Shown one piece after another: positions 1 through 64,000 of a stretch of 64,000 bases of DNA. The DNA is taken from NCBI RefSeq assembly GCF_009914755.1, contig NC_060947.1; one strand, written 5' to 3'. The notes below the pieces were generated by a model. That model worked only from the letters and a program-made list of their open reading frames with translations, did no database searches and was not told the origin of the DNA. Origin of the DNA: the human T2T-CHM13v2.0 reference genome, Homo sapiens. Both the position numbers and the translations under genes were made by a program. Each line of letters starts with the position of its first letter. Positions within the stretch are counted from its first letter, which is position 1.

Positions 1-110
1 GTTGGAAATGGGGAAGTGTAAAATGTCTGCTGTTAAATAAAAAGTGGGAAGTATGAAATAGTAACCATGAAAGCGAAGGTATAAAATATGACGTATGATG
101 TTGAGATCCA

Positions 111-235
111 TATATATGTGTGTATATATATATATACGTATATATGTGTATATATACGTATATATGTATATGTGTATATATATGTGTATATATATATAGA
201 GAGAGAGAGAGAGAAAGAAAGAAAGAGACAGAGAG
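111..235. repeat. (TA/TG)n then (GA)n compound microsatellite at the Alu tail
   Basis: tatatatgtgtgtatatata... followed by gagagagaga..., directly abutting the minus-strand Alu. Confidence 0.9.
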
Positions 236-503
236 ATGGAGTCTCGCTCCGTCACCAAGCTGGAGTGCAGTGGCACAATCTTGGCTCACTGCAACCTCCG
301 CTTCCCCAGTTCAAGCAATTCTCAGCCTCCCAAGTAGCTGGGACTACAGGCACACACCAACAAGCTCAGTTAATTTTTGTATTTTTAGGAGAGACAGGGT
401 TTCACCATGTTGGCCGGGATGATCTCGATCTCTTGACCTCATGATCTGCCCACCTCGGCCTCCCAAAGTGCTGGGATTACAGGTGTGAGCCACCATGCCT
501 GGC
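232..503 (-). mobile_element. Alu (AluSc-like)
   Basis: gagatggagtctcgctcc...gggattacaggtgtgagccaccatgcctggc; 'gatctcttgacctc' and 'gtcaccaagctgg' resemble AluSc diagnostics. Confidence 0.9.
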
Positions 504-886
504 TGGTGTTGCAATATTGATTAGACTTTGATAGATTAAGATAACATATAATTAATCCTAGTAAAGTCACTAAAGAAATTAAAAGAGGTATATCCATGAA
601 GACAATGTACAAAATAAAACGGAATGTAAAAAATTTAATTCAAGCAAAAGATGAGAAGAAAAGAGCAATAGAGGAGCAAATCAAAAAGAGATGTGCAAAG
701 TGGAAAAATATACCAGAATCACAGAATAAAATCCAATGATTTCAACAATCCCATTTAAAGTAAATTGATTAAACACTTTAATTAGAATGCAGAGATTTTC
801 AGATTTGATAAAAAATTAAGACCTAATAAGAAATTACTTATAGGAAACAAAAGAGACATTAAAGACAGAAGTAGATTGAAATTAAA

Positions 887-3128
887 TCCACATGAATATT
901 TCAACAGAGACAGAAAAGGCTTTCAATAAAATTTAACATCCCTTCATGTTAAAACTCTCACTAAAGTAGGTATTGAAAGAACATACCTCAGAATAATAAC
1001 AGCCATATATGTCAGTCCCACAGCCAACATCCTACTGAATGGGCAAAAGCTAGATGCATTCTCCTTGAAAACCCACAAAAGACAAAGATGTCCTTTCTCA
1101 CCACTCCTATTCAACATCATGTTGGAAGTACTTGGCCAGGGCAGTCAGGCAAGAGAAAGACATAAAGCGCATCCAAATAGGAAGAGAGGAAGTAAAACTA
1201 TTCCTGTTTGCAGATGATATGATTCTATACCTAGAAAACCCCATAGTCTCACCCCAAAAGCTCCTTAAGCTGACAAGCAATGGCTCAGGATATGAAATCA
1301 ATGTACAAAAATCATGATCATTCTTATACACCAATAATGGCCAAGATGAGAGCCAAATGAAGAACACAATCTCATTTGCAATTGCCACTGAAAGAATAAA
1401 ATACCTTGGAATACAGCTAACTGGAAAGGTGAAAGATTTCTACAAGCAGAACTACAAACCACTGCACAAAGAAAAAAAAAAAGCAGATGACACAAACAGA
1501 TGGAAAAAAACATTTCATGCTCATGGATGGGAAGAATCAGTATCTTTAAAATGGCCATACTGCGCAAAGCAATTTACAGATTCAACGCTATTCCTGCAAA
1601 ACTATCAAAGACGTTCTTCACAGAACTAGGAAAAACTATTTAAAAATCCATTTGGAATCAAAAGAGAGCCAAAATAGCCAAGGCAATCCTAAGCAAAAGG
1701 AAAAAAACCTGGAGGCATCACACTACCTGACTTCAAACTATACCACAGGGCTATAGCAACCAAAAGACCATGGTATTTGTACAAACACAGACACATAGAC
1801 CAATGGAACAGAATAGAGAGTCCAGAAATAAGGCCATACACCTACAGCTAGCTGATCTTGGACAAAGTTGACAAAAACAAGCAATGGTGAAAGGACTCTC
1901 TATTCTATAAATGGTGCTGGGTAACTGCCTAGTCATATGCAGAAGATTGAAATTGGGCACCTTCTTTACACCATATACAAAAATTAACTCAAGATGGATT
2001 AGAGACTAGAATGTAAAACCCAAAACTATAAAAACCCTGGAAAACAACCTAGGCAATACCATTCTGGACATAGGAATGGACAAAAATTTCATGACACAGA
2101 TGCCAAAAGCAATTGCAACGAAAGCAAAAATTAACAAGCAGGATCAAATTAAACTAAACAGTTTCTGCACAGAAAAGTAAACTATCAACAGAATAAACAG
2201 ACAACCTATAAAATGGGAGAAAATTTGTGCAAACTATGCATCTGAAAAAGGTCTAATATCCAGCATCTATAAGGAACTTAAACAAATGTATGAGAAAAAA
2301 AACAACAACCCTATTAATCAGTGGGCAAAAGACATGAACAGACACTTCCCAAAAGAAGACATACATGTGACCAACAAGCACATGAAAAACAAAGCTCAAC
2401 ATCACCGATCATTACAGAAATGCAAATCAAAACCATGATGAGATACCATCTCATGCCAGTCAGAATGGCTATGATTAAAAAGTCAAAACGTATCATATGC
2501 TGGGATGGTTTCAGAGAAAATGGAATGCTTGTGCAATGTTGGTGGGACTGTAAATTAGTTCAATCATTGAGGAAAACAGTGCGGCAATTCCTCAAAGACC
2601 TAAAAACACGACAACCACGTGACCTAGCAATTCTGTTACTAAGTATATACCCAAAGGAATATAAGTCATTCTATCAGAAAGACATATGCATACTAATGTT
2701 CACTGAAGCACTATTCATGGAATCAACCTAAATGCCAATAAATGGTAGACTGTATAAAGACGATGTGGTACACATGCACTTATGGAATACTATGCAGCCA
2801 CAAAAAGAATGAGATGATGGATGGAGCTTGGGGTCATTATCCTTAGCAAACTAAAGTAGGAACAGAAAATCAAATACCACATGTTCTCACTTATAAGTGG
2901 GAGCTAAGTAATAAGAACACATGGACACACAGAGAGGTGCAAGAGACATTGGGACCTATTGGAGGGTATAGGGTGGGAGGAGGAAGAGGATCAGGAAAAA
3001 TAACTAATGGGTACTAGGTTTAACACCTGGGTGATGAAATAATCTGTACAACAAAGCCCCATGACATGAGTTTACCTGTATAACAAGCCTGCACATGTAC
3101 CCCTAAACTTAAAATAAAAGTTAAAAAA
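887..3128 (+). mobile_element. 5'-truncated L1PA (about L1PA11-13) ORF2 3' half plus 3'UTR, nested in the L1M endonuclease region
   Basis: ORF fragments [15 protein letters not shown] and [17 protein letters not shown]...CWWDCKLV; 3' end ...cctgcacatgtacccctaaacttaaaataaaagttaaaaaa. Confidence 0.9.
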
Positions 3129-3749
3129 GGAAAATAAAATGGAATACGTACTGTGTACACAGTAAGAGTAAGAAAGCTGGAGAGGTTATGTTAAAATCTG
3201 AAAAATTAAAACAGTGTTTTACGAGATACAGAGAAAGATTTCATAGTGCTAAAATGAACAGTTCATCAGGAAGTAATAAGTCATAAACATGTATATATCT
3301 AGTAACAGAGAATTAAACTTTATAAAGCAAAAGCCGACCAAGTTAGAAGTATCAACAGTTACAATTTTGGCTAGGGATTTTTGCACCTTTCTCTCAGTAA
3401 TTGATAAAAGTAGACAAAAATCAGTAACAATATGGGAGACCTGAATAACACAGTCAAGCAAATTTAAATCAACTTTAAACTAATCAATGTTTACAGAATC
3501 CTATGTGCAATAAATGTAAACATATTCTTTCCAATTGCCCATGATACAGTCACCAAGATAGCCCATATGCTGGGCCATGAAATAACCCCAAACAATTGAC
3601 ATAGTATGTAAAATAAAGAAAATTTACAAAGGCAAAAATGGGCTCTTTGCAAAATTGCTAACCTCTTTGTAAGACTAATCAAGAAAACAAGACAAATTAC
3701 AAATATCAGGAGTTAAATTATCACACATATCCTACAAACATTAAAATAC

Positions 3750-5951
3750 TTTTAATTTGAAGATGTTCCAGATTGCCAGAGTCTTGTATGAGCAACCTAG
3801 AAAATAAACTCATCTTCAGAAAACAGTGCATATTTTGAGGACAGCAAGGCCAGACCCATTTTGTATGAGCATGCCATGGCCTGCAGCTTTTCCAGGGCCT
3901 GTAGCATCAGAATCCTATCTATAGGAACCCTTTCTGTGTTCTTGGGCCAGGTTTCAAAAATGGAAATCTGTATTTTTCATGCTACTCACTCTTGCTGAGT
4001 GAATATCCTGTTTTTTATCCCACAATCTCAGTTGCCTGCCAGAGTTAACCAAGTGATTGTATTTGCTACATTGTATCATGCAGCACATTTCTGGCACTAT
4101 AATTTTGGAGAAAGAAAAAAAAGCACTAATGAGATCTGAACAGATCCTCAACAGGCTGAAAACAAATACAAAACACGATGTATTTACTAAGAAGCTAACA
4201 GCTGTGAAATAGGTAGTGTGACCAGCATCTTTACTACTACTATTGACATAGAAACTGACGATATTCCTGAAAAACAGATGGGCTTTGTATCACTCAGGGG
4301 AGGAAGCTACACCCTAAAGGCCTTTCTAATACTGCTCCATATAGAAAATCCCCTAGAGGAGGCTTTTAGAAGGAGGAAGTGAGAATAAACTATGGCAATA
4401 GATCCCCTGCAATACAGTTCTAGAAGACTTAAAAAAATCCATTTGTATGACCTAGCCTATAGTAAAGCCATGCTAGAGAATATGGTGTAGCACAATCTAA
4501 TTTCAATGAATTCTTGTAAAAGCATGGATGTCCTCTATAAACCCTCTTGATGATGAAAACAGCGTTATATATGAAGATAAGCAAAAGACTTCTATGCTGC
4601 TGGAGCAGTATCTTGAAGTTGTCAATTACAGAGATCTTAAAGTCAGGCTTTGTCATGGAGATGAACTTGGGTAAAGAAAAGAAGAGTGCTATTCTCAAAG
4701 TCCTGTCACTTCCAGATAAAGTAAAAAAAAGGAAAAGCCAGAGATGAGGGCCAGGTGATTAAGAGCCAAAATACTCTGAAGTCAAAAGTATCCAAGTCTA
4801 CTGAAGTTGTGAACTAGCTCCATCAGGAGAGGCCATTCTGCTCCAGCATGGAAGCTGTTAACCTGAGTTTGAAATCCAAAGTCCAGAACCCTCTCAGTGA
4901 TGGGAAAAGAAAGCCAGATACCATTATTGAGTGCTATGGCTTCCCTGAGAAATGCCTTTCTTTGCCTCCCCTGTACAACTGCATTTTTGAAGGGGTCTCT
5001 TGTAATTATTAATATGAATTTGTTCCAGAAAAAGTCCCAGGATGACATCTGAGAAAATGTCTTTGAGAGATAAAGAGTCATTGCTAGACAGCAGTGTATC
5101 TGGAAAACTCAGAAGAGTACAAAGGGCTCAGAAGAAGAGGCAATCAAGAACTGAAAATATTACTCAGATAAAGAGGAAATGATCATGAAAGATGAGGTTG
5201 GGGACCATAATTATTAGAGCTTTAAAAACTGTTCAAAGATTTAAAACACTGTAAAAGTGAGGAATGTGGAAGCCCTTAATAATTCTTCAAATAGAAAGAC
5301 AACCTATTTGTTGAAGAAAGTTACTGCCTTGTACAACTTGCTCCCTGAGGATTCAAAAGACTGGGAGGTAGAAGAGGAAGCTGAAGGAAAACATGATGAT
5401 GTTTATATAACACTATGTATGAGGTATTAATAAAATGCCTCTTTCAGGAAATTGGTCTACAGGGCCCTCTGACTCCTTCCAAAAGCAGATTTCACTGAGA
5501 AGTTGGCAGGAAGATAATCTGGAAGACCCAAGAGCTCCCTCCCTCCCCACTTCATCATCTGGCCCATGAAAAATAAATACAAGTAGAAGCTTAATGTACA
5601 TAAAATCATCCCTGTGATTTACTCAGTGAAGTTACAGGGAGGCAATTAAACTACTTATGGCAAACTCTAGAAGAAACATACCATGGCCAAGCAGGAGAGA
5701 TTAGTCTAAGACACCCTTTCTCAGGTCACTGGAACATACCTCTGAAAGATAAAAAATCAAGGTGCCTCATAAGCTAACAAGAAATTCCAGGCAGTTACTG
5801 TGGAAGTTTAGAAAAATCCCAGCTGATACATAGGAAACAAACTGATGAGTTCCACATACAAAGAAGAGCTTAATATTGCATAAGCAAAATAGGAAAGAGC
5901 AGGTGATCTCTTTCTAAGTTGGAAATAATAAAATTCTGGTATACCAAAAAA
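3750..5951 (+). pseudogene. VELO1: Processed pseudogene of Velo1/Bucky ball (Xvelo/buc, BUVE-domain Balbiani body organiser)
   Basis: Collinear blocks vs recalled Xvelo: INSSSENSAY..ARPILY (3804-) ~ MNTTAPPPENGQY..PRPYFY; NPFCVLGPGFKNGNLYFSCYSLLLSEYP (3926-4009) ~ NPYCIPGPGFRGGNPYFPYYSVALHEYP; LYHAAHFWHY..STNEI*TDPQQ ~ FYHATRFRHY..ETKETQTDPRQ; KEEVRINYGNRSPAIQF (4370-4420) ~ KEEVRIEYGSGSPAAIQM; IHLYDLAYSKAMLENMV ~ IPIYDVAVVKELPENVV; TSEKMSLRDKESLLDSS (5045-5095) ~ TSEELSSRDEGSSLDSA; PEDSKDWEVEEE ~ PEDSDEYWVMEEE; KIIWK/PKSSLPPHFIIWPMK ~ KRILWKPPKGMVPAQIVGWPVK. Many stops and frameshifts, no intron-sized gaps, AATAAA at 5927-5932 and an A-tract at 5946-5951. Confidence 0.88.
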
Positions 5952-6805
5952 CAAGTTCATAAAAGATAAATGTTAAGCTTTTAAAATGTAAGTTTTAAAA
6001 CAGTAAATAAATGGAATTGGATATAAAAATAATAAGTCAACATTATATGAATGTTATATCATACATTTCATTATTTAGTTGAAATTGGTCATTTTCTTTT
6101 AAATCACAGTTAAATCACATGAAATGAAAATAAACTTCTGAAACCTGATAAAGAATATTAATGAAAAACATATAGTTCCCATAATCGCTAATAGTCAATG
6201 ACTGACTGTTTTCTCCCTAAGATCAGTGACTAAGCCAAGAGGTCACTCTATTTACCTTCACTCTTTTACTGGTAATAGTAGCTAGTTTAATAAGGCAAGA
6301 CAAAGGGCATAATGTGTGAATGTAAATAATTATATGGTTTCTATTTCCAGAATATGTGATTTCCTATGTAGAAAATGAAAAATACCAGAATTGAAAATGA
6401 TTTTGGAAGGCCAGACGATGCAAGTTAAATATATAAAAAGTGATTAAATTCCCATACATAAGTGATAAAAGATTCAAATAGATTTAAAAAATACAATGTA
6501 TGATAGCATCAAAAATAATTAACCAAATATGAGCACTATCAGTAAACTGAAAACTACAATGTTGCTGAAGATAGTTAATGAATACTTAAAATAACTGTCA
6601 GGCATATACTATGCTGATAGATTGCAAGAGTCAATATTATTAAGGTGAAGTATTTTGTATATTGTCAATGCAATTCCAATAAAAAATCAAGCAACCTGAT
6701 TCTAAAATCTATATAGAAATAAAACGGATCTATGAGAGACAAAATTGTTTTGAAAGAGAACAAGTTAGAGCAGTTTACTCTCTTATATCAAGGATTACTC
6801 TAAAA

Positions 6806-7017
6806 CAGTGTTTCTCAACTTCAGCACTAATTTATTGGGCCTAATAAATATTAATTGCGGGGTGGCCGTCCTGTGGAGGTTTACCAGAATCTCAGTTCTC
6901 TGCATTCTAGATATCAGTACTGCTGCCACCACACCCAGTTTTGAAAACCAAACGTTCCTGTAGACATTGCCAAATATCCCTTTGGAGAGCAAAATTGCTA
7001 CTGGTTGAGAACCACTG
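6806..7017 (+). mobile_element. MER20 (hAT-Charlie MITE)
   Basis: TIRs cagtgtttctcaac...gttgagaaccactg; 8-bp TSD ctctaaaa/ctccaaaa. Confidence 0.9.
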
Positions 7018-7076
7018 CTCCAAAATTGTAGCAATCAATATAGTGTGGTATTGACATAAAGAAAAGCACAGAATCC

Positions 7077-7490
<414 letters not shown>

Positions 7491-7942
7491 TTATATGATA
7501 TTAACTCTGTATTATCCTTGAGAGAATCGAGAACAAAGTCATTCAAATAATTTTTTGCAGTTCTCACTTACCTTACAGAATCCTGGTTGGAAATATTAAA
7601 ATAAAGTTCAGAAATAGTTCCACAGTTAGGTGGCCAATTGATTTTTGAAAAAGGAAGCTATATAATTTAGTGTAGAAGATACTATTTTCAGCAAATGGTT
7701 CTAGACTAATAAGCTATCCATACAAAATATAATCTGGGAACCTTGCTCACACCAGACATACACAGGCAAATGTACACACACACACACACACACACTCACA
7801 TACATTTCATTCCAAGTGGGTCATAGACTTAAATGTAAAACCTAAAAGTAAAAAATCTCTAGGAGAAATGATAGAGAAAATTACTTATTACCTAGTATTA
7901 GGCAACAATTGTTCAGACAGCACATGAAAAGCATAAACTGTA

Positions 7943-8497
7943 TGTGACAGTCAGACTCTAACGTGGTTCCTTAAGATCACCAACTCTGGATATTCACAGT
8001 TTCGTGGAATCCATTCTTTTTGAATGTGGGTAGGATTTGAGACTTGTTTATAGTCCAAGAATATGGCAACAATGATGGGATGTTATTCATTTTATTATAT
8101 TTTATTATGTTAAACTTCATCTTGTTACTTGACTTGGTAAGGAACTGTGGGAGTCCTCCAGGAACTGCTGTCGGCCTTTAAGAACTGAGGGAAGATTTCT
8201 GATCACAGAAGAAAAAAAATCCCCCAAAGCCAGGGCCCTTTATCCTACAACTGCCAAAAAAAATTCTGCTAACAACCTGAGTGAGTTTGGAGGAAGATTT
8301 TTCACAGTTGAGACTCCAGACCACAGTCCTGGCTGACCCTTTGATGATAGTTTTATAAGACACTGAGTATAGGACCAAGCTGAGCCATATTCAGACTCCT
8401 GACCAACAGAAACTGTGAGGTAAAAAATGTGTGTTGTTTTAAGTCACTAAGTTTGTGGTAATTTCTTGTAAAGCAAAAAAAAAAAAAAACCCAATAT
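7943..8497 (+). mobile_element. MaLR solo LTR (MLT1F/G-like)
   Basis: tgtgacagtcagactctaa...gaatgtgggtaggatttgagacttg...aatatggcaa; 3' end ...gttgttttaagtcactaagtttgtggtaattt. Confidence 0.75.
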
Positions 8498-9102
8498 ATC
8501 ATAAACCAAAATAAAACACAGGAAACACAATAACTTGAACTTAAAACTAAAACTTATGCTCTTTAAAAAATATTGTTAAGAAAATAAAAAGGCAAGTCAC
8601 AGACAGGAAGAAGCTCCTCAAAATACATGTTTGTCAGTCAAAAGACTTGTATCCAGAATATGTAAAGAACTTACAACTCAATAACTGGAAGTCAAACAAC
8701 ATGATTTTAAAAATAGGAAAAGATTTGAACATATAGGTCACAGAAGGAAATATAGGGAAGGCAAATAACGACATGTCTTAACATTATTATTCCGTAGGGA
8801 AATACTAATTAAAACGACAATCAGATACTGTCGCACAACATCTAAAATGGCTAAAATGTAAAAGACTAATAATACCAAGTTTTGATGAGGGATGTAGAAC
8901 AACTGAAACTGTAATCCTTTGCTGGTGGTAGGGGCAAATTGTGCAACAACCTTGGCAAACAGCTTGACACATTCTAATAAAGTTAAACATACATTTATCC
9001 TATAATTCAGCAATTTCAATCCTTGGTATTTATCTTTGCAACGTAAAAGCATATATTTACACAAAAACTTGTATAAGAATGCATATAGCAGCTTTATTTA
9101 AA

Positions 9103-9144
9103 TTAGGTGCTGCAAAAACCACAATTACTTTTGTGCCAACCTAA
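9103..9144. mobile_element. Internally deleted MADE1 (Hsmar1 MITE)
   Basis: ttaggtg..gcaaaaaccacaattacttttgtgccaacctaa matches the MADE1 terminal repeat. Confidence 0.7.
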
Positions 9145-9862
9145 TAACACCTCAAAACTGAAAAATACCTAACGTCTACCAATAGGTGTGTAGATAAACC
9201 AATTGTGATACGCACATACAATGTCATATGATTCAGTAATTTAGAAAAGAGAGTAAACTACTGATACTACAATGACATGGGTGAATTTAAAAAATGTATA
9301 GTGAGTAAACAAAGCTAGACATAAAAAGAATATATTGTATGATTTTATTTATATGAAGTTATAGCACCAACAAAAATAAGTTATAGATATAGACATCTGA
9401 TCAGTGTTTGCCTGGGTGGGGGAAGGCAGTTGAATATAATAGGGCACAAAGAAACTTTCTGGGATGATGTGTCCCATTATTTGAATGAGGTCTGGATTAC
9501 CCAATTGTATACATTTGTCAAAATTCATTAAAATGTACACTTAAAATGTGTGCATTTAATTTTACTTTCGTTACACTTTAATAAAATAAATGTGGTACAT
9601 ATACACCATGGAATGCTTCCCCCATCCCAGGTAAACACTGATCTGATGTCTATATCTATAGGGTAAAGTAATTTTATTGAAGTGTGGTGAACATAAGTAA
9701 ATTTACTTCAATAAATAAATTATAGCCATTCTAGATGATATGAAAATCATATTCCAAAATATAATGCCATTGTATTTCTCAATTTAGTATCTGTAAATGG
9801 AGATTCTACTACCCACTGTCTCAATCCAGAGGCTAAAATAGAGGAGAAAGCATTTACTCCTG

Positions 9863-10070
9863 AAATCAGGGATTATTGCATTCAAATGTGAACTCGGAGA
9901 TTCCTAGCTGCATAACCATATACAGGTGACCTTGCTGCTTTGAGGTTCAGCTACGTCATCTTCTTCAAAATAATGTTAAAAGCCATCTCAAAGGGTTGTT
10001 ATGTGAATTAAATACAATGGCATGGAACTACTTTGAAACTTTTAACATACTGTTTGAATACAAATGTTAC
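9863..10070 (+). mobile_element. MIR SINE fragment
   Basis: ttcaaat...ctagctgcataacc...ctcaaagggttgttatgtgaattaaat core. Confidence 0.6.
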
Positions 10071-10807
10071 AATTGTTGCTAGTATTATACTGAGAGGGAA
10101 ATACATCAAATCATATCTTGGGAGGAGGGGCTGAATTACAAATGAAGAAATGCCAGCAAGTTATAGAAAGTCCTGGTCATCCTGAGATTTTTGGCATACA
10201 GGAGCTTTTTTGATTCATTTTAAAGGAATCTGATTTCTAATTTGACCATGAAAATATACATTCATTCATAATTTATAGGAGAAACAAATACAGAAAATTC
10301 ATTGCAATTATCTTGATTGTTGTGTTCTGAACCCTAAAAGAAAGAGGCTCTTACTTTTTAATATTTTCCTTTTGATAACAGATTTTCAACATTTTTTTCC
10401 CAACAACTGTCAGTCACAGTGTTTTCTGTTACCTCATTTCATACCTATAATATATAAGCTCAGCCATTTACCTGAAGCCTCTGCTCATTGGCATGCCCCC
10501 TGACATCTGTTTCCCCTGTCTTTCACTATTGGAAGTCTCAGAGCCTAGAAACAATTGGACACAGACATTTCCAATTCTCCTGCCTCTATTTCTATTCTTC
10601 GTTTTTCTTTGTCTTTTTCTTTTCTTCTCTTGGTCTGTCTGCATTCTCCATAATACCATGAATCTTCTCAAGTTTACAGAATCCAAATTCTTATCCCAGG
10701 ACAAAAGTCACTGCTAAACCATCATTTATTAACCCTGAAATAGTTCCATTATGCCTATTTAGTGAAAATTGGGAATCGCTTGGTGAACATATAGAAAGCA
10801 GACACCA

Positions 10808-11155
<348 letters not shown>

Positions 11156-11500
11156 TCATATTTTGAGGATGCTGATCCTTTCTTTTACCATCTGGTTCAG
11201 TAAGTATCAGTGTAGAATCAGTCTGTGTCAAGATCTTACTTGGGTTACTTGTAAAAATGTGCTACTAAACAGCAGCCAAGATTTGAGACCATTTTGAGCT
11301 TTAAGTCTGATGTAAATTGTCCTGCTTTCTCTTCCTTCTACCCCCGCTCAAGTTCCTGCTTCATCCCCAGTCTTGAAAGAGGTTAATTTCATCCAGAATG
11401 GACTCTGAACTATCCCCGCCCACCACCCACAGAGACATAACCTTGGTTGAGTGGACCAGCAATCTAGACTTGAATCTATGGGGAATGACTGCCTATCTCA

Positions 11501-11844
<344 letters not shown>

Positions 11845-14149
11845 TTAGACAGCAGCTCAGTGATATGAGCTGATAGAGTTTCCGCCATCCTATAGTCTCA
11901 TCTAGAGAAGATGACCTCTTAGGTGGAAGCAGCAAGGAATAAGAGTGATTAGATAACTAATCATAGCTTTTTTATTGCTTGAATCCAGAGGAAACCATGC
12001 CCTTTCCGTGTGGCTAGAATTCGTCACGTGAATTTTTAAATTGCAAGGGAGATGATTGATGAAGTCTTCCACGTGCCAGGTGATCATAAGTAATGTTTTG
12101 TAAGTATTGTAAATACTCCAGTGTAATGATTTATGACAATTTATAATGTATTTCTTGCATTATTTTTATTGACTGTCATCAACAGTAAGGTATATAGTCA
12201 GGCAGGTTAATGACTCAGAATTGCCAAACTACCCTCCCAAATGATATCATTTATCAGTAAGGATCTATGCTACTTCATGCATATAATCTTTGAATTTGGG
12301 TGAAATTGCTCTCTGATTGGATGTTTTATTCCACTGTAATTCATTTTAGGTCTTCTAACCAGTGCCATAATGTATTGAATAATACCTTCTTCTTTTCTTT
12401 AGAAAATTGCTTCAAGGGATTTAATTTTACAGGTGAAAAGTGGGTTTATATCAGTATATGCAAACCTAGCAACCATCTGAATATCCCTGCTTTTTGGATA
12501 GCCTTCAGAGAGGACGATAATAAATGAATTGGACACTCACAATTATTCACTAACTAGAAAACTCGTGGAGATATCTGAACCGAAAATAATACCAATTGGC
12601 TTCCTGTCCCACTGAGAAACCTGAGTACCTATCCCTAAGCCACTTTACAAAGTCCTGTGTCTTTGGTAGAAAAAGTAACTAACAGTAGTGATTACCAAAT
12701 ATGAAAGTAAAATGTTGACTGACACTATATTCCTGAGTTTAAAGCCCACATTCAGAAATCAAGTTCAAACTGTCACTTTCTAAATGCATGCAGATTGTAT
12801 CATCTCTGCCGATCTGGCTTATATAATAAACACTGCAACCACCTCCGAGGAGTATGAAACAACTATATGCCCTAAAATACAACCATCTGCATCAGTGTCT
12901 GTCTTGGATTATTAAAGTGAAAGCAGGGTCCTTCAGGTTTTATTTGAAACCTACCTGCATCTGAACCATTTTAAGATTGCTTTGTATGAATTCATTACAA
13001 TTTCAAATATTTCTATACATTTACATTGCTGATGTTACTTCCATTTGTGTCAACGGTGGTATCCTGAATGTTTTATGCAGGTATGCTGGTATACACATAT
13101 ACTAATATGAGGTGCAGAAGCTCACCCAAGGCAATGCCCGATTTCTCAATGAGTAGATAATGATGAAAAAAATACGTATGTCAAACTTCTCATCTTTGAG
13201 ACCTAAAAAGTCATTCCAAAACCATCTGGAAACAAGTATTACTTAAATGTCAACTTTAGATTAAATTTTGCAGCCATCTTTGAAGAATGTTTAATGTCTA
13301 AAAGCACTTCTTTGAAAGATGGTGGCTCCAAAGTTTTTAATCCTAGTTATTTCTAAGTTTCCAAAGAACTCTGCAACAGATTACTTCAAGAACTGGCAAA
13401 GATTGTTACAACACCTGGATTTAATTTGTTCTAGGCGGCATCTTGCTTTGGGTTAGAGGGTGGGAGGAATTAACACAGGTTTGACTTTTGAGATCTGAGT
13501 TACAAGGCCAGTGGGATAAGAAAGTGGAGATAGAAGCATTCCATCATTCTGACCTCTCTGAGCAAACGAAAGATTATCGAAAATGACTTACAGAAAAAGT
13601 GCTTTCCTGTTCAACTAAATGAAATTCAGACCTTATCATCTGGGATACAATGTATTGTATCAATAACCTGCACGGCTATCTGGTTATACTCACTCTGAAG
13701 GATTTACTGAGTTATTTGAAAATGTGTTTATGTACAGACACACACACACACGCACACAACGTAAGATTACATTGTGCTATGTAAACACAAAGACAAGTGA
13801 TAGAACAGCATTTTCACACAGCAGCTGGAAAGGAGTACCATGGAGATTTGCAATAGAAGAGTTTTTTGATAAGCACAATGTAATACAACGGGATACTGTT
13901 TTTAATTCTGTTTCTGAAAAGTCACCTTGGAACTACATGATCTTGATAAGTGGACCCTCCTATTTACAATATAGGCTGTGTAATTAAAGATGCAAGTAGA
14001 GGGCCTCAGTCGAATAATTTCTCTAGTGAACTTATTGTCTCTTTTGAAGTCAAAAATCTACGAATGTTCAAGTGTAGTTTGTATTAAGCATAAGAGTGTT
14101 TCTCCTGCCCCATTCTTGTTTATCAAAAAGTACTGTTATCTTGCTTCTT

Positions 14150-14311
14150 CCTCATGCCTTTCTGTTGAGTATAAAACTATCATCTCCATTTCATCCTCAT
14201 TTTTTTTTTGAGTTTGGAAACCAAGACTTAGAGAGGTTAAGTATCTTGTTCACTTCACACAGCTATAAAAAACAACAATAGGACTCATATACAAATATGT
14301 CTAACTCCAAG
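14150..14311 (-). mobile_element. MIR fragment
   Basis: ...ggaaaccaagacttagagaggttaagtatcttg...cacacagcta...ctaactccaag. Confidence 0.65.
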
Positions 14312-15119
14312 CAATTATTATATTTACACTCTTCTTTTGTGGCATGGCAATCAATGTAAACAATGGCAAAATTTCCATTTAAAAAGGAGCTCAAAGATTA
14401 TCTAATACAACATCATCACCTGATAATTTGATCTCTATAGCGCACCCATATTTGGTTACCTGTAATTTTTATATTTGGTGGATAATGTGGAAGATGTAGG
14501 AGAATTCAGTTCTCTGTGTCTGAGTTGAGTGGATCTTTTCAGTGCCCTAGTTCTTCTGCTTCCACCCAGCTATTGGAGCTCTCTCCTGATACTTGGGCCC
14601 TGCAGATGGTCTTGGACTCTAGCTCTCCATGTTCCCCCATCTGCAAGGCTAAATGAGGGATTCAGTATGTCCAAAAGGAAGACGTACTTTTTGAATAACA
14701 GCATTTAAGGCACTTGGTGGGTTGATTGGGAAACTGGCTTTGAAGCTGGGTGGACGGTGGTTGAGTGTTTGTTCAAGATTATAGTTGAGAAAACCGTGGT
14801 TAACGATTTTAGTTCCCTGGGGCCTTGTCACCCTCACCGTTTTACCAGCCATCACAGCTACAGCATTGTGTCCTGTCCTGCACAAAAACTGGCCTTGATA
14901 ATGCCCCACACTGTCTAGTGCAAAGTTTTCTTGTTCATGAAACTTGCTAAACTGCAGGATCCACGTGACTTATATTGCATTCCACAGTAGTCTTCGTCCC
15001 TCCTTCTCTTCCTCGCTCCTTCCCTTCTCTCTCTCTCTCTCTCAAATAGATTATTGCCACATTCACAGGCTTGTTTGATATTTATAAAATAAGGCAGATT
15101 TTTTTTAACAGAGAAAATT

Positions 15120-15420
15120 ACTGTATTTCAGTTAATGTTAGGTTTGGTAAGGGGATTTCATATATTACACTATTGGGTCCTGTTGAATTCTCTATTCACG
15201 TAATTCCTGAGAGGTTTCTTTTTTTTCCCCCAATACATGTTGTTACTGCTTCATTTCTCCTTCATCCTCCAGCTATAAAGTTGAAGTTTTTGATTCCAAG
15301 TACCAAGCCTTTTCATATTAGATTTATATCTACCATATCAGGGCCTATTACATTAGATTCATTATACTCCATTTAGTCCATTGTTCCATGGTTATTTTTT
15401 AAGTAATTTAGTAGTCAATA
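15120..15420 (-). mobile_element. L3/CR1 LINE fragment (3' part of RT)
   Basis: ttacactattgggtcctgttgaattc...ttttgattccaagtacc...tagtccattgttcca resembles the CR1 antisense consensus; collinear with 21394-21880. Confidence 0.55.
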
Positions 15421-15795
15421 TTTTTCATGTTTTTTAAAAAAATATTTAGGAACTGGTGGAGGAATTGCATTTTTTTATGATTATGAAGCTAAGTAATTTT
15501 GTATTTGTATTTTTTGGATGAATTTCTCTTCATATGCTTTGACCATTTTTCTGTGGCATATTCTTATTTTTTCTTTGTATTTTTTTTTTAAACTTTTATT
15601 TTAGGTTCGGGGTACATGTGCAGTTTTGTTATTTTGGCAAACTCATGTCGCGGGGGTTGTTGTGTAGATTATATTGTCATCAAGGTACTAAGCCTAGTAT
15701 CCAATAATTATTTTTTGTGATTCTCTCCCTCCACCCACCCTCCACCCTCAGGTAGTCCCCAGTGTCTTTTATTTCCCTCTTTGAGTTAGCTGTAT

Positions 15796-15894
15796 TGAAG
15801 GGGGCCAGCCCCTCCACACCTGTGGGTGTTTCTTTTCAGGTGCGACGAGAGACTGAGAAAAGAAATAAGACACAGAGACAAAGTATAGAGAAAG
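15796..15894 (-). mobile_element. 99-bp 3'-terminal (U5) fragment of an HERV-K(HML-2) LTR5A/B
   Basis: tgaagggggccagcccctccacacctgtggg...gagactgagaaaagaaataagacacagagacaaagtatagagaaag; flanked by tgtat(t) on both sides. Confidence 0.8.
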
Positions 15895-17127
15895 TGTATT
15901 CCTTGATATTTTATTCTTTTTGTAGCAACTGTGAATGGTATTACATTCCTGTTTTGGCTTGTTGCTTGAAGGTTGTTGGTGTATAGGAATGCTAGTGACT
16001 TTTGTATGATAATTTTGTATCCTAAAACTTTGCTGAATTTTTCATCAGGTGAAGGAGCTTTTGGCTGAGACTATGGGGTTTTCTGGATACAGGATTATGT
16101 CATCTGCAAACAGGGATAATTTGACTTCCTCTCTTCTTATTTGGATCCCATTTATTTCATTCTCTTGCCTGATTGTTCTGGCTAGGACTTAGAATACTAT
16201 GTTGAATATGAATAGTGAGAGAGCATCCTTGTGTTTTTCAGGTTTTCAAGGAGAATGCTTCTAGCTTTTGCCCATGCAGTATGATGCTGGCTGTGGGTCT
16301 GCCATAGATGGCTCTTATTATTTTGAATTATGTTTCTTCAATAATTATTTTGTTGAGCATTTCTAACATAAACAGGATAAATTTTATCAAAAGCCTTTTT
16401 AGTATCTATTGAGATGATCATGTGGTTTTTGTCATTAGTTCTGTTTGTTTGATGAATCACATTTATTGATTTGCATATGTTGAACCAACCTTGCGTCCCA
16501 GGGACAAAGCCTACGTTATGGTGGTGGATTAGCATTTTGATGTGCTGCTGAATTTGATTTGCTAGTATTTTGTTGAGGATTTTTGCATCAATGCTTATAA
16601 GAGATAGTGGCCTCAATTTTTTTTTTATTGTGCGTGTGCCAGGTTTTGGTATCAGTATGATGCTGGCCTCATAGATTGAGTTGGAGAGGAGTCCTTCCTC
16701 CTCAATTTTTTGGAATATTTTCAGTAAGAATGGTACCAGCTCTTCTTTGTACATCTAGTAGAATTTGTCTGTATATCTGTTTGGTCCTGGGCTTTTTTAT
16801 TTTTTTATTTTTTTATTTTTGGTTTGTAGGCTGTTTATTGCTGATTCAATTTCAGAGCTCATTATTGGTCGGTTCAGGTTTGCAATTTCTTCCTGGTTCA
16901 GTCTTGGGAGGGTGTATGTGTCCAGGAATATATCCAGCTCTTCTAGCTTTTCTAGTTTGTGTACATAGAGGTGTTCATGGTTTTTGTCTCAGATGGTTAT
17001 TTGTATTTCTGTGGGATCAGTGGTAACAACCCCTTTGTTATTTCTAATTGTATTTATTTGAATCTTCTCTTTTTTCTTTATTAGCATAGCTAGTGGTCTA
17101 TCTTATTTAGTTTTTCTTTTTTTTTTT

Positions 17128-17159
17128 TTCAAAAGATCAAGAAATCCAGGAGCTGTTTA

Positions 17160-17191
<32 letters not shown>

Positions 17192-17218
17192 AGCTCCTGG
17201 ATTTCTTGATCTTTTGAA
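17128..17218. repeat. Perfect 31-bp inverted repeat around an A-tract
   Basis: ttcaaaagatcaagaaatccaggagctgttt [ac+A27] aaacagctcctggatttcttgatcttttgaa. Confidence 0.97.
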
Positions 17219-20200
17219 TGCTTTTTCCTGTCTCAGTCTCTTTTAGTTCAGTTCTAATTCTTCTTGTCTTCTGCTAGCTTTGTGTTTCGTTTGCTCTTGC
17301 TTCTCTAGTTCATTTATGTGTGACATTAGGTTGCTAATTTGAGATCTTTCTACCTTTTGAGTGTGGGCATTTATTTAGTGCTATAAATTTTCCTGTTAAC
17401 ACTGCCTCAGCCATGTCCCAGAGATTCTCGTGTGCTGTATCTTTGTTCTCATTAGTTTCAAAGAACTTCTTGATTTCTATGTTAATTTCATTGTTTATCC
17501 AAAAGTCGTTTAATAGCAGGTTATTTCATTTTCATGTACTTGTATGTTTTTTAAATCAATTTTCTTAGTCTTGATTTCTATTTTTATTCCACTATGGTCC
17601 AAGAGAGTAGGTGATATAATAGCTCTTTTACATTTGCTGAAGATTATTTTATGTCTGACTGTGTGGTCAATTTCAGAATACATGCCATGTGGTGACGAGA
17701 AGAATGTATATTCTGGTTTTGGGGGGGTAGCGAGTTCTGTAGATGTCTATCAGGCCCATTTGGTCCAGTGTTGAGTTCAAGTCCTGAATATCTTTGTAAA
17801 TTTTCTGCCTCAGTGATCTGTCTAATACTGTCAGTGGGGTATTGAAGACCCCCACTATTATTGTATAGGAGTCCAAGTCTCTTTGACGGTCTCTGAGAGC
17901 TTGCTTTGTGAACCTGTGTGCTCCTGTGTTGAGTGCATATATATTTAGGGTAATTAGGTCTTCTTGTTGAATTGAACCCTTCACCATTATGTAATGCCCT
18001 TCTTTGTCTTTTTTGATCTTTGTTTATTTAAGGTCTGTTTTGTATAAAATTATGATTGCAACCCCTGCTTTTTTCTGTTTCCATTTTCTTGGTAAGTTTT
18101 TCTCCATCCCTTTATTTTGAGCCTATGTGTGTCACTGCATGTGAGATGGGTCTCTTGGAAACAACATTTCATTGGGTCTTGCTTCTTTATCCAGCTTGCT
18201 ACTCTGTGCTGTTTAATTGGGACATTTATCCTGTTTACACTGATGGTTAGTATTGGTATGTGTGGATTCGATCCTGTAATCATGCTGTTAGCTGGTTATT
18301 ATGCAGAGTTGTTTGTGTGGTTGCTTTATAGTGTCAGTGGTCTGTGTACTTCAGTCTGTTTATGTAGTGGCTAGTAATGTTCTTTCCTTTCCATATTTAG
18401 TGCTTCTTTCAGGAGTTCTTTTAGGGCAGGTCTGGTGGTAACAATTTTCCTCAGCATTTTCTGGTCTGAAAAGGATCTTTTTTCTCCTTCGCTTATGAAG
18501 CTCAGTTTGGCCAGATAGGAAATTCTTGGTTGCAATTTCTTTTCTTTATGAATGTTGAATATAGGCCCCCAATCTCTTCTGTCTTGTAGGGTTTCTGTTG
18601 AGAGGTCCTCTGTTAGTCTGGTGAGCTTCCCTTTGTAGATGGCCTGTCCTTCCTCTCTGGCTGCCTTTAATATTTTTTCTTTCATTTTGATCTTGGAGAA
18701 TATGATGATTATGTGTCATGGGGATTATCTTCTTGTGAAGCATCTTGAGGAAGTTCTCTCCATTTTCGGAATTTGGATGTTGGCTTCTCTTACTAGGTTG
18801 GGGAAATTCTCCTGGATAAAATATTGAAATATAGTTTCCAAGTTGCTTCTATTCTCCCCATTTTTTTCAGGGAAGCCAATGAGTTGTAGATTTGGTCTCT
18901 ACAGAATTCCATATTTCTCAGAGGTTTTATTCATTCCTTTATATTCTTCTGTCTTTACTTTTGTCTGACTGTCTTATTTCAGAAAGCCAGTCTTCAAGCT
19001 CTGAAATTTTTTTCTCAGCTTAGACTTTGCAGCTATTAATTTTTACCATTGCGGTATAAAATTGTTGTAGTGTTTATCATTCAGCTCTATCAGATCAGTT
19101 ACATTCTTTTGTATACTGGCTATTTTGTCTGTCAGCTCCTGTACCATTTTACTGTAATTCATAGCTTCCTTAGACTGGGTTTCAATGTTCTCCTGAATCT
19201 TGATGATCTATATTCCTATTCATATTCTGATTTATACTTCTGTCCTTTCAGCCATCTTATCTCAGTTTTGAACCCTTGATGGAGGACTAGTGCAATGGTT
19301 TAGAGGAAAAAAGGCACTCTTGTTTTTTGAGTTGTCAGAGTGCTTCTGTTGATTCTTTGTCATCTTTGTGGGTTGATGTCCATTCAACCTTTGAAGTTGC
19401 TGTTCTTTGAAATTTGTTTTCTTTTATCCTGTGTGATTACCTTGGGGATTTGATTATGGTATAATGTGGGTTCAGGCAACTGGCTTCATTTCTGGAAGAT
19501 TTTAGTGGGCCAAGGCTCAGCTCAAGACTCCTGGACTGCATTCTCTAACTTCGGGGGACTGGCATTGGGCCCTGGCTTTGTTCTCTCACGCCTTGAAATT
19601 GGAAACCTGCTTTACTGGAGGGACTGAGGTGCTCATGGACCACTGGTCACAACACTCTGATGGATTGGGCCAGCCAAAGCACTTTGTAGGGCAATGTCAC
19701 TGGGATTCTGTTCTCGATTGCATGTGCCAAGAGCAGCAGCAGTGGCAGCATGGCAGGGTACAAGCTCTTCAGCTACAGCAGGGTGCTAGCTGTTGCTGGG
19801 GTACTGGCTTCTGTGTGGTCATTCGTAGCAGTGGCATTGGCAGCACAGCTTGGAGGTTTCTCTGCCAGTGACTGTGTGTATTAGTGTCAATGTTGGTATT
19901 AATACAGGGGGACGGTGCTGGTGGGTGTAGAACTGTGTGCATCTTCACGTGGGTGGCAGTAGCCAATCAGGGTGGGGCAATTGATCCGCTATTTTCCTTG
20001 CCTAGTTTCATGCTAGTGGCCATGTGGGCTCAGGAGCCAGGCACTGTCAGGGATGGGACTGGCAGACTCCATGGCCACCCATGCTCCCATGGCAATGGCA
20101 CTGGGGTAGGAAGTAGGGGCGGCGGTGCACTCATCCTGGCAGAAGCATCATGCCAGGGTGCATCTGCACACCTGCCCTGTCAGAGAAAGGAAGACAAGGT

Positions 20201-20863
20201 CAGCCTGTGCAAACGTGTGCTGACAAAACAATGTAGGGGGTGACTGTGGGCAAGTGCCTGGAGGCAGAGCAGCATGGGGAGGTGGAAGTTTCAGGGGTAC
20301 AGGCAGACCGGTGTGTGTCCATGGTGGCCATTCTGCTGGAGCTCTCTGCCAGTGAGGTGCAGTCCACCAACCCAAGAGCTATGAAGCGGGCTCCTAGAAG
20401 GTATTACCCCTGGATACTTGAGGTTGTACTGCAAGCAGGCGCAGCCAGGCTTGGGCCCCAGGAGAGGCCAGCATACGAAGGTGGTCAGGTCTGACTGACC
20501 CTGTCTCGTGGACAAGACCACTCTGCAGAGTTCAGGTCTGGCGGTTCCTCTAGAGCTAAAGTCTCCTATAGGAACAAGTCAAGCCTGGGGGATGGGCATC
20601 CCTGGCCATACTTCACTACAGAGGCTCCTGCACCAAAGCCCCTGGGCTCTGCATCAGCTGGAGCCCCTACCGCTTCTCTAAACAGCTCTTCCTGCCATCT
20701 CAAATATCAGTGGTGGTCATGGGGTCTCCTCCTGCCGGGATTCCAGAGTGGTGATAGCAGGTTGCTTCTTGTCTGCTCACTCACTCCTTCCCCAGGAGTC
20801 ACTGGGGGCCAGGAACAAGTCCTGGTGTGTGGTGGCCCTGCACAGATTTTTCAGCTTCCTCCC

Positions 20864-21241
20864 TGATATGGTTTGGCTCTGCGTCCCCACCAACATCTCA
20901 TCTTGAATTGTAACCCTCATAATCCCCATGTGTTGAAGGCGAGATCTAGTGGGAGGTGATCGGATCATGGGGGCAGTTTCCCTCATGCTGTTCTCGTGAT
21001 AGTGAGTGAATTCTCATGAGATCTGATGGTTTTATAAGTGTTTGACAGTTCCACCTACATGCACTCATACTCTCTTCTGCCACCTTGTGAAGAAGGTGCC
21101 TGCTTCCCCTTCCTACATGATTGTAAGTTTCATGAGGCTTCCCCAGCCATATGGAACTGTGAGTCAATTAAACCTCCTTTGTTTATAAATTACCCTGTGT
21201 GGGGTACTATCTTTATAGCAGTGTGAGAATGGACTAATACA
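20864..21241 (+). mobile_element. THE1D-like MaLR solo LTR inserted in the L1 5'UTR
   Basis: tgatatggtttggctctg...gaactgtgagtcaattaaacctc...ggactaataca; flanks ctccc/ccccc. Confidence 0.9.
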
Positions 21242-21393
21242 CCCCCCTTAGGCCCAGCATGTGCGTCTTCCCTCTATCCACTCTCAATGCCTTCCCTCTG
21301 AAGATCTGCAAGGAGTGTGCCAGTCTTCCCGATGTGCCAGTCCCTTGGTGGCATATGTTTCTCCTAGCTACATCTATTTGGCCATCTTGCCCC

Positions 21394-21880
21394 TGTTTTG
21401 CTTTCTCATCTTTTTGATATTTCTACAAATGTGTCAATTATGCCTTCTATGTTCTTATCCAACCAATTGAAGAAAACAGCAAGCAAGGTAAATTCCAACA
21501 GAGGTTTGCAGCATAATACTGTATACTTTTCCCCACGTTGATATCTGTAGTTAAATTGCACACCTTGGATACACTTGTTAACACAGGTACTGATCCACCT
21601 AATTGTCCTAGCTTTTTGTTCAGTTTCCTTGTTGCCTGCAGGGGTCTCATGACAGCCCGTGTCAGATTCTAGGATTGGGCTGATCTCTGCAGATGGTGTC
21701 TTTGCATCATTTGACTGAAGGGGTTCAATGTTTATGGATCTTAAAATATGGGCCCTTTCTTGGGATCTGGAGAGGCTATGGCCATGAATTAGTCCTAGGC
21801 ATCCCAAAAGGAGTTTGGTTTGTTCTAGAAAATACCAGAAAAAAAGGATTTGATCTGAAACGGGCTTATAAAAGAATATT
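21394..21880 (-). mobile_element. L3/CR1 LINE reverse-transcriptase fragment
   Basis: ORF 21406-21897 contains FFNWLDKNIEGIIDTFVE ~ CR1 FINDLDEGIEGMLIKFADD, plus TIRWI ~ TVRWI. Confidence 0.7.
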
Positions 21881-23924
21881 TGGATGACCTCTGGCAACTA
21901 GTGTTGGTGCCTTTTATCCTTAGTTTTATTATTTTTTTCTGAAATCTCTTATACCAATTTATGTCATGTTATAACCTTATTCCATGCTGTGTTGGATAAA
22001 TTATGTGGAAGAGAGGCCCACCTGGAACTAAATAATGAAATATAGTATTGTTAGCTTTGTGAAGCCAACCTCTGAATGATTCTTTCTGTATTCACATAAT
22101 ACAGAATTCACAGAATAGATTCTCATTTAAGAGTTGGATTCATTTATTTAATTTATTAAGAAGCTTCACCAGTTTTCTCTAGGAAGATGCTAAGTGGGCT
22201 AGTACTACCTTTCATGAGCTCTGATGTTAGTCTGGAAGCAGTGATGACCTAAGGTGAATGGTTATCAGCATTCGAGTGGAGAATATGACTTCTCATTTTA
22301 AACACCTCCCATTTTCTGATAGCATAGACGTACAAATATGTCAGAAACCATTTATACTCATCATACAACAACTGAAATTCCTGAGAGTGCATGACAAGAG
22401 GCCTATGAAGGTAATTATTATTTTTTAATTCTCTTTAACCCCTTGATCACATATGTCAATATTGTTCATTGTCAGAAATTTCAGGTCCCTGGAACTTCTG
22501 CTGTTTCAAAAAAAGTGAGAGCCCCAAGAGAAACAGGGAATGAACTCAAGATCTTGGTATGAATCCATTTTTATTGTTAAAGAAAATGATGGATGTGTCT
22601 GGTGCCAATCCTTGAAGTCATACTACAGTATAAAAGTGATTGTTTGGCTATTAGAAAAACTAATAATATAAATCCCCATGCAGTCAAATTCAAGTAAATC
22701 TTGATTTGTGGGGCAAAATAACACATATAATTTACCATTTCTCATTGTATTTAGTTAATCGTATACTTCACCCTATTGTCTGGAGTTCACTGCAGTAATT
22801 GCCAATTTTAGTACATCCTTTAGATGCCATGAGGAACAGGTGCAGCTTTTTAAATTGTTCACAGTCCCATTTATTACCCTACATTGGAAAATTAATTGAG
22901 TCATATTTGAATACTTACTCACTCCAGTTTGCATGCAGATTGTTGAAAATTCTCTTTACATCTACAAGAAACTAACACCATTCTTGTGTTTGCCATCTTT
23001 CCCTCTTTCTCTCTCTCTTCTCCTTCTGTCTCTCATACTTTTCTGGTGCCTGTACTTCTGTGCCCATTTTTCTCTGCACTGAAATAATAAATGCTTCTGT
23101 AGTTTTCAAAGCTCTACAGGTGATTCTGATACTCAGACAACGTGTATAACCCTTAGATTAATCTGTTAACCAGGCTTAGTGTTAACCAGGCTTACGGATG
23201 ATATATTCTATTAGGTGTAGTAAGACATGTATGTTCTTTTAATCACATATTTAATTGTATTTTTATCTCCAATTGTATCTTGTTGAAATCTATTAGCTGT
23301 AAGAGCGATACTCCCTTATGTATTAATTCATAAATTCAGTTGATTGTGTATCTACTATTTATTAAACACTATGATACTATACTCCATGTCCCTTCTATTA
23401 TTAGCTCTGTTATTCTTGATTTTGTTTTAGCAGTTTTATTGACTTTTCTATGAAAATGGAACTCTGAACTCCTATGTTCCTGTCTCTTTTCTCTAATTCT
23501 TTCTAATTCCAATTCGTTAATCTGCACCAGATTCTCAATTTCTCCCTTGGCTTGAGAGTTTGATTGTTTTTCTTTCCCATACACTATATATTGACTCAAG
23601 TTAGGCTTACCATTGCAGCTGTAAATTTAGAATCTTAACTCTGGAGAAGAACTCAGTTCAAAAACAGTTTTGGGAGCCAGTCACATAATAAAAAACTTAC
23701 ATGAGAATTTAAAATACACTAATAACTGTGTTTTCTCATTTGACATTCTGGAAAAGTCTTATTTTGTAGGTAAAGAAACTGAGATTCACAGAAATTAAGT
23801 GACTCTCTCCACCTTACTGTTTTGCCTCACACCCGAGAGCTCTGGGTGAGTAGCAAAACTCTGAAACCTTAGTTGTCTATCTTATATTCCTTCTGCCAGA
23901 CTATAGAACACAATAATCTTTCTA

Positions 23925-24090
23925 GAGATAAACTACTCAAATTTAATGGATATGTAGATCCCCTGGGGATCTTGCAAAATGTAAATTCTGGCACAGTATG
24001 TCTGGCGTTGCACCTGAGATTTTTCATTTTTAACAAGCTACCAAGTGATGTTCATGCTGCTGGTCTGCAGACCTCACTTTGAGTAGCAAG
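23925..24090. mobile_element. MER5A-like hAT MITE
   Basis: ...taacaagctaccaagtgatgttcatgctgctggtctgcagacctcactttgagtagcaag. Confidence 0.8.
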
Positions 24091-24744
24091 ACTTGAATAT
24101 TCCGGGTGGTATTATTACTATATCACAGGACTTATAGAAACAAGTCTTCTTCCCTTCCTTCATTGGTAAATTCTGCTTTGGGACTAAGGAAGAGCTGATG
24201 GAAACATAACTAAGGTCTTTGTTTATTTGAGGTCTGGAGTGCTGCTAGCTTGTCAGGAGCAGCTTAGTCCAGTAGCCTGATTGTGTGTCCTTGTCTTCTC
24301 CCAGTGAAGAGAAGCGATCAATCTCTCGCTCTTATTCACTCTACCATTTCTGATTGTGTACATGACAACAAATGCATAATTAAATCCCTTCCATTTTATT
24401 TTACCTTTGTCCTCCAAAACCCTTTTGATCTGAAATAAATGCATCACTGGGATTTTATGTTCTGTAGCAGCAGCAAGCAAGGATTCAACAGAGCCAGGAA
24501 ATGAAGCCTCTACTATGCATTACTTAGGTAATTACTCAAGCTCAAAGCAAGGTATCTTGATATTTTGTCACCTGAATGACAGCTCCTTAAATTCTCCAAT
24601 TCTAAGAACAAAATTGGTCCCAGGGTCAGAGATAGGACCAAGCATAGATATGAGATCAAATGGTTTGACAGTGTAGAGAAAGAAGCTGCAGGAACAGAGA
24701 TCTGTTGGAGTGTTACAGAGTCTAGAGAGGTTATCATCTTGTAT

Positions 24745-24912
24745 TGTTCATTGAAATAAACTCCAAAGCTTATTTAAAATTCAGAATATTAGATCTCACT
24801 TCCAGAAAATCAGAATCAGTAGGTATAGGGTGGGGTTCATAAATATGCATCTTTTAAAAGCACAACTGCTATTCTGATGCATACTGTGGAGCCCACACTT
24901 TGAGAAAAACTG
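24745..24912. mobile_element. MER5-family hAT MITE
   Basis: cagaatcagtaggtatagggtggggttc...gcatc...attctgatgc...cacactttgagaaaaactg. Confidence 0.7.
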
Positions 24913-27900
24913 GTATTCATGCAATATTCAAAGGCCAATATTTTACAGCATTTGAAAGGAATGTTCAGCAGTTACAGAATAGCCCTATGTAAGTAAAGTA
25001 CTATCTTAAGTATAAGACATCCCCCTCCTCAATCAAAAATTACTTTCATTCAGGGTTAATGGAAACAGATTTGTTCAAGCACCAGTGGATATATATGTTA
25101 AGGAATGGTGACTATAGCAGCATAAAATAGCGGATCTTTTTACTTGAAACCAGCCCTCTTCCACTCTAAAAAAATGGGATTTTTTTCAAGATGGCATCTT
25201 GGAGGCTTTTGGCATGCCTCAGCCATTTGGAAATAGCAAAAGAGTGCCTAAAGATCAACTTTGTGAGTTTTAATTCAAGAAGAAAAATGGGAGTACAATA
25301 GAAGAGAAAAAGACACTCGGATCCCAGGGAAGAGCATACCGGCAAACAGCTCCCATGGCAGCATCCAGCTGATAAAAGTGAGTGAAGCCCCAGTACGTGA
25401 GACAGGCTGAGACCCTCCCTCTTTGACTCACCTTTCCACTGAGGTCTGAGAAACCCAGGCTGAGGGAGAACACTTTATTTCTTCTCCCAAGCCATGGAGC
25501 TAACTTGGGAGAGATTGGGGATGCAGAGAAGGAAGAACACTAGGAAAAGCTGCAGGCATTTTTCCTAGACCCAGGACTGAAAGCAGGATGTCATTTTTAA
25601 TCCAGGTTCATACAAAGTCAGTTATACTTTAGTAACCTGGCACCATGGCCACGCAGGCATTTTCACCTCAGACCAGAGATTGGAGCTCTCTCTCTCGAGC
25701 AGAGTGGGGACCTTCACAACCATCACTGGGTGGTGATTATGGAAGGTGCCCCAACAGAATGCACTGGAATTGTGATCTCCCCCATTGAACATCTGGGGCA
25801 GGAGGAGAGCTGCTGCTTTCTCCTGGGTGATGAGACTTGAAAACAGAGCCAGCTTGGCAACCTGGAATCAGCCTATGTGTGTCATTGTCAGGTACCCCAG
25901 CCCTGTCTTCTACATACCCAGGCATGTCTCCAGACATTTGGGCATCCACTCACTTCAATTTACACCCTGAGCCACCCCCATCCCACTACAGATATCCTGG
26001 TGTGGGGAGCTCTCTCCACTGCATGACCGGGCAGTCAAAGCTCTTGCTCTCCTAGATCAGCAGCCTGCATCTGCAAACCTTCTGTAGTACAGATCATGGT
26101 GCAGTGGGGCCCTCAGTGATCTACACAAGGGCAGATCTCCAGGCATTTGGAGCACCCGCTCCCATGTATTAGCAGCCTGAATCACCCTTACCTTTTCTGC
26201 GTAGGGATCTGGGTGCAGGGGGTGCCTCCTCTGCTCTACACTCAGGCAAATCTCCAGACAGTTGGAGTACCTGCTCACCTGGATCAGCAGCCTGAGCCAC
26301 CCCACCTTTTCTGTGCAGAGATTGTGGCAAAGGGGGTCCGCTACACTCCATGACCTGGCAGATTTCCAGGCATCTGCAGCACTCACTCCCCTGGAGTGGA
26401 AGATTAGGCTGTCCCCAGTTCCTGTGCAGAGAACTTGGGACTAAAGAGGTTTCCAAGCCCCATGCCTGGGCACACCAATGGGCACTTGATGGGAGCCCTC
26501 TGGAAGCCCCTCAACACTGGAGGTTGGGCTGAACTATTGAGGGACATGTGGGTGTGCCTGCTCAGTCTGGCTACCCCACCCATCTTAGACCGCTATCCTG
26601 GGCTGAGCAGAGAGCTCAGAACCCTGTGCACTCCACAGATCAGCCCATTGCCTGAGACAACAGAGAGCTTCTTCCAGCAAATAAGGATTAGAAATACAAC
26701 CATCCGTTTTGGACACAGCTGGCTCGTACCTAAAAGTGTCATCTACCAACCTGTGAGTTGCACCACACAGCCTGATTAAAAAAAAAAAGAAAGAAAGAAA
26801 AAAAAAAAAAACACACCTGTGGAAAAAAGGTGCATAAGGCAAAAGAAGCAAAACCAAAATACCCTACCTAACATTCTCTACAGTCATGTCCCCTAGGGAA
26901 GAAAGAAAGGGAAATGAAAAAAATTCCTATCTGCACAAAAATAAGTACAAAAACTGTAAGTGTCAGGATCTCCAGATGAGAAGGAGCCAGGGCAAGAATT
27001 ATGGTAACATAAAAGATCTGAATGTTTTGACACCACTGAAGGATCACGCTAGCTCTCCTGCAATAATCCCAAACCAAAATAGAAACTCATAAATGACAGA
27101 TAAAGACATAACAACATGTATTGCAAGGAAGCTCAATGAGATCCAAGACAAGGTTGAAAATCAATACAAAGAAGAGTGTAAACCAATCAAGGAAATGAGG
27201 GAAGAAATAAACATCTTAAAAAGAAATCATTCAGAGCTTCTGGGGTTGAAAAACTCACTTAAGGCATTTCGAAATATAACTGAAAAGTTTATCAGTAGAC
27301 CAGATGAAGCAGAAAAAAGAATTTCAGAGCTTAAATAACAGTCTTTCAAACTAACACAGTCAGACAAAAGTAAAGAAATAGATATTTTTTTAAATGAACA
27401 AAGTCTTCAAGAAATATGGAATTATGTAAAGCAACCAAACCTATGATTAGTGGCATTTCTGAGAGACAAGGAAAAAAAGAAAATGACCTGTAAAACATAC
27501 ATGTGTTTCTACAGGATAATTCAATCAAATTTCTGCCATCTTGGTAGAGAAGTAGACATCCAGATAAAAGAAGTTCAGAGAAAATTTGCTACATACTATA
27601 CACAACAGATATCACCAAGTCATATAGTCATCAGGCTGTTCAAGGTCAACACTAAGGAAATTTTCTTAAAAGCAGATAGAGAGAAAGGTCAGATCATGTA
27701 CAAGGGGAGCCCCTACCAAGCCAATAGCAGAGTTGTCAGCAGAAATCTAACTAGCCAGAAGAGGTTGGGGGCCTACCTTTGGCATTTTAAAGAAAATAAA
27801 TACCAATCGAGAATTAAATATCCCACCAAACTAAGCTTCATAAGTAAAGGGGGAATAAGAGCTTTTCTCGACAAGTAATTGCTAAGAGAATTTTTACCAC

Positions 27901-30023
27901 TAAAGCAACCTTACAAGATAACCTAAAGAGAGTCCTAAACATGGAAACAAAAGAACAATATCTGCTACCGCAAGAACACACTTAAGCACATCGTTCATAA
28001 ACCTATGAAGCAATTACACAATAGAAACTAAAAAGCAACCAGCTAACAATTTTATGATAGGATCAAAACCTCACATATCAATATTAACCTTGAATGTAAA
28101 CAGTCTAAATGACCCACACAGAGTAGAAAGTCGGATAAAAACAAAATAAGACCCGTCCATCTGCTGACTTCTTGAGACCCATCTCACATGAAATGATACA
28201 CATAGGCTCGTGGTAAAACGTTGGAAATAGATCTACCATGCAAACGGAAAACAAAATAAACAAGAGTCACTATTCTTATATCAGATAAAACAGATCTTAA
28301 ACCAACAATGGAAAAAAGGCACAAGGAAGGGCACTAAATAATGATAAATGGATCAATTAAGCAGGAAGACCTAACTATTCTAAATATACACATACCCAAT
28401 ATCGGAGCACCCAGATTCATAAAACTCGTACTTCTAGACTTATGAAAAGACTTAGACAGTCACACAATAATAGTGGGAAACTTCAATACCTTACCGATAG
28501 TGTTAGACAGGTTATTGAGGCAGAAAGCTAACAAATAAATTCTGGACTTAAATTTGACCCTCGACTAATTGGACCTGGTATATACCTACAGAATACTTCA
28601 CTCATCAACCACAGAATATACATTCTCCTCATCTGCATATAGAACATACTGTAAGATCAACCGCATGCTCAGCCATAAAACAAATCTCAATAAATTCAAT
28701 AAAAATTCATATTAGACATACTCACAGACTGCAGTGGAATGAAAATAGAAATCAATACCAAGAAACTTTCTCAAAACCGTGTAATTATCATGAAAATTAA
28801 ACAACTGGCCCCTGTATGACTTTTGGGTAAATGACAAAAGTAAGACAGAAAAGTTTATTTTAAAAATTACTTGAAATAAATGAAAACAGACACAACAAAC
28901 CAAATATCTCTGGAATGCAGCAAAAGCAGTGTTAAGAGGAAAGTTTAGTGTGCTAAACACCTACATGAAGAAGTTAGACAGATCTCAAATTAACAATCTA
29001 ACATCACACCTGGAGAAACTAGAAAAACAAGAACAAACTGACCCACAGGCTAGTAAAAGAAAATAAATAATTAAAATCCAAGCAAAGCTGAATGATATTG
29101 AGACTCAAAAATCTATCCAAAGGATGAACCAAACCAAAAGTTGGTTCTTTAAAAGGAAAATCAAGATTGATAGACCACTAGATTAACAAAGAAAAAAGAG
29201 ATAAGATCCAAATAAGCACAATTAGAAATGACAAAGATGATGTTACAACTGATTGCACAAAAATACAAAAGATTTTCAAAGAATATTATGAACACTTCTA
29301 TGCACACAAACCAGAAAATCTAGAGGAAATGGATAAATTCCTGGAAACCCAAGACCTCTCAAAATTGAATCAGGAAGAAATTGAAACCCTGAAGAGACCA
29401 ATATTAAGTTTCAAAATTAAATCAGTAGTAATAATTTAAAAACTACCCATCAAAAGAAAAACCTGGACAAGATGAATTCACAGCCCAATTCTACCAAACA
29501 TACAGTGAAGAGCTGATATCAATTCTGTGAAAACTATTCCAAAAAGTTGAGAAGCAGAGATTCTTCCCTAACTCATTCTATGAAGCCAGCACCACCCTAA
29601 TACTAAAACCTGGCAAAGAGACAATTAAAAAATGAAAACTACAGGCCAATATCCCTGATTAACATTTACACAAAAAATCGTCAACAAAATACAAACAAAC
29701 CAAATCCAGCAGCACATCAAAAAGTTAATTCACCACAATCAAGTAGGCTTTATTCCTGGGATGCAGGGTTGGTTCAACATATGCAAATCAATAAATGTGA
29801 TTCACCACATAAACAGAATTGAAAACAAAACCATATGATTGTCTCAATAGAAGCAGAAAAGGCTTTTGACAAAATCCAACACCCCGTCATGATAAAAACG
29901 CTCAACAAACTAGGCATTGAGGGAACATACTTCAAAATAATGAGAGCCATCTATGATGAATGCACAGCCAACATCATACTGAATCGGCAAATACTAGAGG
30001 CATTGCTCTTAAAAACAGGAACA

Positions 30024-30325
30024 AGCTGAATGTATTGGCTCATGCTTGTAAACGTACCACTTCAGGTAGCCAAAGTGGGAGGATCACAGGAGCCCGGGAG
30101 TTCAAGAACAGCCTGTTCAACATAATGAGACCTCTAGCTCTACAAAAACTAAAAACTAAAAAATTAGCCAGTTGCGGTGGCATGTGCCTTTGGTCCAAGC
30201 TACTCAGGACTCTGAGATGGGAGGATCACTTGACCTGGGAGGTTGAGGCTGCAGTGAGCCATGATTACACCACTGCAATCCAGTCTGGATGATAGACTGA
30301 CACCATGTCTCAAAAAAAAAAAAAA
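30024..30325 (+). mobile_element. AluJ
   Basis: ggaggatcacttgacctgggaggttgaggctgcagtgagccatgatt diagnostics; highly diverged. Confidence 0.9.
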
Positions 30326-30822
30326 GAGAGGATAGCAACAAGACAATGATTCCCACTCTCACCACTCCTATTCAACATAGTACTGGAAGTCTTCGCCAGA
30401 GTATCAGGCAAGAAAAATAAATAAAAGGCATCCAAATTGAAAAAGAAGAAGTGAAATTATCTCTCTTCACAGGTGATGTGATTCCATATCTAAAAAAGCT
30501 CTGAGGACTCCGCAAAAAGGCTTTTGGAGCTGACAAATGATGGCAGTAAAGTTTTAGGATACAAAAATCAATGTACAAAAATCAGTAGCATTTCTATACA
30601 CTAATAACGTTCAAGCTGAAAGCGAAATCAAGAACATAATCCCATTTACAATAACCACAATAAAATAAAATACCTGGGAAGACATCTAACCGAGAAGTTG
30701 AAAGGTCTCTACAAGGAAAATGACATAATACTGCTGAAATAAATTATAGATGACACAAACGAATGGAAAAACATTCAGTGCTCTTGGATCAGAAGAATCA
30801 GTATCGTTAAAATACGAAAACT

Positions 30823-31727
30823 GAGGGAGGAGCCAAGATGGCCGAATAGGAACAGCTCCGGTCTACAGCTCCCAGCATGAGCAACACAGAAGACGGGTGA
30901 TTTCTGCATTTCCATCTGAGGTACCGGGTTCATCTCACTAGGGAGTGCCAGACAGTGGGCACAGGCCAGTGGGTGCACGCACCGTGCGCGAGCCGAAGCA
31001 GGGCGAGGCATTGCCTCACCTGGGAAGTGCAAGGGGTCAGGGAGTTCCCTTTCCGAGTCAAAGAAAGGGGTGACGGACGCACCTGGAAAATCAGGTCACT
31101 CCCACCCAAATACTGCGCTTTTCTGACTGACTTAAAAAACGGCGCACCACGAGATTATATCCCACACCTGGCTCGGAGGGTCCTACGCCCACGGAATCTC
31201 ACTGATTGCTAGCACAGCAGTCTGAGATCAAACTGCAAGGCAGCAGCCAGGCTGGGGGAGGGGCGCCCGCCATTGCCCAGGCTTGATTAGGTAAACAAAG
31301 CAGCGGGAAGCTCCAACTGGGTGGAGCCCACCACAGCTCAAGGAGGCCTGCCTGCCTCTGTAGGCTCCACCTCTGGGGGCAGGGCACAGACAAACAAAAA
31401 GACAGCAGTAACCTCTGCAGACTTAAATGTCCCTGTCTGACAGCTTTGAAGAGAGCAGTGGCTCTCCCAGCACGCAGCTGGAGATCTGAGAACCGGCAGA
31501 CTGCCTCCTCAAGTGGGTTCCTGACCCCTGACCCCCGAGCAGCCTAACTGGGAGGCACCCCCCAGCAGGAGCACACTGACACCTCACACGGCAGGGTATT
31601 CCAACAGACCTGCAGCTGAGGGTCCTGTCTCTTAGAAGGAAAACTAACAAACAGAAAGGACATCCACACCGAAAACCCATCTGTACATCACCATCATCAA
31701 AGACCAAAAGTAGATAAAACCACAAAG
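30823..31727 (+). promoter_or_regulatory. L1 5'UTR internal sense/antisense promoter with YY1 site
   Basis: YY1 motif aagatggcc at 30835-30843; CpG-rich UTR; ORF0 ATG on the minus strand at 31273. Confidence 0.85.
31199..31273 (-). pseudogene. L1 ORF0, truncated after 24 codons
   Basis: MAGAPPPAWLLPCSLISDCCASNQ*; the stop falls where the 71-aa ORF0 consensus continues with R (CGA>TGA). Confidence 0.8.
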
Positions 31728-32744
31728 ATGGGGAAAAAACAGAACAGAAAAACTGGAAACTCTAAAATGCAGAGCGTCTCTCCTCCTCCAAAGGAACACA
31801 GTTCCTCACCAGCAACGGAACAAAGCTGGATGGAGAATGACTTTGACGAGCTGAGAGAAGAAGGCTTCAGACGAACAAATTACTCTGAGCTACGGGAGGA
31901 CATTCAAACCAAAGGCAAAGAAGTTGAAAACTTTGAAAAAAATTTAGAAGAATGTATAACTAGAATAACCAATACAGAGAAGTGCTTAAAGGAGCTGATG
32001 GAGCTGAAAACCAAGGCTCGAGAACTACGTGAACAATGCAGAAGCCTCAGGAGCCGATGCGATCAACTGGAAGAAAGGGTATCAGCAATGGAAGATGAAA
32101 TGAATGAAATGAAGCGAGAAGGGAAGTTTAGAGAAAAACGAATAAAAAGAAATGAGCAAAGCCTCCAAGAAATATGGGACTCTGTGAAAAGACCAAATCT
32201 ACGTCTGATTGGTGTACCTGAAAGTGATGGGGAGAATGGAACCAAGTTGGAAAACACTCTGCAGGATATTATCCAGGAGAACTTCCCCAGTCTAGCAAGG
32301 CAGGCCAACGTTCAGATTCAGGAAATACAGAGAACACCACAAAGATACTCCTCGAGAAGAGCAACTCCAAGACACATAATTGTCAGATTCACCAAAGTTG
32401 AAATGAAGGAAAAAATGTTAAGGGCAGCCAGAGAGAAAGGTCGGGTTACCCTCAAAGGGAAGCCCATCAGACTAACAGCGGATCTCTCAGCAGAAACCCT
32501 ACAAGCCAGAAGAGAGTGGGGGCCAATATTCAACATTCTTAAAGAAAAGAATTTTCAACCCAGAATTTCATATCCAGCCAAACTAAGCTTCATAAGTGAA
32601 GGAGAAATAAAATACTTTACAGACAAGCAAATGCTGAGAGATTTTGTCACCATCAGGCCTGCCCTAAAAGAGCTCCTGAAGGAAGCGCTAAACATGGAAA
32701 GGCACAACCGGTACCAGCCGCTGCAAAATCATGCCAAAATGTAA
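31728..32744 (+). CDS. LINE-1 ORF1p (338 aa, intact RNA-binding/chaperone protein)
   Basis: MGKKQNRKTGNSK...; REKG, ARR and YPAKLS motifs retained; canonical length. Confidence 0.97.
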   Translation: MGKKQNRKTGNSKMQSVSPPPKEHSSSPATEQSWMENDFDELREEGFRRTNYSELREDIQTKGKEVENFEKNLEECITRITNTEKCLKELMELKTKARELREQCRSLRSRCDQLEERVSAMEDEMNEMKREGKFREKRIKRNEQSLQEIWDSVKRPNLRLIGVPESDGENGTKLENTLQDIIQENFPSLARQANVQIQEIQRTPQRYSSRRATPRHIIVRFTKVEMKEKMLRAAREKGRVTLKGKPIRLTADLSAETLQARREWGPIFNILKEKNFQPRISYPAKLSFISEGEIKYFTDKQMLRDFVTIRPALKELLKEALNMERHNRYQPLQNHAKM

Positions 32745-32780
32745 AGACCATCGAGACTAGGAAGAAACTGCATCAACTAA

Positions 32781-36635
<3,855 letters not shown>

Positions 36636-38439
36636 ACAATGAGATCACATGGACACAGGAAGGGGAATATCACACTCTGGGGACTGTGGTGGGGTGGGGG
36701 GATGGGGGAGGGATAGCATTGGGAGATATACCTAATGCTAGATGACGAGTTAGTGGGTGCAGCACACCAGCATGGCACATGTATACATATGTAACTAACC
36801 TGCACAATGTGCACATGTACCCTAAAACTTAAAGTATAATAAAAAAAAAAATACGAAAACTACCTAAAACAATCTACATATTTAGCATTACTCCTATCAA
36901 GCTACCAATTTCAGTCTTCACAGAATTAGGGAAAAAAACCTATTCTGAAATTCATATGGAACCAAAAGAGAGCTCGAGTAGCCAAAGCAGTCTTAAGGAA
37001 AAAGAACAAAGCTAGAGGCGTCACATTACCCAACTTCAAACTATACTATCAGGCTACAGTACCAAAATCAACATGGTACTGGTATAAAAACAGACACATA
37101 GACCAATGGAACAAAATAGAGAACTTAGACATAAAGCTGCATACCTACGACCATCTGATCTTTGACAAAGTTGACAAAAATAAACAATGGGGAAAGGACT
37201 CCCAATTCAATAAATGGTGGTGGGATAACTGGCTAGCCATATGAACAAGAATGAAACTGGACCCCTACTTTCATCATATACAGTAATTAACTCAAAGTAG
37301 ATTAAAGACTTAAATGTAAAACCTAAAACTATAAAAACCCTGAAAGACAACCTAGGCAATAAATACCCTTCTCTACATCAGCCTTGGCAAATAATTTATG
37401 GCCAAGTCCTCAAAAGCAATTGCAACAAAAACCAAAAATTGACAAGTGGGACCTAATGAAACTAAAGAGCTTCTGCATATCAAAATAAATTATCAACAGA
37501 GTAAACAATCTATAAACTGGAAGAAAATATTCATAAACCATGCATCTGACAAAGATCTAATATCCAGAATCTATGAGAAACTTAAATAAACAAGTAAAAA
37601 ACAAACAACCCCATTAATAAACTGGCAAAGGACATGAACAGATACTTCTCAAAAGAGGACATACAAGCCACCAACAAACATGAAAAAAATGCTCAATATC
37701 TCTAATCATCAGATAAATTCAAATCAATATGGCAATGAAATACCATCTGACAAAAAGTCAAAAAACAACAAATGATGGCAAAGCCATGGAGAGAAGAGAT
37801 ATAAATTAGTTGATGGGAATGTAAATTAGTTCAGCCACTGTGGAAAGCAGTTTGGAAATTTCTCAAAGAATTTAATACAGAACTACCATTAGACCCAGCA
37901 ATCCCATTATTGGGTATATATCCAAAAGAAAACAAGTCATTCTACCAAAAAGCCACATTCACTCACATGTTCATCACAGCACTATTCACAATAGCAAAGA
38001 AATGGAATCAACCTAGGAACTCATCAATGGTGGATTGGATGAAGAAAATACACCATGGGCTACTACGCAGCCAAGACAAAGAATGAAATAAAATTCTTTG
38101 AAACAACGTGGATTCAGCTGCAGGCTATTATGCTAAGCAATTTAATGCAGGAGCAGAAAACCAAATGCCCCATGTTTTCACTCATAAGTGGAAGCTAAAC
38201 ATTAAGCACACATGGATATAAAGATGGAAGCAGTGGATACTGGGGATGCTAGAGGAACCAGGGAGGGAGGGGGTGTGGGCTGAGTGACTACCTATTGGGT
38301 TCTGTGCTCACTGCCTGGATGACAGGATCATATGTACTCTAAACTTCAGTGTCATGTAATGTTCCCATGTGACAGACCTAGGCATGTACCCCCGACTCAG
38401 ATAAAAGTTGAAATTTAAAAAAAATCAATAAATCTATCT

Positions 38440-38816
38440 GGAATATTTCCAAAGGATGGACTTACTTGAAGTCTTAGGTACTGGGAAAACTCAGTTCTTC
38501 CCAGTGGTAACTGAATATCTTTCAAGAGGTCAGGAAAAAAGTACAAAGCTAAAGAATGAAATCTAGAACGAAGGCATAAGGATGTGTCTCACATAACAGT
38601 CGCCATTTTAAAGATTCTTTCTGGTTGTCTCACTCCCAAATTTTTGCTTATAGATCATTAGAAAGATCTCGGTCTCATGGTCACCTGAGCTATAAGAAAA
38701 ACTGGCAATGTAGTATTTGAGATGGGCACAATGGTATCTTGAGTAAAACTGGACTTAGTGTTACTAAGAAAGAAGTATAAAACATATCATCTAGATAACT
38801 AGCAGTCTTTGACATA
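38440..38816 (-). mobile_element. Old MaLR LTR (MLT1J/K-like)
   Basis: ggtcacctgagctataagaaaaactggcaatgtagt...ttactaagaaagaag...actagcagtctttgacata. Confidence 0.6.
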
Positions 38817-39334
38817 CTGACATATTATTTCATAGTGTTTTGCTAAAGACAAAAAAGAAAAACAACAAAAAATACCGCTTGAGTCTTTAGATTCTTAGTG
38901 TAGCACAAGTGCTTAAGCAGATAAATATGCATGAAAGTGCTCCGTAAACTATAGGTAACCATATGCATGAAGGCTATCATTACCACCATGAATTTTTTAA
39001 AGATCAGGGTAGACATCATCTGTGCTCCCTTAGGGGTTTGTAAACTTAGAAAATAATTACATACATGCTGCATTAATTTGAGTACGAAATAAAAGCAAAA
39101 CTAAACAAACAAAACCAGAACGAATAATCCTAGATTTTAATCCTTTATTTTTAACAAACCTTGAGGGTAGATCTAGCCTCGCCTTCAGATTAGATGGTTA
39201 AATATGTCAAAATCAAGACTTGTTCTGGCCTTTGCATAATTTTCAAAGGGCAAATTTATTTTAAGCAATTTGGGGCACCTTTCTGACTCCTCAGGAATGA
39301 CTTACAGTCAGAATTTACTTATGGTTATTTTAGT

Positions 39335-39680
39335 TTTTTTTTTTTAAATGTATTTTATTTTTAGGGCAGTTTTAGCTTTAAAGAAAAAACAAGCAGAAAG
39401 TACAAAGTTCCCATATGCTTCCTCACCTCCAGTGCACGGTTTCCCCTATGAATAACATATTGCATTAGTATGTTATATTTGTTAGAATTGATGAGCTGAT
39501 ATTGATACATTATTATTAATTAAAATCCATAATTTAAAATAGGGCTCACTGTTTGTGTTGTACAGTATTATGGGTTTTGCCAAGTTCTTAATGTCGTATA
39601 TCCACCATTACAGTATCAAATAGAATAGCTTCACTGCTCTAAAAATTTCCTTTGCTTCATCTATTTATACCTCTCCCATA
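39335..39680 (-). mobile_element. L1MC/MD 3'-end fragment
   Basis: ttttagggcagttttag...gcagaaagtacaaagttcccatat...attgatacattattattaa...tatccaccattacagtatca. Confidence 0.8.
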
Positions 39681-40057
39681 GTCTCTCTGGTTTTAACATA
39701 ATTTTTACCACTTGGCATTGAAGACAGGGAGTAATAAAAGTTGAGGAAACCCTGACACTGAACTTGATGATTCCTTCGAAGTTGGTAGCATTGTCCTTGA
39801 TGCAATTCGGGTTTAACATGCTCATAAAGACTTTCCAGTATTGTCCATTATAATGAAAACATAAGCATTTCGTAAATATAGTTGTTGTTGTTGTTGTTGT
39901 TATGTAGTAGGCACTGTGTCAGGTACATTATCTTCTTAAACCCTCACCAGAAGACTATGAGGTAGTAGAAATTACCCTTGTATTTCAAATTAGAACAATA
40001 AGGGCCAATCTAGCAAAGCTCTCTTCTCAAGTTTATAGGGTTAACTTAGGGCCAAAT

Positions 40058-41651
<1,594 letters not shown>

Positions 41652-41703
41652 GGCTAACAACTGAGTCACAAGATCTGTAAGACTCCAAGATTCATGCTAT
41701 AAA

Positions 41704-41898
41704 CTAAAGGTTCTCAATACTCTTTTATTTCATGCCACACAGAGAAAATGATTATATTTATAAGGAATGCTAACACTGAGGGAAACTGAGGACACCACTT
41801 GTGGCCAAAGATGGCCAGCTGGAGGGCCTTCAGGACTGAGAGGATCAATATCTCAGCACAACTGGAAGGGCCTCAGTACACTGCTTGGGTAGCTCCGC
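41704..41898. mobile_element. hAT-Charlie-type MITE fragment
   Basis: ggttctcaa...cacacagagaaaatgattatatt...ctgagaggatcaatatctcagcaca...gggtagctccg. Confidence 0.5.
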
Positions 41899-42142
41899 AT
41901 CAAAATTTCTACGTAGGGATGCCTCAATAGTACTTCCTCCTTTCACCCCGATTCTTTTTGTATCTAGTACTCCAAATAGTTACTCAGTTTTTTCAAACAA
42001 TACTGATAATGATAGTAAAAACATAAAATACATATATAGTTTTTGCTTTGTCCCATGTATGTTTCTCAATACTTCATATATATTAACCAATTTAATTTTG
42101 AAAACTTCATGAGGAAAATACTATTATTATTTCTATTTTATA

Positions 42143-42222
42143 TTAAGTTGAATCACATGAAATTGTAGACATTAGACTATTTTAGACCTTCGATTACAGT
42201 AAGTTTATATATTTCAACTGAA
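42143..42222. mobile_element. MADE2 mariner MITE inside a MIR
   Basis: 80-bp quasi-palindrome ttaagttgaatcacatgaaattg...aagtttatatatttcaactgaa; MIR halves on both sides (~42000-42350). Confidence 0.7.
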
Positions 42223-44137
42223 AAGATGAGAAGACTAAGGGGTAAAGAGATTACATGCATTGATCAAGGTTATTCAACAAATACATGCCAGAGCCAAGAT
42301 TCAGACACTAGCAGTACAGCTCTGAATGCTGGACTCTTGGCCACTGTGCCTTGTTACCTCTCAATAAAAATTACATTGTATATGATATTGGAGGTGGTTA
42401 TTGAAAAGATAGTGAAATGCAATTAGGGCCGCAAGTTTTAACAATTTCAATCATTCAACTTGTATTTATCGATTACATATGCTGTGCTATGATATTAGAG
42501 TGAAACAAGGGCAGCTTTATCTTTATATAACTTATGGTTCTAACAGGATTAAAATATGTGATAGTCAAGTGTGTATCAGACTCAAGTAGGTGATTATTCT
42601 GGTTTTAAGTAAGATCTAAGATGGCAACAGAGAGGAAGGGAGAGAGAAGAAACTACAAGGTAGAAGTAAAGGGAAAGGAAGAATAAGCAGAAATGAGCAT
42701 GTTGGAGATGCTCAGATAGAAATAGATTTCTGCTATTTATTCTTTTGATATAAGAAAAAAGGAGAAAAAAAGACAGACACTTTGAGATGCTGAACATTGA
42801 AGCTGAGGAATCCTAACTCCTGACAGCTACAGTTTTCTCAAAAAAAGGTATTAATGTGAAATGAAATTCGCAAACCAAAGAAAAAATTGAAGTATAAAAA
42901 AATCGAGTGTGATTTATGAAATGTAGCAGTTGCATTTCTATCGCATTTTTCTGAGAAAAAGGTTTTTGACATGAAGGTGTGTATGTGTGCATATGTGTGT
43001 GCTCAGTTATTGTAAGTCACACAAAATGAAATCCAATTCCATTTCATTTTGTCTAAAATCTAAATAATTATTTAATTTTAGTAAATAAATGTTAGTGATT
43101 GCTGTCAGAATCACAAAAACTTCACTTGTCTTCATTTCACCACGAAGAGTTGCATCCACGATATCATTTCCGACAACAAATAAGGGCCCACAGTGATAAT
43201 GAATGGGGTCCGTGGTTTTTGTATCCCCACCCTGAAGCCTCATGCATTTTTTTCTAAGCATTACTCTCCCCACTTTTATAGAGAAAATCCAACTCCTTGC
43301 CACATCACATAATCCATCCATATTGTCCATTCTCCCTCCTCCAAACAATCATCTAACGACCTCCTAGCCATTCCCCTTCTCTCATCAAAGACATAAGTAC
43401 CTTGATCTCCACGACAAACCTTGAGATCAACCTGAATTATCACAGCATTCATTTGGACAACCTGTCCTTCCCTCCAGACTCCCAGTTTATAGAATTCCTC
43501 CTGTCCTTTTCCTCATTGCACTCAACAATCCACACTCGCAGGCACATGTTGAACCTTTTTGGCACTTCTGACGGAATCATATCCAAAATCACTAAGTCAA
43601 GCACCCCACTTTCTAACTCTCATCATGTCTTCTATCTAGATTGCACAACTACTCTCACTGTGATCATTATTTTAACATATTAGGACTTCTAGTCATTGAG
43701 TCCTCTACCTTCTCCCAATCCATCTGCCTTTTCTTTTTATTTACTTTTTATATATTCTAGTTTTCATGATCTATCACATTAATAAAACTCATGTCAGTCC
43801 TTAATCTCTCTCAGTCTTCTATCTTTTTGGCATAAAAATCTCAACACGGCATTTATAGTTAAACAAATATTAAATGTGCCCTTTATTTGTCTGCTAATAT
43901 CATTACTTTTTTTTTCCATTTTGGTCAACTCACACCTGGGCAACAGAATGCTATTTCAAATTTTTTTCCACATTCTTTAAGACCCTTTATCACCACCCTC
44001 CCTTCCAACCCACACAGCAAAGCCCGGATGATCTCAGCAGAGAACTGCTCTCCTAAACTCACTGAGAAAATAGAACTCTCAGATTGGAATTCTCCAAATA
44101 TTCAAACCTGCACGGATCCTCTCTTTTTGTGTCCTAC

Positions 44138-44999
44138 TGAGAGGTGAAGCCAGCTGGACTTCCTGGGTCGAGTGGGGACTTGGAGAACTTTTCTGTCTAG
44201 CTAGAGCACTGTAAATGCACCAATCAGCACTCTGTAAAAACGCACCAATCTGCACTATGTGTCTAGCTAAAGGATTGTAAATGCACCAACCAGCGCTCTG
44301 TAAAACCACACCAATCTGCACTCTGTGTCTAGCTAAAGGATTGTAAATGCACCAATCAGCACTCTGTAAAATCGCACCAATCAGCTCTCTGTGTCTAGTG
44401 AGAGGATTGTAAATGCACCAATCAGCGCTCTGTGTCTAGCTAAAGGACTGTAAATGCACCAATCAGCACTCTGTAAAATGGACCAATCAGCATTCGGTAA
44501 AATGGACCAATCAGCAGGATGTGGGCAGGGCCAAATAGGGGAATAAAAGCTGGCCACCTGAGCCAGCAGCAGCAACCCGCTCGGGTCCCCTTCCAAGGTG
44601 TGGAAGCCTTGTTCTTTCACTCTTCACAATAAATCTTGCTGCTGCTCACTCTATGGGTTTGCACCCTCTTTAAGAGCTGTAACACTCACTGTGAAGGTCT
44701 GTGGCTTCACTCCTGAAGTCATTGAGACCACGAACCCACCAGGAGGAACAAACAACTCCGGACGTGACACCCTTAAGAGCTGTAACACTCACTGCGAAGG
44801 TCTGCGGCTTCACTCCTGAAGTCAGCGAGACCGTGAACCCACCGGAAGGAAGAAACTCCGGACACATCTGAACATCTGAAGGAACAAACTCCGGACACAC
44901 CATCTTTAAGAACTGTAACACTCACCGCGAGTGTCCGCGGCTTCATTCCTGAAGTCAGCAAGACCAAGAACCCACCGGAAGGAACCAATTCTGGACACA
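44138..44999 (+). mobile_element. LTR12 (ERV9) solo LTR, LTR12F-like
   Basis: tgagaggtgaagccagctggacttcctggg...ccaattctggacaca; U3 CCAAT tandem array; AATAAA 44628; repeated U5 units; 4-bp TSD ctac. Confidence 0.95.
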
Positions 45000-45349
45000 C
45001 TACTGTAAGAATTGAGTTTTCCCTTTTCACTGAATGTTATCTGTCAATGTTTAATTTTGCTAAAGTCTCTCTAATTAAAATAATTGTTTTCCTTAAGCCC
45101 TACATTCTCCCCAAAATGGTAGCTCATCTCCTTATTGGCAGAGCCAAACATCTTGGAAGAGTTGTCTAGACATCCCCTTTTCCTCACTTCCCAGCCTGCC
45201 TTTATCTTCTGCCACCATCACACTACTGAACAGATTGCGTTATAGCTGCCAATGACTTATATGTCAGCAAGTTGAATGGACAGTTTTTATTTTTCATCTT
45301 GCCCCTGCCTCACAGGTCTAGCTGATACTTTGATCATTCTCTCTGTATT

Positions 45350-45350
<1 letters not shown>

Positions 45351-45392
<42 letters not shown>
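45351..45392. repeat. (CAA)14 microsatellite
   Basis: Pure caa run. Confidence 0.95.
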
Positions 45393-45394
<2 letters not shown>

Positions 45395-46433
45395 CTTTCC
45401 TCTTTTTGCATCTGATGGATATCCATCTTCTTGGATTCCTCCTATTTCTCTGGCTCCTATTTCTTACTCTCTTTTACAATCTTCCCTCCTTTATACATCT
45501 GTTAGATGCCACTTGTATCATAAGACACTTTCTATTTGCTAGGAACCCATGTTTTCCTGGAAGATCTCATACTTTACCATATACATGCCCATTATTTATG
45601 TCAATATTTCTACCACAAACTTTTCTCCTAACATAGATCGGCTTGGACTTGTGAATGCCACTGCCTTCTGAATAGTCAATTGCATGTTACAGGCCCCTGA
45701 GTCTGAATATTTCCAAAATGAAACTTTTCATCTTGAGTCTCTAAATCTATTTTTACTCTTGTGATCAATTAAACTAGCACCAACCCAGTCTCCCATGTCA
45801 GAACTCAAGGTATCTTCCACTCTGACATTTCTCAAATCAATCTGTCCTCAGTTCTTGTCTATTGTAACTCCACACTACCTCTTAAAGTTGTCCATTTATC
45901 TATCCCATACATAGTTTCTTCCAGAGTACTGGCCACCATCATCTCTTTTCTGTCTCCTTAATAATAATGTTCAGCTCTCAGATTAAGCTCCATTTCTTAT
46001 TCACTGTGTTACTAGTAAAGCTCTACTGTCTTGATCTTAAACAACTACCAAACTTCTTCAGGTCTCTGTTTTCTGTTTCGCTTAAAGTGAAAAGTAATCA
46101 TAGCCAATGAAATCAGTTTATTACAAGTGAAAAATTTTGTAATGTGCCACATAAGATATACTTTATAAATGGTATTTCCCTTACCTATAAAGCTGTTCCC
46201 TGTGACAGGGATTATAAGAAAATCATATAGACAAACTGCAGTGTGGTGTTTGGTTCATATTCATACTGATTTGTCCAAAATGGAGATGTGACAGGGCTAG
46301 TAGTATAAACTGTGTGATGTACCTTCCTTGGTTGGGATGTGGTGATTTAAACCATTCCTTCTATGTGTTATGAAGTAAAATACATTGGGTCATAAAACTT
46401 CTTAATTGCAGGTGAGTAGGGATGTGTGCATCT

Positions 46434-46435
<2 letters not shown>

Positions 46436-46469
<34 letters not shown>

Positions 46470-46487
46470 CAGAGAGAGAGAGAGAGA
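46436..46487. repeat. (GT)n + (AG)n microsatellite
   Basis: gtgtgt...taacagagagag. Confidence 0.95.
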
Positions 46488-47076
46488 TCTCAAATATCAG
46501 AAGCCATATTCCTAGGTGAGTACTATATACGGTAGTTAGAGACTAGAAAACGAGTACAATGTAGCTCATCACTGAGTGGGGCCAGGAGATAAACAGGAGC
46601 AGAGAGATTCAGAAATGGGAGAGTGAAGAGTAACAGCAACAGACAAATGTGCACATATCTGGCTCATTTGGTAGTTAGAGCTTCAGTGCTTCTGCAGGCT
46701 ATTTCTACATTCCCAATACAATTTGAATTAGTGAGCTGGGCTGGGAAGGGGTAGAGAAAGCATGATTATCAGCCACGGTGTTTAGCAAACAGTTCTACTC
46801 TAGTAAGCTACCTTATGCCTATGTAGAAAGGCCCAGGTTGAAAAGGCTGGGAACACAAAGTATTTATATGATCTTTTTCTTCTTGCACATGTAGCATATA
46901 GGTAACATTTGATCTGAGTCTTAATGGACCTGTAAGAGTTCATGAAGTCAAAAGAGGTATAGGCTCTGCACAGGCACTGGCAAGCTGAAAATCTACAAGA
47001 AGTTCATTGTTAGCTGAAATTTAAAGCATGTGGTACAGGTATGGATGAGGGACGTTGTGAGAGGGTACATAAAGCA

Positions 47077-47399
<323 letters not shown>

Positions 47400-48274
47400 T
47401 CAGGCCAGAGAAGAGTGTTCCAAAGGGTTTGGCTATCTTATTTAGGTAATTGGAAATATGTGAATGGTTTTAAGTGGAGTAGTGCATAGTTTTGAAAAAC
47501 TCTGGTGGCAGAGACAGCAGAAATTAGGAACCTGTGGAAACTGGAAAATGATTCAGTGTCAGTTTCAACCATGTAATCGCATATGTGAGTCCGTGAAAGG
47601 GTTGTCTAGCTGCTATAATTTTATACAATTCTGAAGTTTTTCAATTGAGCCAGTGCAGGACTTGCATAGTACTCTCCTTAAAATGGTAGTTGTATGAAAA
47701 GTCTCTAATGGGAATATAAATGTCTAAAAAGATTTGCTTAATCCCAGTTTAGATATTTTTTGGTGGGCCCCAAATAGAACCCTGGTCCAATGCCTTCTTT
47801 TCTTTCATGACACTAGAATCCTTTTACTAACACAGTAGACTGTCAGAGCTGGCATTGTCCTTAAACATTATTTGGCTCAAATTCTCAATTTCATACGAGA
47901 AAATACTAAAGCTTATGAAGGGGGACAAATCTAAGAGGTAATATTTGCCCTGGTCTTCCAATTTCAAGAGAAGGGCTATAACATAGTCCCTCCTTATTGT
48001 AGATATGATGCTCTCAAGAATGATTTCAATGTATTATATGCAGAAATGAGCATATCAACTTTAACACTGCCATCTTTCTTATGACCTATGGCCCTGGCTA
48101 GTATCTTACATCTTCATTCACTTTATTGATCTCATGATTCCTTTCACCCTCAACAAAGCAAACAATATGAGTTTCAAACTGAGCTGAAGATAGCATTAGA
48201 AATGCTTAGTTCATTGTTAATTTATACCCCTGCCTCCTAACCTAGCCACATCCTCTCCCGTTACTGTAACAAAG

Positions 48275-48660
48275 AGTTCTGGGCTAAATTGTGTCCTCCA
48301 AAATTAATGTGTTAAACCCCTGACCTCCAGTACCTCAGAATGTAACTGTGTTTGGAGATAGAATCTCTAACAAGGTAATTAGGATTAAATAAGGTCATTA
48401 GAATGTGCTTTAATTCAGTATGACCGGTGTCCTTACAAGAAAAAGAGATTAGGACACAGATACACAGAGTGACGAGCATGTAAAGACGCAGCAAGAAGAT
48501 AGCTATCTTTAAGTCATGGAAAGAGACTTCAGAAGAAACCAAACCTGCTGATACCTTGATCTTGACTTCTAGTCCCCAGAATTGTGAGAAAATTAATTTC
48601 TGTTGTTTAAGCCAAACCATCTGTGGTATTTTGCAATGGCAGTCCCAGCAGACCAATACA
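48275..48660 (+). mobile_element. MLT1A/B MaLR solo LTR
   Basis: gggctaaattgtgtcctccaaaatt...cccagaattgtgagaaaattaatttctgttgtttaagcc...gaccaataca. Confidence 0.88.
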
Positions 48661-48944
48661 TAAACCATTGCATAGCAAGCAGTAGGTAGGAGTGTTATGA
48701 CCACTGAGATTGTCAAACAACACTTGCCCTCAATTCAGAGACCTGTCCTCCTTAGATTGTTTTGTATTTTAGTTTATAATTTCACTATTTTTGACGTATA
48801 AAACATGAAGTGTGCAATGAAAATGCCACCAAATGAACCTGGCTCGTGGCTCTCTGCATTTTAAGTATTGCTTGATCCATCCTGTCAGAGTATCCTCCTT
48901 TTTGAGCTTATTAGGAATAGCAGCTACAATTTGTCCTGCCCTGG

Positions 48945-49170
48945 CAGCATTTATAACAGGCCTGCTGCTAATCTCACTTCGTATACTATTTTATCCAATA
49001 CTTATAACAGTCCTGTGAGCTAAATATCATATTCTTCTCAGCTTGCAGATGAGGAAACTAGGGCTCCAAAAGATTACATAATTTTCACAAGGTGACCCAG
49101 ATAGCAAATGACAAATCCAGGGCTCAATACCAGGTCTTTTGGATGCCAAGAGTATGCTTTTACCACTATT
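48945..49170 (-). mobile_element. MIR
   Basis: gcagatgaggaaactagggctcc...caaggtgacccag...ggatgccaagag. Confidence 0.75.
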
Positions 49171-50603
49171 CTGCCTCAATATAAGAATTCTCATTTTCCT
49201 ACTCACAGATTCAGAGGGATAGCCATTGGCTGCTCCCGTGGTGTTCCACCAAATAGACTCTATCCATTTCTCAGGTCCACTTCTTATGACTGAAATGATT
49301 ATTTTGCCTACTATAAAGAGTAAGCTGTGCAGCTGGAGAAATTTCCATCCAGATGCTAGTGTGTCAAAGTGAATTGTTATTACAATAAAAAGTTCCTGTT
49401 CATATTTGTTCCTATTTGCATATGTACAGAAGACACAGTTGTTCAGCCAAATCAAGCCTGGTTTGCAAAATGCAGCCCAGGATTCACAAAGCAGTGCTGA
49501 AAATAGCCCTTTTGTGGCCTCTTACTGAGAAAACTGCGTAAAATATGCGATGCTCTTGGATTTATCACTGAACAGTTTTACACATTTTATCTGCAATCAA
49601 CTTTCCTTTGCTCCTTTTCTCCCTCCCTTCTTTCTTGAAATAAACCCTGAGAATCTACTCTGTGCCAGGCACCAGAGAAACAAAGAACAAAAAGTAACAG
49701 TCTTTTCCCAAAAGGAGCTCAAATTCTAAGATCAAAAGAGTTCACTCCAGAAACAGGATTTTTCTCAGAGATAAAACTACAGAACAAAGAAGTATACTTG
49801 AGGTTGCTGCTTGGGTTATACGGCTCCTTTCTTTGTTCATATATTTTTGTCACACTTATTGCACTAGTGAATTGGAGTTTGATTGTTTTTAAGTCTCATT
49901 ACTTGGTAGTCTGAATTCTAGAAACTAGAATGAGATCTAACACAAAATAACTACCAACTGAATGTCTATGTGTAATTGCCACTGTCAGCATTGCTAGTTA
50001 ATATTTGGGAGGGGCTGCATGATATTTAGAACCCACAACATGCTTTTTTAGGGCTGTACAGAGGATGAACAATGGAGTTTCTTCCTCAGCCAGGGTTTCT
50101 TAATGTAGTCTTTCCCTTTCCCCATCCTCCTTTTATAAACTGGTTATGGTTTGTATTACTTTGTTGTGCTGGGAGACTGTACTTGAGTTTTAACGTTAAC
50201 CCTTTTCACACATAGGCATTGTTAAAATTCAAATAACATTCATGTTATTACATAGCATTTTGTTAGGTCTTCTGTTTCATTATATTAGGTAAAGGGACTC
50301 TCAAAATTATAATAAGAGCATGCAGTAATGGTAATATCGTCCTCATATTGCTCATAGGGTAAAATTAGATTGAGTAAGGCTTTGTGCTTCCTACTCCGTG
50401 TCTTCCCCTTCCTCTCTCTAGAATATCAATGTAAGGGCATGCACTTTGTTGCTCAAGTCAGGGAGGAAGATTTTCAGTAATGCCAACACAGGTCTGTGCT
50501 TTTCCTTGTTCATGCATTTTCTCATTATCCCCACTAGTTAAGAATTATTATTTCTGTTTTACATATGAAGAATAGAAAGCAAAGAGAGAACAGGTAATAC
50601 ATC

Positions 50604-50998
50604 TGATATAGTTTGGATATTTGTCCCTGCCTACATTTCACGTTGAATTGTAATCCCCAATGCTGGAGGTGGGGCCTGAAGAGAGGTGTTTAGATCATGG
50701 GGGCATATCCCTCATGGCTTGATGTTGTCCTTGTGTTAGTGAGTTCTCATGAGATCTGGTCGTTTAAAAGTGTGTGGCACCTCCGTCACCCTACTCTCTC
50801 TTGCTTGCTCCTGCTTTCGCCATGTGACGTGCAAGTTCCTGCTTCACCTTCTGCCAATGAGTAAAAGCTTTCTGAGGCCTCACCAGAAGCGACGTTTCTG
50901 GTACAATCTGCAGAACCATAAGCCGATTAAAACTCTTTCCTTTATAAATTACCCAGTCTGAGGTCTTCTTTTATAGTAACGCAAAAATAGACTAATAT
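50604..50998 (+). mobile_element. MSTA-like MaLR solo LTR
   Basis: tgatatagtttggatatttgtccc...cagaaccataagccgattaaa...ataaattacccagtct...gactaatata. Confidence 0.9.
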
Positions 50999-51009
50999 AA
51001 AACCCAATG

Positions 51010-51133
51010 GTATTTAGTAGAGATGAGGTTTCACCCTGTTAGCCATGATGGTCTCGATCTCCTGACCTCGTGATCCGCCCTCCTCAGCCTCCCAAAGTGC
51101 TGGAATTATAGGCGTGAGCCACAGTGCCTGGCC
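51010..51133 (-). mobile_element. AluY left monomer only
   Basis: gtttcaccctgttagccatgatggtctcgatctcctgacctcgtgatccg...cctggcc; no right arm or poly-A. Confidence 0.88.
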
Positions 51134-52218
51134 CCAAATGTCTATCTTTAAGCCATAATTATCCCCTAAACTTCACACACTTATGTTCAACGGTCCACTC
51201 ATTTGTCCACTTGGATGACCAATAGATATCTCAGAAGTGAAATGTCCAGAATGAAGTTTCTGATTTTCTTTTCAAAACCTGCTCCATCCACAAACTCCTT
51301 CAATTCAATTAATATCAACTTTATTCTGTGTACTTGTACTAAAATCATCAAAGTCTATCCATCTTTCTTCTCATACATCCCACATATAATGTCCGCAAAA
51401 TCTTGTTAGTTCTATCTTTAAAAAAATGTAGAATTATACTACTTCTTACCCCTTCCATAGCTACATCTCTAGGCTAAGCCATTTCTCTGGATGACTCCAA
51501 TGGGCTCCAAACTTATGTCCTTGCTTTCACCATTTACCAACCTTTAGTTTACCTAACAGAGCAACCCAGCCAGAGCGATTTTGCTATAATGTAATCCAGG
51601 CTATATCATGTCTTTGCTCAAAACCCCTCAATGGTTCCTCATTTTTTGAGAGCAAAATCCAATATTCTTACAACGTTCCACAAAGCCGTATAAAATAATC
51701 TTCCATCTGCACCCCGTTACTTCCTTCAGCTTATCACCTTCTTCTTTCATCTTCTTCTGCTCTGCTCCAGGCAAATTGCTTTTCTTACTGTTTCTCAAAT
51801 ATGCCAGCCATTACATAACCTGATAGCCTTTCCACTTGCTGTTTTCTTTATCTGAAATGGTCCTCCTTCAAGTATATGCCAGGGTTACTATGTCACCTTC
51901 TTTAAGTTTTTGTTCAAATGCAACTTGTCCGTGAAGCCTACCTAACCATCCTGTTAAAAACTGTACTTTATTTTCCTATACTTGTGATCTTGCTTAACTT
52001 GCTCTGTTTTTTCCTCTATAGCATTTATTTTCCTCTAATGAGCTATAAGATTTACTTATGCAAGATGCTTATTTATTGTGTCTGTTCCATTGGAACTTAA
52101 TTCTACATAGGCTGGAATTGTTATCTGTTTTATTCAGTGGTATGTTCCAAGCTTCTAAAATAATCTCTGACGCATACTTAGTATTTCATAGTTAGTTTTT
52201 GAATGAATTGATAAATGA
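51134..52218 (+). mobile_element. L2a 3' portion
   Basis: tccacttggatgaccaatag...ctcaaaaccctcaatggttcc...3' end ttgaatgaattgataaatga. Confidence 0.8.
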
Positions 52219-52689
52219 GTAGAGGAATGAAATAGTAAATCTGGAATTTTAGAGGAGTCAGTGTGTCTCAGAGGCCTGGAATCTGCCTTCTCTAGCAGTA
52301 AACATGCTGTATCTCGATTAAACATTGATGTGCTTGTTTAGTTCTACCCATCTCAGGGCCCAACTCCAGAGCTATTTCTTTAGCTCTTCTTGCTGAACTT
52401 CTGTTTTTGACAGTTATTTATCATACCATCATATGCTAATGAACATCAATAATTGTCAGAACATTTATTAGGTATATGCTCCAGTTCTGTGTTGTATTGT
52501 TCTAGCCCAAAGCGCTTACTTACTTCTCACGTGACCCAGAGAAAATCTTTTCCCTTCTTGAGACCTCAGTTTGCTCATCTATAAAATGAAAACTTTCAAC
52601 TAGGTGTCTTCTAAGGAATTTTTCCTTCTGGAAATTTGAGTTTATGCCACCACAGCACCGTGCCCATAATCCATATAATGGAAAGAACA

Positions 52690-52910
52690 CAAGTTTTGCA
52701 GTCAGAGACATATGAATTTGATTCTAGGCTTCAATACATTTAAAAAGGCCAGTTCAACTTTCTGTACCTCAGATAATTTATCATAAAATATGGATTATCA
52801 TCTTCTCTATGTCATAACTTTCAGGGCTATTCTGAGCATAAAATTACAGAAAATATTTTGAAATAAATAGCAAAGTGTGGGACACACTGTAATAATTCAG
52901 CATGTGTTGT
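52690..52910 (+). mobile_element. MIR
   Basis: gcagtcagagacatatgaatttgattctag...tctgtacctcag...ggacacactgtaataattcag. Confidence 0.7.
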
Positions 52911-53915
52911 TTTGTGTATAAAATCCAGTAAATCATTTTTCACCTATATGTGAGCTTGTAAAATGTGGGCTAAGGGTAAGGCTACAATTTGGGGACCATA
53001 CAACACAGCACAATGACTGGTAACAGGATAGGGCCTGTTATTACATTGGCATAGGACCCAACCGGCTAGACTAGTACAAACAGGCTGCACCAAAGCATCA
53101 CTCACTCTTTATATATTCAGCTGCTGCACCACTGTCATACTTATGTTTGAAATGGGATGCCATCTTTAATGCTTTGAATGTTATGAAAAAAACAATTCCC
53201 CGAGACAAATACATATCTGCTTTTAGTTTCTCAGCGTTTCATGCATTTTTCCCTCATCCATAAAATGAAAATGCTTCCCAATAAGTAACTACCATGCTTT
53301 CTTTGCATTACCCACTACTTATAGTCTAGTGTTGTGAACACAGCAGGAGGGAAGATATACTTAACTATTGATATTTATAATTCTAGTTTACATAACACTT
53401 TAGCTTACAGAACCCTTTATACCTACTTTATACATGGGAGATGAAATAATCCCCATATCACAGATGAGGAAAGCAAAGATCACTAAGATATAGTGACTTA
53501 GTGAATGTAACTTAGCTAGCAAGGGCAGAAGTGTGATCCAATCCCCTGTGTCTTGTATTTAAAGCCATTCCTTAGAGATGGAGTCAATCTGCCTCCATAA
53601 TACAGAAATCTAATCATGTCCTTTTTCTAAAGTCTGCTGTTGTTAGTTATTAGGGCAATGTCTATCATTAGTAGGTGCTAATGAATGTTGGTAGTACATT
53701 GGGAACTCCTGCATTAGCTCTTTGCTGTCACCTGGACTGTCTGCAGCCACTTACCGAGAGTCCTCTTTAGCCAATGCCCTCCCTGTATACAAACTGTATC
53801 TGGGAGTCCGCTTAGACATACAACAGGTGTGAGCAAAACAGGTTCTGTGCATAGGTGAATAAGACAAACTGCCTTCAATAACTCTCATAAGCATATGTGT
53901 TAGCACCATTTTTCT

Positions 53916-54190
53916 TTCTTTCTTTCTTTTTTTAGGAGTTGGCAACTTTTTTTTTTATTATACTTTAAGTTCTGGGGTACACGTGTAGAACGTGCATGTT
54001 TGTTACATAGGTATACACGTGCCATGGTGGTTTGCTGTACCCATCAACCCGTCACCCACATTAGCTATTTCTCCTAATGCTGTCCCTCCCCTAGCCCCCC
54101 ACCCACCAACAGGCCCCAGTGTGTGATGTTCCCCTCCCTGTGTCCATGTGTTCTCATTGTTCAATTCCCACTTATGAGTGAGGACGTACG
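53916..54190 (-). mobile_element. Short L1PA7-like 3'UTR insertion with a double tail
   Basis: attatactttaagttctggggtac...cccacttatgagtga; poly-T, then aggagttggcaac, then a second T-rich tail; TSD c(c/t)atttttct. Confidence 0.88.
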
Positions 54191-54400
54191 CTATTTTTCT
54201 AGAGCTACTAAATGGCTTTAAAAGAAGAGAAAATAAGGAACAGAAATAGAAGGAAAAATTAAGATAGATATCCAAAAAGAGGACCAAACTTAAGAGTTAG
54301 AAGATGTAAGTTCCTTTCTTGGCTTCACTATTTATGGGCCCTGTGGTTTGGACAAATCATCTAATGTCTGAAGCTTAGATTTTCATTTTGAAAATGCAGT

Positions 54401-54833
54401 TTTTATCAGTCATGGTTCTCCAGAGAAACTGCAATAGATAAACAGATGCACGCGCGCACACACACACACACACACACCTTATGAGATTTATTGCAAGAAA
54501 TTGGCTTATGCAATTGTATTGGCTGGTAAGTATGATATCCAAAGAGCCGGCCAGCAGGTTGGAACCTTTGGAGCAGAAGTCAATGCTGCAGTCAATCTTC
54601 AGGCAGAATTTCTTTTTCCTCAGGGAAGCCTCAGTTTTTACTGATAAGGCATTTCAACTGATTCGATGAAGCCCAACTACATCATTGCGGTAATCGCCTT
54701 TACTTAAAGTCAATCAATTATAAATAATAACCAAATATAAAAAATACCTTCATAGCAACACCTAAATTACAGTTTGATCGAATAACTGGATTCTATTACC
54801 TAGCCAAGTTGACACATAAAACTAATAATTACA
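54401..54833 (-). mobile_element. MLT2 (ERVL) LTR, MLT2D-like
   Basis: cagtcatggttctccagagaaac...(CA)n...cctagccaagttgacacataaaactaa..aca. Confidence 0.85.
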
Positions 54834-54914
54834 GGATGATGATGATGACGCTATGATGATAATGATGAAAAACATCTTTCAAAATTATGAACATCAGATT
54901 CAAACACCCATTTT

Positions 54915-55143
54915 TTAAGTTCTGGGATACATGTGCAGAACATGCAGGTCTGTTGCATAGGTAAACACATGCCATGGTGGTTTGCTGCACCCATCAACCC
55001 GTCATCTACATTGGGTATTTCTCCTAATGCTATCCCTCCACTAGTCCCCCATCCCCTGACAGGCCCCGGTGTGTGATGTTCCCCTCCCTGTGTCCATGTG
55101 TTCTCATTGTTCAACTCCCACTTATGAGTGAGAACATGCGGTG
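54915..55143 (-). mobile_element. Short L1PA7-like 3'UTR insertion
   Basis: ttaagttctgggatacatgtgcagaac...gagtgagaacatgcggtg; perfect 15-bp TSD tcaaacacccatttt. Confidence 0.92.
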
Positions 55144-55689
55144 TCAAACACCCATTTTAGGGACCTAACACCCTTTCTAGCATAAAGTAGAAGCTCAATA
55201 AGTATTATTTGAATATGAATAGAAATAAAAGTATGGGAGTGAGGAGCTATTTATTTATGTTGTGCCTCTGTGTTTTTTTTCCTCTTTTATCCTTCTAACT
55301 TTATTTGATTCTAGCATATTGTCATTTACCTATTCTCATAAATCTAAAGCTGAACTGACTTAGGATAAGGGTATAGTTCCCAAGAGTGATTTTTAGATAG
55401 ACATATTATGCTTGAGAGAGCGGTCCATAATTCCTCTATAGAGATAACACTTCTCACTACTTAAAATCTACTGCCTGAAATTCTAATATATTCTTATATT
55501 TCCCATTATGACATCTTAGTTTTTATTTTCCTATAAGCCACAAAAGTTTATTCCTGTTAAAAGAAGAAATCCTTCCAGATTTTTGGGGCTGTAAAGGTTA
55601 TTACATATGCAGAAAAGACACATTTTCTTGTTATGTCTCAGTGAGTATCCATATAGACTTTTATGGTAAAGTAGAAAAGGCCTTGGCCT

Positions 55690-55910
55690 TTGGGTGTGGA
55701 AAAGTGAGTTTTCATCCTGGTTCTGGTACTTCCTAGCTATATGACCTTGGGCAGCACGCGTAACCACTGAATCCAGTTTCCCTATCCATCGTACTATAAA
55801 ACCAGCCTTGACCATCCTGCAGATTTGGGAGTTTTTTAAAAGAGATAATCCATTTTGAAAAAGTACCTAATATGCTGCCTAGCTTACTGAAGATGCCCAA
55901 TAAATATTCA
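55690..55910 (+). mobile_element. MIR
   Basis: acttcctagctatatgaccttgggca...cagtttccctatc...gcccaataaatatt. Confidence 0.75.
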
Positions 55911-58900
55911 TTGCTTCAGAATCTAAATACAACATGGGCCTTGAATCAGAACTTCATCTAGATAATACAAAATGAAATGAACAACAAGCCAAACATTATT
56001 TTCTGTGCTAGAAATCCTTCAATTTTTCATGGGCATTTGTCCTAGAATTCTCAAGATCTATCTTGTACAGATAATAACATTCTCCTGATTTTTTTTTTTT
56101 TTTTTGTCGGATAAAGGGACTTGGACACTTTTAGCAGAGCCAGTATGATAAGGTTAATCAGAGCTTGGATATAGACCAGCGTATAGAACATTGGATGAGC
56201 ACTATCAAGCCAAATGAGCAATGAGTAATCAAGACCAACTTGCCAGTAAACAACCAGGCAACAGGAAACAGGGTTAGAAATATAGGCGGTTAGACTTCTA
56301 TTGCTAAGGCAAAATCAAATTACTTTTCGGAGGATAGGAATCAGACTGCAAGAGCAACAAGAGAAACATAAGAAAATAAAGAGCCAAACTGCCATATGGA
56401 GCGGGAAAAAAGCCAAGATGAGAAACACAGGCCTCACGGTGATACCTGCCTCCCCCTTGCCCCGATGCTGGGCTGCAGTTGAAGCTCATGAATGCCCGGT
56501 TTGCATGCTTCACCATAGGTCTTAATAAATATCTTGCTTCTCAAGGTAAACAAAGAGGCTTTTTTTTAAAAATTAATGATTGGTAGAAAGAACATTCACA
56601 TGCTTTAATAAGCATTAATTAGGAAAGACATAAAATTTGTGCTTGAGTTTATTAAACTCACTAAGGAAAATTAAAATAACATGTTTTCAAGGTTTTTATA
56701 ATATCTTGAAAATGACATATTTTCAAGATTTTAATAATAATATGTTGTATAGGGTTCATTTGTACTGCAAGAAGTAAAGTGTTGCCATCTCAAAATTTAT
56801 AGAAATCCTTTCAACTTTTATTCCATTTTTCTTAATTACTAGATGTTTACAACAGTATTTTTCACTCCTTTACTTTTCATTTGGAATTTTTCCAGATAAT
56901 CCTCTTGAGAAGCAAAGCTTGATACAGTTACATGTAAAAGGCAATTATATTCTATAGAGAGTAGAGATGAGTGAGCAAAGAGGTAATACACAATAATCCA
57001 GGTACCATTATTTATTATTGTCGATTTGGATCCTTTCTGACAATGATGACATATTCTGACTTAATCCACATTCACTAAGCAGCAAAGCAGAAGAAATCAC
57101 AATTGAACTCTGGTCCAAGATTTCATTAAATAATAGACCAGAGAAAAGCAGAGGTTTACTTAGAAGTATTTTTTTCAATCACTATTCATAGCACATCATC
57201 CCAAGTTAACAAGTGGATCTGATGTGAAATCTCTATTTTTCAGGACAAAAGAAAACTATCAGATATTAGACATTGCACAAAATAATGTGAAAATTGGTCT
57301 AATAATGAAACGTTAATTAAGTTGCATATATGCTCATTTACATAAATAATGTGCAGTATTGCAAAAAAGATCATATCATCCTATGAACACACTCGCTATA
57401 TACAAAAAGCTCTGTGATGTAGCTTTTAAATATAATTCTTGGACAAGGCTCTAAAGCACTACATTTTTTGTCAAGTGCTTTGTTTGAATCATATCTTCCC
57501 TATCTAGATTAGCTTTTCAGTCCGTTTAAGCCTCAGGGTTCACATCTATAAAACGGAAATTGAAATAAATTTCTTGCTTTCCATCTTTGTTCAAGTAAAA
57601 GAATGCACGGAAAAGATATTTGTAAGTGGCATGGTGCTGTAAAAATGTATTATTACCTTCAGTAATTATTTTATTCATTCATTTTTATGACTCCCATGTT
57701 CCATATAAATTTTAAAAAATTGTATGAATGAAAACAAAAATGTAATAACCATAACTTTTCCATCAATGTTTTGCATGCTCAAATTTGTGATTATAATATA
57801 ACAAACACATAACAACTTATGCATCTAAGTCAAAGTTGGCCCCTCGAATTAGTTACCATTGAGTTTATATTTAAATTGACATTTATTGGCACCTACTAAT
57901 TATAAGACATTTGCTAGGTATTTTACAAATGTTATTTCAACTAATCCTTACACAGTTATACATGGGTATCATTAACCGCATTTTTCATGGAAGAAATTGG
58001 AAGATATAAGGGGCATCAGTCAAGGTCATAGCAGAGTTTTCTGTTATAGCTGTCATCAGTTCTTAAATTGGAGAGAATTATTTGCATGGGCAAAACCTAA
58101 GGAAGGGGTAGGAAGGTCTACTCTGTGATGTGTGTGCCAAGACCCAAGAAAGTAAAGAGTATTCTGGATTTGGGAGATAAAAAAGAAAATGGACTGCAAA
58201 AATAAGAGGCTACATTTTGAGTCAAATTTAGAAAACAAATTAGATAATAAAGATTCAGTGAGATACCAAAATTAATGGCCTTAAAAGGCAGAAGAATTTG
58301 AGCTTAGTTCAGTGGACATAGTAAATGATGGAGTAAGGTAATAACTTGATGAGACCAGTAATTTAGGAAGATAGGCCTGAGAGTGATTTCCAGAAATTTG
58401 CACAAATTTGAAAATCTAGACACAGGAACTGAGAATTAATATAATGCCTCAAATTTGCACACAAAATTTGTTTCTTTAAAAAACATCTTAATGTGCAATG
58501 TTTCAGACAGAGATACTGATTCTACTATATTTGAGAAGCATATCATTACTCTATGTGAACATTGGTATGTTTGATAAATTTAACCTGTCAGATGCCAACC
58601 AGATTTGGGGCTATATTTTTTCATGATCAATTTTGTATTTGCCATTTTGGAACTAACTTTACATTACATTTACCAAATAAATTGGGACAAGGGAAAATAC
58701 GTGTTAAATAAGTGAAGGAAATATGTATGACCTTGTTTGCTTCTTTGTGTCTGTGGTGTGTGCGTATGTGTAGAGGTCATTTCTAATCCAAGGTTTACCA
58801 TTTCTTTCTTAAAATATAAGAAGTTCAATTGGGGCACCAGTGTAATGGTAAACTAAGCATTAACATTTATAATTTAGCATATGGTGTTTTGCAATTTGAA

Positions 58901-59848
58901 AATATCAATAAAATGCTAATTTAAAGACGGCCTCCTGTTTGGACTGATTTTTATTTTGGACAGTCCTACTTTTGCCTTTCATGTTTACATCACCAACTCA
59001 TATTTCAAATGTGTGATAGTTACTGTTAGTAATTTGCATTATATTGAATGACATGTTTATCTGCATATTATTTATAAAAAAGTGGAATATCAAACTGAAA
59101 ATATCCATTTTAAAGGAGATATTTTGACTGAAATTCTCATGGTGAAGAACTGGGTCACCTGCCTCCTCATCCAATGTTCTATAGAAAGTATTGAATATAT
59201 GCATACAGGCATGCTTACATCAGATTGCTAGACAAGAATGGATCTTATACCTTGAAACCCAGAAGCAGATGGCTCTGAGTGGGTTAAGAGGAAAGGCATT
59301 TTAATTGAAATCAAAATGACTATCTATCTAAGTAGGAAGAAAATGCTGAAGAAAATATATCAATGATCATTATTTACTTCTGTATGTAGGGGGGCATGTG
59401 ATGCTGGGTAAAGGGTGAAGGAAAGGGAAGAGATAAGCAAAAACATTTTAAAAAGTGTTCTTGACACAGACAGCATGTATATGATCTCAGGTATGTTAAT
59501 TTGTTGATGTTTTGTGTGTTGCGTGTGTGTGTGTGTTGGTACGTATGCATGTGCATGTGAGCAGGAGTGAAGAGATATATAAGATGCTGGTCCCTCAAAT
59601 GTTAATATCTGGTTATCTTGCAGTGGAGGGATTCTAGCTGTTTTAATCTTTTTATAATCTATATATTATAACTTTTTACAATGAGCATGCATTAATACAA
59701 TAATGACAAGATAAATATCTGTATGGAAAGATGACAAGGAAGTAGATAAGAGCAGAGTAATGGGAAAATTTGAGCATAAATACATGCGTGTGCACACACA
59801 TGTACACGTGCACACACACCCACACACACACCCCAAAACTAGAGAACT

Positions 59849-60153
<305 letters not shown>

Positions 60154-60471
60154 GCACACACGCAAAAACTAGGGAAATTTGGAATAGAAAACAATAACCA
60201 ACAGGTATGAATCATGAAGAAACTATCAGAGTAATTAATTAACAACATATGGAAAAACTGGGTCAATCTGGCCTGGTATTTTTATTTGTTTGTTCTGATT
60301 GATAGTGGCATTTGCATTCAGGAAATAGTTCTAAAAGATGAAAAATTGGTATCTTATTGAAAATGGTTTTGAGCGTAAGTTCTGACACTAGGGAGAAACA
60401 GAGAGCAGCCTTCTCTAATGCCAGTCCTTTCAAGTAGGGGGTTGAGGGAAGAGAAAAATTAAATCTAATTC

Positions 60472-60560
60472 TAGGCTTATCAACTATCTCAGTTTGCCCA
60501 GAATGTTCAGTGATAAAATTGGGAAAGTACCAGGCAAATCAAGATGAGTTGATCATCTTA
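60472..60560. mobile_element. MER81-like hAT-Blackjack MITE
   Basis: taggcttatcaactatctcagtttgccc...gggaaagtaccaggcaaatcaagatgagttgatcatctta. Confidence 0.65.
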
Positions 60561-60599
60561 GCTGATTCTTTTTTGTTTGGTTGGTTTTTATTTTCTGCT

Positions 60600-60800
60600 T
60601 TTTAATGAACTCTATTTTTTAGAGCAGTTTTAGGTTCAAGCAAAATTGAGCAGAAGACAAAGGAGAGTTCCCATATACCTCCTCCCCCTAGAGATGCACA
60701 GCCTCCCCATTTATCAACATTCCCCACCAGACTAGTACATTGGTTACGACTGATGAACCTGCATTGACACATTGTAGTCACCCAAAGTTCATCGTTTACA
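60600..60800 (-). mobile_element. L1MC/MD 3'-end fragment
   Basis: ttttagagcagttttaggttc...gttcccatatacc...gatgaacctgcattgacacat. Confidence 0.8.
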
Positions 60801-62118
60801 AGTCTGCAGCTTAAAAGTTTAGTTTTCTGAAGACAGGATAATATCTTAGGAAGCTTTCAAAGTAAGCAGTTGGACAGGAGAAATATGAAAGTTTCTAGGT
60901 AATCATGATCATCAGAAGAAATGGAAAGCTCTTACATTTGAGGGAATAATATACCCAAACACTCATGGCCCATCACTAGTTCTGCCTCTCTCCCACAATT
61001 ATCAAAGACAGACCTTGATATTCTAGATTATTTTAATATGAGAGCTTGTGGGGTAGGGGGAGAGATGAGAATTTTTTTTTTTTGTAATTTGTGAAAGGGA
61101 GTTTTTGGTAGAGATTCACTACAGACATTGATATAATAAGTTTAAATATGAAGATTAAAAAAATAAAAGCAACCAATATACCAGACATAAGATGTAAACT
61201 TTAAGAACAGACCAGTGAGATATTAATTGAATATAGAAACAAAATGAATTTAACCAAAAAATAGGACAGAAGAGAGAAAAAAACAAAACAAGAAAGCATG
61301 TTTTTAATAGAAACATATGAGACATATCTAGATCAAAATGATAAAAAAATGTTTGAAGGAAACATGTGAAGGAAAAACAGAAAAATAACTAGACACATGC
61401 TAACAAGAAGAATACAGGCTCAGCAATATTATAAACAGATAAAGTGAAATTAAAGGTGAAAAGCATTAAATGGAACAAAGAGGAATGTTTGATATTCTAA
61501 AATTCTACAGTTCATTAAAAATATTACTCTAATGAAACTTTATTCATCCAGCAACAGAAACTAAAATATTTATAACAAAATTTGTTACAAATACAATGAA
61601 AAATATGTAACTATATAATCATAATGGGATATTTTAAGTGTCACACTAGAAATTAATAAATCGCATGGGCAAAAACTGAAGAATTACAAAACTTTTCCCA
61701 TAATACATTTGACCCTATTTGTGGTCAAATTTTTTTGGCCACATTCGTGGCCAAAATTGTGGATAAATTTTTTCAAATTTATCTGCTTGCTAAAATTAAT
61801 TTGTAACCCCAAGATTGACACTTGCAATGCTTTTGCAGTTATTCACAGACATGGAAAGACCTGTGAAAAATTTGGATTGCCCGATGTGCACATTTTCAGC
61901 TGAGGTCAAAACAAATCCTTGTTTTCAGTTTCATACTGTAAATAAGTGGCCTTTGTAACTTACACGTAGTGCAAAAAATGCTTTTTTTTTTTTTTCTATT
62001 CTTGTGTCTTTTGTTGGTTATTTCATTTTTAAAATGCTCTCCCAAACATAGTGCTAAAGTGCTGTCTAGTATTTCTAGGCACAAAAAAGCAGTGATGTGC
62101 CTTATTAAGAAAATGCCT

Positions 62119-62487
<369 letters not shown>

Positions 62488-62620
62488 CTATTAGTTTAAT
62501 ATTAATAAATCAACACTATATATTAAATTAGGTATCTTTAAACAGAAACCCACATAAAGCAAAGTTATCTTATGTTTGATCAGCCGATGAAATTATTGTG
62601 ACCAAAGGCCTTAAAGGTAC

Positions 62621-62983
62621 TGTTAAAAGAAAATTTTTAGAGGAGTTAAATTTAGCAGAAGAATCTAGAGAGGTTCAGAGAATTCCACCCAGCAATGTGA
62701 GCAGGCAGTTTTTATAGAGAGGAAGAGGAAGTGAGGTACATAAACAACTTGATTGGTTACAGCTTGGTGTTTGTCTTATTTGGGCATGGTGCGATAAGGC
62801 ATTTGCATTATATCAACATGATCTGATCAGTTGGTAGTGTGATTGTCTGAGACTCAGCCATGTGTCATAAGAATGTACTCTTAAATCGCAGTTTGTTGAC
62901 ACGCTAAGTTAGGTTGCAGTTTGCTACTTAGAAACTCAAAGTACAGAGGCAGCCTCAGGCCAAATGCACTTTAATTTTAAACA
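62621..62983 (-). mobile_element. MER57-family (ERV1) solo LTR
   Basis: tgttaaaagaaaa...gaagtgaggtaca...gattggttacagcttgg...gaggcagcctcaggcc...aaca; TSD gtac/gtat. Confidence 0.75.
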
Positions 62984-63619
62984 GTATGTAACTTTTGTAT
63001 TTCCCCTAGGAGCAATGGTTCACTACCATTAATTCAGTGTTTGCAATGACATTTAGAATATAACTACCATGACTAGAAGAATGGACTGTATATGCGTATG
63101 TGGAAATTTGTACCGTATAATGAAACACTACATACTATTTTCAGAGACCAACGGAATACCACCAAAAAATTTCAGATAGTAAGTCATGAAACAAATTCAA
63201 TGTATTTAAACAGTCAGAAGTCATGTGTTCAATCTCTTGCTAAAATGCAACAAAATTAGAAGTTGCTAATTAAGGGGCAATTCTTCAAATTATACACTGC
63301 TTTTTTTTTTTTCAATTTTCTGATGACATTAACCACCCACTAGAGCAACTAAAATTATAATGACTGACAGCACAAAATGTCAAGGATTTGGATTAACTGA
63401 AACTCTCACATATTTCTGAAAGGAGTATAAAATGGTACAATCACACTGGAAAATGTTTTAGCAAATTCTTGTAATTTCTAAAATAATCATCATAATTAAC
63501 TGGGAAATGGAGAGGAGTGAAGGTAGGTAGTATATTGTTTGCTTTATTTTGGATGTGTTTAAAATTTGTTGTAAAAAATGTAAAAAGTACTCTTCTCAGT
63601 ATTGTTTTGCTTAAAGAAA

Positions 63620-64000
63620 ACATCAAAACTGAAAGTACAGACTATTTGGCAATGAACAACTGTCTCATCAAAACCTAGAAGTCATTCTGTTCTCCACTCC
63701 ATGTCTCATTCCCCATATCCAACTGGCCAACAAGCTTTGTCAATTCAGTTTTCTGAATAATTCTCAAGTTGATCCTCTCTTTTTTATTCAAACTATTACT
63801 TACCTCATCTTAGACTTCTTCTTTGCTCATCTGTGTTATGACAATAACTTTCTAATCTAATTCTTTGTCTTCAGTTTGGCTTTCTAGTCCAGAGTGATCT
63901 TTCTAATATACGGATCTGACCATGTTACTTTACAGTTTACATACATTCAAATGCTGCTTTTTTTCTACAAAGTAAACACCAAGCTCCTTATCCTTTATAA
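63620..64000 (+). mobile_element. L2 fragment
   Basis: aaaacctagaagtcattc...ccagagtgatctttctaa...tctgaccatgttact. Confidence 0.7.

What the first reader, a model, noticed from the sequence alone, without database searches (positions are those of the whole stretch)
3750..5951. Fossil retrocopy of the Balbiani-body/germ-plasm organiser Velo1/Bucky ball in a primate genome
Seen in the sequence: a 2.2-kb non-repeat insert that interrupts an L1M ORF2, which resumes collinearly afterwards. It has no long ORF, but its frames join into ~700 codons. Against Xenopus Xvelo as I recall it, at least eight ordered blocks match: start region at 3804 (aaaATA where the ATG is expected), NPFCVLGPGFKNGNLYFSCYSLLLSEYP (3926-4009), YHAAHFWHY and EI*TDPQQ (to 4154), KEEVRINYGNRSPAIQF (4370-4420), IHLYDLAYSKAMLENMV (4437-4487), TSEKMSLRDKESLLDSS (5045-5095), PEDSKDWEVEEE (5344-5379), and KIIWK..PKSSLPPHFIIWPMK (5511-5571). 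Established: Xvelo and Buc build the amyloid-like Balbiani body matrix and germ plasm in frog and fish oocytes; placental mammals specify germ cells by induction and lack a recognised functional orthologue. Inference: an intronless, polyadenylated copy means a spliced Velo1 mRNA was present in the germline of a mammalian ancestor after the host L1M inserted, so this is a near full-length snapshot of the lost mammalian gene. I recall disrupted BUVE-like human loci being mentioned in the bucky ball literature, so whether this copy is new must be checked.
Basis: partly seen in the sequence, partly recalled or inferred. Interest (0 to 1): 0.95.

Follow-up and report, generated by a model that had tools for sequence, protein, structure and literature searches.

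The report
Dead retrocopy of Bucky ball/Velo1
This stretch of the human X chromosome is a long-dead, intron-free copy of the messenger RNA of Bucky ball/Velo1, the gene that builds the Balbiani body in fish and frog eggs, and it is one of four such fossil copies in the human genome.

Summary
Window ~3770-6035 (+) is a full-length, decayed copy of a eutherian Bucky ball (Buc/Velo1) mRNA lying inside an old L1 ORF2.

- Homology: a frameshift-aware alignment to an intact felid Buc (723 aa) runs from residue 1 (ATA at 3804 in place of ATG) to residue 722 (window 5842). It has 632 codons, 46% identity, 17 stops and 12 frameshifts, and scores 749 against 33-51 for controls. Xenopus laevis Velo1 itself matches at E 8e-17.
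- Corrections: the 3' end is ~6035, after AATAAA at 6006-6011, not 5951. About 0.5 kb of the L1 ORF2 is missing at the junction, and I found no target-site duplication. Intact Buc reading frames are predicted in many placentals, so "lost in mammals" is wrong.
- Three more copies exist, on chr5 (full length), chr15 and chr12 (both 5'-truncated). All four end at the same poly-A site. The chr5 copy is the published "single primate buc pseudogene" and looks like a retrocopy too (A10 tail, 9-bp duplication).
- Nothing Buc-like turned up on chr7, where the gene should lie.
- A tree and a repeat-unit count make the chrX copy the earliest branching.

It is an ordinary kind of element, derived from a notable gene, and neither RefSeq nor the 2016 paper reports this copy.

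The parts
3077..3707 (+). 5' part of the host: an old L1 ORF2 (about aa 40-390 on the ruler of the window's own young L1)
   Evidence: tblastn and frameshift-aware alignment to the ORF2 of the L1 at 30821-36863. The last anchored stretch is aa 372-390 at 3651-3707.
3770..3803 (+). Remnant of the Buc 5' UTR; approximate 5' end of the retrocopy
   Evidence: Alignment with the chr5 copy becomes recognisable about 35 bp before the start codon. BLAST homology starts at 3781.
3804..5845 (+). Decayed Buc/Velo1 coding sequence, about 680 codons. ATA stands at 3804-3806 where ATG is expected. There are 17 in-frame stops and 12 frameshifts. TGA at 5843-5845 follows the codon aligned to residue 722 of 723.
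   Evidence: Frameshift-aware alignment to P0006, controls and tblastn.
3908..4220 (+). N-terminal conserved region (the BUVE motif of the literature), with one frameshift near 4010
   Evidence: Xenopus laevis Velo1 aa 33-146 aligns here, at 51% and 32% identity in two frames, joint E 7.7e-17.
4388..4393 (+). Position matching the inferred exon junction between codons 190 and 191 of felid Buc; contiguous here
   Evidence: Felid isoform P0011 equals P0006 residues 1-190 joined to residue 502 onward. The mapping uses the alignment path. A second inferred junction lies near 5130 and a third at 3950/3953.
4920..5128 (+). Short middle region with room for at most one 'WLAQ..IQCD' repeat unit (about 69 codons)
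   Evidence: The unit HMM finds 1 unit in marsupials and manatee, 2-5 in the 13 full-length Laurasiatherian proteins, 2 in the chr5 copy and none scoring in chrX. Alignment.
5846..6011 (+). 3' UTR, with a proximal AATAAA at 5927-5932 (apparently not the site used) and the distal AATAAA at 6006-6011
   Evidence: Four-copy alignment of 3' ends; sequence.
6025..6035 (+). A-rich remnant of the poly-A tail (aaaaataataa); 3' end of the retrocopy
   Evidence: Homology among the chrX, chr5, chr15 and chr12 copies stops here. The chr5 copy has A10 and the chr12 copy A6 at the matching place.
6145..6376 (+). The host L1 ORF2 resumes (ruler aa 629-710). Further collinear pieces reach about 9170.

Best explanation
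Window ~3770-6035 is a processed pseudogene. A spliced, polyadenylated Bucky ball (Buc/Velo1) mRNA of an early placental ancestor was reverse-transcribed and inserted into an already resident L1 on what is now the X chromosome. The L1 machinery is presumed to have done this; that step is not shown. The copy never had a promoter of its own, or lost any use, and it has decayed neutrally ever since: the start codon is lost, and it carries 17 stops, 12 frameshifts and almost no CpG. It has no function today.

It is one of at least four independent retrocopies of the same mRNA in the human genome (chrX, chr5, chr15, chr12). Because retrocopies are inherited only if made in the germ line or early embryo, these four copies are indirect evidence that Buc mRNA was present there in early placentals.

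Shown: homology, collinearity, decay, the shared 3' end, and location inside an L1.
Inferred: intron loss (from isoform break points, not from a genomic gene model), the L1 machinery as the agent, and the age.
For: Homology
- HMMER over 1.84 billion proteins with a read-through of 3999-4550 found 13 of the library's proteins at E<=1e-3. Two are ORF calls of this very locus; the rest are Buc-type proteins.
- UniRef calls the pig, gray whale, tortoise and alligator members 'Bucky ball', and P0148 is 'velo1 L homeolog [Xenopus laevis]'.
- End-to-end alignment. Controls.

Retrocopy hallmarks
- The copy is contiguous over the isoform break points.
- All four copies end at one site after AATAAA, followed by A-rich runs.
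- The chr15 copy starts at window-equivalent 5135 and the chr12 copy at 5581, the usual 5' truncation.
- Flanks of the copies are unrelated.
- The chr5 sibling has an A10 tail directly followed by a 9-bp direct repeat of its 5' flank.
- The copy interrupts an L1 ORF2.
- Zebrafish buc has introns (PMC6049948, passage), and chicken Buc was amplified with intron-spanning primers (PMC9546911, passage).

Age and origin
- In the careful ML tree of 33 rows, the three human copies long enough to place fall inside the eutherian clade (100/100) and outside Laurasiatheria (99/98). chrX sits in the basal polytomy with manatee.
- K2P distances between copies are 0.33-0.48. The chrX copy has 3 CpG in 2267 bp.
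Against: - No target-site duplication was found for the chrX copy. The best direct repeat is an 8-mer that abuts neither end.
- Its poly-A is only an A-rich 11-mer.
- About 0.5 kb of the host L1 ORF2 is missing at the junction. The insertion was therefore not a clean cut-and-paste, or a deletion followed it.
- No genomic exon map of any Buc gene was available. Intron loss rests on one exon-skipping isoform (P0011), one odd manatee model (P0003) and statements about fish and chicken.
- The tree places long, oddly composed pseudogene rows, and the tool itself warns about them.
Confidence: 0.9

Rival explanations
1. The chrX segment is a DNA-level (segmental) duplicate of another Buc pseudogene, such as the chr5 one, and not an independent retroposition.
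For: The chrX and chr5 copies are collinear over the whole mRNA length. The chrX copy has no target-site duplication.
Against: - Homology stops at the mRNA ends, and 1.4-1.5 kb of flank held on each side of the chr5, chr15 and chr12 copies does not align.
- The chr5 copy has its own tail and 9-bp duplication.
- The copies are not one clade in the tree.
- They differ in repeat-unit number.
- The K2P distance of 0.43 is as large as between any other pair.
Confidence: 0.04
2. The segment is a member of a low-copy interspersed repeat family that only resembles Buc, or it is a chance or low-complexity match.
For: There are four dispersed copies at 64-74% identity with shared 3' ends, as for LINE-like repeats. 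Pfam finds no family in any frame piece.
Against: - The alignment to intact Buc proteins of 30 vertebrates runs end to end, start codon and C-terminus included.
- Controls score 33-51 against 749.
- Four genome-wide protein searches found no further copies.
Confidence: 0.01
3. The copy was once a working retrogene, or is still a transcribed non-coding RNA, and not dead on arrival.
For: It is full length with part of the 5' UTR. By score it is the best preserved of the four copies: E 1e-38 with manatee Buc against 2e-14 for chr5. Its end branch in the tree is 0.52 against 0.85 for chr5.
Against: - It carries 17 stops, 12 frameshifts and a lost start codon.
- CpG observed/expected is 0.04.
- RefSeq annotates no gene or functional element in the window (hub's note).
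- No test of past selection was possible, because I had no orthologues from other species.
Confidence: 0.05

Closest known systems
The 'single primate buc pseudogene' of Skugor et al. 2016 (BMC Evol Biol 16:232, PMC5080839, Additional file 2)
   Same: It derives from the same parent mRNA. It is full length, intronless and decayed. The human sequence printed in that file reads the same as the chr5 copy found here at C5:129.6865-129.6889 Mb (one search compared by eye).
   Different: - It lies on a different chromosome and arose from an independent insertion.
- K2P distance to the chrX copy is 0.43.
- The chr5 copy keeps ATG, an A10 tail, a 9-bp duplication and two repeat units.
- The chrX copy has ATA, one unit at most, and sits inside an L1.
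- In the passages I read, the paper treats the primate sequence as the gene itself and gives no chromosome. It does not mention chrX, chr15 or chr12.
Intact eutherian Bucky ball genes (e.g. Neofelis nebulosa LOC131509158, dog LOC100686198, ferret LOC101694066)
   Same: The chrX copy is 46% identical over 632 aligned codons, from the first to the last-but-one residue, and shares the N-terminal motif and the C-terminal 'KVP.K' end.
   Different: Those have open reading frames, are predicted with several isoforms (so they have several exons), and carry 2-5 middle repeat units. Their function in mammals is untested as far as I read.
Xenopus laevis Velo1 / zebrafish Bucky ball
   Same: The N-terminal third is recognisably the same (E 7.7e-17). 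By the literature, this is the region that drives Balbiani-body matrix assembly; that point is recalled, not read here.
   Different: The rest of the frog protein does not align to the window by tblastn. The frog and fish genes work, whereas this is a fossil.
Orphan retrocopies (retrocopies whose parent gene has since been lost from the same genome)
   Same: No intron-bearing parent was found in the human genome.
   Different: Loss of the parent from 7p14.3 is not proven here. Only 70 kb of that region was compared directly, and the genome-wide searches are heuristic.

Membership tests
Buc/Velo1 (BUVE-motif) protein family | Conserved N-terminal motif shared by fish Buc and frog Velo1 | tested here: met
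   Xenopus laevis Velo1 aa 33-146 and 175-222 align to 3908-4429 at E 7.7e-17. P0006 aa 1-100 also aligns.
Buc/Velo1 (BUVE-motif) protein family | Collinear homology over the rest of the protein to amniote members | tested here: met
   P0006 aa 1-722 aligns to 3804-5842. Opossum P0008 aa 14-641 aligns. In the tree the copy falls inside the eutherian clade at 100/100.
Buc/Velo1 (BUVE-motif) protein family | Open reading frame (a working member) | tested here: not met
   17 stops, 12 frameshifts, and ATA in place of ATG. It is a pseudogene of the family, not a working member.
Buc/Velo1 (BUVE-motif) protein family | Position next to KBTBD2-AVL9-LSM5 (the synteny given in PMC5080839) | tested here: not met
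   The window is on chrX, whereas AVL9 lies at C7:32.68-32.71 Mb. This is as expected for a retrocopy.
Processed pseudogene (L1-mediated retrocopy) | Lacks the parent's introns | tested here: inconclusive
   The copy is contiguous over three break points inferred from predicted isoforms and models. Introns are stated for zebrafish and chicken. No genomic exon map of a Buc gene could be fetched.
Processed pseudogene (L1-mediated retrocopy) | Ends in a poly-A tail just after a polyadenylation signal | tested here: met
   AATAAA at 6006-6011 is followed 13 bp later by aaaaataataa. The three sibling copies end at the same place. The tail itself is short and decayed.
Processed pseudogene (L1-mediated retrocopy) | Flanking target-site duplication | tested here: not met
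   No repeat abuts both ends. The best is an 8-mer at 3711 and 6108. The host L1 lacks about 0.5 kb at the junction. The chr5 sibling does have a 9-bp duplication.
Processed pseudogene (L1-mediated retrocopy) | Inserted at a site unrelated to the parent locus; sibling copies 5'-truncated with a common 3' end | tested here: met

The most novel reading that the evidence does not exclude
The human genome keeps no trace of the Buc gene at its ancestral 7p14.3 place. All that is left are four Cretaceous retrocopies, so the sequence published as 'the primate buc pseudogene' is itself a retrocopy on chr5.

The chrX copy is the oldest and best preserved of the four. It was made before the middle 'WLAQ..IQCD' unit was duplicated in the line leading to Boreoeutheria, and so it records the Buc mRNA of a stem or very early crown placental.

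Four heritable retrocopies of one mRNA would mean that Buc was abundantly expressed in the germ line of early placentals. That is after the usual dating of the switch to inductive germ-cell specification, and it would fit a conserved role in the oocyte Balbiani body rather than in germ plasm.
Probability: 0.45. Interest if true: 0.65.

Novelty: new member of a known kind. Interest (0 to 1): 0.45.

Why it matters
Processed pseudogenes are common, and this one does nothing today. Its value is as a dated fossil of a gene that specialists care about.

- It changes the published picture from 'primates have a single buc pseudogene' to four retrocopies with no detected parent.
- It gives a near-complete, independently decaying record of an early placental Buc mRNA, which could sharpen reconstruction of the ancestral mammalian protein.
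- Repeated retroposition argues that Buc mRNA was present in the germ line of early placentals. This bears on whether mammalian Balbiani bodies once used, or in some orders still use, a Buc-type organiser.
- Pseudogene pipelines that start from human proteins cannot find copies of a gene that humans lack. That probably explains why RefSeq annotates nothing here.

Tried and rejected
- Pfam scan of 12 frame pieces: no family. Only three weak chance hits at E 0.027-0.15, all below cut-off. Pfam seems to hold no Buc/Velo family.
- Word-indexed protein search with a 93-aa piece of the chr5 copy, 'longer' lengths: nothing. The full HMMER search later succeeded.
- Genome search with the 47-aa window piece found only itself. 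Two chr5 pieces found only chr5 and chrX.
- Parent locus: one DNA search and four protein searches of the whole assembly gave no chr7 hit. One search ran with a stricter first look.
- A 70-kb fetch, C7:33,075,001-33,145,000, had no Buc signal. I take this to be the KBTBD2-FKBP9 interval, from recalled hg38 positions plus the 187-kb offset seen for AVL9. The best E was 0.31 with 12 query proteins. The AVL9-KBTBD2 interval itself was not compared directly.
- Target-site duplication for chrX, chr15 and chr12: none convincing.
- A regular expression for the repeat unit was too crude and was replaced by an HMM.
- Literature: of 719 papers holding at least 2 of 'bucky ball', retrogene, retrocopy, processed pseudogene and retrotransposed, the 20 listed all had 0 occurrences of 'bucky ball'.
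- 36 papers hold both 'bucky ball' and a word beginning 'retro'. None of the 25 listed titles concerns Buc retrocopies. I did not open them.
- PMC6219760 has no passage on mammalian buc. Heim et al. 2014 and Bontems et al. 2009 were not held or not found. What they say about human loci is therefore unchecked.

Full report
**What is in the sequence**

The stretch 3750-5951 has no open frame longer than 111 codons, and Pfam recognises nothing in its frame pieces. It is not unique in the genome. A DNA search of the window's own assembly found diverged, collinear relatives on three other chromosomes, which local BLAST refined:

| Copy | Window-equivalent span | Identity |
|---|---|---|
| chr5 | 3781-4917 and 5035-6007 | 66% and 64% |
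| chr15 | 5135-6035 | 66% |
| chr12 | 5581-5734 and 5834-6032 | 70% |

The chr5 copy has about 260 bp extra between its two aligned blocks. The flanks of the copies do not align.

**Identity**

Skugor et al. 2016 (PMC5080839; passages, section 14 and Additional files 1-3 read) print the start of the 'primate buc pseudogene' beside ferret Buc.
- The human line reads the same as the chr5 copy found here (by eye).
- The ferret N-terminus matches window 3804 onward.

I did not type those sequences. Instead I sent a read-through of window 3999-4550 (stops as X) to the HMMER search of 1.84 billion representatives.
- 13 proteins reached E<=1e-3.
- Two are 54-residue ORF calls of this very locus, at 100% and 90% identity.
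- The others are proteins of 90-920 residues.

Two word-indexed searches named these proteins and added relatives.
- They include clouded leopard LOC131509158 (P0006, 723 aa), dog, ferret, horse, camel, pig, yak, whales, bats, pangolins, manatee, opossum and other marsupials, birds, turtles, crocodilians, squamates and amphibians.
- UniRef names several of them 'Bucky ball'.
- P0148 is 'velo1 protein L homeolog [Xenopus laevis]'.

**Strength of the match**

tblastn against the whole 64-kb window gave these results:

| Query | Result |
|---|---|
| P0006 (Neofelis) | aa 1-363, 497-661 and 677-722 hit 3804-4946, 5119-5643 and 5705-5842; E about 1e-26 |
| Manatee P0003 | E 4e-41 |
| Xenopus Velo1 (P0148) | three collinear matches, E 7.7e-17 |
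| Seven reversed proteins | no better than E 0.92 |

A frameshift-aware dynamic-programming alignment that I wrote gives one path from residue 1 to 722.
- It has 632 aligned codons, of which 288 are identical (46%), with 17 in-frame stops and 12 frameshifts.
- It scores 749.
- Controls scored 34-51 for ten shuffles, 41 for the reversed protein, 33 for the minus strand and 46 for another window stretch.
- The first codon is ATA at 3804. A TGA at 5843-5845 follows the codon aligned to the last-but-one residue.

**Why a retrocopy**

1. All four human copies stop at the same point, just after AATAAA (window 6006-6011), and are followed by A-rich runs. These are aaaaataataa in chrX, A10 in chr5 and A6 in chr12. 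The true 3' end is therefore about 6035, not 5951.
2. Two siblings are 5'-truncated but share that 3' end.
3. The chr5 sibling has a 9-bp direct repeat. One copy lies directly after its A10 tail and the other about 75 bp before its ATG.
4. The felid isoform P0011 equals P0006 residues 1-190 joined to residue 502 onward. A manatee model begins its Buc part at residue 49. If these are exon borders, they fall at window 3950/3953, 4388/4391 and about 5130, where the window sequence runs on without a break. Zebrafish buc is said to have introns (PMC6049948, passage), and chicken Buc was amplified with intron-spanning primers (PMC9546911, passage). I could not fetch a genomic exon map, so intron loss is inferred, not shown.
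5. The copy lies inside an old L1 ORF2 on the same strand. On the ruler of the window's own young L1, aa 372-390 lie at 3651-3707 and aa 629-710 at 6145-6376.

Against a textbook insertion, I found no target-site duplication for chrX. About 238 codons of ORF2 separate the two L1 anchors, while only about 170 bp of unassigned flank remain.

**Where the parent is**

The literature places buc next to KBTBD2-AVL9-LSM5 (PMC5080839), which by my own knowledge is human 7p14.3. AVL9 lies at C7:32.68-32.71 Mb in this assembly.
- Four genome-wide protein searches found only chrX, chr5 and chr15. The queries were full P0006 under a stricter first look, its two ends, and manatee P0003.
- The DNA search added chr12.
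- A 70-kb fetch of what I take to be the KBTBD2-FKBP9 interval had no signal. The best E was 0.31 with 12 query proteins.

The parent is therefore undetected, but its absence is not proven.

**Age and order**

In a careful maximum-likelihood tree (33 rows, 763 columns; the chr12 copy was left out as too short), the results were as follows:
- The three human copies lie inside the eutherian clade (100/100) and outside Laurasiatheria (99/98).
- chrX sits in the basal polytomy with manatee.
- chr5 and chr15 are successive sisters of Laurasiatheria (92/88 and 81/50).
- The tool warns that these rows are long and oddly composed.

A separate character agrees with this order. An HMM of the middle 'WLAQ..IQCD' unit counts as follows:

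| Group | Units found |
|---|---|
| Marsupials, manatee (a truncated model), sauropsids, amphibians | 1 |
| 13 full-length Laurasiatherian proteins | 2-5 |
| Two bat models (truncated) | 1 |
| chr5 copy | 2 |
| chrX copy | none scoring; room for one at most |

Other age indicators:
- K2P distances between copies are 0.33-0.48.
- The chrX copy has 3 CpG in 2267 bp.
- With a neutral rate near 2e-9 per site per year (recalled), each copy is roughly 80-110 million years old.

**Verdict**

The element is an ordinary processed pseudogene with no present function.

What is new, as far as the searchable literature and the RefSeq table given with the finding go:
- The chrX copy itself, together with the chr15 and chr12 fragments.
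- The reading that the published primate pseudogene is also a retrocopy.

Noticed in passing
L002 (G000:C5:129686284-129690403), minus strand: The chr5 Buc copy reads the same as the human sequence printed as 'the single primate buc pseudogene' (PMC5080839, Additional file 2). It has an A10 tail followed by a 9-bp repeat of its 5' flank, so it looks like a retrocopy and not the syntenic gene.
   Followed up: partly
L003 (G000:C15:46485383-46489071) and L006 (G000:C12:115259960-115263059): Two further 5'-truncated Buc retrocopy fragments. The chr15 one covers the last ~225 codons plus the 3' UTR. The chr12 one covers ~45 codons plus the 3' UTR.
   Followed up: partly
proteins P0002 and P0005: Two 54-residue 'proteins' in the public library are ORF calls from this dead locus. 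One is identical to the window. The other is 90% identical and comes from another genome, which hints that an orthologous copy exists in at least one other species.
   Followed up: no
proteins P0007, P0039, P0082: Some Buc homologues carry plainly wrong names in their source records: 'Sodium-Dependent Proline Transporter' and '2-Aminomuconic Semialdehyde Dehydrogenase' in Manis pentadactyla, and 'enolase-phosphatase E1-like' in a hummingbird.
   Followed up: no
protein P0003 (manatee): The model starts with a motif that is C-terminal in other Buc proteins (MAKQE..SKRASH..LE) joined to the second part of the N-terminal motif. It looks like a mis-spliced model across tandem gene copies.
   Followed up: no
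proteins: The middle 'WLAQ..IQCD' unit varies from 1 copy (marsupials, manatee) to 5 copies (Chinese pangolin, 920 aa). This is a lineage-specific tandem expansion inside an intrinsically disordered protein.
   Followed up: partly
window 858-2904 (+): The 3' part of a younger L1 (ORF2 from about aa 580 to the end), 47-56% identical in protein to the window's young L1. It lies directly upstream of the old L1 that hosts the Buc copy.
   Followed up: no
window 30821-36863 (+): A full-length young L1. The frame holding ORF1 is open for 374 codons, and ORF2 is broken by a single stop into 494 + 789 codons. It was used here only as a coordinate ruler.
   Followed up: no
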